A stretch of DNA of 64,000 nucleotides from an uncultured Verrucomicrobiae bacterium (lineage in GTDB: Bacteria; Verrucomicrobiota; Verrucomicrobiia; Limisphaerales; JAFGQR01), in the NCBI GenBank assembly GCA_963788655.1, contig CAWBHS010000062.1, positions 32,001 through 96,000 of the forward strand, written 5' to 3'. The notes beneath the pieces were generated by a model. It ran no database searches, was not told where the DNA came from, and saw only the letters and a list, made by a program, of their open reading frames with translations. The translations under genes were made by a program, and so were the position numbers. How positions within the stretch are numbered: the stretch's first letter is position 1; every line of letters begins with the position of its first letter. This document shows positions 1 through 64,000 of this stretch, one piece after another.

Positions 1-969
1 AGCCGCAAAAACGGGCGGCCTATGATCAATACGGCCATGCGGCCTTTGATGCGCGGGCACGCGCCGGCCGCGGCGGATTTGGCGGCGGTTTCCATGATCC
101 TTTCGACATTTTCCGCGAAGTGTTTGGCGGGCGCGGCGGCGGCAGTATTTTTGACGAGCTTTTCGGCAGGCGGTCAAGCCGATCCCACCGCACCACAGCG
201 CGGCGATGACCTGCGTTATGATCTGGAGATTTCGTTCCTCGAAGCAGCGCAAGGGTGCGAGAAGGAAGTGTCCATTCCCAAACTGGAAACGTGCGAACAC
301 TGTCATGGCAGCGGGGCGGAAGCCGGTTCCAAGACACGGATGTGCTCCACGTGCGGCGGACGCGGGCAAGTGGCGATGGCGCGCGGATTTTTCAGCATCA
401 CCCAGACATGTTCGCGCTGCCATGGAGCGGGGCATATTATTGAACATCCCTGCCGCACTTGTCATGGCGCGGGGCGCCGCCGGCACACGTCCAAGATCAC
501 CCTGAAGATTCCGGCGGGCGTGGACACCGGAGCGCGCTTGCGATCCACCGGGAACGGCGAAGCGGGGGTGCGCGGTGGACCGTCGGGGGATCTGTACGTG
601 GCGTTGCACGTCGCGCCGGACGACCTGTTCGAACGGGAAGGGGATGATCTGCTTTGCGAGGTGCCGGTCAGTTTCATCCAGGCGGCTTTGGGATCGGAGA
701 TTGAGGTGCCGACGCTCAATGGCCGGGCACACATTGCCATTCCGGCCGGCACGCAAACGGGCACGGTTTTCCGCCTGAAGGGCAAAGGGGTGAAGAACGT
801 GCAAGGCTATGGATGGGGCGATTTGCACGTCCGCGTGGCCATCGAAGTGCCGACCCGCCTGAATACCGCGCAACGGGAGAAGCTCGAGGAGTTTGCCGCG
901 CTTTGCGATGAGACGGTCAATCCCAGAAGCCAAAGCTTTTTTGAAAAAGCCAAAAATCTGTTCCGATGA
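1..969 (+). CDS. dnaJ: Chaperone DnaJ (5'-truncated by window edge; apparent frameshift near 170)
   Basis: Four CxxCxGxG repeats and C-terminal domain in ORF 22..969; another frame at 1-170 reads the J-domain end and G/F-rich linker ([13 protein letters not shown]...[16 protein letters not shown]). Confidence 0.95.
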
Positions 970-1104
970 GCGGGATCGGGACTGACCAAAACTTTGAGGA
1001 TGAACGGCGTCGGCCCCCGAGCACTCTCCGCCACAGTTCGGCATTTGTTCCCATCACTCAACATTTCCATCCCCCGTGTTTGCACGTGTGATGATCTCCG
1101 TTTT

Positions 1105-1859
1105 ATGCACCGATTTTATCTTCCGCCCGAACAGTGTGGTGACACCGCTCTCGTCCTGAGCGGCCGCGAAGCGCACCATGGATTACACGTGTTGCGGCTC
1201 CGCGCCGGTGACCGGGTGGTGGTGCTTGACGGGGTGGGCCATGAGTTCCTGGGCGAAGTGCAGGAGCTGAGCGCGACACGATTCAAATCGCCGTCCGACA
1301 GAAGAATCCGATCCCCCCCCTGCCGTATCAGGTGACCTTGCTGCAAGCGATCCCCCGGGGCAAAACGTTTGACACGATTGTGCAAAAAGCCGCCGAACTG
1401 GGCGTCAGCCGGGTTGTGCCGGTGCTGTCGGAACGGGTGGTGACGCAGCTCCACGACGATCGGGCCGAACACAAGATTGAAAAGTGGCAAACCGCCGCCA
1501 TCGAAGCGATCAAGCAATGCGGCTCCGCCTGGCTGCCGCGGATCGACGTGCCCTTGGCCCCCAAAGCCTTCCTGGGGCAAGGAGAGAAATTTGATCTGCC
1601 GTTGGTGGCCTCGCTGCAGGATGATCGTCGGCACCCGCGCGAATGGTTTCAAAAATTTCACGCGGAACATCAGCAGTCGCCGCAGACCGTTTGTGTCTGG
1701 GTGGGACCGGAAGGCGACTTCACGCCAGCCGAACTGAACGCCATCAAAGGCGCCGGCGCCCTGCCCATCAGCCTGGGACGGTTGGTCCTTCGCAGCGAAA
1801 CCGCCGCGGTTTATTGTTTGTCGGTCCTGAACTACGAACTGCAGGCCGGCGGGAGTTGA
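1105..1859 (+). CDS. rsmE: 16S rRNA m3U1498 methyltransferase RsmE (frameshift near 1268)
   Basis: MHRFYL...HVLRL N-terminus, QKAAELGV, VGPEGDF and LGRLVLRSETAA motifs; follows dnaJ. Confidence 0.92.
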
Positions 1860-1864
1860 ACCGA

Positions 1865-3001
1865 TCAATCACCGGCATGGCCATCGGCCGAACCGATGGT
1901 GGATTGGATCAACACTCGAAACGCCCGCCCTAAGTGTTCCGGGTGAATGAGGGTTTGAAATTGGCGAACGCGAGCCGGGGACCATGGTTCCGCTGGCGGG
2001 CTGGCTGCCCACATCTGTTTGGCAATCCCAGTCAGGAAACGCGACTGCGGCCAAAGACCGTCGGTGCGCAGTCCGACAGCTTCACCTGTGTTTTGCAGGT
2101 GAGTGAAGTTGACGTGCGCGGTGAGATCCTGCTCGCCGGGATTGGCCAAGGGATCCGGCACGAGATGATGCCCCCGGTAGGCGCGCAAGGTGCCATTGGC
2201 GCGCCGCGGATCCAGGAACTCCTCCGCGCACAACCCGTAGTCGATGGTCATCAACTTGCCGGTCTTGAGGACGTGGGCCGCCTGTTTCCACCAAGCGATG
2301 GCCAGTGGACAGATTTCCAGGGTAAATCCATCGGGCAACACCTGCCTGAGCGATTCCGGCAAGTCCAATCCAGCCAGTTGCAGCCAGGTTTCGACGGCCG
2401 CCGGCGAGGCAAGGGGAATTTGCTGCCAATTGAAGCTGCCATCATTGCAGCAATCCACTCCCCATTCAAACCAGACGCGGTTTCCCGCATCCCAGCCGAA
2501 TCGCCGGATTGGGAAAGAGTCGAGCAACTCATTGGAGAAGATGATTCCGGTCACGGCCTGTTCACCCAAGGCTTTCAAGTCGGAAAACCACTGAACTTGC
2601 TCCGGGAAGGCGTCGAGTTTGTTCGCCTGCCAGGCGCGCCGTTCTTCGGATGGTTCGATGATCAGGTATTGGAGTCGCTTGGCCACAGCCGGCCGGTTTT
2701 TGCCCAGCCAGTGCAAAATATCCGCCGCCAATTGCCCATCGTGAGCGCCGGCCTCGACGAGTTGCACCGGCGCCTCCGGCAGCGAGTCGATCCATTCGGC
2801 AAACTGGCAGGCCAGCAATTCGCCAAACAAGGAGCCGGTGCAGGGGCTGGTGTAAAAGTCTCCGCTCCTGCCGATTACGCCGGGCTGGCGCTCATAATAG
2901 CCGGCTTCCGCGTCATACAAGGCCAGTTCCATAAACCGGGCAAACGAGATAACTCCTTGCCGTTGAATTTCCTGGCGCAACCTTTTTGCAATCCGTGTCA
3001 T
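1865..3001 (-). CDS. SAM-dependent methyltransferase, MidA/NDUFAF7 family
   Basis: ISFARFMELALY, GDFYTS, EAGAHDG, FSNELLDSFP, IDYG, QDLTAHVNF. Confidence 0.88.
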   Translation of the reverse strand: MTRIAKRLRQEIQRQGVISFARFMELALYDAEAGYYERQPGVIGRSGDFYTSPCTGSLFGELLACQFAEWIDSLPEAPVQLVEAGAHDGQLAADILHWLGKNRPAVAKRLQYLIIEPSEERRAWQANKLDAFPEQVQWFSDLKALGEQAVTGIIFSNELLDSFPIRRFGWDAGNRVWFEWGVDCCNDGSFNWQQIPLASPAAVETWLQLAGLDLPESLRQVLPDGFTLEICPLAIAWWKQAAHVLKTGKLMTIDYGLCAEEFLDPRRANGTLRAYRGHHLVPDPLANPGEQDLTAHVNFTHLQNTGEAVGLRTDGLWPQSRFLTGIAKQMWAASPPAEPWSPARVRQFQTLIHPEHLGRAFRVLIQSTIGSADGHAGD

Positions 3002-3056
3002 TAAGTTGCCCGCAGACGGGGCTTCGGTATTTGTTTTGCTTCCGCTAGAGGCCTGT

Positions 3057-4153
3057 ATGGCGAAAATCGACGCTTTCTTCAACCTAATGTTCGAGCAAAA
3101 GGCCTCGGATTTGCACCTTTCCTCGGGCAATCCGCCCATCTTGCGCATTCACGGCGAATTGCAGCGGGTTGATTTTCCGCCGCTCGAGAACGATTCGCTC
3201 AAAGCGATGCTCTACGAAATCGCGCCGGAATATAAAATCAAGGTGTTCGAGGAAACCGGCGACGTCGATTTCGGCTACGAAATACCGAATGTCTCGCGGT
3301 TCCGCGCCAATTTCTTCAATCAAAAGAATGGGATCGGCGCCGTTTTCCGGCAGATCCCCAGCAAGGTGGTTACCTTCGAAGATTTTGAAAAAATGGATGC
3401 TCCGTTGCCGCCGGTGCTGAAGAAATTCTCCATGCTTCAGCGCGGGTTGATATTGGTAACCGGCCCTACCGGTTCGGGCAAATCCACCACGTTGGCCGCG
3501 ATGCTGGACTACGCCAATCGCAACCGGCGCGACCATGTATTGACGATTGAAGATCCGATCGAATTTGTCCACGAGAGCAAGAATTGCCTGGTGAACCATC
3601 GCGAAGTAGGCGTCCACACCAAGGCGATTTGCCTCCGCCTTGCGCGGTGCCTTGCGCGAAGATCCCGACGTGATTCTGGTGGGGGAATTGCGGGACCTGG
3701 AGACGATTGAACTGGCCATCACCGCCGCCAGCACGGGCCATTTGGTTTTCGGCACGTTGCACACGCAAAGCGCCGCCAAAACCGTGGATCGCATCATCGA
3801 CGTTTTCCCCGCCGAACAACAAAACAAGATCCGGGCAACCCTGTCCGAAGCCCTGAAGGGGGTGGTCGCGCAAAACTTGTTCAAGCGGGTGGACAAGAAA
3901 GGCCGCGTCGCCGCTCTGGAAGTACTGGTGTTCACCACCGCGGTGGCCAATCTTGATTCGCGAGGGTAAAACGCACCAGATTCCCGGCATGATTCAGGTT
4001 GGCAAAAAACTGGGCAATCAGCCGCTGGATGATTCCATTATGGAACATCTGCGCATGAAGCGGATTTCGCCGGAAGAAGCGTACGACAAGTGTCTGGACA
4101 AACGGAAATTCCGTCCGTTCCTGACCAATCCACCTTTGGACGATGAAGCGTGA
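3057..4153 (+). CDS. pilT: Type IV pilus retraction ATPase PilT (frameshifts near 3630 and 3955)
   Basis: [48 protein letters not shown] and AVANLIREGK across three ORF pieces. Confidence 0.9.
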
Positions 4154-4260
4154 CCGGGACGATCAAGCCAATGAACATGCGGCGTCAACCGGCGACCCCA
4201 AGCCCGGTGGCTGGACGGGGACTTTTCCGGCCGTACGCGGATTCTATTTCCCTGACTAAC

Positions 4261-5465
4261 ATGCGCCGTAACGAGTTGGAATATGTGCTGAGCACCATGC
4301 TGGACTTCAGCAAGGATGTCTCGGATCTCAACTTCACCGTGGACAAACCGCTCCAGGTGGAGGTTTCTGGGGTGCTGACCCCGGTGCAACTGAATCCACC
4401 GATCGAGCGTTTGACACCGTTCCAAACGGAAATGCTCGCGCTCAACCTGATCGGGAACAACCAACGGCTCATCGATGACCTGCTGCGCACCGGTTCCTGC
4501 GATTCGTCCTACTCGCTGATGGACGGGCGCGGTTCCGCATCAATGTGTTTTCCCAGCGCGGCAACTACTCGATCGTGTTGCGCAAACTCAACGCCCGGAT
4601 TCCGACCATTGGCGATCTGAACCTGCCGGACATCGTCCTGCACTCCGCCAAGGAGAAGACCGGCTTGGTGCTGGTGACCGGGGCCACCGGTTCCGGCAAA
4701 TCCACCACCCTGGCCGCGATGCTCGAAGAGATCAATGCCAACGAGGCCATTCACATCATCACGCTGGAAGACCCGGTGGAATTTGTTTACCCGCAGAAGC
4801 AGGCCACCATCAACCAGCGCGAACTGGGCAACGATTTCGACAACTTTTCCAATGGCCTGCGCGCCGCCTTGCGCCAGGCGCCCAAGGTGATTCTGGTGGG
4901 TGAAATGCGGGATCGGGAGACGGTCGAAATCGCCTTGAGCGCCGCGGAAACCGGCCACCTGGTTTTCAGCACGCTGCACACCATTGATGCCGGCCAGACG
5001 ATCAATCGTATTCTGGGCATGTTCGAACCCGACGAACAGGAACAAATCCGCTATCGCCTGGCGGACACGATCCGCTGGATCATCAGCCAGCGCCTGGCAC
5101 CCAAGATTGGCGGCGGCCGCTATCCGCTGGTTGAAATCATGGGCGCAAACTTGCGCACCAAGGAATCGATTGTCTTGGGTGAGAGCGAAGGGAAGAGCTT
5201 CTATGAGATCATTGAAGCCAGCCAAACCTTCGGCTGGCGGACGTTTGACGCCTCCTGCCTGGATGCGTTTGCCCGCGGGATCATTAGCGAGGAGATGGCC
5301 CTGGCCTATTGCAGCAAGCGCGGCATCGTGACCCGGGGCATTGACAATCTCAAGAAGAGCCGCGGCGAGGCGACCTCCAATATCACGGAATTGCGGATGA
5401 CGCCGAAAGCCGATCCGGCCAAGTTCGTTCCCGGGAACGTCCCCGCCTCCCTGCGACTGAAGTAA
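4261..5465 (+). CDS. Second PilT/PilU-family ATPase (frameshift near 4525)
   Basis: VSDLNFTV, GATGSGKST, LEDPVEF, ALRQAPKVILVGEMRD, GHLVFSTLH. Confidence 0.88.
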
Positions 5466-5468
5466 GCC

Positions 5469-5930
5469 ATGACGAACGATTTTGAATTCATCACCGCGAA
5501 CGACAAGCCGGCGCTGCTGGGCTTGTCCACTCCCGAGCTGCAGGAAACGGCGAAAACTGCGTTCGATCAACTGGGCTTTAAAGTTCACACCGCCATCAAC
5601 CATGGGGAACTGCTCTATAAATTTGCCCAGATTCCCTATCAGGTGGTGGTGTTGGAAGAATTGTTCTCCGCTTCCAAACCCGAAGAAAACGAGAGCCTGA
5701 TCGCCTTGCAGCACATGCCGATGAGCCTGCGCCGCCACGCGGTCATTGTTCTCTTCGGTTTTTCGATGGCGACCTTCAATCCCTTGCAGGCCTTCCAATG
5801 CGGCGTGCATGCGGTCGTGAATCCCTCGGAGATGTTCTTGTTGATCCAATTGATTCAAAAGGCCGTGGCGGACAACGACCTTTTCCTGCACTCCTTCCGC
5901 GAAGCGCACAAACGCGGGCGCGTGGCCTAG
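5469..5930 (+). CDS. Conserved hypothetical protein (receiver-like alpha/beta), coupled to the pilT pair
   Basis: 153-aa ORF 3 bp after the ATPase stop; typical codon usage. Confidence 0.7.
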   Translation: MTNDFEFITANDKPALLGLSTPELQETAKTAFDQLGFKVHTAINHGELLYKFAQIPYQVVVLEELFSASKPEENESLIALQHMPMSLRRHAVIVLFGFSMATFNPLQAFQCGVHAVVNPSEMFLLIQLIQKAVADNDLFLHSFREAHKRGRVA

Positions 5931-5947
5931 CGTTCGGCAACAAGTAA

Positions 5948-6307
5948 CGTGCTGTCGGCGTCCCGCCGGCAGAAACGAATGGCGAAGGGCTGTCCAGAAC
6001 CGCAAATATTTTGGATGGCTCAATTAACCGCAAAGTCACGAAGAGCGCATAGAATCTCATCAGCATCCTTTGCGCTCTTCGTGTCTTTGTGGTTAATCAG
6101 GCCATCCCCCGCCATCATCACATTCGAAGTCAATACTCGCCTCACATGGGTTGCGACTCCCCGCACCGGGCACTTGGTAATTGAGTAAAAGTAAGAGCAG
6201 GAGCAAGAGCAGGAATTGAGTTGGCGCTTGTTTGCTTGTTCGACATCAGCGTCAACCCACTTCCGCACGCCCCGTTCCCAACTGCCGGCAGAACGCTGGG
6301 CCGCACG
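5948..6307. repeat. Composite intergenic repeat cluster: REP-A pair enclosing an inverted repeat and hexamer repeats
   Basis: cgtgctgtcggcgtcccgccggcag (5948-5972) and a degenerate inverted copy (6282-6307); IR attaaccgcaaagtcacgaagagcgca / tgcgctcttcgtgtctttgtggttaat (6023-6096); gagcag/gagcaa hexamers near 6195-6213. Confidence 0.75.
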
Positions 6308-6357
6308 CTGAGGTCTTTTTCCTTTTCTGAACGCACCGTTTCCTTCTTAACTGGCGC

Positions 6358-7102
6358 ATGAAACGCCTGGATGTGGCCCTGGTCGAGCGCGGTTTGTGCG
6401 ACAGCCGCGAAAAGGCCAAACGCCTGATCATGGCCGCGCAGGTCAGGATCAACCAACACCCGGCGCGCAAGCCCAGCGACGCGGTCAAAGACACTGACGA
6501 TCTCCGGCTGCTGGCGCGCGAGAAATATGTCAGCCGGGGCGGCCACAAATTGGAGCACGCGCTGCAGCACTTTCAAGTGTCGGTGGGCAACCTGACCGCC
6601 ATTGACCTCGGGGCTTCGACCGGCGGCTTCACCGATTGCTTGCTGCAACACGGCGCTGCTCGCGTGTACGCCGTGGACGTGGGACAGGGGCAACTGGCCT
6701 GGACGTTGCGCCAGGATCCGCGGGTGGTGGTCATGGAACGGACCAATGCCCGGACATTGAGCCCACAGCGATTTCCGGCACCGTTTGCCCCGGTGGAACT
6801 CGTCGTCATCGATTGCTCGTTTATTTCCCTGCGCAAAATCCTGCCCGCCGCCATTGCATTGCTGGGCGCGGCTGGTAGGATCATCGCGCTGGTTAAACCC
6901 CAGTTCGAAGCGGGCAAGGCCGAAGCTGACAAAGGCGAAGGCGTGATTACGGATCCGGCCGTTCACGAGCGGGTGTTGCAGGAGCTTGCGTGAATTCATC
7001 GCCCACGAAACCCCGTTGGTTTGGCGCGGGCTGACCGAATCCCCGCTGCGGGGACCGGCGGGCAACAAAGAATTTTTGGTGCTGCTTGAAAAAGAACCAT
7101 AA
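6358..7102 (+). CDS. tlyA: TlyA family RNA methyltransferase (frameshift near 6990)
   Basis: S4 domain RLDVALVERGL, YVSRGGHKL, DLGASTGGFTD, LVKPQFE; shifted frame ends SPLRGPAGNKEFL. Confidence 0.92.
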
Positions 7103-7971
7103 ATCCATCCGGCGCGTTGGGCTGATCGCCAACTCGGACAAGGCGGCTTGCGGCAAACTGGTCCAGCGCGCGGCTCAACTCATCCACGAAGACGGGACGG
7201 ACGGTCTTCGCCGACCAGGCCACCGCCGAATTGGTCGGTTGGAAAAAGGAAACCTATGCCGACGCGGCCTCCCTGACGAAGCGGGTGGACCTGTTGATTG
7301 TCTTTGGCGGCGACGGGACGATGTTGCGGGTGGCGCGAGACATTGCCGGTTCCACGACGCCGATCCTGGGCATCAACGCCGGGGGATTGGGCTTTCTGAC
7401 CGATGTCCAGGCCCATCAAATGCCGCTGGCCTTGAACCAGGTTTGGGCCGGCGAAACCCAGTTGGCTTCGCGCTCCATGATCGAGGCCACAGGCCGGGTC
7501 GAAGGACGGGTGGTGAAGTTGCCGGCGTTGAACGACATTGTAATCTCGCGCGGCTTTGCACCCCACCTGGTGGATTTGGAAGTGACTGTGGACGGCGATA
7601 TTCTCACGCGCTATCGCTGCGACGGTTTAATCGTGTGTTCCCCCACCGGTTCGACGGCTTACTCCCTGTCGGCGGGCGGCGCCATTGTCGGCCCAACGGC
7701 GGAGGTGTTCGCTCTCACACCGATTTGTCCGCACACGTTGTCCAATCGCTCGGTGATCGTCGGATTGCAGTCCACTCTCCGCGTCAAGGTGTTGACCGCC
7801 AAGGCGGATACGGTGTTGTCAGCGGATGGCCAGGGGCCCACCCCCTTGACCTGCGGCGACATCATCACCATCCGCCGGAGCCGCCATGCCATCCGGTTTT
7901 TGCATTTGGCCGGCAGCAGCTTTTACGACACGCTGCGACGCAAGTTGAACTGGCGTGGCGCCAGTGTGTGA
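7086..7971 (+). CDS. nadK: NAD(+) kinase (frameshift near 7190)
   Basis: GGDGTML, GINAGGLGFL, ALND, DGLIVCSPTGSTAYSLSAGG. Confidence 0.93.
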
Positions 7972-8041
7972 GCGGGGGCAGGATTGGTTTCTTCCTGTCC
8001 GGAATTGAATTGCGAACGGAAGAGAAAGGCAGAACAGGCTT

Positions 8042-9070
8042 ATGGTACGCTTGAAAGATGTGGCCGCCCGCGCAGGGGTGTCCATCATGACCGTCTCCAA
8101 AGTGATGCGCGACGCATCGGACATTTCCGCGGCCACCAAGGCCCGGGTCCGGCAATTAGCCCTCCAGATGGGTTACATGCCCGATGCCATGGCGCAAAGC
8201 CTGCGCACCCGCACCACCAAGCTTTTTGGCCTGGTCGTTTCCACGGTGACTAATCCCATTGTAGCTCGCGTGGTGATGGCCATCGAAGGACAGGCCTTCG
8301 CGATGGGTTATGATCTGCTCGTAGCCCATTCACTCAACCTGCCGGAACGCGAGGAGCAAGTCATTCGCAAGATGCTGTCACGCCGGGTCGAAGGGCTGTT
8401 CATTTCGCCGGTGTACCGGTTGAAACCGCAAGCGCCCATTTACGAAGAACTCAGCAAACGGAACACGCCGACAGTCATCCTGGGCCAACGCGCACCGTTT
8501 TGCGAAAAGTTCACGGGGGTCGAGGTCGATGACCTGGCCGCCAGTTACCAAGTCACTAAGCATCTGTTGGAACTGGGGCATCGGCGGATTGCTTTCTTTG
8601 CCGGGGCGCAACTGTGGCCGTATTCCCAGGAACGCCTGGAAGGCTACCGGCGGGCGCTGCGCGATGCGAACGTCCCCTGGGATGACCGGTTGGTCTTTCT
8701 CGCCAGCAGCACGATCGAGGGAGGAGAGAAGACGACTCTGCAAATGTTGAACGAATCGCCCCAGGCCACCGCGATCCAGGCGGTCAACGATCAGGTGGCC
8801 ATTGGCGCCGTCAATGTTTTGTTGAATCAGGGGCTGCGCATTCCGGCCGATGTGTCAGTGGCCGGTTATGGCAACATTATGGCCAGCGAATATTTCCAAG
8901 TGCCCTTGACCACCGTCAACCACCCCAAAATGCGGCTGGGGCTGGCAGCCACGGAACTCATGCAGCAATTGCTGAAACAGGAACGGCCGGAATCCAAACG
9001 GCTGGGCGCCGAGTTGGTGGTCCGCAGCAGCACCGGCCCCGCGCCGTCACGAAAAAGTCCGGCTCCCTGA
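8042..9070 (+). CDS. LacI-family transcriptional regulator
   Basis: LKDVAARAGVSIMTVS HTH; sugar-binding domain with DVSVAGY and PLTTV. Confidence 0.95.
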   Translation: MVRLKDVAARAGVSIMTVSKVMRDASDISAATKARVRQLALQMGYMPDAMAQSLRTRTTKLFGLVVSTVTNPIVARVVMAIEGQAFAMGYDLLVAHSLNLPEREEQVIRKMLSRRVEGLFISPVYRLKPQAPIYEELSKRNTPTVILGQRAPFCEKFTGVEVDDLAASYQVTKHLLELGHRRIAFFAGAQLWPYSQERLEGYRRALRDANVPWDDRLVFLASSTIEGGEKTTLQMLNESPQATAIQAVNDQVAIGAVNVLLNQGLRIPADVSVAGYGNIMASEYFQVPLTTVNHPKMRLGLAATELMQQLLKQERPESKRLGAELVVRSSTGPAPSRKSPAP

Positions 9071-9118
9071 TCAACCCCACCTCCGGCGTGCCGCGTGCGT
9101 GCTCACTCCTCCCCTGCC

Positions 9119-10615
9119 CTACTGCTCGCCAAGTTGTTGCAGAATCTTCAGGCAGCGTTCATTGAGCTCGCTCGCTCGCGGTGAGGACGCCGCTTCCGTG
9201 TAACATCGAAATTCCGGGGCATTACCCGACGGTCGCAGATGAACAATTTCGTCGTTGGCGAACGTCACGCGCACTCCGTCCGTCCGATCAATCGCCACGA
9301 CCGGTCCGTTCTCAGTTCCAAAAACCGCCACCAGTGCTTGTTTATCTTCGTCGGCGTTGCCCGTATTGAATCGCTCCAAAATAGCCCGGCTGCGGGCCGT
9401 CGGAAAATTCTTCAACCGGTCGCTGGCCGTGTAACGGGTGGGCAGTGAAGCCGTCAGTTGGCTGAGGGTCCGCTGCTCGCGACGTGCCAGCAACAAGACG
9501 CTTAACAGCAAAATCATCGCGTCGCGCGTGGGCAAAGCCCGCAGTGTTTTTCCACCCAGACCAAGGTCCGAATTGATAAGAAAGCCGCCGTTGGCTTCGT
9601 AACCAACGACGCGCCGGGCCCCCTGGGCCGAGGCTTCAATCATGGAAGTAATCACGTAGGGCGAGCCAATCCGGGTACGCCGGACTTCGTTGAACCAGCC
9701 ACATTTCTCAACGGCGGTATTGCAACTGACCGGCGTGCTCACCGAGTCGGCTTCCAAATATCGGGCGCACAAAATTCCGGCGACGTCACCGCGCAGCCAG
9801 TTACCCTGCTCGTCACTGATCAGGGGCCGATCACTGTCCCCGTCCGTGGAGACAATGGCGTCGAAACGGTGCGGCGCCGCCCACTGCCGCGCGAGTTGGA
9901 TGTCCTCGGGTCGGATGGCCTCGGTATCCACCGGGATGAATTTCTCCGAACGCCCTAAGGGAACGGTTTCCGCTCCCAGACCATGCAAGATCTCGAGCAA
10001 CAACTCCCGTCCGACCGCTGAATGCTGGTACACGCCCAATCGCAGGCCGCGCAAACAATCCGGCGGAAAGGCCTCCAGATACCGCGCCGCGTAGGCCTGG
10101 CGGGCATAGTCCTGCACCAACCAAGCCGTGTCTGCCTGCCGCACCAGGCTGCCCTGCTCATCAAACAATTGGTCTTCGATTTCGATTATCTGCTGACGAA
10201 TGCCCGCCTCGTCCGGCTTCAGAATTTCGCCGGCGCACTTGTTGAATTTGATACCGTTGCGGTCATCGGGGATGTGGCTGCCAGTGACCATCACGGCCGG
10301 TATTCTCTGGACCAGGCCAAATAACGCGACCGCCGGTGACGGAATCCTGCCGCAGTTCACCGCGATGCAGCCCAAATCCGTCGCGGCCCGGCACACCGCC
10401 TCGACGATACGGTCGGTGCTGGGCCGCAAATCTCCGGCGACGGCCACCTGGGTGCCCGAACCGGTAATTTCGCCGACAGATTGCAGGTACTGCAAGAATC
10501 CCCGCGTATAGGCGTAACACACCCGGTCGGTCATGGCGTCCGCCAGACCACGCGCGCCGCTGGTGCCGAACTGGACGCCCGACTGCTCCATCAATTCTTC
10601 AATGCTGATTTTCAT
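9119..10615 (-). CDS. Phosphomannomutase/phosphoglucomutase
   Basis: FGTSGARG, VTGSHIP (phosphoserine), DGDSDR, GYEANGG, RPSGNAPEFRCY. Confidence 0.93.
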   Translation of the reverse strand: MKISIEELMEQSGVQFGTSGARGLADAMTDRVCYAYTRGFLQYLQSVGEITGSGTQVAVAGDLRPSTDRIVEAVCRAATDLGCIAVNCGRIPSPAVALFGLVQRIPAVMVTGSHIPDDRNGIKFNKCAGEILKPDEAGIRQQIIEIEDQLFDEQGSLVRQADTAWLVQDYARQAYAARYLEAFPPDCLRGLRLGVYQHSAVGRELLLEILHGLGAETVPLGRSEKFIPVDTEAIRPEDIQLARQWAAPHRFDAIVSTDGDSDRPLISDEQGNWLRGDVAGILCARYLEADSVSTPVSCNTAVEKCGWFNEVRRTRIGSPYVITSMIEASAQGARRVVGYEANGGFLINSDLGLGGKTLRALPTRDAMILLLSVLLLARREQRTLSQLTASLPTRYTASDRLKNFPTARSRAILERFNTGNADEDKQALVAVFGTENGPVVAIDRTDGVRVTFANDEIVHLRPSGNAPEFRCYTEAASSPRASELNERCLKILQQLGEQ

Positions 10616-10916
10616 GCTGTGCTAAGCCACCACGGACCAACCAACTGCTTTCGAGGATTAGAAGTAGAAGCAAACCACGCGCCAGTCAATGCAGCCAGCA
10701 GTGCAGTGGTGAAAGGTTGAAACGGAAGAACGCTTTGTGGCTGCTTACGAACAATTTCGATTGTTGCCGTACCGGGCAGCGTAGCCGCAATCCAAGTAGC
10801 GTGAATATCGACTTCGAACGTCGTGACGTGGGTGGATAGCCTGATTCCAGACTGTTTGTGGTCGAGGAGATTTGGGGCGTGGCTCAGCACCCCGGTGGCG
10901 TAACCCCAGCGGGAAA

Positions 10917-10941
10917 GGGCTCGACGGAGTCTCGCCCTACC
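10917..10941 (-). repeat. Single GTAG-type REP-like palindrome
   Basis: Minus strand reads ggtagggcgagactccgtcgagccc. Confidence 0.55.
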
Positions 10942-10971
10942 GTTCGCTCTCACGCAACGGGACCGCAGCCC

Positions 10972-12628
10972 TTACTTGGAATCAGTCGGTTGAGTTTCCG
11001 GCTTGGCTGCTGGGGCGGGCGCTGGTTTTTCGACCGGCTTCGGATTACTGGGAGCGGCGTTGGTGGCCGGAGCCGATTCTTTGGGCTTAGCCGGAGCTGC
11101 GCCTTGATCCGTGCTTGAAGGGAATGGAACCGATTCAATCTTTGCACCGCCCGCGGCGGAGTCCGTCTTCGGCTCCGTCTTCTGGGGCTCGGCTGGCGCT
11201 GTGGCTGCCTTTGGAGCTTCCGTCTTGGGAGGCCGCAGGAGTCACTGCCGGTTTTTCTGTCGTCGGTGCGGTGGCGGCTGGTTTGGCCGTTTCTGGTTTG
11301 ACGGGAGCCGCGTTTGTCTCCGTTTTCGCCGGAGCCGGCATCGCAACAGCGGCCTTGCCTTCTTCCTTCTTGGGTGCCGGCGGTGCTTCGGTCTTCCCGG
11401 GCAGTGGGGGCGGAGGAACCGGTTGAGCAATTTGCTTCTTCGGCGTCACGGGCAAAGTCGAAGCACTCTTCGGTTCTTCTTTCTTTTCTTCCTTCTTCTC
11501 CGCCAGTAAATCAGCGCGCGTCTTCAGGAACGGCTCCACGGTGTATTTGGATACCAGGTAGGTCCATTTCTCGCAGGCCTGTTCGTTCTTCAACTTGGTT
11601 TCCAGTTTGTCGGTTTTCTCTTTGAATTCCTTGTCGAGCTTTTCCTTGTCTTCTTTCTTTTCATCCTTGCCGGGCGTGCGTTCCTTGGGAATGTCGGCAC
11701 TGACCGCCACTTTGAAATAGTAGTTGTTGTCGTCCGCGGTCTCGTTCCCAATCTTGAGCTTGTAGGTGAATCCTTCAAACGTGCGCATGGTGGCTTCAAT
11801 GGGATGATCCATGCCGGTGACGGTGGCTTCATCGTTGGTGGCCACATCGTTAAAGGAAGCGTATGACAATGCGCTGGTCACACTGGAAATTTTCGTCTTG
11901 TCCAATTCCTCGCCCGGTTTCGCGTCCGCGAGTTTCCAATCGCCGGCTTCGGTCGGACGTTCCAGCGTCCAACTGTTCGTGGCGTTGGTGGATGTCACGG
12001 AGATGTAATTCGGTTTTTCGACTTTGAACCAGTCTTTGCTGATCCAATCCTGGGCGCGGGGGGCAAGCTGGGTCAACGGATCGGAAACCAACGCAATATC
12101 GTTCGGGCTGCCGTCCACCATCACGTAGCGGCCAACCGGATACGAGGAATCCCCGCCATAGGGGGATGGTTGAGAGGATTCGCGCATGACCTCTTTGCCC
12201 AGCAACAGCGTCTTGGTGGCCTTACCGGAATTGTCTTTGAACTCCACCAGCGTGGCATCGCCGTTTTTGGTGGGAGGCACCAACCCCAACGCCGGCAGAC
12301 GAGCGGGCGCCGCGTTGACGGCCTTGGCGATTTTAATGTCCACCAACTTGCGCAACTCTTCCGCCAGTTTGCCAAAATTGGCCGGGTACCCGTTACGCTC
12401 CTTCACCGTCCAAGTATCGCCGGTCTTGACCAAGTCCACGGCGTTGGAGCTGTTTTGAATATGAACCGTCGCCACCGAATTGATGTCGTAATCTTTGCCC
12501 AGCAACTTGCTGCCCATTTTCTGGGACGCGCGCTTGAACGAGGAGTCTTGGGTTTTCATGATGTACAAACCCGCACCGCCCAAAATCAATCCGAGGACAA
12601 TAATCAACAACAGTTGTTTCTTGCTCAT
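10972..12628 (-). CDS. DUF4340-type membrane-anchored protein with long Pro/Ala/Lys-rich tail (frameshift near 11225)
   Basis: N-terminal TM helix; last gene of the Gld-like ABC operon; the P/A/K-rich frame continues to TAA at 10972-10974. Confidence 0.8.
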
Positions 12629-12706
12629 GTGTTCAGTTCTTCAGTTTGAATCCGTATCGTGCTACAGAAAAAAGGTTCATCTGCTCGCCCGCCGAGCCGC
12701 CGGGCC

Positions 12707-14608
12707 TCACCGTGCCACCGTCTTGCGCTTGCGAACAATGGCCAGCGCAATCCCCAAAATCGTCACCAGCAAGGGCATCCCGGCGATGTTCGCCCACTTG
12801 AGTTCATTCTCCAGACTCTCTTCATCGCGACGCAATTTCTTACGAACCTCGCGCAGCGCCCGATTGGCTTCGGCTTGTTTTTGTTGGAGATTGGCCATTT
12901 CGGTCCGGGCTTCGGGCGACAAGATAAAGCGTTGGTTGCCCTCCTTCTTGCTTTGGATCTCGCTGATCTTTTGCTGGGCTTCCTGCAATTGCTTCTCGAA
13001 GCCGGCAATTTGGGCTTGATAACGTTTTTGCGCTTCAGCCCGCATGTCTTCGACAACGGTGAAAGGCCGGCGAATGCTGGCCCGGCTGCGGGCGCCAATC
13101 AGGTTGATGTCACCCGCCATCTGTTCGGTAATGCTCTGTACAAAAGTGAGGTTGCCGTTGAACGGTTGCGCCAGTCCGAAGATGGGCAGTTTGCGCACGC
13201 AGAAATTGTCATAGATCATGTCCGCGTCGCCAATCAGGTACACGAAGTTGTCATTCTTGGACTCTTTTAGGTATTCCTTGGCCGGCTCCGCGGCTTTTTC
13301 CTTGTCCTTGTCGGCTTCGCTTGTGGACGTGTCGGCCGGTTTGCCATCCGGAAACGCCGTCTTGAATTTGCCCGTCAAGCGGACGGCCAGATTCAGGTCC
13401 AGGCCGCTGGGTTTGAAATCCGTGACAATTTTTTGCCCGCCGCCCTGGGCCATGAAGGTTTCCACCATTTCCGAATTGGTCGAGGAGTGGAGCAGCGTTT
13501 CCATGCTCAGTCCCTTGACCGGAGTGCCGGTGAATGCGCCGGCCGCCGGCATGAGAATGTTGTCGAACTGGCTCATGATCGCATCCTGGCTGTCGATGCC
13601 GCGCTTGTTGAGGAACAGCCAGGTGGGTTCGAGGCGCTGGCGTCCATCTGGCCCGGCCAAATCGGCCTTCATGAAATTCAAGTCCGCGACCACTTTGCCG
13701 GTGTTAAAATCGATGCCCCAGGCAGCAAACAACTTGGGCAGCGAACTGCCGTTGCCCATTTGCATGCCCATCGGCCCCGGATTGGATTGATCCACCAGGC
13801 ACAACGGATCGACAAAGGCCACCAGCTTGCCGCCGCGCAGCACGAACTGGTCAAGGGCAAACTGGGCCTTGTCCGTAATGCCCTTCGGATGAATCACCAG
13901 CAGCACCTGGATGTTTTGGGGGATTTCCTCGACCTCCATGCCAACCGTTTCCACTTCAAAATCGCGCTTCAATTCATTGATGATGATCCACGGCGGCGTG
14001 CCCTGCTGGCCCATGCGCATCATATTCGGATTGGCAGGCATGCCGTTGAGCGGCAAGGGGGACATCACGCCCACCACGGGTTTGTTGGTGCTCATCACCT
14101 GGGAAATGGTGCGGGCCAGATCGTATTCCAATAACCGCTCGCGCTCCGGGGTCAGAAAGGGCAACGACGCTTTGGCCGGTTCCTGGCTGACCGCCACGCC
14201 GAGGTAGAATTGTTCACCGCCCGGCAGGTTGCGCGGCTCGATGCCATCCAACCGCGCCAGATCTTCCGCCTCGGAATCCGGCTCCGGATCAAACTTACGG
14301 ATCTCGATGTTCTGGGGATTCTGTTGACGGAATTCCTGGAGCAAATCCTCAACGCTTTGGGCGTAATTCTTGTACTGCGACGGCACCTGTTGCTCGCTCT
14401 TCGAGTAGTAGAAACGCACCTCGACCGGCGAATCGATGCGGTGCAGAATTTCCTTGGTGCCGGGTGACAGGGTGTAGAGTTTGTCTTCGGTCATGTCCAC
14501 GCGCATCCGGATCGCGTTGAAGATCAAATTCACGCCCACGACGACCAGGAACATGAACGCCACGCCAATGGCGGAGTAGAGCAGAGTCTCAGTTTTTTTG
14601 TGCTTCAT
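12707..14608 (-). CDS. GldG-like ABC transporter auxiliary component
   Basis: RVDMTEDKLYTLSPGT, LEYDLARTI, ALDQFVLRGGKLVAFVDP; terminal TM helices. Confidence 0.87.
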   Translation of the reverse strand: MKHKKTETLLYSAIGVAFMFLVVVGVNLIFNAIRMRVDMTEDKLYTLSPGTKEILHRIDSPVEVRFYYSKSEQQVPSQYKNYAQSVEDLLQEFRQQNPQNIEIRKFDPEPDSEAEDLARLDGIEPRNLPGGEQFYLGVAVSQEPAKASLPFLTPERERLLEYDLARTISQVMSTNKPVVGVMSPLPLNGMPANPNMMRMGQQGTPPWIIINELKRDFEVETVGMEVEEIPQNIQVLLVIHPKGITDKAQFALDQFVLRGGKLVAFVDPLCLVDQSNPGPMGMQMGNGSSLPKLFAAWGIDFNTGKVVADLNFMKADLAGPDGRQRLEPTWLFLNKRGIDSQDAIMSQFDNILMPAAGAFTGTPVKGLSMETLLHSSTNSEMVETFMAQGGGQKIVTDFKPSGLDLNLAVRLTGKFKTAFPDGKPADTSTSEADKDKEKAAEPAKEYLKESKNDNFVYLIGDADMIYDNFCVRKLPIFGLAQPFNGNLTFVQSITEQMAGDINLIGARSRASIRRPFTVVEDMRAEAQKRYQAQIAGFEKQLQEAQQKISEIQSKKEGNQRFILSPEARTEMANLQQKQAEANRALREVRKKLRRDEESLENELKWANIAGMPLLVTILGIALAIVRKRKTVAR

Positions 14609-14669
14609 AGTGCAAACGCTTCGTTCGGAGAATTCTCATCAAGTTTCATCAAACCACGGGCCCCGGGCC

Positions 14670-15416
14670 TCATCCGGCCCGCAAGTTGCGCAGAATCACC
14701 CCGGTGCAAAACAGCGGGAAAATGGTCAACGATGCAAAGAAAACCAAGTCCCGCAGATCGATGACTCCGCGCTGAAAGCCGATGAAATGCGGCATTACGC
14801 TGAACGAGGACACCAACGATACCAACCACTCCGGCGCCCAACGGACCAACAAATTGGTCACTGGCTCCCACCCCGCCAGGATCAGGAAGAAACAAATCAC
14901 GACCGACAGAATAAAACTGATGACCTGGTTACGCGTGATAGCTGAAGTCATGCACGTCACGGCCAAATAGCCGCCCGCCAGCAACAGGCTGCCCAGATAG
15001 CCGGCAAAGATGGCGGACACGTCCGCGTCCCCCAGGAAACAAACGGTCAGGAACACCGGGAACGTCAGGGCGAGGGCCAGGATCAGGAACAGCCAACTGG
15101 CGATGAACTTGCCGACAATCGCCTGCCAGGGGGTAATCGGCATGGTCAGCAGCAATTCCATGGTGTGGAGCCGCCGTTCCTCGGACCACAACCGCATCCC
15201 AGCGGCCGGCACGAGGAACAGGTACAGCCACGGGTGCCACATAAAAAATGACGCCAGAGAGGCCTCGCCCCGGTCGAAGAAGCCGCCCAGCATGAACGTG
15301 AAGAAACCCGCCAGTAGCAGGAAGATCACAATAAACACGTACGCCACCGGGGTATAGAAATAGGCGCTCAATTCCCGTTTGGCGATGGTCCAGGTATTTT
15401 GCCAGGCACTAGTCAT
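14670..15416 (-). CDS. ABC-2 permease, GldF-like
   Basis: IAKRELSAYFYTPVAY, MRLWSEERR..TMELLLT; six TM segments. Confidence 0.9.
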   Translation of the reverse strand: MTSAWQNTWTIAKRELSAYFYTPVAYVFIVIFLLLAGFFTFMLGGFFDRGEASLASFFMWHPWLYLFLVPAAGMRLWSEERRLHTMELLLTMPITPWQAIVGKFIASWLFLILALALTFPVFLTVCFLGDADVSAIFAGYLGSLLLAGGYLAVTCMTSAITRNQVISFILSVVICFFLILAGWEPVTNLLVRWAPEWLVSLVSSFSVMPHFIGFQRGVIDLRDLVFFASLTIFPLFCTGVILRNLRAG

Positions 15417-16411
15417 GGCTGCACCTCCGCGACTGGGGCTTCGACCGCCCGTTCTCGTTCCGTTGCCGTTTCGGACCAAGTGATATTGCGAAACACTTCG
15501 TCCAATCGTCCTTCTTCCGTATGTAATTCATCAATCGTCCATCCTTCCGTCGTGGTGACCTCAGCCACCAATCGCGCCAATTCACCGTCGGCCGTTTTCG
15601 GCTTGGGATAGGCCCGGGCCCAAACCGCTCCCTGTTGGGTTTTCACAATCGCGGCCTTGCGGGCCAAAGGCACGGCCGCCAGCTTTTGTTTCACCAAGTC
15701 CGCCGCCACATTGAGGACGCGCAACGATACCGCGCCGGCTATATCGGATTTTTGCTTGAGATCATCCGGGGTGCCGTTGGCCACGATCTTGCCGCGGTCA
15801 ATGATGATCGCCCGCGTGCAAGCGGCATCGACTTCCTCCAAAATGTGCGTCGAAAAAATGATCGCCTTCTTCTCGCCCATCCGCCGGATCAACTGCCGCA
15901 CCTCGTGTTTCTGATTGGGGTCCAACCCGTCGGTGGGTTCGTCCAACACGAGCACCTCCGGATCATGAATGATCGACTGGGCAAAGCAGGTGCGGTGGCG
16001 ATAGCCCTTGGACAACGTATCCACACTCTGGTGCAACACGGGTTCGAGGAAACACAGTTCCACGGCGCGGTTGACCGCCTTGCGCCTGGCGTCGCCGCTC
16101 AACCCGCGCAGCGACGCGCAAAAGTTGAGGAAGCCATGGACGGTCATGTCATTATAGGAAGGCGCATTCTCCGGCAGGTAACCGATCAGCCGTTTCGCCG
16201 GGATGGGATTTTCGGCCATGTCATGCCCCCCCACCGTCACCTTCCCATCCGTAGGCGGGATAAATCCGGTAATCATCCGCATCGTCGTGGACTTGCCCGC
16301 CCCATTGGGTCCGAGGAAGCCCAGGACTTCGCCACGTTCCACCGCAAAAGACACGTGATCGACGGCCTTTTTCGGTCCAAACGATTTCGACAAATTCTGA
16401 ACTTTAATCAT
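15413..16411 (-). CDS. ABC transporter ATP-binding protein, GldA-like
   Basis: GPNGAGKST, LSKGYRHR, LVLDEPTDGLDP, STH. Confidence 0.95.
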   Translation of the reverse strand: MIKVQNLSKSFGPKKAVDHVSFAVERGEVLGFLGPNGAGKSTTMRMITGFIPPTDGKVTVGGHDMAENPIPAKRLIGYLPENAPSYNDMTVHGFLNFCASLRGLSGDARRKAVNRAVELCFLEPVLHQSVDTLSKGYRHRTCFAQSIIHDPEVLVLDEPTDGLDPNQKHEVRQLIRRMGEKKAIIFSTHILEEVDAACTRAIIIDRGKIVANGTPDDLKQKSDIAGAVSLRVLNVAADLVKQKLAAVPLARKAAIVKTQQGAVWARAYPKPKTADGELARLVAEVTTTEGWTIDELHTEEGRLDEVFRNITWSETATERERAVEAPVAEVQP

Positions 16412-16683
16412 GTTGCGTTGTTCCCAAAACCATTGGAATGGTCGTTCCAAATAACTTTTCGTTCCGGGGATGTAAAGTGGTTTTCTTACGCTGGCGAATT
16501 ACATTTTTGTAATCCGCGCGTAACCTTTCTGAATCGCAGGTGATTGACGGACACGGATCAAACCGAGTTCATTTCGTCAGTCGCCCGCGAGCAATCCGCA
16601 ACCGATCGGCAGACGCACCAGGGCGATTGTTTGGGGTAGAGTTGGAAACGATTGGCGCGCGGTTCGGGCGCCCTTCGATAAGT

Positions 16684-16723
16684 CGCGCCAGCGTTTGGTA
16701 TGCGTCCGGCTGGCCGGCGCTTT
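16684..16723. repeat. REP-B palindromic repeat (single copy)
   Basis: cgcgccagcgtttggtatgcgtccggctggccggcgcttt is nearly the reverse complement of 24790-24829. Confidence 0.75.
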
Positions 16724-16887
16724 CGAACATCGGGCATCTCATATTCCGGAAGCCGTTCCTAATTACGGTCGGGGTCCAAGCAATCTCCCGTGAACCGGAG
16801 CAATTGGGATTTCGGCCTTTTGCTCCACCCTTTTGGCGTGACGGCGCGGCGGGATTATGGAACGGTTGCCGGCCAGATCACTGCATT

Positions 16888-17730
16888 ATGGAAATCAAGA
16901 AAGCCATTCTGACTGCCGCCGGCAAGCACCAGCGCACTCTGCCCCTGCAAACACTGGTGGATCGCGACGGGACCACCAAATCCGCCCTGGCCATTTTGAT
17001 CGAAGAAATTCTGGCCGCGCGCATCGACGAAGTGTGTGTCGTGGTTTCGCCCGGTGATGAACACGCCTACACGACCGCCGCCGGCGAACACGCCGGACGC
17101 CTGCATTTTGTGGCGCAGAAGTCACCGCGCGGATACGGACACGCGGTCGTTTCGGCCCACGAATTCGTGGGCGACCAACCCTTCCTGTTGCTGGTGGGCG
17201 ATCATCTGTATGTCAGCGGCACCAACCGACGTTGCGCGGCGCAACTGGTCGAGATCGCCGCCACGGAGAACTGTGCCGTCTCGGCGGTGCAACCCACTCA
17301 CGAGAGCAAGTTGCCCTTTTACGGCACCATCGGCGGACGGCGAGTCGCGGGACGCAAAGGTCTTTATGAAGTGGCCGAAGTGCTGGAGAAACCGACCCCC
17401 ACCGAAGCGGAGCAGAAACTGATCGTTCCCGGATTGCGAGCGGGACATTATCTCTGTTTTTTCGGCATGCACGTGTTGACTTCCGCCGTGATGCAGATTC
17501 TGGCGGACGAGGTTTCCCGGGAAGACCAATCCGACCATATCCACTTGACGCCTGCTCTGGCCAAATTAGCCGCCCGCGAGCGTTATTTGGCCGGCGAATT
17601 GGAAGGACGCCGTTATGATATTGGCGTCAAATACGGTCTGCTCACCGCGCAACTGGCCCTCGCTCTCGACGGCCAGGATCGGGACGAGGTGTTGACCGGG
17701 TTGGTCGAGTTGTTGGCCGCGCGAAAGTAA
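16888..17730 (+). CDS. Sugar-phosphate nucleotidyltransferase (GalU-like)
   Basis: [32 protein letters not shown]. Confidence 0.82.
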
Positions 17731-17773
17731 ACGTGAGGCGGGAGCGTCATTCAAATTGGCTACCTTCGTCACG

Positions 17774-17889
17774 AATGACCAAGGCCCAATGACCAATGAC
17801 CAGTTGATCAACTGACCGCAGTTCGAACTTTGGCTGGTCATTGGGATTTGGGCATTCTCTGGGCCTTGGTCATTGGTCATTGGCCATTC
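17774..17889. repeat. Inverted AATGACC-type heptamer arrays (family C) between convergent genes
   Basis: aatgaccaaggcccaatgaccaatgacc ... ggtcattgggatttgggcattctctgggccttggtcattggtcattggccatt. Confidence 0.85.
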
Positions 17890-17943
17890 CGGACGCTTCC
17901 CCGGTGCCGCGGCAGGGAAAACCCAGCCCCAACCGAATGTCTA

Positions 17944-18978
17944 TCAGGCGTGCTTGCGATGCGAATGGCGTTCGGCGGAATTGTCGGCGGCAAAAATCAC
18001 TTGGTGCGTTCGCAAGGCGTCCGCCAAACTGGTCAAGGGCATGTCGTAGCCCGCGTCCAAGGCGGTGAAGAACGCTTCAAACAACGCCTGGTACGGATGA
18101 TCGTCGGCCTTACCGGAATCGAGCAGTTTCATGGACAACTCGCTCCACTGGTGATTGTCCAGCCCCGGCAGGTAGGTCGAATAGAATTTGTTGTCGAGCA
18201 ATGTTCCTTCACTGCCAACCAGGTGGACGTGAAAATAATATGGACCGTGACTATCGATCACCGAGGCCACCTTGCCCACGCGTCCATCTTTGAACTTCAG
18301 GATCGTGACGCTGGTGGTGGGATATTCGTATTGGGAAAAATCACGGTTCGCCGAATGGGTGTTGTAACTGCTGACCACCTCGACGTCCGCTCCCATGCAA
18401 TAAAGCAGCGCGTCGAGGGCATGGCACCCTGCCGACAGCAGGCTGCTGCCGCCGGATGATTTGTGGATGTTCCAACGATATTGGCCGTACTCCGGACCGA
18501 TACCGTGGTAATAATCCACTTCCCCGTAATGAATCTTGCCCAGCAGACCGCGATCGATCATGGCTTTGGTGGCCTGGATTTGACTCGAATAGCGGCACTC
18601 GAAGCAGACGCACGTCTTGACCTTGGCCTCGCGCACGGCCTTTTCAATGGCCAGGCAATCCTCCCAATTGAAGGCCAGCGGCTTTTCGATGATGAGATGC
18701 TTGCCCGCCTTGGCGCCCAGAATTGCCTGCATCGCATGGTGCTCCGGATAGCTGCAGATCGCCACCACCTGGATGTTTTTATCGGCCAACAGAGCTTCCA
18801 ACTTGTTGTAAACGGTGATGGCGCAGCCATGCTTGGCACTGAGTTGGGCGGCATCCAGTTTGCGGGTGGAACAAACGGCCGTGACCTGGCCCAAGGAGGT
18901 GGCATTGATCGCGGAAATATGTGCGCTGCTAACCCAGCCGTAACCGATGATTCCTACGTTGTATTTTTTCGCTGTCAT
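17944..18978 (-). CDS. Gfo/Idh/MocA oxidoreductase
   Basis: VGIIGYGW, GKHLIIEKP, GCHALD. Confidence 0.92.
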   Translation of the reverse strand: MTAKKYNVGIIGYGWVSSAHISAINATSLGQVTAVCSTRKLDAAQLSAKHGCAITVYNKLEALLADKNIQVVAICSYPEHHAMQAILGAKAGKHLIIEKPLAFNWEDCLAIEKAVREAKVKTCVCFECRYSSQIQATKAMIDRGLLGKIHYGEVDYYHGIGPEYGQYRWNIHKSSGGSSLLSAGCHALDALLYCMGADVEVVSSYNTHSANRDFSQYEYPTTSVTILKFKDGRVGKVASVIDSHGPYYFHVHLVGSEGTLLDNKFYSTYLPGLDNHQWSELSMKLLDSGKADDHPYQALFEAFFTALDAGYDMPLTSLADALRTHQVIFAADNSAERHSHRKHA

Positions 18979-19077
18979 AACGGGCATTGTCAGTTTGGTT
19001 CAACGCATAACCGATGGCATCGGTTTTGGCCCGGAATGTCAAAGCAAAAGCGAGGGGGCGAATGGGGTGGAGCAGCC

Positions 19078-19603
19078 TTACCACCCTGCGCATTGTTGGG
19101 CTGCGGACAGGTGCAGTGGGATTTTGCCCAGTACCCGCAAGGAGTTGAGCCGAAGTCTGAGCCCCGATCAGCTCCGTGAGCAGGGATTCAGTTTTCGCCA
19201 GTCGGGCCAGCCCCGAAAGCAAGTGCAGATAGCGCGAGGTATCGGTTACCGGCGCCACCACCACGAAAACGAACCGCACTGCCGTGGTACGGGGAGCGCC
19301 CCACGCCACCGGCTGCGGGCTTCGGCCGAACGCGAACCGCAATCGGTCATCCGAATTGCTCCGGGCATGGGGAAACGCCAAGCCACCGTCGGTGGCGGTG
19401 GATGAAAGATATTCGCGTGTCAATGCCGCATTGTAGAACGGCAAAACATCCTGCACCCAACCCTGGGTGTGCAACACCTGGGTCAACTCCTTGATTACTC
19501 CCGCCATATCGCGCTCCCGAAGTTCCGGTACCACCAAGGATGCATCCGCAAAATCCGCCAGCGACAACGCGGATGGCAGCGAGATGGCAGAACTAAGAGG
19601 CAT
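19078..19603 (-). CDS. PTS EIIA (Fru/Ntr-type) domain protein (frameshift near 19135)
   Basis: REYLSST...GLAFPHAR phospho-His motif; YLHLLSGLARL. Confidence 0.85.
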
Positions 19604-19988
19604 TCTCGACGACGCTTTCGACGCTTTTCTTGGTTTTACGCGGCCGCCGCTTGGGAGTCGGTGCTGGATTGGCGGGCGCCGTGGGAGCCACCTCTGCTTC
19701 AAGGTGCAGGTAGCGCCCGCAATTGCCGCAAATCTGAATATCGTCGCCGTGCCGCAACACTTGCATGGCGCCGATGGCCAGGCCCATGTGGCATGCGCGA
19801 CAGACGCCGTTTCGCACCAGGGCGACGCCCTTCTTACCGCGGGCCATCATGCGGTCGTAATGACCCAGAATTTGGGGGGGGATGGTGGCTCGGAGTTTTT
19901 CGACGGCTGCTTTTACCTTGGGGGAATTGACTTTGACTCCCATTTCGATGGTCTGAAGTTCGAACAGATTAGCCATGATTTGCTTCAT
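19593..19988 (-). CDS. C4 zinc-ribbon domain protein
   Basis: GVALVRNGVCRACHM...ICGNCGRYL; basic tail. Confidence 0.8.
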   Translation of the reverse strand: MKQIMANLFELQTIEMGVKVNSPKVKAAVEKLRATIPPQILGHYDRMMARGKKGVALVRNGVCRACHMGLAIGAMQVLRHGDDIQICGNCGRYLHLEAEVAPTAPANPAPTPKRRPRKTKKSVESVVENAS

Positions 19989-20002
19989 ACCGGAAAGCTC
20001 TC

Positions 20003-20017
20003 GCAACTGGCGTGCCA
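20003..20017 (-). promoter_or_regulatory. Putative sigma-54 -24/-12 promoter
   Basis: Minus strand TGGCACGCCAGTTGC is an exact TGGCAC-N5-TTGC match, just upstream of the zinc-ribbon/EIIA genes. Confidence 0.65.
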
Positions 20018-20202
20018 GGCTTTAAGCTTCCCGTGCAACCTGTTGCGAAGTAAATGGAATTAAACAATGAACGGATTTCTCAATGCGCGCGAATGAAGTT
20101 CTTAATTGGCGATTAGTGCATTCTTTGCACAAAAATGATTGGAGAAGTGCAGCGAGCTGAGTTGCTATTCCATTTTTCGGCGGGCCCGTTTATGTTCGGC
20201 CA

Positions 20203-21331
20203 ATGAACGTCACGGTACACGGCCGCACCCGCCATTATCGCACCGTCGCTTACGATTCGCGGGCGAATGAAGTGCGGTTGATTGAACAGCGCCGGCTGCC
20301 GCACGGTTTCCAAATCGTCGGCACGCCGGATTATCGCGCGACGGCAGTGGCCATACGCGACATGGTGGTCCGGGGCGCGCCGGCGATTGCCGCTACCGCA
20401 GCTTACGGTCTGGCGCAAGGCGCGCAGAGTTTTCGTGGCAAAGATCCGGCAAAATTCGAGCGGCATCTGGACACGGTTTATCGCGTGTTAAAAGACGCCC
20501 GCCCTACGGCGGTGGATCCGGTCAATGCCATGAACCGTGTGCGTCAGGCCATGAACCGCGGAGCCACGGTGTCGGACCAGCAACAGTTGGCCATTGTCGC
20601 TGCCGAGACCTTCGCTGACGAAAGCGTCGAACACTGCCGGTCCATTGGTGAGCACGGCGCGAAACTAATCCGCGCCGGCGCTCGTGTTTTGACGCATTGT
20701 AATGCCGGGTGGTTGGCGTGCGTGGACATCGGCACCGCGACGGCGCCAATCTACGCGGCGCAAGCCAAAGGCAAGCAATTCCATGTCTTCTGTGATGAAA
20801 CCCGGCCCCGCTGCCAGGGTGCTTCGCTCACCGCTTGGGAGTTGTGCCAGCAAGGGGTTTCGCATCAGGTCATCGCCGACAATGCCGCCGGCCACTTGAT
20901 GCAGCGGGGCGAAATCGATCTGGTCATCGTGGGCAGCGATCGCACGTTGGGCCGCACGGGCGAAGTGGCCAACAAGATCGGCACCTACACCAAAGCCGTG
21001 TTGGCAGCGCGGCACGGGATTCCATTCTACGTGGCCATCCCGCTCTCGACCATCGATTGGAATTTGCGCCGCGGTTTCGACATTCCCATCGAAGAACGGG
21101 ACGCAGCCGAAGTGCTGGGCGCCTGGGGCGCGATTCAAGCGCCAAAGCTCCAAAGGCTGCGGACAAAAACGCACCGGGACATCCACATACATCCGCATCG
21201 CCAATCCCGGCAGCGGCGCGCGCAATCCGGGCTTCGATGTGACCCCGCCCGAACTCATCACCGGCATCATCACGCCGGCTGGGATTTTCAAACCCGCTGA
21301 GTTATGGAAGAATCGAGCACTCCTGAAATAG
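20203..21331 (+). CDS. mtnA: S-methyl-5-thioribose-1-phosphate isomerase (frameshift near 21160-21195)
   Basis: [40 protein letters not shown]; shifted frame [17 protein letters not shown]. Confidence 0.93.
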
Positions 21332-21354
21332 AGAGGCAATGAGACGTTAAGCGA

Positions 21355-22250
21355 ATGAACCGAAACCAACCCATCCAACTTGCCTTCGCCATTGCTCTCG
21401 GATTACTGGCCGGTATCGCGATGACCTCGGCCCAGCAAAAGATCGACGAGGCCGGGGAGCAAAAACAATGGGAGGTTCTGAAGAATTGTCGCTTGTTGAC
21501 CAACGCGTTGATGGATGGCGACAGCTTCCATGTTCAATGCCAGGATCGGGAATACATTTTTCGACTGGTACTTTCGTGGATGCCCCTGAGACGGATTCGA
21601 GTCAGCAAGAACGCATCGTTGACCAAGCCGCCTACTTTGGAATTTCTCCCCAGGACATTCCCCGTGCCGGAGAACTGGCCAAGCGCTTGGCGAAGTCCAT
21701 CCTGGAAAAGAAATCGATCACCACCATCACTCGCTGGCGCAGTGCCGGCGGCCGGAGTGCGTTGGCCCGGTTTTATGCAGTCATTCTGGTGGATGACAAA
21801 AACCTCGCCTTCGAGTTGGTGCGGCACGGTCTGGCTCGCATCTATGGTTACCGGGCCAATTGGCCTGACGGACCGCGCTCCACCACGTTTATCAATCAGC
21901 TCAAGAATGCCGAACTTCAGGCCCGGGAACAAAAACTTGGCGTTTGGAATGTGACTCAGTTCCTCCCATCCGAAGACGCCGCCACGGCCCCGCGAACTTC
22001 CATGGCCACGAATCTTCCCGTTGTCCAAACGGAATCCCCGGTTGCTCCCTCGGCTCGAATCGATTTGAACCAGGCCAGCCGTGAAGCACTCATGCGCCTG
22101 CCGGCCATTGGGCCGATACTGGCCGACCGGATTATTGCGCAGCGTCCGTATGCGACCGTGAACGAACTGCGAAATGTCCGGGGCATTGGCCCCAAAACCA
22201 TGGATCGGCTGCGTTCTTTGGTGACCGTGGGTCTGCCGGAGCGGCCATAG
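21355..22250 (+). CDS. Secreted SNase-like nuclease fused to ComEA-type helix-hairpin-helix domain (frameshift near 21570)
   Basis: Signal peptide; DGDSF...RL..VDAPE, LVRHGLARI, AREQKLGVW; C-terminal IDLNQAS..LMRLPAIGP..ADRII..RPY...VRGIGPK. Confidence 0.82.
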
Positions 22251-22319
22251 GGCCGATGTTGAAATCCCGATTCAATGGCCAACAGGCGGTAGCCGACGAC
22301 GCGCGGAGGCGGACGACGA

Positions 22320-22485
22320 ACCAAGACCGAGAAACGAAATCCGAGAAATGAAAAAGTTTGAAGCCCCAAATCCGCATGCACCGGCGTGATGAAGCTTTGA
22401 CTTCCTACGAATTAAATTGGGAGCTGCTTTCGGGAATCGGATTTCGGATTTCCTTTCGGCCTTCGGTCATCGGTCTTTGGATTTT
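22320..22485. repeat. GAAATCC/TTTCGGA-type heptamer arrays (family D), inverted arms
   Basis: gaaacgaaatccgagaaatg ... tttcgggaatcggatttcggatttcctttcggccttcggtcatcggtctttgg; homologous to 52271-52323 in reverse. Confidence 0.7.
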
Positions 22486-22511
22486 GACCCGTTGCTGTCT
22501 ATTCTGGCGAT

Positions 22512-22540
22512 TTGACACAGACGCCGTTTTGTTGTGTGAT
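22512..22540 (+). promoter_or_regulatory. Possible sigma-70 promoter
   Basis: TTGACA-17nt-TGTGAT about 35 bp before the ATG at 22575. Confidence 0.35.
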
Positions 22541-22574
22541 GCGCCGCAGTCAACGTTAATTGCTTAAACAGACT

Positions 22575-24344
22575 ATGAACCGTTTCAAGTTTTTTGCAGT
22601 TCCGGGAATCGTTCCCGCTGGTTTTGTTGTTTCCGTGATGCTGGTGGCCAGTGCCGGCTTCAATCCCGTTCACGCCGCCGAGCAACCGGCCTCGGTGCCG
22701 AAGTGGGGCAGGTTTGAAACCACGCTGGAGAGCTCGACCAACTACCCCAATCCCACCCAGGATGCCAAAGTCGGCGTATTGTTCGAAGCGCCTTCGGGCA
22801 AGTCGTATCGGGCATACGGTTTCTGGGATGGCGGACACACGTGGCGGCTGCGGTTTTCGCCCGATGAAACCGGCAAGTGGTCGTATCGCACTGCCTGCAG
22901 CGACACGAGTAACGCGGGCCTGCAAAACCAAAGCGGAACCTTCCAATGCACCGCCGCGGAGAAGAAGACCCGATTTACGGAACACGGGCCGCTCAAAGTC
23001 TCGCCCGATGGCCGCTACTTGATGCACGAGGACGGCACGCCGTTTTTCTGGCTGGCTGACACAGCTTGGAACGGCCCCTTGTTATCTTCGGACGAGGATT
23101 GGAATTATTACCTCAAGGAACGCACGCGGCAGAAATTCGATGCGGTGCAATTTGTCACCACCCAGTGGCGGGCCGCGCCGGACGGTGATCGCCAGAAACA
23201 TCTGGCGTACACGGGCACGGACAAGCTCGTGATCAACCCGGAGTTCTTCCAGCGGCTTGACAAGAAAATCGACGCTTTGAACGAAGCCGGACTGCTGGCG
23301 GTGCCGGTGATGTTGTGGGACATCGCCGGTGGCTCGAATCCAAAAATCAATCCGGGCGTTTCGCTGCCGGATGATCAGGCGGTGCTGCTGGCGCGCTACA
23401 TGGTCGGGCGTTGGGGCGCGAACGCCGTGGTGTGGATTCTGGCCGGCGATGGCAATTACCGTGGGGAAAAAGCGGCGCGTTGGAAACGCATCGGCCGGGC
23501 GGTATTTGAAGGCCTGCCCCACGCGCCGGTGACCATGCACCCCGGCGGCATGCAATGGGTTTGGAAGGAGTTTAAAGATGAGGACTGGTACGACATTGTT
23601 GGCTACCAAAGCGGCCATGGCGACGACGACAATACCTTGAAGTGGCTGATCGAAGGCCCGATGACGGAGGATTACGCCCGACTGCCGCATCGGCCATTCA
23701 TCAACCTCGAACCGCCATACGAAGGCCATCTGGGGTATCAATCCAAGAAACCCCTCAGCGCGGAGCACGTTCGCCGGGCTTTGTATTGGTCGCTGTTGAA
23801 TGCGCCGACGGCAGGCGTCTCTTATGGCGCGCACGGAGTCTGGGGCTGGGACGATGGCACCAAGCCGCCCACGGACCATCCGAATACCGGCACGCCCAAA
23901 CCATGGAAGGAGGCGCTCAAGATGCCGGCGGCCGAGCAGATGCCGCACCTGTATGATTTCTTTGCGTCGGTGGATTGGTGGCGTTTGTCGCCGGCCTCAA
24001 TGTTCATTGTGAACCAACCGGGTAAACAAGATCCGCGCAAGTTCATTGCTGCTGGTCGCACCTATCCCAATGATCTGATGGTTATTTACGTCCCGGAAGA
24101 TCGCACGGTGGAAGTCAAACTGGACGCCATGCCCCCATCGCCACAAGTAACTTGGTTCAATCCGCGCACCGGCGAGAAAAGTCCCGCAGTGGGGGTGGTG
24201 ACCACCAGCACGTGCCAATTCCCATCTCCCGCGGAAGGCGATTGGATCCTTTACATGTACACGCAGACGGAAAAGGAGAAAGCCAAAGCAAAAGCCGCGG
24301 ACAAGCCCGCCGAGAAACCGGCCGAAAAGCCTGAGGCGAAGTGA
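22575..24344 (+). CDS. Secreted DUF5060/DUF4038 (apiosidase/GH140-like) glycoside hydrolase
   Basis: Signal peptide; GFWDGGHTWRLRFSP, DGTPFFWLADTAW, QSGH, EPPYE, YGAHGVW, WFNPRTG. Confidence 0.82.
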   Translation: MNRFKFFAVPGIVPAGFVVSVMLVASAGFNPVHAAEQPASVPKWGRFETTLESSTNYPNPTQDAKVGVLFEAPSGKSYRAYGFWDGGHTWRLRFSPDETGKWSYRTACSDTSNAGLQNQSGTFQCTAAEKKTRFTEHGPLKVSPDGRYLMHEDGTPFFWLADTAWNGPLLSSDEDWNYYLKERTRQKFDAVQFVTTQWRAAPDGDRQKHLAYTGTDKLVINPEFFQRLDKKIDALNEAGLLAVPVMLWDIAGGSNPKINPGVSLPDDQAVLLARYMVGRWGANAVVWILAGDGNYRGEKAARWKRIGRAVFEGLPHAPVTMHPGGMQWVWKEFKDEDWYDIVGYQSGHGDDDNTLKWLIEGPMTEDYARLPHRPFINLEPPYEGHLGYQSKKPLSAEHVRRALYWSLLNAPTAGVSYGAHGVWGWDDGTKPPTDHPNTGTPKPWKEALKMPAAEQMPHLYDFFASVDWWRLSPASMFIVNQPGKQDPRKFIAAGRTYPNDLMVIYVPEDRTVEVKLDAMPPSPQVTWFNPRTGEKSPAVGVVTTSTCQFPSPAEGDWILYMYTQTEKEKAKAKAADKPAEKPAEKPEAK

Positions 24345-24414
24345 AATGGCCAAGGCCCAATGACCAAGGCCCAATGACCAAGGCCCAATGACCAAGGCCC
24401 AATGACCAAGGCCC
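24345..24414 (+). repeat. 14-bp tandem repeat x5 (AATGACCAAGGCCC)
   Basis: Five consecutive units immediately after the stop codon; first unit has one mismatch. Confidence 0.95.
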
Positions 24415-24953
24415 AGAGAATGCCCAACTTCCAATGCCCATAGCAGTGGCTGGCCGCCTGCGATCTGGCTGGGTCTTGGTGCTTGGTCCTTCTTTGGGAT
24501 TTATTATGGGCATTGGTCATTTTGTCGGCATCTGTTCATTCGCACGATTCGCCTGCATCCGTTTCTGCCGGCGGGACGCCGGCAGCACGTCAGGCAGCGT
24601 GCTGCCGGCATCCTGCCGGCAGTTTGGAACGGCCCGTTCCCAAAATACCAAACGCCCAACTACCTGCGGCACCTGGCAACTTCGCGCCAGCGTTTGGAGT
24701 GCGTGGAGCTTGCTCCCGCTTTCGTTGAACCAACGCGTCACACGAGGGAAAGCAACGCCAGAAAAGTCTCGAGATACTCTCTCCCGTCGAAAGCGCCGGC
24801 AAGCCGGACGCACTCCAAACGCTGGCGCGACGAATCCAAGCCTTTCCGAAACAGCTTCAATCACCACGTTCCATTGAACCGACCGGCGTACCTCTTCAAA
24901 TTGAGCCTTGGTTCATGGTCCTTCTCTGGAGCTTGGGCTTTGGTCATTGGCCC
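24345..24953. repeat. Composite cluster: family C arrays enclosing a REP-A pair and a REP-B pair
   Basis: REP-A inverted pair 24565-24622; REP-B pair 24683-24722 and 24790-24829; inverted family-C arms at 24455-24520 and 24907-24953. Confidence 0.8.
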
Positions 24954-24959
24954 TTACCG

Positions 24960-25994
24960 TCAGTAGCTCATCCGGTCCAATTTCACTTTGCCGCGGAAGA
25001 TCCAATAAATGCTGATGGTGTAGGCGATCACGATCGGCACGCCGATGATGGCGATGACCAGCATGATGCCGAGCGTTTTGTGGGAGGAAGCGGCATTGAT
25101 GATGTTCAGGCTGCGGGCGGGATCGGGATTGCTGAAAATGAGGTTCGGGTACATTTCCAATCCAAACAACCCCATCAAGGCTGCCATGGCCAAACAGGAA
25201 GACCAAAACGCCCGCACCTCGCGCCGGCGATAGATTTCCCGGGGGATGTTGGCGATGGCCAGCATGTTGACGATGGCCACGCTGAACAGCCACGGCTGCG
25301 CCCGGATGCGCGCCGCCATGTGCGGCACATAAAGCAAGCGTGGCCATGGTGGTGGTGGCGTAGCAGATGATGAAAAAGATGATGCAGTTGTTGACCCAAC
25401 CGCGGACCCTTTGCTGCAGTTCGCCTTCGGTTTTCATGACGGCGTAAATGGAACCGTGCATCATGAACAATGCCAGCGTGGTCACGCCCAGCAACAGCGG
25501 ATAGGGACCAAGCAACCCGAGAAACGTGCCGGCGAACTCGGCCCCGTTCATCCAGCGGGATACCCCAGGCGATGTTGCCCATCGCGACGCCAATCAACAC
25601 ACTGGACAGCACACTGCTGCCGCAAAACGCCACGTCCCACGCCTGGCGCCACCGGCGCGATGGGTTGCTTGCTGCGAAACTCGATGGCCACCGCCCGGAA
25701 TATCAAGGCCACCAGCAGCAGGACAAAGGCGAGATAAAATCCGGAGAACACCGTCGCATAAACATCCGGGAACGCCGCGAACAGCGCGCCGCCGCCGGTG
25801 ACGAGCCAGACTTCGTTGCCATCCCACACCGGGCCGATGGCGTTGAACATGATCCGTCGTTCCTCGTCCGTCCGGGTAAACAGGTGCAGTGCGCCGACGC
25901 CGAGGTCGAAACCATCCAACATGGCGTAGCCGGCGAGGAGCACGCCGATGAGGATGAACCAGACGGTATTGAGATCGAGGGAGCCGAAATTCAT
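24960..25994 (-). CDS. cydB: Cytochrome bd ubiquinol oxidase subunit II (several frameshifts)
   Basis: [43 protein letters not shown] across four ORF pieces. Confidence 0.93.
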
Positions 25995-27364
25995 GGTTGG
26001 TGGGGAGTGGGCAAGGCCAGTTTGCCGGCCGGTTTAAGGTCTTCCGCATCCGGACCGTGCTGGATTTTGTCGTTCAGCAGGTAAAGGAAGAGCACGAAGA
26101 GCAGAACATAAATGGCGGTAAACAGAATCAGCGACGTCAAGACCACTTCCGCGCTGACGACTCCCGGCTCCGATAGCCCCTGCGAGGTGCGCATCAGGTG
26201 GTACACAATCCACGGCTGGCGACCAACCTCAGCAGCAAACCAGCCGGCCTGGTTGGCTATTTGCGGGCCGAGCACGGAGAACACCAGCAGGATCAGCATC
26301 CAGCGTTTCTCAAAGAGCGAGCCGCGCCAAAAATACAGGAAGCCCAAGGCGGCGATGAGCACCATGGCGAAGCCGACCCCGACCATCAGATGAAAGAATT
26401 GGAAGTTCACATTCACCGGAGGACGGTCCTCCGGTTTGAACGCGCGCAGTCCGGTAACTGGTTCGCTGGCGTTCCCGTGGGCCAGCCAACTCAACATGCC
26501 GGGAACGGCCACACCGTGAACGGTTTCGTTCTTTTCATCCACCCAGCCGAACAAGTGCAACGGCGCGTGCGCCGTGGTGTCGTAGAGCCCCTCAAACGCC
26601 GCCAGTTTCTCCGGCTGGTTCTTAGTGACGCCCACCGCGCTTTGGTGGCCGGAAAAAATTTGCAGCGCGGCCACCACCAAGGCGACGGTCAGCCCCACGC
26701 GCAGTGAGGCACGCGCAAAGTCGTGATGCCGTTGCTTCAGCAAATACCAGGCGCTGACGCTCACCACGAGAAACGCCCCCGCCTGCCAGGCGCCGCCCAG
26801 CACATGGAACAGCCGCTCCATCGAGGATGGATTGAAGACCATCTCCCAAAAACTCGTAATCTCGGCGCGCCGCTTTAGACCTTCCCCCACGAGGTGATAC
26901 CCCGCCGGCGTTTGCATCCAGGAATTGGCCACCACGATCCAGATGGCGCTGAAGTGCGCGCCTAAACAGACCATGCACGTCGAGAAGAAGTGCAGTTTGC
27001 GGCCCACCCGGTCCCAACCAAACAGGAGCACCGCCAAAAAACCCGATTCGAGAAAAAATGCAAAAATACCTTCCGCCGCCAGGGCGCTGCCGAAGACGTC
27101 GCCCACGTACCGCGAATAAGCGGCCCAATTGGTGCCGAATTCGAACTCCATCACAATGCCCGTGGCCACGCCGATGGCGAAAGTCAGCGCAAAGACCCGG
27201 GTCCAGAAGCGCGCCATTTGGTGGTAAATGGGATTGTTGGTTTTGAGCCAGAGTCCCTCCATGATGACCAGCATCACGCCCAATCCGATGCTGAGCGGTG
27301 GATACAAATAGTGGAAGCCGATCGTCAGGGCAAATTGAACGCGCGATAGTATCAGGACATCCAT
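25991..27364 (-). CDS. cydA: Cytochrome bd ubiquinol oxidase subunit I
   Basis: [46 protein letters not shown]. Confidence 0.96.
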
Positions 27365-27699
27365 ATCGGGCGGGTTCATAACATCGCCCAAAGATCTGGT
27401 CAAGCAGCAGGCCGGCGAATCCGTGGCACCGGCGCCAAACGCGGTGTCTCAAAACGGGGCACCGTGTCGATATTTTGGAGCGTTGGCCGGTTACGGATAG
27501 AATCGGCTTGAGCAGATCAGAATTTCCCGGGGCAGCTAACCTACTTGTTGGCGGGTAGTGGTCCGCCGGAAAACGCGAGGGAAATCGCCCCGTTTTGTGG
27601 AGCTTTCCGGTTCCGGTGACCTGCGGGCGTTCGGTCAGCGCCTGGGCCCGCCCGTCTGCATCAAATTGCGACACCGTTCTCAGAAGCTGCCCAAACTTT

Positions 27700-27714
27700 T
27701 GGCAGCACTCCTGC
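27700..27714 (+). promoter_or_regulatory. Possible sigma-54 promoter of the minor-pilin cluster
   Basis: TGGCAGCACTCCTGC (GG-N10-GC) about 55 bp before the ATG at 27769. Confidence 0.45.
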
Positions 27715-27768
27715 TAAAGTCTGCCCGGATTGTTCCGTTAGAACAAGCAGAGACGCGATGATCGCGAT

Positions 27769-28251
27769 ATGAAACCAAATGGAATCAGCAGCCGATGCCG
27801 GCGAGCCGGGCACGGGGCGTTCACCCTGATCGAGGTCCTCATCGCCATGGCGGTGGTCGGAGTGGTGTTTGTCGCCCTGTATTCGGGAATGACGTACGGC
27901 TTCTCGGTGATTCAATACACGCGGGAAAACTTGCGGGCCACGCAAATTCTACTTGAAAAGGCCGAAACCATCCGCCTTTACACTTGGAGCCAACTCAACG
28001 ACGGCCATTTCATTCCGAAGAAGTTTACCGAAAGCTACTATCCACCCGGCTTGGATGGGGGCAGCAGCGGCATCGTTTACGAGGGGGAATTCAAGGTTAA
28101 AAACATGGATCTTCACACCAATTACGATGACGAAATGAAGCAGGTCGTCATCACCCTGGGCTGGAGGCCGGACAAGAAAGGCAAGCCCACCCGCACCCGC
28201 ACGTTAACCACTTACGTTGCCGAAAATGGACTGCACAAATACATCTTCTAA
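27769..28251 (+). CDS. Prepilin-type N-terminal methylation protein (PilV-like minor pilin/pseudopilin)
   Basis: GA|FTLIEVLIAMAVV class III signal. Confidence 0.88.
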   Translation: MKPNGISSRCRRAGHGAFTLIEVLIAMAVVGVVFVALYSGMTYGFSVIQYTRENLRATQILLEKAETIRLYTWSQLNDGHFIPKKFTESYYPPGLDGGSSGIVYEGEFKVKNMDLHTNYDDEMKQVVITLGWRPDKKGKPTRTRTLTTYVAENGLHKYIF

Positions 28252-28783
28252 ATCACCGCCGGGCCGGCGCTCGACCGGTTTTACGCTGGTCGAGTTCATG
28301 TTTGCAATGGCGGTGGGCGGCCTGGTCTTAACCGCGGTCATCTCGTTTGTCATCTACACCGGCCGCGGTTTCGCCGGCACGATGAACTACATCGATCTCG
28401 AGTCGCAGAGTTCGCTGGCGATGGACCGGCTCGTGAAAGAGATTCGCCAAACGGGCGAACTGGTGGATTTCACTTCCAACAAACTGGTGTTTGTGGATTA
28501 CGATTCGAATCTGCTGACTTATGCGTATTCGCCGGCGGACGAAACTCTGGTCCGCTCCAAGAATGGCGAAACCAATGTCCTGCTCACCGGGTGTGATACG
28601 CTGACCTTTGCCATCTACCAGCGCAACACCATCATCAATTCCTACAACCAATATCCGACCAGCCTGCAAGCCAGCAACACCAAGGTGGTGCAGATCAACT
28701 GGCTCTGCTCCCGCAAGGTAACCGGGACGAAACTCAATACCGAAAGTGTGCAAACCGCCAAAGTGGTGATCCGCAACCAATAG
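28226..28783 (+). CDS. Prepilin-type protein (PilW-like)
   Basis: TG|FTLVEFMFAMAVGG. Confidence 0.88.
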   Translation: MDCTNTSSKSPPGRRSTGFTLVEFMFAMAVGGLVLTAVISFVIYTGRGFAGTMNYIDLESQSSLAMDRLVKEIRQTGELVDFTSNKLVFVDYDSNLLTYAYSPADETLVRSKNGETNVLLTGCDTLTFAIYQRNTIINSYNQYPTSLQASNTKVVQINWLCSRKVTGTKLNTESVQTAKVVIRNQ

Positions 28784-28788
28784 ACAGT

Positions 28789-30244
28789 ATGAAGACATTC
28801 CTTTGCCCGCGCTCCGCCGTTCGCGGTAGTGTTTTGTTGACCACCATGGTCATTATCGGGGTGACCGGCCTGGTGCTCTTGACGTATCTCACGTTGGTCC
28901 GGCACCAGAATGTTGTTGTGGCCCGGTCCCAATCCTGGAATACGTGCATCGCGATTGCCGAAGCCGGAGTCGAGGACGCCCTGGCGCACCTGAACAAGAA
29001 CGGCGTCAACAAGACCGGTTCGTTTTTCGAAGTTACGGACCTGGCGTCCCAAGGCTGGATCAGCACCAACGGCCAGTATTATGTGCGTCGGGCCATCGAC
29101 GACTGTTATTACGAGGTGTACATCAAAGAAGGCGCGCGACCCGTGATTACCGCGACCGGCTATGTTCCGGCCCCCGCAAATTTCGCGGCCAAGACTCGCC
29201 CCTTCCTGGCGGCGCATACTCCGCTGCCGTGGGATTCCGGGCAGACCTTCTTGTCCCGCACCGTGCAGGCGAAGTGCCGGGCGGTCGGCCGTTTCACCAA
29301 AGCCATTGTGGCCCGCGACAAAGTCGAGCTGAACGGCAAGTACATCATCGTGGACAGCTATCATGCCTACGATCCCGCCGCCAGCACTTACGATCTGAAC
29401 AATCCCAACGATCCCGGCCAGTACGACGTCAGCAAACGCCAGGACAACGGGGACGTGGCGGTGATGGAGGGAATGTCCGACGAACTCAAGATCAGCGACG
29501 CCGAAGTGTGGGGCAAAGTGGCGACCGGTCCGGACGGCAACCTCAAGACGAACAAGTCTGTGGTGGTGGGCAGCATCGCCTGGCACGACTCCGGCCAAAA
29601 AGGCGTGGAGCCAGGCTGGGCCACGGAGGACGCCAGCTTTGACATGCCGAGTGTGACGGTTCCCTTTGCCCATGGCTTCGCGCCGTCCAGCGGAACAGTG
29701 GGTACCAACACCTATGATTACATTCTGGGGAATGACGATTACGAGGTGAGTCAGTTGGGCGGTAACAATCGCGGCAAGGTGTTGGTTACCGGCACTGCCC
29801 GCATCCTCGTCACCAGCAAAATTGACTTCAGCGACGATCCCAAAGATGAGGAAGGCATTGAGTTCGAACCCGGAGCCCGATTGGAGATTTATATGAAAGG
29901 CAAAGACGCCAAGCTGGTGGGCAAGAAGCAAAAAAAGAATCAGATCTCCGAACGCATGGGCTTCAACAAGGACGGCAACACCACCAACTTCTTTTACTTC
30001 GGCTCGGACAAGAACGAAAAACTGGAGCTCAAAAACATGGATGAATTTGTTGGGTTAATTTATGCACCCAATGCGGAAATCACCTTGAAAGCGGGTAACC
30101 TCAAGTACCTACAAGTGCCAGCTCTACGGCGCCATTCTGGGTAAGAAGGTCAAATTGGAAAAGAACGCCAACCTGCACTACGACGAGAACATCGGCGCCC
30201 TGGCGGCCGATAGCTACGTCGTCGAGTCGTGGCGTGAATTGTAA
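28789..30244 (+). CDS. PilX-like minor pilin with large beta-rich C-terminal domain (frameshift near 30110)
   Basis: RG|SVLLTTMVI (no Glu5), AEAGVEDAL, GLIYAPNA; shifted frame ends LHYDE...YVVESWREL. Confidence 0.8.
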
Positions 30245-30322
30245 GCTAGTCCGGCAGCAGCCCTGTTTGGTGGGGGGCGGCTGGAAAGCCGCCATTTGAT
30301 TAATGTCGCGCCAACCCGCCGG

Positions 30323-32812
30323 TTACTGCGTTCCCAAGCGCATCAATGCTTCGAGTATTTCTCCGCGAACTTGATCGGCGACCGAACGGTTTTTAGGTGC
30401 CTTCCAATAAATGAGGGTTGCTGAAGTCATACCGCCAGTGACGCGGTCCGCCGCCGAGTTGAGCAAGGTACGAGCTGCCTTGAGCGCCCCGTTCTGGACG
30501 CCCTGTCGCTCCAATGCCTCCACGCGTTTACGCAGCAGGCAAAGGTATTCAAAGTCCTCGACTCCCTCGCGAATGGCTTCGAAGTGTTTTCCGGACGTCA
30601 CGGAGTTTCGGTCCAGGAACAACGGCGTGTAAGCACCAACCTGGCTGGCGTATTCGTTCCAGGAGGAAGCGCCATTGGAATCGCCGAACGCCCAATACCC
30701 CGCCCCCTCGGCGCCATACTTCCAGCAAAACCATGGCTGCATGCGGTGATAGCTGTAGGGGTCCAATAGTCGGCCCGGCCCGCTGCATGAATAGAACCAC
30801 AGCCGGCGTCCCGCCTGCCGCTGTTGGACGTAGAAATCCGCAAAGGATTGGCCGCGGCTGATCCACATCGGCAGGTTGGGACAAAGCACGTCGCTTAGTT
30901 CGAACAACTCCGGCGTCGCCTGAGTGGGATCTGGCCAGGTGGGATCTTCCCAAATCACCACATCCGGCTGGGCGGCGCGGATGACCTTCGCGTATTCCAC
31001 AATGATCCGGTCCTGTTCGCGCGAATGGGGTTCATCCACCAAGAGCAAACCCAGTTCGTGCGGTGGGACGTGCCATTGCTTGAGTTGGCCGGCCCACCAG
31101 TTGATCCAGTCGGTAACCGCCCGGCGGAACGCCGGTGTGCCCATTTGGAAACCAGCGAATCGCTCGCCCACACTCACGAAGACGTAGTAGTTGCGGGCGT
31201 GCGGCCAGCGGTCCAGCCAGGTCCGGAATTCCGCGGGGCTGGGTGGTTCGGTCATCCGACCGCCGGCGTCGTATTGGCCACGGGCCAGGACGGCTCCTTG
31301 CGCCCAGGGCGAATCGACAAAGTGCTCCCGCAGGTAACGAATGAAGTCCCCGCGGTTCTGGGGGGTGACTTCGTAAATGCGCTCGCGGTCGGTGTAATCC
31401 CATCCGCCCAGGTGAAGCGTTGGCTGATCGGGAAACCGCAACGGAGCAAGTGACAAGTGGATGGGAATCGTTTGGTTCTCCATGCCGGCCGATTGAATCA
31501 GGATTTGGCCGGAATGTTTTCCGGCGGGCACCGTTTCCGGGTGAAACGTCAGCCAAACCTGTCGCGTCAGGCCGGCGGGAATCCGCAATCCAAACTGTCC
31601 TGCCAGTTGCGGCACGACCGGCAAGGCCGCCGCGACCGGCACGCCGGATTGAGTGTCGGTGAAAGGAACTTCGTGGACGGTGATCCAGCCGGGATTCATT
31701 CCACCGGGCAAGCCCTCCAGAACCAACGTGACTGCGGCTTCAGTCTCACCGGCATTGCTGAGGTTGAACGCGGCGCTGCGATACTCGTTGCCCATCATCG
31801 TCACGTCGATGGCCACCTTGCCTTTGATTGGCGCGGCGGTAGGGCTGAGCATGTCCCAACGATTGTTTTGCCAAACGACAATTCCGGCCAGGCCAAGAGC
31901 CCGCCAGATGCCGGCTTGCACCGCAAAGATTCGCCGGTGCAGGTCATTGATTGGGAAGATGGTGGTGAAGTCTTCAGGGGAGGCAATTTTGGTTGCAGGA
32001 ATCGCCTCGGCAATCGATTTCAACTCGGTCTTGAGCGATTCGGCTACCTTGTGGGCTCGTCCGATAGGATGCAGCGTTTCCGTTACCGCTTCCAGGTCGC
32101 TGGACAACCGGCGGCGCAAGCAAGCGTCGATTCGAGTCTGCACATAGAACGACTGCACGTCGGTAATCGTCGGTCCAGTCAGGGGACGGGTCAGCAACTC
32201 ATCCGATCCGCGGTACACCTCGATTTCGTCCACGAACGCATAGGAACCACTCGGCACCACGACCAGTTTGACGAAGCGTCCGTGGGTGGCTAACTCACGA
32301 GTCTGATACCGATACAAGGCGTAACCGGACGCTGGGGGCGCGGCGGTCTTTAGGCTCAGCGGGACCAGATCTCCCGCCAGATGCCACTGTTGGCTGTCGT
32401 TGCTGACCAGGACAAAAATCGCCGTTGGCCAATTCACTCCAGCGACCCCGGCAGCCGTGTTGAACGACAAACCGCCGATGGGCTCGGCTTTACCCAAGTC
32501 GAGGGTAATGAGGATGGGGGCCTGGCCCGACCAACCGACCGTGCCGGGCTGCGTCCAAAAGTAGCCGCTGACGTATTGGCCGTCGGTCAGTTGCGTGCGG
32601 TCGCCTTGGTCGGTGCAGTAGCGATAGTTGGGGGCAGGCTTCAGTTGATACGGTTTTCCCAGTGCGAGGTTGACGGATGAGGCTTGTGCCAAAGCGATCC
32701 CCAACCAACCACTCATGGCCGCCAGAAGAAGAGACATATTCAGTGCCGGCCGGTAAAGAGGGCCGAATCGAATTTTGAAGGTGTTTGGACACATTGGTTT
32801 CAGGGTCGTCAT
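30323..32812 (-). CDS. Secreted discoidin-domain plus DUF4091/GH123-like glycoside hydrolase
   Basis: Signal peptide; NLALGKPY..LTDG..TLDLG..FVDEIEV; DEP; FEAIREGVEDFEYL. Confidence 0.7.
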   Translation of the reverse strand: MTTLKPMCPNTFKIRFGPLYRPALNMSLLLAAMSGWLGIALAQASSVNLALGKPYQLKPAPNYRYCTDQGDRTQLTDGQYVSGYFWTQPGTVGWSGQAPILITLDLGKAEPIGGLSFNTAAGVAGVNWPTAIFVLVSNDSQQWHLAGDLVPLSLKTAAPPASGYALYRYQTRELATHGRFVKLVVVPSGSYAFVDEIEVYRGSDELLTRPLTGPTITDVQSFYVQTRIDACLRRRLSSDLEAVTETLHPIGRAHKVAESLKTELKSIAEAIPATKIASPEDFTTIFPINDLHRRIFAVQAGIWRALGLAGIVVWQNNRWDMLSPTAAPIKGKVAIDVTMMGNEYRSAAFNLSNAGETEAAVTLVLEGLPGGMNPGWITVHEVPFTDTQSGVPVAAALPVVPQLAGQFGLRIPAGLTRQVWLTFHPETVPAGKHSGQILIQSAGMENQTIPIHLSLAPLRFPDQPTLHLGGWDYTDRERIYEVTPQNRGDFIRYLREHFVDSPWAQGAVLARGQYDAGGRMTEPPSPAEFRTWLDRWPHARNYYVFVSVGERFAGFQMGTPAFRRAVTDWINWWAGQLKQWHVPPHELGLLLVDEPHSREQDRIIVEYAKVIRAAQPDVVIWEDPTWPDPTQATPELFELSDVLCPNLPMWISRGQSFADFYVQQRQAGRRLWFYSCSGPGRLLDPYSYHRMQPWFCWKYGAEGAGYWAFGDSNGASSWNEYASQVGAYTPLFLDRNSVTSGKHFEAIREGVEDFEYLCLLRKRVEALERQGVQNGALKAARTLLNSAADRVTGGMTSATLIYWKAPKNRSVADQVRGEILEALMRLGTQ

Positions 32813-33133
32813 GGCTGGCGATTATCGACGGATTAGCCACCGCTTCAAGCGCCGTACAAGCTGAGCGGAGAGTTGGCCGACGAAGGGTATCGTTCCAATT
32901 TGGGGCCATCAGCGACTGCTTACTGCCGCGCCGTCGCCGCCAAACTTCTGCAAAAGACGCTTGAGTCTCATCCATTAAACCGGTAGATGATGCGTTCTCC
33001 CGGTTCGGAGCAAGGCCGCAGGCGAACGGATGGGCTACCCATCCGGGCTGTTCAAGTGGGAATCAGCCGCTGGCTCCAACGGTTTTGCCGCTCGCCGGGG
33101 AGATTGGGTTAGCCTGATAAAATCAAGAATATC

Positions 33134-33472
33134 ATGAAGAGAATTGAAGCCATCATTCGGCCCCACAAGTTGGAGGCTGTGTTGCAAGCATTGAGCGATG
33201 CCGGCGCCACGGGCGTGACCGTGCTGGAAACCATGGGTTTTGGCCGGCAAATGGGACATTCGGACGTGTTTCAGGGCGATGAACGGCCGGTGGGCGTCGT
33301 GCCCAAAAAGATGCTGATCGTTTATGCCGCCGACGATAAGGCGGACGAGTTGGTGCGCTGCCTGGCCGACACCGCCCGTACGGGCCAGATCGGTGATGGC
33401 AAAATCAGCGTCTCCGAACTGACCGACATGTTCCGGATTCGTACGGGCGAGCAGGGCGAAATCGCACTATGA
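33134..33472 (+). CDS. P-II family signal transduction protein with atypical T-loop
   Basis: 112 aa; AIIRPHKL, GFGRQ, ARTGQIGDGKI, RIRTGE. Confidence 0.93.
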   Translation: MKRIEAIIRPHKLEAVLQALSDAGATGVTVLETMGFGRQMGHSDVFQGDERPVGVVPKKMLIVYAADDKADELVRCLADTARTGQIGDGKISVSELTDMFRIRTGEQGEIAL

Positions 33473-33479
33473 CCTCGCG

Positions 33480-34481
33480 TCATTCCTTCAACCACTTTTT
33501 GTAGTCGGGATTCAACAGGGCATCGATGTCCGGCTGTTTCATGTTGTCGGGTGAGGCGACGGCCGAGCCGGTATCGATGCGTTTCTCGACCTTTTGGCCC
33601 CTCAGGTGTTCGACCATGGTCTTGACACCGAGGTAGCCCATGTTGATCGGATCTTGCAGCACGAGGCCATTGAGTTCGCCTTTTTTCATGGCGTCCACGA
33701 GCATGTCCGAACTGTCAAAGCCCACGAACTTCACCTTGCCGGCCCAACCCCCGTCCTGCAGCGCGCGCAACATGGCGAAGGTGGTGAATTCGTTGACGCA
33801 GAAAATGCCGTCCACACCGAGACCGCCTTCGGGTTTCTTGAGACTGGCCAAGAGGTTTTCGCTGTTTTGATAGGCGATCTCCGAGGTGCTGCCCGAGCGT
33901 TGATTGGAACTGACGACCTCAATGCCGGGAAATTCTTTGAGCCCGTCCAGAAAGCCTTTGGCCCGCGCTTCGGTACTGGCGGAGCCTTCCAGAAACCGCA
34001 ACATGGCCACCTTGCCTTTGCCACCCAGCAACTGGCCCAGGTGCCGCGCTCCTTTTTGGCCGCCCACGTAATTGTCGGTCGCCACGAAACTCACGTATTT
34101 GTCACTGTTCAACGCAGAATCGATAATGACCACCGGAATGCCCTGGCGGATCGCATCGGTGACGACTGGACGCAACGCCACGTCATCCAACGGCGCCAGC
34201 ACAATGCCGTCCACACCGCGGGTGATGAAGTCTTCCACGACCTTGATTTGCGATTCGCGGTCATCCTCCTTGATGGGGCCCTTCCAGATGACTTCCACGC
34301 CCAGTTCCTGCGCGGCTTTCTCACCCCCGGCATGGACCGATTTCCAATAGACCTGGTTGGCCCCTTTGGGAATGAGCGCGATGCTGAGTTTCTGGGGGCC
34401 CGAGGACGATTCTGGCTTGCTGCAAGAAGTAACGCCAACCGCCACCGCGAGACTGGCCACAATGTGAAGAAGCGTTTTCAT
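33480..34481 (-). CDS. RbsB-like sugar-binding lipoprotein (no adjacent ABC genes)
   Basis: Lipobox VTSC; GVDGIVLAP, FVATDNY, FVGFD, QDP..MGY. Confidence 0.9.
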   Translation of the reverse strand: MKTLLHIVASLAVAVGVTSCSKPESSSGPQKLSIALIPKGANQVYWKSVHAGGEKAAQELGVEVIWKGPIKEDDRESQIKVVEDFITRGVDGIVLAPLDDVALRPVVTDAIRQGIPVVIIDSALNSDKYVSFVATDNYVGGQKGARHLGQLLGGKGKVAMLRFLEGSASTEARAKGFLDGLKEFPGIEVVSSNQRSGSTSEIAYQNSENLLASLKKPEGGLGVDGIFCVNEFTTFAMLRALQDGGWAGKVKFVGFDSSDMLVDAMKKGELNGLVLQDPINMGYLGVKTMVEHLRGQKVEKRIDTGSAVASPDNMKQPDIDALLNPDYKKWLKE

Positions 34482-34628
34482 GATTGGCGGTGAATCTAGG
34501 AAAGGCGCCGCGCGATTGTCACGGTTAAAGTTTTTTTGGCCCGGTTCGACCGGACGCTTTTCCAAATTCACGCTGGTGGCCTTGGAGCCGGCTTGAATAA
34601 TTATCCGAACGGGGGACGCGTTAGGCTC

Positions 34629-34682
34629 GGAGTCCCGCCTTCAGGCGGTGTGGGTGCCGCGCTGGCTACAGGCGGGACTCCA
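34629..34682. repeat. REP-like inverted pair
   Basis: ggagtcccgccttcaggcgg ... ctacaggcgggactcc. Confidence 0.6.
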
Positions 34683-34786
34683 AATGGGAATCTCCAAACA
34701 CTCTCCTCATAAAAAAACCACCCCCACCCGTGACGAACGCTTGACGGCGGCGCACGCTTTCGATACCGATAACACCCGAAAACCTT

Positions 34787-36940
34787 ATGATTTTCTCTGC
34801 CATGTTTGCCGCCGCGCCTGGCGCTGCCCCGCGCCTGCTCAGTTTGTCCCCGATGGACCTGGTGATCATTGTCCTGTATTTCGTGGTCGTCCTCGGCATC
34901 GGTTTTTACCTGAAGAAATACGCCAGCACCGGCGAGGACTTCTTCATGGCCGGGCGCAAAATGACCGCCTGGATCGCGGGGCTGAGTTTCATTTCGGCGA
35001 ATTTGAGTTCACTGGAAACCATGGGCTGGTCGGCCATGGCTTACCAATACGGCATGTTGGGCGCCCACGCGTACCTCATCGGCGCCATCCCCGCGATCCT
35101 GTTCCTCGCGGTGGTCATGATGCCGTTTTATTACATCTGCAAAACCCATTCGGTGCCCGGTTACCTGAAACTGCGTTACGGCGAAGGCGCACGGTCGGTG
35201 GCGGGAATTTCGTTCACGTTCCTGACGGTCATGGTCAGCGGCGCCAGCATGTTCGCCATGGCCAAGATTCTCAATCTGCTCCTGGGGTGGAACATGAATG
35301 TCAGCATCTGGGTGTCGTCAATCACTGTGGCCGTTTATGTAACACTCGGCGGTCTGCTGTCGGCGGTTTTCAATGAAGTCCTGCAATATTTCCTCATCTG
35401 GGCGGGGTCGCTGCTGATCCCGGTGCTCGGGCTCATTCAGGTCGGGGGATGGCACAAAATGATGGAGACCATCCAGCAGAACGTGAAGGTGATTCACCCG
35501 ACGGTGCAGAACGCCGACTTCACCAGCCTGTGGCGGAACCTCGGCTCCTTCGACACGAATCCGATGGGCATCGACTGGTTCGGCATGGTCTTCGGCTTGG
35601 GGCTGGCCGTGAGTTTCGGCTATTGGTGTACGGACTTCTTGCAAGTGCAACGGGTCATCGTCGCCAAAGATCTGCGGTCTGCTCAGAATGGCACGATCAT
35701 CGGCGCGGCGCTCAAGATGCTGGTGCCGCTCATCGTCACCATTCCCGGTTTGCTCGGGCTGGCGGTGTTGATGAACCCGGATGGTTCACCGATGGTGCTG
35801 GTGCCGGAGAGCGATCCGCGGGCGGGCATCACGCATCACACGTTCAACGATGTGCTGCCGTTGCTGATGGGGAAATATCTCGGACCCGGCTTGCTGGGCT
35901 TGGGCGTCACGGCCATGATTGCCGGCTTCATGTCGGGCATGGCGGGCAACATCAGCGCCTTCGCCACGGTGTGGACCCATGACGTTTACCGGCCGCTATT
36001 CAATAAACGCGCCAGCGACCGCCATTACCTGACGATGGGCCGCTGGTCGTCCATTGCGGGCGTGTTCATTTCCATTCTGACCGCCTATGCCTTGTTCTAT
36101 TTCTCGAATATCCTCGAGTATCTCCAGGTACTGATCTTCTTTTTCATTGTGCCGCTGTTTGGGACGGTGATTCTCGGGATGCTCTGGAAACGGGCCACGC
36201 CAGCGGCGGGCTTCTGGGGCTTTTTGACGGCGATCCTGGTGTCCATCGGCATGTGGGTTTATGTCCATTCTTTTCCCGACGGATACCATCCGCCGCCCAA
36301 GATTGCATTGGGCAAAGGCGCCGTAGTGAGCCTGGAAAAGGCCCCGGACGAAAGTGGCAAATATGGGAAGATCGTGGTCGAAAGCGGCACGGTGGACCTG
36401 ATCAATGTGCCCGTAACCAAAGAACCAGGTCAACCGCCGGTGATGGCCGGCGAGTTCACGGTGCAAGCTACGGTTGTTATTTTGCCACCGACAACTCAGG
36501 GAACGAGCGGTGACGTGCAGGTGCAGACGCTGGCGCCAGACGTGGTGATGGCAAGCACGAAGGAAATCGGCAAGTTCGGGGTGGAAGGTGTCCCGGTGGA
36601 ACTGAAACCCGGGGTGCAGGTTCGGGCCGAGAATGTCTCCGAGAAGTTTGCGCCGGCGGTGTTCAATAAGGAGCACACGAAATATATCGCGCGATCGGAA
36701 AAGGCGAAGCCCATGGCGGTGAACATGTATAGTGGATTCTGGTCGCTCATGGTCTGCGTGTTGATGACCGTGGTGGTGAGCCTGTTCACCAAACCCAAGC
36801 CCGACGCGGAGTTGAAGAACCTGGTGATGGGATTGACCCCGCTGCCGGATGAAGGGCCGTGTCCGTGGTATCGCAAACCGTTGTTCTGGGCGGCGGTAGT
36901 GACCGTCGTCCTGATCGCGGTGAACATTATTTTCTGGTGA
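34787..36940 (+). CDS. Sodium:solute symporter with inserted soluble domain
   Basis: EDFFMAGR, LSFISANL, YLKLRY, YWCTDFLQVQR; about 14 TM segments. Confidence 0.92.
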   Translation: MIFSAMFAAAPGAAPRLLSLSPMDLVIIVLYFVVVLGIGFYLKKYASTGEDFFMAGRKMTAWIAGLSFISANLSSLETMGWSAMAYQYGMLGAHAYLIGAIPAILFLAVVMMPFYYICKTHSVPGYLKLRYGEGARSVAGISFTFLTVMVSGASMFAMAKILNLLLGWNMNVSIWVSSITVAVYVTLGGLLSAVFNEVLQYFLIWAGSLLIPVLGLIQVGGWHKMMETIQQNVKVIHPTVQNADFTSLWRNLGSFDTNPMGIDWFGMVFGLGLAVSFGYWCTDFLQVQRVIVAKDLRSAQNGTIIGAALKMLVPLIVTIPGLLGLAVLMNPDGSPMVLVPESDPRAGITHHTFNDVLPLLMGKYLGPGLLGLGVTAMIAGFMSGMAGNISAFATVWTHDVYRPLFNKRASDRHYLTMGRWSSIAGVFISILTAYALFYFSNILEYLQVLIFFFIVPLFGTVILGMLWKRATPAAGFWGFLTAILVSIGMWVYVHSFPDGYHPPPKIALGKGAVVSLEKAPDESGKYGKIVVESGTVDLINVPVTKEPGQPPVMAGEFTVQATVVILPPTTQGTSGDVQVQTLAPDVVMASTKEIGKFGVEGVPVELKPGVQVRAENVSEKFAPAVFNKEHTKYIARSEKAKPMAVNMYSGFWSLMVCVLMTVVVSLFTKPKPDAELKNLVMGLTPLPDEGPCPWYRKPLFWAAVVTVVLIAVNIIFW

Positions 36941-36947
36941 GGCAGTT

Positions 36948-37211
36948 ATGGAACAGAACCAACCAAATCAACCAACAAAACAAATTCCCATCTGGTTTTT
37001 TATCGGCGTCGTGCTGACGGTTTACGGCTTTCTGATTTTCGTATCCGGCATTTACGGGGCGATCAATCCACCGCCGGAAGACGCGCGCGTGGCCTTGTGG
37101 AACTTGCACGCCGACATCTGGTGGGGGGCGTTCCTATTCGTGATTGGCCTGGTGTACTCCTTCAAGTTCCCACCGCGCCAAGGCGCCGGCGGCATCGATT
37201 CGCTTGAATAA
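36948..37211 (+). CDS. Small two-TM membrane protein coupled to the symporter
   Basis: IPIWFFIG...LHADIWWG; 7 bp after the symporter stop. Confidence 0.8.
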   Translation: MEQNQPNQPTKQIPIWFFIGVVLTVYGFLIFVSGIYGAINPPPEDARVALWNLHADIWWGAFLFVIGLVYSFKFPPRQGAGGIDSLE

Positions 37212-37218
37212 CCGCCGA

Positions 37219-37710
37219 GTCAACCACCTCCGGCAAAGCTGGAGGCTTGAATTGATGAATGGCTCAAAGCCATGGCTGGGAGGCGGCGCTCGTCAGAATC
37301 CAAGTGCCGTGCTGCAACGAAGCGGATGTTCCCCCCTCACCCCAGCCCTCTCCCTTGGGGAGAGGGAGAATCGCCGGCCGCGCGGGAGCGCAAGCCGCCC
37401 GCTGGAACATCTCAACGCCCGGGCGCTGCTGTTCCCTCTCCTTGGGGAGAGGGTCAGGGTGAGGGGAACCAGTGGCTCCATACACCTCCCCTCGTCTCTT
37501 CTTGCAGAACTGTCAAACTTTGCGAGTCCTCCGGCAAAGCCGGAGGTTTCCCCGCGAAAAATGACCATTGACCATTGACCAAGAACCAAAGAATTCCCAA
37601 GAGCCAATGACCAAAGCCTGATTTCGGACGCCAAGAACGCCCAAGCGTTTGGCAATGGGCCTTCGGGCTTGGTTATTCTCTGGTCATTGGGACTTGGCCC
37701 TTGGTCATTC
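37219..37710. repeat. Composite REP cluster (families F, E, E, F) followed by family C heptamer arrays
   Basis: cctccggcaaagc(t/c)ggagg x2; ccctcaccccagccctctcc / ggagagggtcagggtgaggg; atgacc-attgacc arrays 37561-37710. Confidence 0.8.
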
Positions 37711-38524
37711 TTTCTGGTCGCCTTGGGTGACACTGCCGTCGCCGTAGCCGAGATGCCCGTGAATGGGGCAACGAAAGACCACTTTCCGCATGACATCATC
37801 TTCCTTGGCGCTGGGCAGCAGGTAATCGTAGCTCACGTTGGCAGGAGAAAGGTCGCTCCAACTGGTTGCCTTGCTTTTGGCCGTGTCAGCGGGACAACAC
37901 AGGATCTGCGGTGATGCCAACTCATTGGCCATCGCCTGGAAGTCGGGCGGAAAGACTCCGTTGTGGTCATTGGAGTAGATGCGGGCCGCCAGGCCGATTT
38001 GCTTCATGTTGCTCACGCAATTGATAGATTGGGCCCTGCCCTCTGGCCTTGCCAATGGCCGGCAGCATCGCCGCAAGCATCACCACGGTAAACACCATGC
38101 TGCAATACCCCATGACGAATCCCGCTATGGCGAAGCCTCCACCACCAAACTCGGAGGGAGCCCGCCGAGCCCGGCCGTGAGCGATGTGACCGGTGATAAT
38201 CGCTGGGATGCCGGTGAAGATACTGCCGCAAACCAACGACACGATGCCCAGCACCATGCTGGTAATGGCCATACCGGTCTTGGGCGCACCCACAACGGAC
38301 GGGAAGGCATTGGAAACAGGTGGCGGTGGCAAGTTGGGTTGCGGGGCGGGACTGCCGAACAAGTCGGCGAATTCAGGCAGCCCTCCGAGCGGGTGCCATT
38401 CCAGGCCGGCTTCGGTTTTCACTCGCGTCTGGGCGTTGGCGCGCCCCTGGGCGATCCATTGTCGCACGACTTCGGCGCTTACGGGACCGTATTCCTTTTG
38501 GTCCACTCCCAGAATCTTATACAT
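37705..38524 (-). CDS. GYF_2 / DUF4190 / prepilin-like C-terminal domain membrane protein (frameshift near 38045)
   Basis: MYKILGVDQKEYGPVS, MAITSMVLGIVS..GHIA, CVSNMKQIGLA, HGHLGYGDGSV. Confidence 0.8.
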
Positions 38525-38748
38525 GGCGATGCTCCATTTTGGTCGTTGCTTTTATCGAGCCCATCCGACCACCGCGTCTGCCTTCCGGCAATGGAAAAAT
38601 GCGGCGAGATCAAAACAGGTTGGCCATGGTTCTTCTCGCCGTTTTTCGCGTGGCGTAATTGCGAACTGTGCGGAGCCCATTCGAACACACTTTCCGTTCC
38701 ACCAGGGGCCTACTCCGCCGAGTCGCCTGAACCGGGCCCAGCAAGCGG

Positions 38749-39036
38749 CTACTTTTTCAATCCGGCCTTGGCGTCCGCAAGCTTCTTCATGTATTTGGCC
38801 GGGTCTTTCTCAAAGAGAGCTTTCTCGCCGGCGTCGCAGACTTTGATCTGCTGACCTTGATACACAAAGGTGACCGGTTCGCCCATCTTTGATAGGTCCA
38901 TTTCACAGACCAGGCAGGTATCCAACGGATACGGTGTGGCATTGGCAACGTGGTCCTCCTTTGAACATCCGGCTAACGCCGCCATCAAAAGGAATCCTAC
39001 CCAGACGGTTGCGGAGATCGATTTCAATGTTTTCAT
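38749..39036 (-). CDS. Small YHS-like lipoprotein
   Basis: Lipobox LAGC; PYPLDTCLVC...YQGQQIKVC...FEKDPAKY. Confidence 0.72.
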   Translation of the reverse strand: MKTLKSISATVWVGFLLMAALAGCSKEDHVANATPYPLDTCLVCEMDLSKMGEPVTFVYQGQQIKVCDAGEKALFEKDPAKYMKKLADAKAGLKK

Positions 39037-39105
39037 AGCTCCTTTATGGCCTTTGCTGCGTTGCTGATCAAGAGTTGTGTAGTTCACAGTGATCCGCGAT
39101 TCGAA

Positions 39106-42100
39106 TTATTCGGCACTCGCCGCCGTCACCGCCAGCAAGGCCGGAATGCCGCGCGGTTGTTCGCCCGGCATCATGTCCAGACTGGTGATCGCCACGTCGG
39201 GCCGCGGGTTGTTCCATTGCTTGGCATAGGCGACGGCGGAATAGTCCGTGCCTTCGAATGGTTTGGTCCAGCCGAGTTGCGCGCCGGGGATAGCTTGCGG
39301 TTCTTTCTGCCGGTAATCGTCAATGTCCACCTCGGCATAAATCGGAATATTGGCGGTCTGGCCGTCGGCGTAATGGACCACGTACCGCAGCGTTTCGTAG
39401 CGATTGCCCTTGCGGCGGTCGTTGTTGTTCATCCGGTGCTCCAGTTTCATGGTGTGCAGGAAAAACAAGGCGTCGGCTTTGCGGTTGATGGGAATGCCTT
39501 TGATTTCCTGCGCGGGTTTCGAGGCTTTGTCCGACAGCATCAAAGCGGTCGGCACTGGGGAGGTGGGAAAATCAAAGATTTCGTAGGGCACGCCTGCGAA
39601 GGTTTGCCGGCCGGCGGGCAGGTCTTTGAAGGTGAACCGGCGGTCGCCGAACCAGCCTTTCTCGTCGCGGTATGCGTTGGCTGGTTGCGAAATGTCGATG
39701 GGCGAATAGCGCAGATTGGCGCCGGCAATGATGGTCTTGCCCGCAAACGGTGCTTTCAGATTGCGCAGGATGGTGGCCAGGATGGCGCGTTTTTTAGGAC
39801 CATTGGCCGGGACGGACTCGGTGTCTTTGAACGACACATTGCACAGCACCAGGCCGCCCGGTCCCCGCGGATATTCCATGAGCGCACCGACGTTGAGCAT
39901 CGGTTTGACGCGCTCGTAAAACTCCGGCGACCGGCGGACTTTCAAGTAGATGTTGTCCACGCCCACCACGTCATTCTTGTTCGGCACGCGCTGCCAATCG
40001 GCCAACTCGACGTGCAGCGTCTTGCCGCGGCGCGGCGGATCGATGGCGAAAGTTTGCGGCTCGGTGTTCGGTTTCGTGTTAAAAGTGACCTTGTCCTTCC
40101 CGTCAAAGCTCATTTCGACTTCCGTCACCAAATGATAGAAGCCGTTGCCGATCCAGGTGAATTCGATAAAGTCCTGTGCCTTGGGAAAAACCATGTCCCA
40201 CTGGGGCTTGTCCCCGTGGCCCAGTTCAAAGGAGTAAATGTATTTCCACCCGTCGGCGCTCACCATGCCGTTGACCATGTTGTGAAAATAGTCGCTGGGA
40301 AACTTGGCGAACGGCGCCACTTCGTCGTAGTCCACCACGTAACTGAACGTGTCGTCGGCCACGTACGTGCCGGCCTGCCAGGGAAAGATGCGTTCGCCGG
40401 AATAGAGCGCCACATCGCCGGTGGTCAGGCCGGCCGTCAGGCGATTCTTGACCGGCGGGAAAGTCACCCGTTCGCGGCGGAACGGACGGATGATATGGTC
40501 CCAGCCGACCAGTTTGTTGTAGTCCGCCAGACCCTCAGGGGTTAGGCCGTTGAAGACGATCCAGCCACCGTTCTGGGTGAATTGATTCACTTGATCGAGG
40601 TGCTGGGCGAGCGTTTGCAAGTGGTTCGGGCTGGCGGCGATGACGGCAATCTTCCCAGCGGTCAACGCGGCCAATGGCGTGATGGCCTTGGCAAATTTCA
40701 GTCCGCTGGCTTCGAGAGTGTGAGCGAGTTGCGGGGCGCCTTCCACGCAGGCAGCGACCGGCAGGAACTCCTGCCGGTAGGTTGCGGCGTAGTCGAGCAG
40801 GCCCACGAGGAGATGTTGGGCGACAGGATTGGCCGCGAGTTTTTCGCCGACCAGCAACTGGCTCAGCAGCAGCACGCCCTTGCCGCAGGGCACTTCCGCC
40901 AGGGCGCTGTGGCGTAATTGGTCGTCGCATTGCACCAGGGACTTGGCGCCGCGCGTGGGTTTCATGTAGGCGTCGCGGTACACGGTCGAATCAGGGCCCC
41001 AGGTAAAGAAATCTTTTTGCTGCAACCCGCGCAGGATCGGATGTTCGAGGTCTTCCGCAAACGCCACGCGGCCCTCGTTGCTGGCCGCTTCCATTTCGCA
41101 CGGCAGCGCCTGGTATTTCAAGGGATGCGCTTGTTCGAGGACAATTACCGCGCGGCCCGCCGATGCCCAGGCGGCCAAACGGCTCGAAGTGCTTTCGGTA
41201 GTTGTAAGCGCATCCTTGCCCAGCAGCAGCACCTTGGTGCTATTCGGCAGAGTGTCCAGGCTGTCGAGCTGGGTGAAGGGCTGGTGGATGCTCTTCAGGA
41301 ACGCAAGCGCCAAGCCCTGGGGATCATAGACGGCAAGTGTAGCCGCGTCTCGTGAGAGCGCGGCTGAATTTTGATTCGAGGCGTCAGCCGCATTTTCGAC
41401 GGTGGCTGTTACAATGGACGGAGGCGCAAGCACCGACACGGCTTTGCCATCGCGATACACTTGCTGGCCGTTGACCGATAGCGATAGAACCAGTTCGCCT
41501 TCCGTGCGAGCTTTGACGTTGGGCATGGGCAGCTTGAGTTCGAACTTTTGATTGGTGCCGGGAGCAAGGTGGTATTCCTTGGTATCGCCCGCGAATTCTT
41601 TACCGGCGAAATTCAGCGCCCAAGTAAACGAGATGGGATCAGCCGAATGCGTGTCGTTGAAAATGCCCAACGTGCGCGGGATGCTTTGGCCCGAATCAAA
41701 CGTCCAATCCCATTGCCGGCAAAACACGGCGCGCGGCGCGAAGGAGGCATAATGACTGCCGTCGGTGTCGCTCTGGCCCATCCAAAAATGAAACGCGCCG
41801 AACCCGGCCCAGCGATAGCCTTCGGTCAGGATGCGCGCCATGAGCCCGGCGGCAGGCAGGGAGCCGGCCTTGCCGGTGAACACGCTTTCGCCGCCGAGAT
41901 AGGCCAGTTCCGGATGATGGCCGGCAATGTAGTAATCTTCACCAATGAAACGTGGTCGTTGCTCGTCCCATTGCCAGCGGCCGCGGCCGCCGCCGGTGGG
42001 ATTGGCTTCATAGGCCAGTTCGGGATAGCGGGTGATGTCATGGTCCCAGACATAATGATCGCCTTGCACCGGCATGGCGTTGGACTTGGTGGCACCGCCA

Positions 42101-44195
42101 CCGTCGGTCATGTTTAACCGCGTAGGATCGGTGGCACGGACGGCCTCGGACACGTTGATGACGGCGCGTTCGAACTCGTCCATTTTGCCGCCGTAAAGGT
42201 TGATGCAATTGATGTAGAGCCACTCGTTCTCGATGGACCACAGCATGACCGACGGATGGTTTCGTTCGCCGCGCACTTGAGCCAGCAACTGGTCCTTCCA
42301 ATTCTCCATGAGCTGCATCTTGATGTCCGATCCGTAAAGCCGCTTGAGGTCCGGATCATTCTCGATGGCCATGTAACCGATGCGCTCGCCGTCGAGAATT
42401 CCCGAGCGGCGGCAGACCACGCCGTTTTGGTCGAAGAAGGACAAGGCTTCGTCCGGGGACAGGCTTTTCCAGGAAGTGCCCCAGAACCGCATCACGGTTT
42501 GGTGTTTGGCCCGGTAGAACTTGAGCCAGTCCTCCTTGGTGGGGGCAGTGAAGCAATCGGCCCAACCGTGAAAGGGAATCCCGTTCAGCAAAAAATCTTT
42601 GCCCCGGTTCGACCATTCACGAAAGCCAAACGAGGTTTCCTGCTTGTCCAACTCCTGACCGTCACGAAGCAGCTTGGTGCGCAGGACATACATGAAGGGA
42701 TCATCCGGCCACCACCGGTGCGGATCGGTCCAGTTTTGCGCCAGGCTGAGAGTTTTCGTTTCGCCTGCGGCCAGGGTGAAGTTTTGCGACGCGAACTGCT
42801 TTGCGATGGAGCCATCTGGCGCAAGGACTTCGCAACGGAGTTCGCCTGAGGCAGCGCTGTCGCTGGGATTGAGCAGGGTGAGGTCCGCGCCCAATTGCTG
42901 TTGCGCCACGCTGGGCTTGATGAACACATCGCTTACATAGACCGGTCCCGCCGCGACCAGCTCCGGCGTCACGAGAATGCCCGACTGCGGGTGCGCCCAG
43001 ATCGGGTACGCCAGATCCTGGAAGCCTTCATCAAAAAACCGTTTCGGCAGGTTGAATCGCTTGCGCAGCTTGAGCGGATTGTTTGGGTTGGTGGAATAGC
43101 CATACCAGGCGTCCCGGATGCCCACCCATACTTCGTTGGTGCCCGGCTTCAGTGCCCGGCTGACGTCGATTTGCACGCGGGCGAAGGGATTTTTGTCGAA
43201 CCCACAAATTTGGCCGTTCACAAAGACGGTGGTGTTTAGATTGTTCTGCGGAAAGACGAGGAAGAACGAGCGACCCGCCAACGATGCAGGCACTTCGACG
43301 CGCGTGCGATACCACAGGCGATGCGCAAACACCAAATCGTCGCGGATGTTCTTGTCGCTGGGCACGCGGATAGCCGTCCAACGGGGTGCGACGGGGAAAT
43401 CCTTGATGGGCGCGGCCACCTCGCCGGGCAACTGTTCGTCGTGCCGACAAACCGACCAAAGGCCCTCCAGCTTGATCGCAGTGCGGGCGCCAGGAGCGGA
43501 CGCATCGGGGAGGCGGAAAACTTGTTGCGCGGCCAAGCGGTCCTGCTCGGTTTGATGATCCTGGTCAGGCTTGAAATGCGAGTAAGGATGAAACGGGCCG
43601 TGCGCCAGACATAGCGCGTCCAAGGCAAACAGGATGCGTTGCACCTTGCCTTTATCGTCCTTAGTTTTGGGAAGCCGCAATCTCAGCGTGTGCGGACCGG
43701 CGGCCAGCGTTTGATTGCCCAGTTTCAGCCACGCGACTTCGGTCCAATCACTGAGCTGCATGAGATCGGTCGTCAACTCTTGGGGATCGACGCGCTGCCA
43801 GGCGCCGTTATCCAAACGCCAATCGAAGGGCGAGCGAACCAACTCATAACCAATGCGCGCCCAGGCTTCATAGTCGCCGGGCGCGGTGACTTGGAGGGCG
43901 TAATCAATGAGCACGCCGTCCGCTGGAGCATCGGCTTCGACCTTGCCGGCGTCGATGCTGACCTTCAACCAAGCGCCATCGGAAAGAAAATCCGGATGTC
44001 CAACGCCTTCGGGTTTGGGCGTGAAATTGATGTGCGTTGGCGTTTCACCTTCGAGCCAGATGTAGGCTGGGCCGGGACGGTGGCCGCATTGCTGGCCGGA
44101 GTTGCCAAGAGAATGGGAAGAGACAAAGCGAGGGAAAGGTGGAAGGCGGAAACGCGCTTCGACAGGCTTCGCAAATGCAATGCGTTTTGAATCAT
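39106..44195 (-). CDS. Large multidomain GH2-like glycoside hydrolase (about 1700 aa; signal peptide separated by frameshift near 44070)
   Basis: LWYRTRV, WWPDDPFMY, FGFREW..FLLNG, RNHPSVMLWSIENE; signal peptide in ORF 43965..44195. Confidence 0.82.
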
Positions 44196-44248
44196 AGCTG
44201 TGCGGCATGGTCGCTGTGCGAGGCCAGCGAGTCGAGAAGAAACCGCGC

Positions 44249-44363
44249 CACCGCGTCATCGCGATGACGCGGTGAATGGCAGATGGCAGATGGCAAATGG
44301 TCAACAGTCATTGTTTTGCCATTTGCCATTTGCCATTTGCCATTGCAGCGGCTGCACCGCTGC
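44249..44363. repeat. 26-bp perfect palindrome, inverted ATGGCAR/TTGCCAT heptamer arrays, and a hairpin
   Basis: caccgcgtcatcgcgatgacgcggtg (44249-44274); aatggcagatggcagatggcaaa (44275-44297); ttgccat x4 (44316-44343); gcagcgg-ctgca-ccgctgc (44345-44363). Confidence 0.9.
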
Positions 44364-44888
44364 TCACTCGCCCCGGGCGGCTCGGGCTTCGGAGGAATTA
44401 TAGAGTGGGTGCGTGGCTTTTAAATTGCGCAAGAAATTGAGCCGGAAATCGCGGGCCTTCTGCGCCTTTTCGCGAGCCGATCGGTCCTTCTCCGGCAAGT
44501 GCCGCTGTCCTTCAAAGGGCAGTTTTTCCACCGCGCCAGCCCAACCGGACAGTTGCCGAGCACACGATTCGGCCAGCGCGCGGATCTTTTGCAACGCTGC
44601 GACGTGTCGTTTCAATTTGGGCCGATCCTTGACCACGGCCATCATCGAACGGACTTCGCCCGACGAACCGCGCGCAATGGCAATGAACGAAAGCAGTTCT
44701 TTGGTAGTGGAGCGCTCGAAGCCTTCCGCAACATTATTGGAAATGGATAGCGCCGCCCGATCCAATTGATTGCGGAAGCCCGATGTCAATGGCACGCCCG
44801 GCTCTTCCAGCAGATCGATTACGGTGTTGTAAAGCCGAGCCGCTTCTTGCCACACGGGCAGGTCTTCAAACTGTTGGTACTTGGCCAT
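44364..44888 (-). CDS. Four-helix-bundle protein (23S rRNA IVP / Avd-like family) with C-terminal extension
   Basis: FEDLPVWQ, QLDRAALSISNNVAEGFER, IARGSSGEVRS. Confidence 0.92.
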   Translation of the reverse strand: MAKYQQFEDLPVWQEAARLYNTVIDLLEEPGVPLTSGFRNQLDRAALSISNNVAEGFERSTTKELLSFIAIARGSSGEVRSMMAVVKDRPKLKRHVAALQKIRALAESCARQLSGWAGAVEKLPFEGQRHLPEKDRSAREKAQKARDFRLNFLRNLKATHPLYNSSEARAARGE

Positions 44889-44960
44889 AAAGATAGTCCT
44901 TTCGTTGATTGATAATCTGTTGGTTTGTTCTCCAGTTTTATTCGACTAAATGACTCCTGG

Positions 44961-44997
44961 TGGTCACTTGGCGTTTGCCATCTGCCATCTGCTATTG
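44961..44997. repeat. YTGCCAT heptamer array upstream of the four-helix-bundle gene
   Basis: tggtcac ttggcgt ttgccat ctgccat ctgctat. Confidence 0.85.
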
Positions 44998-45070
44998 GCG
45001 CAAGCCTACCCGTGCGCTTCCGCCAGGACCACTACATCACACCGCCCCACTTCGGCCCGAACCAGCGCGC

Positions 45071-45646
45071 TCAAGAATACGCCGGCTCGTTACCGCGTTT
45101 CCATTTGATGTTGCAGCCGATGCTGGGTTTCTGTTCGGCAGGTGCGGGCTTGCCCGCGAGCACGGCGTCCAGGGCCGCGCGGAGGTCTTTACCGGTAACC
45201 GGGATTCCATTGCCTGGCCGGCTGCCATCCAATTGACCGCGATAGGCTAATCGCCGCTGCCCGTCGAACAGGAAGAAATCCGGCGTGCAGGCGGCGTGAT
45301 AGGCTTTGGCCACTTCCTGGCTTTCGTCATAAAGGTACGGAAAGGAGTAGCCGGCGGCTTTCACTTCTTCGGCCATCTTTTGCGGTCTGTCGTCGGGGTG
45401 GTTGGCGACATCGTTGGAGTTGATCGCCACCATGCCCACGCCGTGCGATTGGTAGTCGCGAGCCAGTTGGGCCAATTCGGACCGGACGTGTTTAACGAAC
45501 GGACAATGATTGCAGATGAACATGACCAGTATGGCCGGCGCATCCTTGAAGTCGGCCAGTGAAATGGTGTTCCCTGCGGTGTCGGGCAGTCGAAAATCCG
45601 GGGCCACCGTGCCCAGCGGCAGCATGGTTGAGGGTGTTTGTGCCAT
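45071..45646 (-). CDS. Thioredoxin-like / AhpC-TSA family protein
   Basis: APDFRLPD, FICNHCPFV, ACTPDFF, SIGCNIKW. Confidence 0.92.
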   Translation of the reverse strand: MAQTPSTMLPLGTVAPDFRLPDTAGNTISLADFKDAPAILVMFICNHCPFVKHVRSELAQLARDYQSHGVGMVAINSNDVANHPDDRPQKMAEEVKAAGYSFPYLYDESQEVAKAYHAACTPDFFLFDGQRRLAYRGQLDGSRPGNGIPVTGKDLRAALDAVLAGKPAPAEQKPSIGCNIKWKRGNEPAYS

Positions 45647-45818
45647 AGTGTCAGCTTTTTTTGGTAGGTATTTTAGGCTCAGTGATGGAGCTTGTTAAGC
45701 AGTTTTCCAGAGCAGTTCAGAGTCTTCTGGTGATGAGGCAAGACCGCTTCGCGTTTTGATTACCACTTCCCGAAGTATGGGGGTATCACTGGGCACCTTG
45801 GCAATAGCCTTCGAAATA

Positions 45819-45943
45819 CGCGAGGCGTCTGGAGTGCGTGGAGCTTGCTCCCGCTTTCGTCTCGCGTATCGCGCTCAAGAATTCGACTGCCTTTCCCCAG
45901 CCGAAAGCGCCGGCAAGCCGGCCGCACTCCAAGCGCTGGCGCG
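45819..45943. repeat. REP-B inverted pair
   Basis: tggagtgcgtggagcttgctcccgcttt ... aaagcgccggcaagccggccgcactccaagcgctggcgcg, near-identical to 24683-24829. Confidence 0.85.
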
Positions 45944-46119
45944 ACTGACTACAAGCCGTTTCAGGATGTCGCTCAGCGCCTGCTCTTGCAGGGGAGGATG
46001 AGCGCGCGCTGAGTGTTTGGAAATGGGAAACCGAATGAGCCATCGTGCTCCGTCTCCCACATTGGCGAGCGCTGTGGACTGGCGTCTTAATCGGTTTGAA
46101 ATCTTCGGAGCGAATCGAC

Positions 46120-47997
46120 CTACACGAATTCCATCTCGTAGCTGTACACGTTACCGGTGTATTTCGTCTGGATCTTCATGTTGCTCTTGGCGAACACGGC
46201 TTGCATGGCCTTGTTTTCCGAGAGCACTTCGGCGGTGAAACCGCGGATGCCGTTGCGCCGCGCGATGCGGATCAATTGTTGCAACAGGAAGGTGCCGATG
46301 CCCTGGTTCTGCCACTTGTCATGTACCACGAACGCCACTTCCGCCATGTTTGTCTTGCGGTCCAGATAGTAGCTGCCGATGGCAATGATGTCTTCCCCGT
46401 GCGCTTCGGGCAGCGTCCCGACCAGCGTCACGTCGTTGCGGTGGTCGATATAAACAAAGTCCTGGATTTGCTTGCGCGGCACCACCTTGGTCGAACTCAT
46501 GAACCGGTAGTAAATCGTTCCCTGCGACAGCTTGTAGAAGAGATCGCGCGCCCGGGCTTCGTCGGTGGGATGCATCGGGCGGAAGTTGATCTGCGTGCCG
46601 TCGTTCAGCAGGTAGGTCGTCCGCAGTTCCTTCGGCCCGACGCTGATCTTACCTTCGATGTCGGCCATGTTGGCGTAGAGATATTTGGCTTCAATCGCTT
46701 CCCGCAGCAGTTGCTCGCGGAACTTGGGATGCGCGATGCAGATCAGTGCCATGGCCCGTTCCTGGATGCTCTTGCCGTGCAGGTAGGCCACGCCGTATTC
46801 GGTGACCACGTAATTGACTCCCGCCCGCGTAGTAACCACGCCGGCCCCCGGGCTTAGCCGGGTGACGATCCGAGAGACGGTTCCGTCCTTGGCCGTCGAA
46901 GGGATGGCGATGATGGCTTTGCCGTCGTGCGCTTTGGCGGCGCCGCGGTTGAAATCCACCTGCCCGCCGACGCCGGAGAAAAACTTGGTGCCCAGCGAAT
47001 CCGCGCACACCTGCCCGGTCAGGTCAATCTCCAGCGCCACATTGATGGCCACCATTTTGTTCTGCTGGCTGATGATGTAGGGATTGTTCACATACTCGGT
47101 CGGGTGGAACGAAAACGCCGGGTTGTCGTCGAGGAAATCATACAGTTTCCGGGTGCCCAGGGCGAAACTGGCCACGACCTTGCCGCGATCAAGTGTTTTG
47201 CGATTGCCGTTCACCACGCCGGATTGTACCAGGTCGATAATCCCGTCGGAGATCATTTCGGTATGGATGCCCAGATCCTTCTTGTCTTTGAGGAATCCGA
47301 GCAGGGACTGCGGAATGCGGCCGATGCCCACTTCGATCGTGGAGCCGTCCTCAATGAGCGAAGCCAGGTTTTCGGCAATCTGCCGCGTCTCTTCGGTCAC
47401 TTCGACCGGCGGCACTTCGTGAATGGGATCTTCGACCGGTACCAGGACGTCCATGTCGTACACATGGATGAACGCATCCCCATGCATGCGCGGCATGTTG
47501 GGATTAACCTGGGCGATGACGAGCGAAGCGTTTTCGGTGGCGCTCTTGACGATGTCCACCGAAACGCCAAAACTGCACAGCCCATTTTTATCGGGCGGGC
47601 TTACCTGGATCAGAGCGGTATCCAAGGGCAATTGGCCGGAATCAAACAACCGGGGAATATCCGACAGATGGATGGGCGTGTAGTCGCCCAGACCTTCCTG
47701 GATGATGTTGCGCACGTTCTCCGCGATGAAGAAGCTGTTGGTGCGAAACACCGAAGCCAATTCCTTGTGGGCGTAGGGCGCTTCGCCGAACGTCAGCAGA
47801 TGCACGATTTCGGTGTCGGGCAGATCGGACGCCCGGCGCGTCAGGGCGCCGACCAGTTGCAGCGGTTCGGCGCAGCCGGTGCCGATGAAAATGCGCTGGC
47901 CGGGCCGAAGTTTGGCTACGGCCTCGTCCGGCGTGGCAATGAGGGATTGGTATTTCTCCTTCCAGGAGGTGTCGAAACTGATCTTCTTGTCGCTCAT
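46120..47997 (-). CDS. Acetyl-CoA hydrolase/4-hydroxybutyrate CoA-transferase fused to C-terminal GNAT domain
   Basis: GIGRIP, GIHTEM, DLTGQVCADS..SGVGGQVDF, VVTEYG; AEVAFVV.DKWQNQGIGT. Confidence 0.9.
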   Translation of the reverse strand: MSDKKISFDTSWKEKYQSLIATPDEAVAKLRPGQRIFIGTGCAEPLQLVGALTRRASDLPDTEIVHLLTFGEAPYAHKELASVFRTNSFFIAENVRNIIQEGLGDYTPIHLSDIPRLFDSGQLPLDTALIQVSPPDKNGLCSFGVSVDIVKSATENASLVIAQVNPNMPRMHGDAFIHVYDMDVLVPVEDPIHEVPPVEVTEETRQIAENLASLIEDGSTIEVGIGRIPQSLLGFLKDKKDLGIHTEMISDGIIDLVQSGVVNGNRKTLDRGKVVASFALGTRKLYDFLDDNPAFSFHPTEYVNNPYIISQQNKMVAINVALEIDLTGQVCADSLGTKFFSGVGGQVDFNRGAAKAHDGKAIIAIPSTAKDGTVSRIVTRLSPGAGVVTTRAGVNYVVTEYGVAYLHGKSIQERAMALICIAHPKFREQLLREAIEAKYLYANMADIEGKISVGPKELRTTYLLNDGTQINFRPMHPTDEARARDLFYKLSQGTIYYRFMSSTKVVPRKQIQDFVYIDHRNDVTLVGTLPEAHGEDIIAIGSYYLDRKTNMAEVAFVVHDKWQNQGIGTFLLQQLIRIARRNGIRGFTAEVLSENKAMQAVFAKSNMKIQTKYTGNVYSYEMEFV

Positions 47998-48026
47998 AAA
48001 TTATAAAAAGGTTCAACGTTCGCACC

Positions 48027-50118
48027 TCACGCCAACGTCATGCGGGCGTCGGCGACGTAGGCTTCGGTGCCCACGCTGCCGACAATAAAGGGATTGATAT
48101 CGAGTTCTTTGATCTCCGGATAATCCGTGGCCAACTGGCTGATGCGCTGAAGCGCGCTGGCCAATGCGTCCAAGTCCACCGGCGCCTGGCCGCGCGCGCC
48201 TTTGAGCAGCGCGTATGACCGGGTGCCCTTCAACATTTGCATCGCTTCCTCGTGCGTGATCGGCGCCAGGTAAAACGTGACGTCCTTCATCACTTCCACG
48301 AAAATGCCGCCCAGACCGAACATCAGCATCGGCCCGAACTGCGGATCGCGCGTCATACCCAGAATGACCTCCCGGCCGCGGTGCCCCATTTTCTCGACGA
48401 ATCCGCCGCGGATGTAGGCGTCCGGACTGCGGCGCTGCACCCGCAGCATCATCAAATCGAAGGCATCCCGGACCTGCTCGGGGCTGGCCAGGTTGATGCG
48501 CACGCCGCCGAAATCCGATTTGTGAATGATGTCTGGCGAGGAAATTTTCAGCACCACCGGGAAGCCGATCCGGTCGGCGATCTCGACCGCCTCGTCGGCG
48601 GCTGCGGGCCAGGTGCGCCGTCCAGAATGTCGAAAGTCATAGGCGCGCAGGATTTCCTTGGCCTCCACTTCGCCGACCTGGTGAATCTTGCTGCGGCTGT
48701 GCCATTGGATGACGCGTTCCACGCGGCGGCGATTGACCGGGAAGCGGGTCACGATGCGCGCCGGCCGACGTCTCCAGGCCGCGTAATCGCACATCGCCTT
48801 GAGCGCGCCCACCGCGCGATCGGGAGAGGCATAGTTGGGAATGCCCAACTCCATGAGTTTTTCCTTGGCTGCGGCCACTTCTCCGCCGCCCATGAATGCC
48901 GCCAAAATCGGTTTGGTTCGTTTGTGCGCCTTGGAAAGTTTTTCGGCCAATTCCAGCGGCCGGGTCATGTTCTGGGGCGTGACCACCACCACGATGGCGT
49001 CAATGTTTTCATCATCTTGGAGGATTTCGAAGGCCTTCATGTATCGGTCCGGTTCGGCGTCACCGATGACGTCCACCGGATTGCCGAAAGCCGCCGTGGC
49101 CGGCAGCACTTCTTTGCAGGCGGGCTTTGGAGGTATCGCTCGGCGACACCATTTTCAAGCCCATCGACTCGGCGGCGTCGGCGGCCATGATGCCCGGGCC
49201 GCCAGCGTTGGTGATGACGCACACACGGTTGCCGGTCGGCAGCGGTTGCATGCCCAGCGCCAGCGCGTAATCAAACAGAGATTCGAAATTCTCCGCGCGA
49301 ATGACGCCCGCCCGCTTGAACGCAGCGCCGTAGGCCATGTCCGCACCCGCGAGGCTGCCCGTGTGCGAGGACGCGGCTTTGGCGCCGGCCTGGGTGATGC
49401 CGACCTTGAGGATGACCACGGGTTTCTTGCCGGCGGCTTCTTCGGCCACGCGCAGAAACTTATCGCCTTCCTTGATGCTTTCCAGGTAACCGGCAATGAC
49501 TTTGGTTTCCTCGTCTTCGGCCAGCGCTTGCAGGAAATCCACTTCGTTGAGGTCGGCTTTGTTCCCGAAGCTGATCACCTTGCCCAATCCCAGCTTCTGT
49601 TGGGCGGCCCAATCGAGAATGGCCACGCACAACGCGCCGGACTGCGAGATCACGGAAATGCTGCCGGGCGGCGGCACGCACGGGGCGAACGTGGCGTTCA
49701 GGTGGTGGTGGGTGTTGAGCACGCCGAGACAATTGGGCCCCATCATCCGGACGCCGGCGGCATGGCACATCTCCACCAGTTCGCGTTCGATCTCGGCACC
49801 CTTGGCACTGACCTCCTTGAAGCCGGCGGTGATGACCACGACGGTCTTCGCGCCTTTATCAATCGATTTCCGCACGGCGTCTTTGACCCACTTGGCACCC
49901 ACTACGATGATGCTCAAGTCGATGTTCTCCGGGTATGCTTCGAGGTCCTGGTAGCATTTGACGCCGAGGATGTCCGGCGCCTCGAGGTTAACGGGAACGA
50001 TCGTTCCTTTGAAGCCGCTGTTAATCAGATTCGACATGAACGCGTACCCGACCTTGTCGGGATTTCGCGACGCCCCGACGACGGCTACCGTCTTTGGATA
50101 CAAAAGTGTCTCAAGCAT
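48027..50118 (-). CDS. ADP-forming acetate/acyl-CoA ligase, alpha-beta fusion (frameshifts near 49110 and 48600-48635)
   Basis: VAVVGAS, GPNCLG, SQSGAL, ASSHTGSLAG, TNAGGPG, NPVD, HKSDFGGV, DPQFGP, ELDINP. Confidence 0.9.
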
Positions 50119-50319
50119 AATTTTTAATGCGGGAAAAGCTCCCGGTATTCCAGTTCATTTGCTCACCAACGCTTGTTCAAGGCTTTCCAGTTTTTGCAAA
50201 GCCCCGCCAACGCAAGGTTAGGGCAGAGCTTTCAGCGGTGCAAAACTGAATTGGAATGTAGGGAATTTGGCTCCGGGCACATCGCTTGCCTTTCGAAGGG
50301 GACGTGTTTCAATGTGGTT

Positions 50320-51306
50320 ATGCGAGCGATGCAATTGACTTCTCCCGGAACACCGCTGGAATCCGCGGAACTCCCCCCACCCGCTCCCGGTCCCGGCCAG
50401 GTGCTCATCCGGGTGCGGGCGTGCGCCGTCTGCCGTACGGATTTGCACGTGGTGGACGGGGAATTGCCCCGGCCCAAGGTGCCGCTGATCCCCGGCCATG
50501 AAATCGTGGGAATCATCACGGAGAAAGGTCCGGGCGTGGACCGTTTTCAAATCGGTGATCGGGTCGGAGTACCCTGGCTCGGGTGGACGTGCGGCCAATG
50601 TGACTATTGCCGAAGCGAGCGTGAGAACCTGTGCGACCAGGCCCGTTTCACGGGCTACACGTTGGACGGGGGCTACGCGGAATACACGGTGGCGGACGCC
50701 CGTTTTTGTTTTCCGATTCCGGACTCATACGCCGATGCGGAAGCCGCGCCGCTGCTGTGCGCCGGTTTGATTGGTTACCGTTCGTTGCGCAAGGCGGGGG
50801 AAGGAAAGCGGTTGGGGATTTACGGGTTCGGAGCGGCTGCCCATATCGTGACCCAGGTGGCGCAATATCAGGGGCGCCAAGTTTATGCGTTCACTCGCCC
50901 CGGTGATACTCAGGCTCAGGAATTTGCTCTTAGCCTCGGCGCGGTCTGGGCCGGTGGCTCCGACATAAAACCGCCGGAGCCGTTGGATGCCGCGATCATT
51001 TTCGCTCCCGTCGGCAGCCTTGTGCCGCCGGCTTTGCGCGCGGTGCGCAAAGGAGCACCGGTCGTTTGCGGCGGCATTCACATGAGCGACATCCCGGCGT
51101 TCCCGTACGAAATCTTGTGGGAAGAACGCAGTCTGTGTTCGGTGGCCAACCTGACACGCCGGGACGGTGAAGAGTTCATGGCGCTGGCCCCAAAAGTGCC
51201 GGTCCGCACGGAGGTCACCACGTTCCCGTTGAGCGAGGCGAACGAGGCCCTCGCGCGCTTGCGCAGCGGCAGCCTGAGCGGGGCGGCGGTGTTGCTGACG
51301 GCGTAA
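50320..51306 (+). CDS. Zinc-dependent alcohol dehydrogenase
   Basis: VCRTDLH, GHEIVG, CGQCDYC..RENLC, LLCAG. Confidence 0.95.
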   Translation: MRAMQLTSPGTPLESAELPPPAPGPGQVLIRVRACAVCRTDLHVVDGELPRPKVPLIPGHEIVGIITEKGPGVDRFQIGDRVGVPWLGWTCGQCDYCRSERENLCDQARFTGYTLDGGYAEYTVADARFCFPIPDSYADAEAAPLLCAGLIGYRSLRKAGEGKRLGIYGFGAAAHIVTQVAQYQGRQVYAFTRPGDTQAQEFALSLGAVWAGGSDIKPPEPLDAAIIFAPVGSLVPPALRAVRKGAPVVCGGIHMSDIPAFPYEILWEERSLCSVANLTRRDGEEFMALAPKVPVRTEVTTFPLSEANEALARLRSGSLSGAAVLLTA

Positions 51307-51309
51307 GAA

Positions 51310-51456
51310 CGTGCTGCCCGCATCCTGCCGGCAGTTGGGAACGGTAGTTACGAAGCGAAACCCCGTGACCATTCGCACGCCGCGCCTGCATCCGTCTCTG
51401 CCGGCGGGACGCCGACAGCACGTTGCCGGAGCGTGCTGCCGGCATCTTGCCGGCAG
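51310..51456. repeat. Three REP-A copies between convergent genes
   Basis: Copies at 51310-51334, 51398-51422 (inverted) and 51432-51456; 51370-51456 resembles 24537-24622. Confidence 0.85.
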
Positions 51457-51551
51457 ATCGAACGGAGGAATGTGTGCCAAATTGAATTCCAGGTTCGAGC
51501 GCGAGTACTCGGGTCGTGGAAAAACGTTCGATTTGGTGCCGAATGTGCAAG

Positions 51552-52190
51552 TCAGCGCCTTTTGTTTTGTTGCTTCAGAAAGCGTTCCGCCTTCTTGCGG
51601 GTCGCGGGACGGGCATTCTTCAATTGCCGCTTCACGAAGCGAATCACCGCGGCAGGATCGGCGAGCAAGTCAACGAATTCTTCGAAAGCGGTAATTGCAT
51701 GCCCGATGGCGATGCGACGGCATTCGACCGTTTGATACCGCGCACGGGACACCTTCAACAGTTCCCGCGCAATGCGGTCCGCCCAGGCTGGGTGGGTCCG
51801 CGCAATCCGTGCTCCGCCGGCAATCACGTTGGCGGCGGTGATCATCACTGGTCCGGAGACTGGGGCGAAATATTTATCAAGGTGTCGTTCAAATTTGCGT
51901 CCGGAATCCACCCGCACCAAGTGCGACAGCACAATGATCGCTTCCCATTGGAGAATTTTGTTGGGGTGATCGAGCATGCTCACGAAGAAATTGAAGTGCG
52001 GATAGAGCAAAGCCGGCCGCTGTTCGGCGAGGAGGCGCAGGACTTTGGCGCAGCCGAACTTGATCCGCGCCGTATCGGCCGCCAATCCCGATACGATCTC
52101 GGCCACGTACGCCGGATGATGGATTACTTGCTCCGCCACTTGCTCGAGCTTCACGTCGCCCTGCTGCAATTGTATCAGCCAGTCGGACAT
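51552..52190 (-). CDS. Hypothetical helical (HEAT-like) protein
   Basis: About 212-aa helical ORF; RIKFGCAKVL, PALLYPHF, RKKAERFLK. Confidence 0.7.
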   Translation of the reverse strand: MSDWLIQLQQGDVKLEQVAEQVIHHPAYVAEIVSGLAADTARIKFGCAKVLRLLAEQRPALLYPHFNFFVSMLDHPNKILQWEAIIVLSHLVRVDSGRKFERHLDKYFAPVSGPVMITAANVIAGGARIARTHPAWADRIARELLKVSRARYQTVECRRIAIGHAITAFEEFVDLLADPAAVIRFVKRQLKNARPATRKKAERFLKQQNKRR

Positions 52191-52270
52191 GGCGGCACAC
52201 TCCGGCCCGTCGGAGGAAAAGTCGATCCTGAAAATGATCAGCGACGGTTTGTTGGGGGCGGGGTTTACGG

Positions 52271-52323
52271 CCGAAGACCAATGGCCGAAATCCAAAAGAA
52301 ATCCGAAAACCGATCCCCGAAGG
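52271..52323. repeat. Family D heptamer array (single arm)
   Basis: ccgaagaccaatggccgaaatccaaaagaaatccgaaaaccgatccccgaagg. Confidence 0.7.
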
Positions 52324-52412
52324 AAACTACCGGTGTGGCATTTTGAATTGCACTACCAACCGCTTCAATTGCCGGTGGTGCACTCCTTGCGGTCGCGCCC
52401 TGATCCTCTGGT

Positions 52413-53396
52413 TTAGGAAACGGGGGAAGTTAGGATCGCCCCTTCGCGGAGTCCCCATCGACTTACGAACAATTCTTGGTAGCCGAATTGGCGCATGGCC
52501 ATTTCGTAAATGACGGCTCCCGTGAGAATCACGTCTGCCTTTTCCGGATCAAGGCCGGGAAGTTGCCGACGTTCTTGGGCGGAAAGACTCCAGAGTCGTT
52601 CGATTTGTTCACTGGCGTTCGCCAGACCAAGCCGGAGTGGTTCGCCGGATCCGGCCACCGGCCGCGCGGCACTCAACCGCGTGAGCGTTTTGAGGGCGCC
52701 ACCCAAGCCCACCAAGCTGACTGTCCGACCGCCGAAGGACTTCGACTTCAGCACGGAGCTAAGCTCCGGATGCACTTCCTGCTGGAGGAAGTCACTTACC
52801 GTCTGCCGGCAATGCGCCAGGTCGTTTGCCGTGGGCGGATCGGCTGGTATCAGCACGTCTAACAGCCGGGTGGTCCCCAGGCGGGTGCTGCGGTCGAAGC
52901 AAGTGGCGCCAGCTTCGCCTACGATCCATTCGGTGCTGCCGCCCCCTACGTCCACAATCAACACCGGACGCCGGGCAAATTGCGAATCGCTCGTCACTCC
53001 CTGGAATACATATTTGGCTTCTTGTTCGCCAGAGATGATTTCCACCGGCACATTCGCGATTCGTCGAACGGCCTGGACGAGTTCGTCGCCATTACGGGCT
53101 TCCCGGGCGGCGCAGGTAGCCAACACGCGCAACGAAGTGGGGTTCAATTCTGCTGCGCGGACGGCAAATTCCGCCACCACTTCAGCCGTGCGTGCCACCG
53201 CATCGAGGGATAGGTACCCGGTACGAAACGCGCCCTGGCCCAGGCGGGTCTGCCGGCTCAGCTTCATCAGCGGGCACAACGTTCCGGCCAGATCCGCCAC
53301 GAGCAGTTTGACCGCGTTGGTGCCAATTTCGATCACCGCCCGCCGCTCTCCCGTGCCGGAGATTGTGCTCAGTTTTCTTGGAAGGCTTTGGTTCAT
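52413..53396 (-). CDS. Ppx/GppA phosphatase family (short form)
   Basis: IEIGTNAVKL, TRLG, ATCAAREARN, ISGEQEA, DVGGGSTE, GLREG. Confidence 0.9.
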   Translation of the reverse strand: MNQSLPRKLSTISGTGERRAVIEIGTNAVKLLVADLAGTLCPLMKLSRQTRLGQGAFRTGYLSLDAVARTAEVVAEFAVRAAELNPTSLRVLATCAAREARNGDELVQAVRRIANVPVEIISGEQEAKYVFQGVTSDSQFARRPVLIVDVGGGSTEWIVGEAGATCFDRSTRLGTTRLLDVLIPADPPTANDLAHCRQTVSDFLQQEVHPELSSVLKSKSFGGRTVSLVGLGGALKTLTRLSAARPVAGSGEPLRLGLANASEQIERLWSLSAQERRQLPGLDPEKADVILTGAVIYEMAMRQFGYQELFVSRWGLREGAILTSPVS

Positions 53397-53673
53397 GTGT
53401 AGATCCAGTTTGCGCGGTTTGTCGTGGGCGGTGGCAAGGCAATTCGTACCCGACCCGCAAGCATTGACCTCACGAGCAACCGCACCGTACGAGACTAGCA
53501 GGCGGAGGAGGGAAACGATAGCAACAATTGAGTAACGAAGGCCGCGAGGACGAGTGGGGGTAACTCATTGCAGGCATGCGACAACGCTTGCCCCGCTTCA
53601 TGAAGGGCCGGTCAATAAGCCGAACGCTACCGTTCGGGTGGCTTCGGATCGAGGCGCAATTGGGGGCCTCGAC

Positions 53674-53724
53674 AGTTCACTTAAACGTCACTTCTCCGCA
53701 ATCCGATTGTCATCCGCCCGTGAT
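53674..53724 (+). promoter_or_regulatory. Pho-box-like 11-bp-period direct repeats
   Basis: TTCAC(53676) GTCAC(53687) GCAAT(53698) GTCAT(53709) GTGAT(53720). Confidence 0.5.
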
Positions 53725-53756
53725 TCAGTAGCGGGGAAATCGAAGACTGAAAGCTT

Positions 53757-56690
53757 ATGAAAAAGAAATTGTATCATCATCTCAAGATCGGATTATTCTC
53801 ATTATTGTTGGCACTGGTGCCAGGGGCCTTCGCGGCTGACGTGTCCGTCACGGACGATATCACCGGCAATGTGACCTGGACGAAGAACAACGAGTACTAC
53901 CTGGACGGTTTCATTTATGTGCTGGACGGGGCGACCCTGACCATCGAAGCCGGCACGGTGATCAAGGGTCTGCAAGAACCGAGTGCCGGCACGGGCGAGA
54001 CGGCCAGCGCGCTGCTGGTGACCCAGGGCGGCAAGTTGATGGCCGAAGGCACGGCCAGCGAACCGATCATCTTCACCTCGGAATATGATGACGTCACCGA
54101 CCCCGATGCCCTCGGGATCTTCGAACGCGGGTTGTGGGGTGGCGTGGTGCTCTTTGGCAAAGCCACGATTAACACCTCCAGCAACACCGCGGGTGACGCG
54201 GCCAATCCGAAGTATGACGTGTTTGAAGGGTTGCCCGACACGCAAATCGGGGCGCAGTTTGTGAACCGCTTCGGCGGCAATGACGACACGGACAACTCGG
54301 GCGTGCTGCGGTATGTGAGCATCCGGCACGCGGGCGTGGTGTTCCTGCCCAACAAGGAACTCAACGGCTTGTCGCTGGGCGCGGTGGGCAACGGCACGAC
54401 CATCGAGCACGTGGAATGTTACGCGACCGCCGATGACGGGTTCGAGTTTTTCGGGGGCGCGGTGAACACCAAATGGCTGGTGAGTGCGTTCAATGACGAC
54501 GACTGTTTTGACACCGACCAGGGCTATCACGGCAAGAACCAGTTCTGGTTTGCGATCCAGGAGAACGGCAAACGGGACAACGGCGGGGAATGGAACGGCG
54601 AACCCAACGACATAGCGGTGAGCAACGCGCCGCTTGCCAACTTCACGGTGTATAACATGACGCTGATCGGGGCGGGGGCCGCCAGCGCGAACACGGCGGT
54701 CAACCATGGCTTCACGATCCGCGAGTATTCGGCGCCGCGGGTGTACAACAGCATCATCACCGACTTCCGGGGCAATGGCATCCGCATCACGGACGACCGT
54801 TCCGGCGCGATGCTGAACGCGGGGATCATGGACTTCCGGGACAACCTGTGGTGGAGCTTCCATGATCCGGTGGCGGGCGAGCGGGCGGACGTGCTGTTCA
54901 ACGAATCGGCCCGGCGCAACGACGTAGTGGACCCGCTGTTGGCGGGCATCAGCCGGATCAACGACAACGGCTTGGATCCGCGGCCCATGCCCTATAGCCC
55001 GGCGCTGTGCGGTTCGCGCACGCCGCCCAATGATGGGTTTTACAGCCAGGTGAGTTACAAAGGCGCGTTCGACGCGACCGATCTGTGGGTGGACGGCTGG
55101 ACGTTCCTGGCGGCCAAAGGCTTTCTGGCCACCAGTCCGGCAGCGGTGCCGCCCGCGGGGCAGCAGCAGGTGGCGGTCAGTGCCGACATCAGCGGGAACG
55201 TGACGTGGTATCGCACCAACGAATACGTGTTGGACGGCTTCATTTACGTGCTCAACGGCGCGGTGTTGAACATCGAGGCGGGCACGGTGATCAAGGGCGT
55301 GCAAGAGCCGAGTGCCGGCACGGGCGAAACGGCCAGCGCGCTGTTAGTGACGCAAGGGGGCCGCATCTATGCGCGCGGCAACGAGGATTACCCGATCATT
55401 TTCACCTCGGAGTATGACGACGTGACCGACCCGGACGCGCTGGGGATCTTCGAGCGCGGGTTGTGGGGTGGCGTGGTGCTCTTTGGCAAAGCCACCATCA
55501 ACACCTCCAGCAACACCGCAGGCGACGCGGCCAATCCGAAGTATGACGTGTTTGAAGGGCTGCCCGACACGCAAATCGGAGCGCAGTTTGTGAACCGCTT
55601 CGGCGGGAACAACGACGGGGATGATTCGGGCGTGCTGTGTTACGTGTCCATCCGGCATTCGGGCGTGGTGTTCCTGCCCAACAAGGAACTCAACGGGCTG
55701 TCACTGGGCGCGGTGGGCAACGGGACGACCGTTGACCACGTGGAGTGCTACGCGATCGCCGATGACGGGTTCGAGTTTTTCGGGGGCGCGGTGAACACCA
55801 AATGGCTGGTGAGTGCGTTCAATGACGACGACTGTTTCGACACCGACCAGGGCTATCACGGCAAGAACCAGTTCTGGTTTGCGATCCAGGAGAACGGCAA
55901 ACGGGACAACGGCGGAGAATGGAACGGCGAACCCAACGACATAGCGGTGAGCAACGCGCCGCTTGCCAACTTCATGGTGTATAACATGACGTTGATCGGG
56001 GCGGGGGCCAACAGCGCGAACACGGCGCTCAACCACGGCTTCACGATCCGCGAGTATTCGGCGCCGCGGGTGTACAACAGCATCATCACCGACTTCCGGG
56101 GCAATGGCATCCGCATTACGGACGACCGTTCCGGTGCGATGTTGACGGCGGGGATCATGGACTTCCGGGACAACCTGTGGTGGAGCTTCCACGATCCGGT
56201 GGCGGGCGAGCGGGCGGACGTGCTCTTCAGCGATACGACGCGGAGCAACGAAGTGGTGAACCCGCTGCTGACGAGCATCAGTCGGACGAACGACAACCGG
56301 TTGGACCCGCGACCGGCGGCCGGCAGTCCGGCGTTGACCTCGAACCGGCAGGCGCCCGACGACGGGTTCTTCGCACCGGTGGCCTACAAGGGCGCCTTTG
56401 ACGCCAACAACCTGTGGTTGCAGAAATGGACCTTCCTCGACGCCAAAGGCTTCCTCGGTAGTGCGGCCGGTCCAATGGCACCAACGCTGACCATTACCAG
56501 CGACGCCATGGGCACCTCGATCAGCTTCATGTCGGAGGCCGGGGTTTCGTATCTGTTGAAGTCAACCACCGACCTGGCTTCGCCCATTACTTGGAGCGAT
56601 GAAGGAATAATGACCGGCACCGGTGGCATGATCAGCTTCGTCGTTACGACCGGAGATCCGGCCAAGTTCTATCAAGTGCTGGCCCAATAA
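53757..56690 (+). CDS. Secreted beta-helix-like protein of two near-identical 443-aa modules plus a short C-terminal domain
   Basis: Signal peptide; DNSGVLRYVSIRHAG..NKELNGLSLGAVGNGT..DDGFEFFGG occurs twice, offset 1329 bp. Confidence 0.88.
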   Translation: MKKKLYHHLKIGLFSLLLALVPGAFAADVSVTDDITGNVTWTKNNEYYLDGFIYVLDGATLTIEAGTVIKGLQEPSAGTGETASALLVTQGGKLMAEGTASEPIIFTSEYDDVTDPDALGIFERGLWGGVVLFGKATINTSSNTAGDAANPKYDVFEGLPDTQIGAQFVNRFGGNDDTDNSGVLRYVSIRHAGVVFLPNKELNGLSLGAVGNGTTIEHVECYATADDGFEFFGGAVNTKWLVSAFNDDDCFDTDQGYHGKNQFWFAIQENGKRDNGGEWNGEPNDIAVSNAPLANFTVYNMTLIGAGAASANTAVNHGFTIREYSAPRVYNSIITDFRGNGIRITDDRSGAMLNAGIMDFRDNLWWSFHDPVAGERADVLFNESARRNDVVDPLLAGISRINDNGLDPRPMPYSPALCGSRTPPNDGFYSQVSYKGAFDATDLWVDGWTFLAAKGFLATSPAAVPPAGQQQVAVSADISGNVTWYRTNEYVLDGFIYVLNGAVLNIEAGTVIKGVQEPSAGTGETASALLVTQGGRIYARGNEDYPIIFTSEYDDVTDPDALGIFERGLWGGVVLFGKATINTSSNTAGDAANPKYDVFEGLPDTQIGAQFVNRFGGNNDGDDSGVLCYVSIRHSGVVFLPNKELNGLSLGAVGNGTTVDHVECYAIADDGFEFFGGAVNTKWLVSAFNDDDCFDTDQGYHGKNQFWFAIQENGKRDNGGEWNGEPNDIAVSNAPLANFMVYNMTLIGAGANSANTALNHGFTIREYSAPRVYNSIITDFRGNGIRITDDRSGAMLTAGIMDFRDNLWWSFHDPVAGERADVLFSDTTRSNEVVNPLLTSISRTNDNRLDPRPAAGSPALTSNRQAPDDGFFAPVAYKGAFDANNLWLQKWTFLDAKGFLGSAAGPMAPTLTITSDAMGTSISFMSEAGVSYLLKSTTDLASPITWSDEGIMTGTGGMISFVVTTGDPAKFYQVLAQ

Positions 56691-56730
56691 TACCCATTCG
56701 AAGCACGACCCAGAGTCGCTGACCCTACGA

Positions 56731-56766
56731 GGAGAGCCTTTAACGAGGCTCTCCTTTTTTGTTTTT
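56731..56766 (+). terminator. Rho-independent terminator
   Basis: ggagagcct-ttaacg-aggctctcc followed by a T-rich run. Confidence 0.8.
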
Positions 56767-56854
56767 GTCATCGCTTTCGAAAGGCTCGTTTTGGCGGTTG
56801 GTGTTTGAACCCCATGTTGCGCGCGATGAATATTTGCCCGACACTGGCTTCCGC

Positions 56855-59800
56855 ATGAACATCCGGCTTTTGCTCATCAATTCGTTGTCCGCATGCTTTG
56901 CTCTGTCGGCTGCAGCGCAAATTGCCGTGCAGGACGGTTTTGAATCCGGCGCGGTTTCGTCCGCCTGGGCCGTTGCTGGTGGCATCGCTGTCCAGTCCGA
57001 TGGTGGGGCGAATGGTACCGCGCATTACGCCCGGCTCGGGGCTTATAGTCAGAGCACCGGGCGGATGCTGGAAGCGGACTTTACTGACGCGGCGCTTGAT
57101 GGCGCGAAGGATTTTTACGTGGATTGTTTCTTCCGGATTCAGGACACCACCCAACGCCAGTTCAATCTGCACATTGCTTTTGGCAACACCGCTACGGTGA
57201 ATCTCCGCTATCAGGCGAGCCAGGGCGGCTGGGCGGTCTATGACACGGCATGGCGGCCGGTCGCCGGTCTGGGCAGCGTGACGCCGGAGCAATGGTATCG
57301 GTTGCGGCTGAGCGGCTATGATTGGGGCAACGCGGCGGCCCATTACGAGGTGCAGCTTTCCGACGCCGGCACGACAAATTTCACCAGTGGCGCCTCGAAC
57401 CTCACGATCTACCAAAGCGGTAATCCGCAAACCACCACGGCCAAGCTCTTCCGTTTTACCACCGAATTCGGCAATAATCCGGGTTTCGACGTGGACGAAG
57501 TCGCGGCGGTGGTGACGGCCGCACCGCCGGCAGAAACCAACGCCATCGTCAATATCAGTGGCACCTACCCGCACCTGGCGGTCTTCAGCGAGGCCGGGGA
57601 AATCGGCATTGGCGCGGTGGTGCCCTGGGCGGGTAAGCTTTGGTTTGTCACTTATCCGCCGCACGCGCCGAATGGCAGTTCGGACAAGTTGTGGATGGTG
57701 GACTCGAACCTGACTTTGACGCCGCATCCGGTGAGCGTCGGCGGAACGCATGCCAATCGGCTCATTCATCGCGAGTCGCAACAGCTCAACATCGGTCCGT
57801 ATTTCATCGACGCGACCGGCGGCGTCCGCGTGGTGTCGCCCAGCATCATGCCGGGACGGCTCACCGGCAGCGCGCGGCATCTCATCGATCCGGCGAACAA
57901 GATTTACATCGCTACGATGGAAGAGGGTTTGTACGAAGTGAATGTTCACACCCTGGCCGTCATGGAGCTTTACCACGACTTGAACTCCGCCGCCGGGCCG
58001 GACGATCATCTGTCCGACCTGCCGGGCCAACACGGCAAGGGCCTCTATTCGGCGCAGGGTCGGTTGGTCTATTCCAACAATGGCAACGGCGGTGTGCTGG
58101 CTTCGTGGGATGGCTTGTCGTGGACCGTTGTCCAGCGAGCCAAGTTTACCGAGGTGACCGGACCAGGCGGTATCTACGGCAATTCACCTGACGACGACCG
58201 ACTGTGGGCGTTGGGCTGGGACGATCGTTCGGTCATTCTGAAGCTGCTGCAAGACGGCGTCTGGCACACCTACCGGCTGCCGAAAGGGAGCTACACGCAC
58301 GATGCCGACCACGGTTGGTTTACCGAATGGCCGCGCATTCGCGAGATTGTCGATGGCAAGATGCTCATGCACATGCACGGGCTGTTCTACTATTTTCCAA
58401 AGACCTTCTCGGTCGCGAACACCGCGGGCATTGATCCGATCTGTTCGTATCTCAAGATGCCGGTCGATTATTGCTGGTGGAACGGTCAACTCGTCATGGG
58501 CCGGGACGATGCCTCGACCACGGGCGGCAACCGTTGGGCCGGTCAATCGCATTCGGCGCCGTGGTTTGGGCAACTCAGCGATCTCGAACGCTGGGGGCCG
58601 CCCGCGGGTTTTGGCGGGCCGTGGAAGGATGACGACGTGGTGGCCGGGACGCCGAGTGAGCCATTCCTGATCAATGGATTTCAGAAACGTATTCTCCACT
58701 TGAAGCAAACGGGGGCGGCCCCGTTGAATTTCGCCCTGCAATATGATGCCAACGGAACCGGCACTTGGACGACCCTTACGAACTTGAGTGTCGCCGCCCA
58801 AGGTTATACCTGGTACGTGCTGCCCACTTCGCTGAAGGCCGTTTGGGTGCGATTGGTGCCGGATGCCGATGCCAGTGGCGTGACGGCCTATTTCCATCTC
58901 GCCAATCCGCCGGTGACGCCCTCGCCTGAATTATTCGCGGGTATCGCGGACGCAGGGGCCACCAACGCCTACAGCGACGGCATCATTCGTCCGCGGGAAG
59001 GCGACGCGCGCACGCTTCAGTTTGCCGTCAACACGTACGGCGCTGGCGATGCCCCGGAGCAAACCGCCTACTACGAGATCGGCGGCGCGTTGCAACTCAG
59101 GCACCAGACCAACGCGACTGCGGAGCATGCATTGCGCACGACTTACGGCCTGGCCAATGCGGATTTCAGCGTCGATGCGGCGTCGGTCATTGTAACCGAA
59201 GGGACGAATCGATTCCGTCTGCCGAAAAACGACGCGGCTTACGATATGGCGTTCGCTTCCGGTTGGCCGCGGGGCAGGCGCGAAGTCGTCACCGAACGCG
59301 ATTTGTTCCAAGCGCACGGCACCTTCTACGAATTGCCCAAGAGCGCGTCGGGTGGTTTCCGGCGCGTGCGGCCGGTTTGCACTCATCACAAGCACATCAG
59401 CGATTTCGCCTCCTGGCGCGGCATGTTGGCCATCGCCGGAATGGCCGCCAATGCCACCACGAACAATCACGTGTACCGCTCGGCGGACGGGCAGGCGGCG
59501 CTGTGGTTCGGCAATGTGGACGATCTGTGGCGCATGGGGGCGCCGGCCGGCGTGGGCGGACCGTGGAAGAACACCGCCGTGACGGCCAACATTCCCAGCG
59601 ATCCGTATTTGATGTATGGCTACGAAAACAAAGTCCTGGAGCTTTCGCACCAGAACGTCCGGCCGGTCACGTTCACCGTGGAAGTGGATTTTGCCGCGGA
59701 CAATACCTGGAGCGAGTATGGTCGCTTTAAAGTCGAGCCCGGCGAGACGTTGAAACATATTTTCCCCGCAGGTTACTCCGCGCACTGGGTGCGTTTGCGG

Positions 59801-60073
59801 ACCGATGCAGACGCGACGGTGACCGCAACATTTACCTACGGTCCCTCTGCCAGAATCGGAACCGTAATGCGGCTGCCGGACGACAACATGCGGCTGACGT
59901 TCAACGGCCCGGTTGGCCTGAGCTACTCGGTGCGGGCCTCGGCGGAGTTGTCGTCGGCCCCAGGTTCCTGGGAGACGTTGGCGGGCGGGAGATTTGGCGC
60001 CGGCAGTGAGAGTTACGACGTTCTGGATGTCACCAATTGGCCGCAGCGATTCTATGTGATCGCGATGCCGTAA
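56855..60073 (+). CDS. Large secreted protein of unknown function (lectin-like N-terminus, propeller-like core, short C-terminal domain)
   Basis: Signal peptide; long clean ORF; GGPWK...PS.P.L..G motif occurs twice. Confidence 0.8.
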   Translation: MNIRLLLINSLSACFALSAAAQIAVQDGFESGAVSSAWAVAGGIAVQSDGGANGTAHYARLGAYSQSTGRMLEADFTDAALDGAKDFYVDCFFRIQDTTQRQFNLHIAFGNTATVNLRYQASQGGWAVYDTAWRPVAGLGSVTPEQWYRLRLSGYDWGNAAAHYEVQLSDAGTTNFTSGASNLTIYQSGNPQTTTAKLFRFTTEFGNNPGFDVDEVAAVVTAAPPAETNAIVNISGTYPHLAVFSEAGEIGIGAVVPWAGKLWFVTYPPHAPNGSSDKLWMVDSNLTLTPHPVSVGGTHANRLIHRESQQLNIGPYFIDATGGVRVVSPSIMPGRLTGSARHLIDPANKIYIATMEEGLYEVNVHTLAVMELYHDLNSAAGPDDHLSDLPGQHGKGLYSAQGRLVYSNNGNGGVLASWDGLSWTVVQRAKFTEVTGPGGIYGNSPDDDRLWALGWDDRSVILKLLQDGVWHTYRLPKGSYTHDADHGWFTEWPRIREIVDGKMLMHMHGLFYYFPKTFSVANTAGIDPICSYLKMPVDYCWWNGQLVMGRDDASTTGGNRWAGQSHSAPWFGQLSDLERWGPPAGFGGPWKDDDVVAGTPSEPFLINGFQKRILHLKQTGAAPLNFALQYDANGTGTWTTLTNLSVAAQGYTWYVLPTSLKAVWVRLVPDADASGVTAYFHLANPPVTPSPELFAGIADAGATNAYSDGIIRPREGDARTLQFAVNTYGAGDAPEQTAYYEIGGALQLRHQTNATAEHALRTTYGLANADFSVDAASVIVTEGTNRFRLPKNDAAYDMAFASGWPRGRREVVTERDLFQAHGTFYELPKSASGGFRRVRPVCTHHKHISDFASWRGMLAIAGMAANATTNNHVYRSADGQAALWFGNVDDLWRMGAPAGVGGPWKNTAVTANIPSDPYLMYGYENKVLELSHQNVRPVTFTVEVDFAADNTWSEYGRFKVEPGETLKHIFPAGYSAHWVRLRTDADATVTATFTYGPSARIGTVMRLPDDNMRLTFNGPVGLSYSVRASAELSSAPGSWETLAGGRFGAGSESYDVLDVTNWPQRFYVIAMP

Positions 60074-60082
60074 ATCAATCCA

Positions 60083-60805
60083 ATGACGACACCTCAACGG
60101 AATCTCCTGAACTCGTATCTCACCGTCAAGAACGTGTGCGAACGCAACGTGGAAACTCTCCAGAGCCTGCCCGCCCTGGCCGACGCCTACACCGCCTTCG
60201 TGACGCGTCTGCAAACCATCACCAGCCTCGGGCAAACCCAGGCCGAAATCACCACCGGCGTCGCCCGTGATAAACAACGGCTACGCCAGACGATGTGTGA
60301 CGCCGCCCTGGAAGTGGCGGGCGCAATCCGATCCTGGGCCAAATCGCAAAAGAACGAGGAACTCGCCGACCGTGCCAAATATCATCGAACCACCCTGCTG
60401 GCCGGACGCGCCACCGCCAGCGCGGACCGCTGTCAAACCATTCATGACCTGGCGGCCGGCTACGTCGGACAACTGGGCGACCATGGCGTCACCGCGGAAA
60501 CCTTGTCCGCGTTGCAGGCGCAAATCGACACGTTCAAGGCCATCATTCCCAAGACGCGCACCTTGCGCGCGCAACTCAAGACCATCACCGCCCAACTGGC
60601 GGTGGAATTTCGCGCCGCCAACGAACTGCTGCGCGAGAACCTGGACCGCTTGATCCTCCAATTCCGTCGCGGCCACCCGGCGTTGGTGGCGGACTACCGT
60701 CATGCCCGCAAAATCGTCGCCCACGCCGCCACCCACCACCGCGACCAGACCGTCGCCCTGCCCGAAACCGTGTCCTCAGAACCGCCCCTGGCCGAAGCAG
60801 CGTGA
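60083..60805 (+). CDS. Hypothetical alpha-helical protein
   Basis: 240-aa ORF 9 bp after the previous stop; typical codon usage. Confidence 0.72.
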   Translation: MTTPQRNLLNSYLTVKNVCERNVETLQSLPALADAYTAFVTRLQTITSLGQTQAEITTGVARDKQRLRQTMCDAALEVAGAIRSWAKSQKNEELADRAKYHRTTLLAGRATASADRCQTIHDLAAGYVGQLGDHGVTAETLSALQAQIDTFKAIIPKTRTLRAQLKTITAQLAVEFRAANELLRENLDRLILQFRRGHPALVADYRHARKIVAHAATHHRDQTVALPETVSSEPPLAEAA

Positions 60806-60818
60806 GCGGCGGGAGAAA

Positions 60819-62070
60819 GATGCTGGATGCTGGATGCTGGATGCCAGATACCGAATGCCGGAGCCGCTGCTCTTTCCCTCGCCCCCCTGGGGGAGAGGGT
60901 CAGGGTGAGGGGGGAACTTCAAACCCAACCAAGAATTCAAACGAATGGACAGGTATGGATCTCCCCCCTTGAGGGAGAGAATGCTCCAAAAAGCTATCGC
61001 TTTGGTACCCTGAACCGCCGCAACGTAGGGCGCGTCACTCCGTGCGCGCCGGCCGCTTCCCAGCGGATGGTTCGCTAAATTCGCGGCGCGCTGCAGACTG
61101 CGTGCCCTGCCTCGGCGGTACAGCGGGGAACTTCGCCCTCGAAGAATAGACGCGCCTCGCTGCCCAAAAAGCGGTCACGCAGAGCGCGGCAGCGTTGTGG
61201 AGTGCGGCAGTCCTCTGCCGCTTTCGCCCGCGCAGCCCGTTCCGAAAGCGCCAGAGGGCTGGCGCAGTCCAAAACCTCGCGGCCCTTCGGTCGGTGCCTG
61301 GAAAGGTGCCCGACCTGTCGCGTCGAAGCAACACGCCGGCGCCACGGTAGGGTGCGCCACTCCGTGCGCGCCGACTGGTTCCCAGCGGATGGTTTGCTAA
61401 ATTCGTGGCGCGCCAGGGACTGCGCTCCCCACCTCGACGGTCCATGGAAAGAGAGCACATTAGGCGCCCGCCAGGAACCGCAAGCGCGCACTTGTGCACC
61501 ACCCCCGAAGCGCCTATCCCCAAGCCAGCGGTGACGTTTGCGACGCCTCCAAAGACCAAGGCAGGTTCGATGGCTCTTCCCTCTCCTTGGGGAGAGGGTC
61601 AGGGTGAGGGGAACCGTCGGCGCCAATCGTTCAACGGCTATCGATTTTTCTGAGCCTGTCAAACCCTCAGAGTCCTCCGGCGCAGCCGGTGGTTTCCCTT
61701 CGGCTCCAAAATCGCCCAAAGCGCGGCAACCGAAGCTCAAACTGAACCTTGGGATTTGGGCATTCTCTGGGATTTGGTCATTGGTCATTGGTCATTTGCC
61801 CCGAATTCCCATTCCTCCGGCCGTCGCCGCTTCGTCTTCACGGTCTTCCAGTCCCGGAGGGACGCCCGAAAATAGCCCAGCGTTTGAACGCTGGGCATCC
61901 GAGCCAAAGGAAATCGAGTCCCGAAGGGACGAAAGAAACCGCCGCTCATTGCCCCGCCAATCCAAAACGATTCGGCCGTCCCTCCGGGACCTGAAATCAT
62001 TTCAAACGCTCCCACCCAGCGTTAAGAACAAAACGCTGGGCCAGTTTCGGCTGCCCCGCCAGGGCGCGAA
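60819..62070. repeat. 1.25-kb non-coding stack of at least six repeat families
   Basis: gatgctg heptamers (60819-60860); family E (60875, 61579); GTAG REP doublets (61025-61111, 61347-61433); REP-B-like pair (61185-61275); family F (61669); family C (61750-61798); gtcccggagggac / cccagcgttt..aacgctggg element (61851-62066). Confidence 0.8.
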
Positions 62071-62082
62071 TCTCTCAACACT

Positions 62083-63311
62083 GTACAACGTTTCATTAAA
62101 TACTTTACACATCACGAAGGCCCGAGATCGAACTTTTTCCAGCGATGCACCACCGGAGCCGCATTGATTTCCGCGATGCCGCGCAGAATTCTCTCCTTGA
62201 GTTCGGCCTTGGATTGCACCCGGATTTGCTTCAAGAACGTGTGCGCCATCTTGCCAAAGAGCGTTTCGACCAGATTGAGCCAGGAACCGTGCTTGGGCGT
62301 GTGAACATAACTGAAGCGGTTGGGTCGCGTTGCCAAGTAAGCGCGCGTCTCCTTGGAGATGTGAGCCGAGTGGTTATCCAGAATAATCCGTATCGTCACC
62401 CCAGCCGGATAATAGGCGTCCAGGTCTTTGAGCAGCGCGACGAATTCCCGGCTGCGATGGCGCTCCTCGACCCGCGCCACAACGTGCCCGTCATGCAAAT
62501 CCAGCGAGGCCAGGATCGAAAGGGTTCCGTGCCGTTTGTATTCATGGTCGCGGCTGACGGTGGGGTGTTTCTCCGGCACGGGCGGCAAATCAGGCGCCGT
62601 ATTGGCAAGGGCCTGCACTCCCGGCTTTTCATCAATGGACACCGTGATGACGCTGGGCGCCACGCTCGCGGGTGCCGCCGCCGCTTGGTTCTGCACCGCC
62701 ACCTCTTGGTAAACCATGAGCACTTCCTTCATCTTAAGCTCAAATTCCGGATCCCGTCGTTCCAGGTAATACTTCACTTTATGCGGTTGCAGGTGCTGCT
62801 CGTCCAGAATCCTTTGCACGGTGGCCTTGGCCGCCTGCGCCAGGCTGGGGTGGCCTGCGGCTTGCGCCTGCTGGCGCACATGAACCGCCAGCGATTGGCG
62901 CGTCCACAGTTCTGCTGCATAGCCAAGTTCCTTAGGCTTCGTGCAAGCCAAGTGGACCACCCAGACTTTGTCGGCGCTGGTAATAACCGGTTCCTTAGGA
63001 CGATGAAAAGCGTCTTTGAGCCCGGCTTCGATTCCCATCTCCAGGGCCTTGTGCAGGCAGTGATAAATGGTGACTCGGCTGATCCCAAGGGCTCTTTGAA
63101 TCGCCGAAGGGTTGTTGCCTGCGCGGTATTGCAAAAGAATCCGCGCCCGTTCAACCTCACGCACCGGCGCGGCACGCGAAGCCTGAAGAGTTTCCAGTCG
63201 CTTTTCCTCCTCCGGGCTGAGGACCAAAGCTGGGAGCTTGGATTTTCCGGCCATGCCCCCGACGGTAGCAGGTCAGGCAGAGTCTGTAAACCTTTTAATG
63301 AAACGATGTAC
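62083..63311 (-). mobile_element. IS630-family insertion sequence (about 1229 bp)
   Basis: Imperfect TIRs gtacaacgtttcattaaatactttacac and reverse complement gtacatcgtttcattaaaaggtttacag; TA follows the right end. Confidence 0.9.
62112..63254 (-). CDS. IS630-family DDE transposase
   Basis: SIDEKPGVQA, HEYKRHGT, IILDNHSAH, TPKHGSWLNLVE. Confidence 0.95.
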   Translation of the reverse strand: MAGKSKLPALVLSPEEEKRLETLQASRAAPVREVERARILLQYRAGNNPSAIQRALGISRVTIYHCLHKALEMGIEAGLKDAFHRPKEPVITSADKVWVVHLACTKPKELGYAAELWTRQSLAVHVRQQAQAAGHPSLAQAAKATVQRILDEQHLQPHKVKYYLERRDPEFELKMKEVLMVYQEVAVQNQAAAAPASVAPSVITVSIDEKPGVQALANTAPDLPPVPEKHPTVSRDHEYKRHGTLSILASLDLHDGHVVARVEERHRSREFVALLKDLDAYYPAGVTIRIILDNHSAHISKETRAYLATRPNRFSYVHTPKHGSWLNLVETLFGKMAHTFLKQIRVQSKAELKERILRGIAEINAAPVVHRWKKFDLGPS

Positions 63312-63363
63312 TAGACGCGTGCGCAATTGCCCTGTCGTTTGCGGATTGCCTGGCCATCCCAAT

Positions 63364-64000
63364 ATGTGCAATGCTTCGGCCCCGGTGAATACATTCTGTC
63401 GATTCCAGATTCTTCTCGTCCTTTCCAGCATTTTTTTTAATTCTGCGGAGCCTCCAGGCTGCCACGCCGAAAAGGTGCCTTCTCCACCGACAAAAACGAA
63501 CTTCCAGGAATCTGACGAGAGCGCCGAGCTTTTTGATAAAGCTGCAAGACATCCTGCAAATCCATTTGCGGATCAGCGAGGAGGACATTGCCAAGTTGCG
63601 GCTTCATCCACGGACTTATATTTCCGCGATTCTTGAAGAACGGGACCGCATCCACCGGAACGTGGCCGTTAAACTCAAAGGAGGCACCGGCAGCTTTCGT
63701 AGCATCGATGAGAAGCCTTGCTTTACCATAAATTCTGATAAGTTCAACAAGGGCCAACGGTTTCATGGTCTGGACAAATTCCACCTGAACAACTCCGTGC
63801 AGGATTACACGTACCTATGCGAAGTGATTTGTTCCGAATTGTTCCTTCAAGCCGGCGTGCCCACCCCCAGAGCGACCCATGCCATTGTTACGCTAAACAA
63901 CCGGCGCCTCGGTCTCTACGTGCTCAAGGAAGGCTTTGATAGGACGTTTCTCCAGCGGCATTTCAAGAATCCTCACGGCAACCTTTATGATGGCGGCACC
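63364..64000 (+). CDS. CotH kinase family protein (partial; frameshift near 63540; absent from the ORF track)
   Basis: Manual translation gives NVAVKLKGGTGSFRSIDEKPCFT...GLDKFHLNNSVQD...AGVPTPRATHA...LGLYVLKEGFD...GNLYDGG. Confidence 0.85.

Follow-up and report, generated by a model that had tools for sequence, protein, structure and literature searches.

A four-helix-bundle protein gene between heptamer arrays in a Verrucomicrobiae genome: a candidate self-contained IVS-like cassette

Intervening sequences (IVSs) of 23S rRNA that carry an open reading frame (ORF) are known from Leptospira as well as from Coxiella burnetii. Proteins of the family PF05635 (23S_rRNA_IVP) are pentameric in crystals, and their relative Avd, a nucleic-acid-binding scaffold that serves diversity-generating retroelements as an accessory protein, binds both RNA and reverse transcriptase. 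Tandem heptamer repeats of cyanobacteria bear the name STRR. In REP/RAYT systems (REPINs), and in MITEs with their parent IS, a gene is flanked by an inverted short repeat that is also dispersed without the gene.

Among the closest described systems is the C. burnetii IVS, which, according to the IVS passages of PMC4990558, has an ORF of the PF05635 family ("S23p") and, at its ends, a stem of 28 bp that RNase III cuts. In the same passages, the element is described as sporadically distributed, with signs of horizontal gain and an ORF that often decays, and S23p is reportedly not produced in vivo. A relation of the PF05635 family to Avd is noted in a passage of PMC10053308. Zhang and Ye (2013) described 18 23S_rRNA_IVP genes inserted between cas genes, e.g., between cmr3 and cmr2 (PMC3936711). 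Heptamer repeats have been described in passages on TAACTGA in Beggiatoaceae, cyanobacteria, and Bacteroidetes (PMC4679880) and on GGGAATC in Xanthomonas (PMC4692102), where S1, Csp, CsrA, or a G-quadruplex structure were suggested as partners.

The window analyzed here is a stretch of 64,000 nt from an uncultured Verrucomicrobiae bacterium (contig CAWBHS010000062.1, positions 32,001 to 96,000). An earlier note, made from the letters alone, had pointed to a four-helix-bundle gene packaged between inverted heptamer arrays and proposed a transposase-free mobile or RNA-regulatory cassette. The whole cassette measures about 750 bp; besides the gene it comprises three arrays of the unit ATGGCAR and a 26-bp palindrome without mismatches. 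Its parts and neighbors are listed below in the direction of the gene.

45071..45646, minus strand: upstream neighbor, AhpC/TSA-redoxin gene sharing the cassette gene's strand (Pfam)
44974..44996, minus strand: upstream (5') arm, read on the gene strand as AATAGCAGATGGCAGATGGCAAA, approximately 2.4–3 units of the heptamer CAGATGG/ATGGCAR (inverted pair with 44275-44297; TRF)
44889..44973, minus strand: spacer of 85 nt between the upstream arm and the ATG, A+T-richer than the DNA around it
44364..44888, minus strand: four-helix-bundle protein gene, 174 aa (Pfam, NCBIfam, sequence match to PDB entry 2GSC, AlphaFold2, Foldseek)
44345..44363, minus strand: small G+C-rich hairpin right behind the stop codon, GCAGCGG...CCGCTGC (minimum-free-energy fold of 44240-44365)
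44315..44344, minus strand: middle array, AATGGCA x4.3 on the gene strand, in the same sense as the 5' arm, forming the 5' half of a local hairpin (TRF, 100% matches)
44275..44300, minus strand: last array, TGCCATC-type on the gene's strand (inverted pairs with the middle array and with the 5' arm)
44242..44274, minus strand: palindrome 44249-44274 with TTCTTCTC tail, terminator-like site from 44273 to 44242 (100% complementary pair; terminator scan)
39106..44211, minus strand: downstream neighbor, large GH2-like glycoside hydrolase gene with the same orientation (Pfam PF00703, PF22666, PF02837, PF02836)

The layout given in the earlier note was reproduced. The 23-nt inverted ends 44275-44297 and 44974-44996 are complementary at 22/23 positions (96%), the third array and the left one form a 26-nt pairing at 92%, and the palindrome 44249-44274 is perfect (13+13 nt at 100%). 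The 7-bp unit was recovered by TRF as three forward-strand arrays of period 7 with 94-100% matches: ATGGCAG x3.6 at 44276-44300, TTTGCCA x4.3 at 44315-44344, and TGCCATC x2.4 at 44976-44992. All three lie outside ORFs and are thus head-to-tail intergenic 7-nt units. The last array is the complement of two others: of the middle array, with which it can form a local hairpin (loop of 17-18 nt), and of the 5' arm, with which it can pair at long range so as to enclose the gene. Both pairings, the local one and the one around the gene, are possible because the arms carry one motif in opposite orientations.

In these respects the arrays resemble the known heptamer repeats, which are tandem 7-mers located between genes, frequently as convergent inverted pairs near the stop codon of the upstream gene and with length steps of 7 nt (relevant passages of PMC4679880 and PMC4692102). 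Unlike here, the text of PMC4679880 makes no mention of PF05635, S23, IVS, or four-helix bundle, and the heptamer passages of PMC4692102 draw no link to PF05635. No published description of this gene-plus-array design was found.

As had been claimed, the gene stands alone between unrelated genes (redoxin and GH2-like by Pfam). No transposase was found in or beside the cassette, whose single ORF belongs to PF05635 and whose two neighbors were both checked; in this it differs from IS and MITEs. Rfam at gathering thresholds gave no rRNA in the whole window, and none of the 13 RVT_1 (reverse transcriptase) matches of the genome is on this contig (C62). A promoter-like site was predicted at 45698-45670, by the redoxin gene, and the promoter scan returned no sigma-70-like site on the gene's strand in the spacer 44889..44973. 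The 85-nt spacer is presumably a 5' leader with a ribosome-binding site, and the palindrome hairpin is likely to be the end of a redoxin/four-helix-bundle transcript.

The protein matches PF05635 over residues 8-114 with 71.7 bits (cut-off 33.8; E 6.9e-20). It also matches TIGR02436, "four helix bundle protein", with 66.3 bits (cut-off 24). PF05635 was its only Pfam match, with no transposase, nuclease, Y1 (HUH), or other catalytic domain. Residues 122-174 form a clade-specific basic C-terminal extension (13 K+R vs 7 D+E). The AlphaFold2 model (pLDDT 87.1) is an up-down four-helix bundle with helices at 11-28, 36-59, 62-86, and 90-121. Foldseek searches with the model gave 2GSC (Xcc0516; E 2.2e-4, TM 0.85-0.88 by target length), 2RLD (BT_0352; TM up to 0.80), and the Avd structures 8UB7, 8UBE, and 4DWL (TM about 0.7 by target length). 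The crystal structure 2GSC has five chains, A-E. The suggested structural relation to Avd was thereby borne out, and the fold is common to both; the Avd model NF033474 gave no match to the protein, however, and the locus differs from a diversity-generating retroelement in having no adjacent reverse transcriptase, template repeat, or variable repeat. The family helix motif GxxRxxxSxxxNxxE is given in a passage of PMC3936711. The clade alignment shows no variation at R44, S48, N52, and E55, and the leading G position of the motif is Q41 in the target. As R44-S48-N52-E55 are identical in subclades with differing repeat units, this motif cannot encode specificity for the unit.

With the rRNA IVS, as portrayed in the passages of PMC4990558, the cassette shares a PF05635 ORF inside terminal inverted repeats able to form a stem of 23-28 bp, sense insertion in a transcribed host unit, sporadic distribution with signs of horizontal gain, and ORF decay. 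It differs in that its host is a protein-coding transcription unit with no rRNA in the window, and in that its arms are tandem heptamers specific to the protein clade. The protein of the target's clade is under purifying selection (dN/dS 0.04-0.13), whereas those passages report Coxiella S23p as not made in vivo. No rRNA is assembled in this genome, hence no 23S rRNA IVS copy could be located there.

The association of arrays with PF05635 genes was counted against chance. In this genome, a period-7 array (≥2.8 copies, within 400 bp of the gene) was present on at least one side of 10/10 PF05635 matches and on both sides of 5/10; the rates for random 320-bp segments were 3.5% (one side) and 0.07% (both sides). 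In a control panel, Bacteroides thetaiotaomicron, a culturable carrier of such cassettes, was positive. The arms of the target have an inverted-match score of 20 (best ungapped inverted match between 200-nt flanks), which 0 of 1500 random 525-bp windows of the genome reached, and only 1 of 1500 reached 14. Among metagenome loci of the target's clade, arrays lay within 300 nt in 73/80, compared to 5/90 distal control windows. The L001-L004 clade, with loci from many phyla, had inverted arms scoring ≥14 at 55/72 loci, against 11/72 for a direct-repeat control; these 72 remained from 80 loci after 8 with short flanks had been dropped and, as they were picked by similarity to a four-sequence alignment of one clade, they sample that clade and are not an unbiased survey of the family. 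The period is not always 7: beside the four-helix-bundle gene of two named cyanobacterial plasmids it is 8.

The repeat unit follows the protein. At least six unit classes surround the 10 PF05635 genes of this one genome, so that the earlier suggestion of an array beside each paralogue, co-varying with the protein, agrees with the data (10/10, with units that differ and follow the protein clade). Proteins 75-82% identical to the target have the unit ATGGCAR, those at 66-76% have ATAGCCR, and those near 50% have ATTTSAA. A Mantel test of unit against protein gave a Spearman coefficient of -0.577, with 0 of 999 permutations as low. In the tree, a quick IQ-TREE run with many unresolved forks, the unit YRGTRAN is retained in clusters from Bacteroidota, Chloroflexota, and Verrucomicrobiota. 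Synonymous divergence is 0.74 in the closest pair and ≥1.47 or not computable in the other seven pairs, and ATGGCAR-type arrays are still present in L121-L125 despite these saturated synonymous sites. Co-inheritance by itself would make unit and protein co-vary. That the unit persists past synonymous saturation is the sole argument here for selection on the arrays.

The surroundings of the genes change. None of 91 relatives of the target gene shares its neighbors, and a copy of 75% identity with similar arrays (L022) is in another gene context. In 10 relatives, the redoxin orthologue has no four-helix-bundle gene within 1.5 kb and no GH2-like gene nearby, which leaves no comparable junction; the junction of a paralogue was therefore used. 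The paralogous cassette is located in this genome between E1beta and E2, and 6/6 relatives have no four-helix-bundle gene at that junction. In five of these six the two genes abut (≤28 nt between matches; relative G005 has an 18-nt spacer at the junction), and in the sixth they are 145 nt apart. No target-site duplication could be read from this junction, where the filled and empty spacers are too diverged to align. Between co-directional neighbors, 44 cassettes were in sense and 2 in antisense orientation.

Three of the ten PF05635 genes in this genome look damaged, which fits a selfish element and not a host function. One of the PF05635 copies, which is frameshifted, lies between Cas4 and Cas1, as do the IVP genes between cas genes reported in PMC3936711; the passages of that paper on these genes read possible Cas-associated functions into them and leave flanking repeats unmentioned. 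Fixed synteny without arrays, or a lack of array enrichment near paralogues, had been named in the earlier note as findings that would speak against a cassette. Neither was seen (0/91 for synteny; arrays enriched near the paralogues), and the picture of a discrete, recurring gene-plus-array cassette has held: arrays at 10/10 genes, a unit that follows the clade, no shared synteny, and an empty paralogue site in 6/6 relatives.

On this evidence, we consider it somewhat better than an even bet (probability roughly 0.55) that the target represents a widespread type of self-contained, IVS-like cassette, one with arrays that are recognition sites of its own protein and which acts for its own upkeep or spread. 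Such a cassette would consist of a PF05635 gene and flanking arrays of a clade-specific unit, 7 nt long (8 nt in some clades). The arrays would be the cognate recognition sites of the encoded protein, an oligomer that would bind nucleic acid, and protein and arrays together would serve the maintenance or spread of the cassette in the manner of an IVS-type selfish module. The module would ride on a host transcript, here redoxin, then cassette, then palindromic terminator. Array pairs without a gene elsewhere in the genome could derive from such cassettes or serve them as sites in trans. Some factor other than the cassette protein may also be what reads the arrays.

A broader version can be put forward only tentatively, and we think it rather less likely to be right than wrong. 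PF05635 proteins would be the missing partner of the bacterial heptamer and octamer repeats, each clade being an oligomeric reader of its own 7-8-nt word. The transposase-free cassette would use its arrays to spread, by way of hairpins or of homology between arrays. Its non-autonomous offspring would be the array pairs that lack a gene, of which genomes such as this one have hundreds, and the classical ORF-bearing rRNA IVS would be the special case that landed in rRNA.

An alternative close to the Coxiella example is that the cassette is an RNA element of the IVS type. The arms would pair in the operon transcript, RNase III would cut the stem, and the cassette RNA would be released or inactivated and parted from the host message, with the heptamer build being merely how the stem arose. 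In the minimum-free-energy fold of the 771-nt sense RNA, the 5' arm is indeed paired with the last array (z -4.37). The fold of 126 nt pairs the last array with the middle one, and the local 3' hairpins are very stable (z -9.7). The sense orientation in operons (44 vs 2), the inverted arms in 55/72 loci of one clade, and the RNase III-cut 28-bp stem of the Coxiella IVS in the same family (IVS passages of PMC4990558) agree with it as well. Arm mismatches on the sense strand, however, show no excess of G.U over A.C (54 vs 56 in 55 loci, 10 vs 13 in 22 loci), and the target's own hairpin has two mismatches, both A.C when read on the sense strand and G.U when read on the antisense one. Among 59 loci of the target's clade, the flanking arrays are direct in 17 and inverted in 22, many loci have a local hairpin on one flank only, and a mere stem would not hold its sequence across phyla. 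There is thus no sign in these counts that the sense-RNA stem itself is what selection keeps. The same wobble counts and array orientations weigh against the stem form of the "RNA-regulatory" variant in the earlier note, and we regard the RNA element as an unlikely account of the locus.

Less probable still is a domesticated regulator, in which the protein would be a trans-acting host factor, transcriptional or post-transcriptional, on arrays beside many genes, and its own arrays would serve autoregulation. It is favored by the strong purifying selection on the protein and by the two array families with the most members in the genome, both of which have one four-helix-bundle gene flanked by that family's unit: AATGACC, with 92 arrays and its cognate gene at C104:17862, and AAATCCG, with 45 arrays, together with the related AATCCGC, with 7 arrays, and a cognate gene at C104:2938. 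TAACTGA repeats just 5' of start codons have been proposed, in a passage of PMC4679880, as sites for an unidentified post-transcriptional regulator; the CAGTTAT-type unit beside the L002 clade, when complemented and rotated, gives TAACTGA. Against it, the target's unit occurs as an ATGGCAR tandem pair at just one other site in the 8.96 Mb genome and is so nearly private that a regulon role is unlikely for the target copy. The ATCCGGC family, with 36 arrays, has no cognate four-helix-bundle gene in this 86%-complete assembly, and cassettes come and go, their contexts change, and three of ten genes look damaged. The paralogue with AATGACC arms, a unit found in 92 arrays with one cognate gene, is reminiscent of REP/RAYT. 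The differences are that the target's own unit is not dispersed, that the repeats are tandem 7-nt arrays and not single palindromes, and that the protein has no transposase or nuclease domain.

Coincidence, i.e., generic slippage-prone or terminator-like intergenic repeats with a gene that merely lies between two of them, is highly improbable: heptamer arrays are common here (420 of period 7, 225 of period 6, and 114 of period 8, at ≥2.8 copies genome-wide), most are gene-less hairpins with 50-100-nt gaps, and passages of PMC4692102 ascribe the bacterial heptamer excess to polymerase slippage, but this reading is already contradicted by the counts (10/10 vs 3.5%, 73/80 vs 5/90, and 0/1500 random windows at the target's arm score), by units that are clade-specific and persist beyond saturated dS, and by the period-8 arrays of the two cyanobacterial plasmids, which a fixed slippage length would not yield.

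These data link two puzzles that have stood apart for about 30 years: the role of the 23S rRNA intervening-sequence/S23p/four-helix-bundle proteins and the intergenic excess of tandem heptamers in bacteria. They also suggest that rRNA is only one of the places where a far more widespread cassette has settled, since it is found between operon genes as well (pyruvate dehydrogenase, cas). If the proteins do recognize short words in arrays, they would form a natural repertoire of small modules for programmable array binding, and a cassette that moves with no known recombinase would represent a new mobility route. For annotation, such cassettes would account for many "four helix bundle protein" genes and for many false CRISPR-like or simple-repeat calls.

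For the earlier suggestion of one repeat per protein subunit, the median of 3.9 units, with arrays rarely above 5-6 units, is a weak hint, and arrays of 11-36 units next to paralogues in this genome speak against it. PADLOC defence models gave 0 families for three of the proteins. A common "CRG + N4" core of all units was considered and rejected, as CAG/CGG occurs in 53.4% of 410 units and in 45.7% after letter shuffling, a weak difference driven by few unit families. A stop or start codon within the unit as a frame-independent insulator was also dropped, as inspection of six units by eye gave no general rule. Rfam at permissive thresholds (43900-46200) returned sub-threshold microRNA-precursor matches to the local hairpin, which are chance matches to a long stem. 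One DNA sequencing run, which showed nothing on array length, excision, or inversion, yielded a single 151-nt contig over 44116-44266, together with pieces of redoxin genes of other organisms.

The source genome (G000) is an 8.96-Mb assembly of 115 contigs with 59.6% G+C and 86% completeness. The target, a four-helix-bundle gene on contig C62 (window C62:32001-96000), has the following surroundings, read along the minus strand.

Features of the target locus
45698-45670, minus: predicted promoter-like site of the redoxin gene
45071-45646, minus: AhpC/TSA-redoxin gene, upstream neighbour sharing the target's strand
74 nt, minus: spacer from the redoxin gene to the 5' arm
44996-44974, minus: 5' arm, about three heptamers in 23 nt; the strand reads AATAGCAGATGGCAGATGGCAAA
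85 nt, minus: leader between the 5' arm and the target ORF
44888-44364, minus: target ORF, 174 aa, PF05635 and TIGR02436
Between the target ORF and the middle array, minus: small G+C-rich hairpin
44344-44315, minus: middle array, 4.3 AATGGCA units
17 nt, minus: loop between the middle and last arrays
44300-44275, minus: last array, complementary to the middle array
44274-44249, minus: perfect 26-bp palindrome, called with its TTCTTCTC tail as a terminator-like site
Starting about 40 nt beyond the palindrome, minus: GH2-like gene, 1700 aa

All coordinates and counts that the earlier note gave held on recomputation. The best ungapped inverted match between the 200-nt flanks of the target scored 20, which was reached by none of 1500 random 525-bp windows of G000; one window reached 14. 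At 43965-44211, the 5' end of the GH2-like ORF is overlapped in another frame by a 76-aa ORF whose start resembles a signal peptide (MIQNALHL...LLATPASNAA), and the GH2-like gene may have a frameshift or assembly error near its start. At least five other G000 contigs carry repeats (77-90% identity) of the stretch at 45807-45950, which lies between the redoxin gene and the one after it. A core of about 45 nt was also found in many related genomes, and the stretch had no above-threshold Rfam match.

The target ORF matched PF05635 (E 6.9e-20) and TIGR02436 ('four helix bundle protein'), and its sequence matched 2GSC, the pentameric structure of Xcc0516. The predicted model (pLDDT 87) consists of four long helices and a basic C-terminal helical extension. 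It matched 2GSC with a TM score of 0.85-0.88 by target length, as well as BT_0352 (2RLD), and Avd of the DGR ribonucleoprotein was also among the structural matches. A reverse transcriptase beside the cassette had not been seen earlier, and the profile search agreed: none of the 13 RVT_1 matches in G000 was on C62, and the one nearest to any four-helix-bundle gene of the genome was 6.5 kb off and of a five-copy type. PADLOC gave zero matches.

Gain and loss affect the cassette as a whole. The earlier note had proposed a search for an empty site at the GH2-thioredoxin junction; redoxin orthologues from 10 relatives (69-75% amino-acid identity) had no four-helix-bundle gene within 1.5 kb. Syntenic fixation was not seen either, as the redoxin, GH2-like or acyl-CoA synthetase gene adjoined the four-helix-bundle gene in 0 of 91 relatives of the target. 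A 75% identical copy in another genome (L022 in G030) was found in a different context, with ATGGCWR/TTGCCAT arrays on both sides. The paralogue on C57 is an insert of about 480 nt (arm, gene, arm) between the stop of pyruvate dehydrogenase E1beta and the start of E2. This junction was without a four-helix-bundle gene in 6 of 6 relatives having a match; the two genes abutted in five (at most 28 nt between matches; spacer of 18 nt in genome G005) and were 145 nt apart in the sixth, the most distant. The filled and empty spacers have diverged too far for the exact ends, or any target duplication, to be made out. The downstream arm of the C57 copy (L003, C57:325850-326330) overlaps the 3' end of its ORF, and there is an apparent frameshift near the 5' end.

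A frameshifted copy from the wider clade of the target (L009, G000:C87:43940-45081) lies between Cas4 (PF01930) and Cas1 (PF01867), the latter split into two ORFs. What looks like the same junction was present in two other genera (L107 in G004 and L108 in G025; flanks judged by eye, Pfam applied to L009 only), and some insertions are therefore old. TTTGAAA-type heptamer runs also extend into coding sequence, namely the 3' part of the cas4-like frame and the four-helix-bundle ORF itself, where they encode DLKSQIS-like repeats.

The paralogues of G000 were checked for heptamer arrays, as the earlier note had suggested. All 10 PF05635 matches had at least one flank with a period-7 array of 2.8 or more copies no further than 400 bp away, and in five both flanks had one; in random 320-bp segments the frequencies were 3.5% and 0.07%, respectively. 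One of the five one-sided cases ends at a contig end, and the rest had arrays of 2.1-2.7 copies or arms seen by eye. Since the units differed among paralogues, the host genome imposes no single unit.

Units beside the four-helix-bundle genes of G000
C60, two copies: CAGAGGA
C18 (two copies) and C97: CCAGTGA / GATCACT
C57: GAGGCAG
Target: ATGGCAR
C104:2938: AATGCGG
C104:17862: AATGACC
C87: TTTGAAA-type

At C60:3544-4781, an 84-aa GIY-YIG ORF (PF01541, E 1.1e-11) splits a four-helix-bundle gene, and the gene is surrounded by nested arrays of the heptamer TCCTCCG/TCCTCTG and the octamer TTTCAGCG.

The arrangement recurred across bacteria. Genome contigs were first scanned with the clade of L001-L004, and 80 loci were obtained from Verrucomicrobiota, Lentisphaerota, Chloroflexota, Bacteroidota, Thermodesulfobacteriota, Acidobacteriota, Actinomycetota, Elusimicrobiota, Planctomycetota, and others. 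Among the 72 loci with 350 nt on each side, an inverted flank match scoring at least 14 was found in 55, and a direct-repeat comparison of the same flanks reached this score in 11. Flanks paired between different loci reached it in 38 of 141 cases, a figure that is high because many loci have one unit in common. Almost all arms were (YRGTRAN)n upstream with the complement downstream, and their median length was 28 nt, i.e., four units. In the metagenome scan with the target's clade (80 loci), a period-7 array of at least 2.3 copies lay within 300 nt in 73, and arrays on both sides were present in 35 of the 65 loci with enough sequence; distal control windows of the same loci had an array in 5 of 90.

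Two cyanobacterial plasmid loci were picked from a tblastn list, both with genes annotated 'four helix bundle protein'. In NC_019730.1:8335-10091, period-8 arrays of GAGTGGGA (23 copies) and TCTCCCAC (8.6 copies) lie on opposite sides of the gene; in NZ_CP054697.1:135780-137515, octamer arrays of AGAGGAGC (4.9 copies) and CTCCTCTG (5.2 copies) bracket the gene. The word length of the design is therefore not fixed at 7. Period 8 was also observed in 2 of the 72 first-scan loci and in the TTTCAGCG arrays beside C60:4064.

The unit tracked the protein, a relation that the earlier note had proposed to test. Across the 73 array-bearing metagenome loci, unit distance and protein identity were correlated (Spearman -0.577; 0 of 999 permutations as low), which by itself speaks for co-inheritance only, as kin have labels in common.

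Units by amino-acid identity to the target
75-82%: ATGGCAR
66-76%: ATAGCCR
About 60% (short forms): ATAGCAR
About 50%: ATTTSAA

Comparisons of the target with its relatives having ATGGCAR or ATAGCCR arms gave a dN/dS of 0.04-0.13; dS was 0.74 for the closest pair and at least 1.47 or not computable for the other seven pairs. Five loci (L121-L125) keep ATGGCAR-type arrays despite such dS; a 7-mer word in neutral DNA would be gone at that divergence, and its retention goes beyond co-inheritance. In a quick protein tree with many forks unresolved, the GTRA-core unit was kept in Bacteroidota, Chloroflexota, and Verrucomicrobiota clusters, and the two G000 paralogues with other units (L001 and L003) formed long branches outside the GTRA-core clade, a second point that goes beyond co-inheritance. 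From these observations, we infer that the array word is read by something. The four-helix-bundle gene was the only gene that travels with the word and diversifies with it inside one genome. The R44-S48-N52-E55 helix motif was identical among subclades with different units. Should the protein be the reader of the word, its specificity would have to come from other positions, perhaps from residues 21-37 and 83-104, which vary between the subclades.

Neighbours in the 80 first-scan loci were taken as the longest stop-free frame, with rows marked '?' excluded. The strand of the cassette gene was shared by 69 of 78 upstream and 52 of 65 downstream neighbours; between co-directional neighbours, 44 cassettes were sense and 2 antisense. 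The target follows the sense pattern, with the redoxin, target, and GH2-like genes all on the minus strand. This orientation would fit a promoter-less cassette living on host transcription, as an rRNA IVS must. In a plain IVS/RNase III reading, the selected feature would be the sense-RNA stem around the ORF, and the 771-nt sense RNA was predicted to fold with the 5' arm paired to the last array, enclosing the ORF. Selection on such a stem predicts many more G.U than A.C mismatches in the arms, but no G.U excess was found in 55 armed first-scan loci (54 G.U, 56 A.C) or in 22 target-clade loci (10 and 13), and both mismatches in the local hairpin of the target are A.C on the sense strand. The degenerate R/Y position of the unit accounts for most arm mismatches, a pattern like that of two arrays varying independently. 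Furthermore, direct flanking arrays were nearly as frequent as inverted ones in the target clade (17 and 22 of 59 loci). The missing wobble excess and this near-parity make the plain IVS/RNase III reading less probable. Local hairpins inside one flank were also common, upstream in 15 and downstream in 11 of the 59 loci, and were seen at L022, L103, L105, and L106. As an alternative to the long stem, the 126-nt 3' region of the target forms three predicted hairpins, with modelled folding energy equal on both strands (-80.6 and -81.5 kcal/mol, z about -9.7). What is conserved is therefore less a specific long stem than the presence of flanking cognate-word arrays.

Arrays had a median of 3.9 units, with a peak at 4-5 and a steep drop above 6 (37, 43, 49, 20, 2, and 1 arrays from 2-3 up to 7-8 units). 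Such sizes would suit a pentamer in which each subunit takes at most one unit, but this is a hint only: short arrays escape TRF, and G000 paralogues also have arrays of 11-36 units beside them. The earlier interpretation is supported in part, namely for the discrete cassette, its cognate arrays and the lack of fixed synteny.

In the main texts of the papers searched, no link between PF05635 and flanking heptamer arrays was found. For TAACTGA repeats, an unknown post-transcriptional regulator was proposed (MacGregor 2015, PMC4679880); a search of that paper for the family gave no mention. Arrays of GGGAATC with 70-75 convergent pairs are described in Xanthomonas (Rehm et al. 2015, PMC4692102), and a passage of that paper states that heptameric repeats have no detailed literature. 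Xcc0516, the structurally solved PF05635 member, is from Xanthomonas campestris. Eighteen PF05635-family genes within cas loci (Zhang and Ye 2013, PMC3936711), a characterised Coxiella IVS (Warrier et al. 2016, PMC4990558), and 16S and 23S insertions carrying IVP ORFs in CPR bacteria (Tsurumaki et al. 2024) have been reported. The target resembles rRNA IVSs in having a PF05635 gene in an IVS-type cassette, but it lies outside rRNA and carries clade-specific word arrays; as far as searched, this combination is new to the published record. The cassette opens two old puzzles to direct experiment: the function of PF05635 and the excess of tandem heptamers in bacteria.

Arrays of at least 2.8 copies in G000 numbered 420 for period 7, 225 for period 6, and 114 for period 8; perfect arrays of at least three units numbered 77 for period 7 and 10, 27, 7, 5, and 2 for periods 5, 6, 8, 9, and 10, respectively. 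Most heptamer arrays are gene-less, and 68 same-unit inverted pairs lie within 2.5 kb, with gaps peaking at 50-100 nt. The two largest unit groups, AATGACC (92 arrays) and AAATCCG (45, with 7 of the related unit AATCCGC), each have one four-helix-bundle gene flanked by the unit of the group; for the ATCCGGC group (36 arrays), no cognate four-helix-bundle gene was found in the incomplete assembly. The unit of the target is nearly private, with just one further two-unit site genome-wide.

Gene-less AATGACC/TTGGTCA hairpin modules occur just past stop codons in the window (17774-17888, 24345-24520, 37562-37581, and 61720-61796), and several have the extended motif CCAGAGAATGCCCA in common. Of the 33 loci having an exact two-unit match, 7 contain both orientations, and all 7 show the order AATGACC...GGTCATT. 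AATGACC arms also occur on the four-helix-bundle gene at G000:C104:17862-18140. The sole Rfam match of the window at gathering score, an Acido-Lenti-1 RNA (61850-61895, minus; 58 bits, E 1.7e-10), adjoins a TTGGTCA array. At 60819-61620, the intergenic region that follows a GATGCTG array (3.7 copies) contains a G-rich motif (...GGGGAGAGGGTCAGGGTGAGGGG...) in two inverted copies and a motif of about 70 nt (...CACTCCGTGCGCGCCG...CCCAGCGGATGGTT.GCTAAATTCG.GGCGCGC...) in two direct copies.
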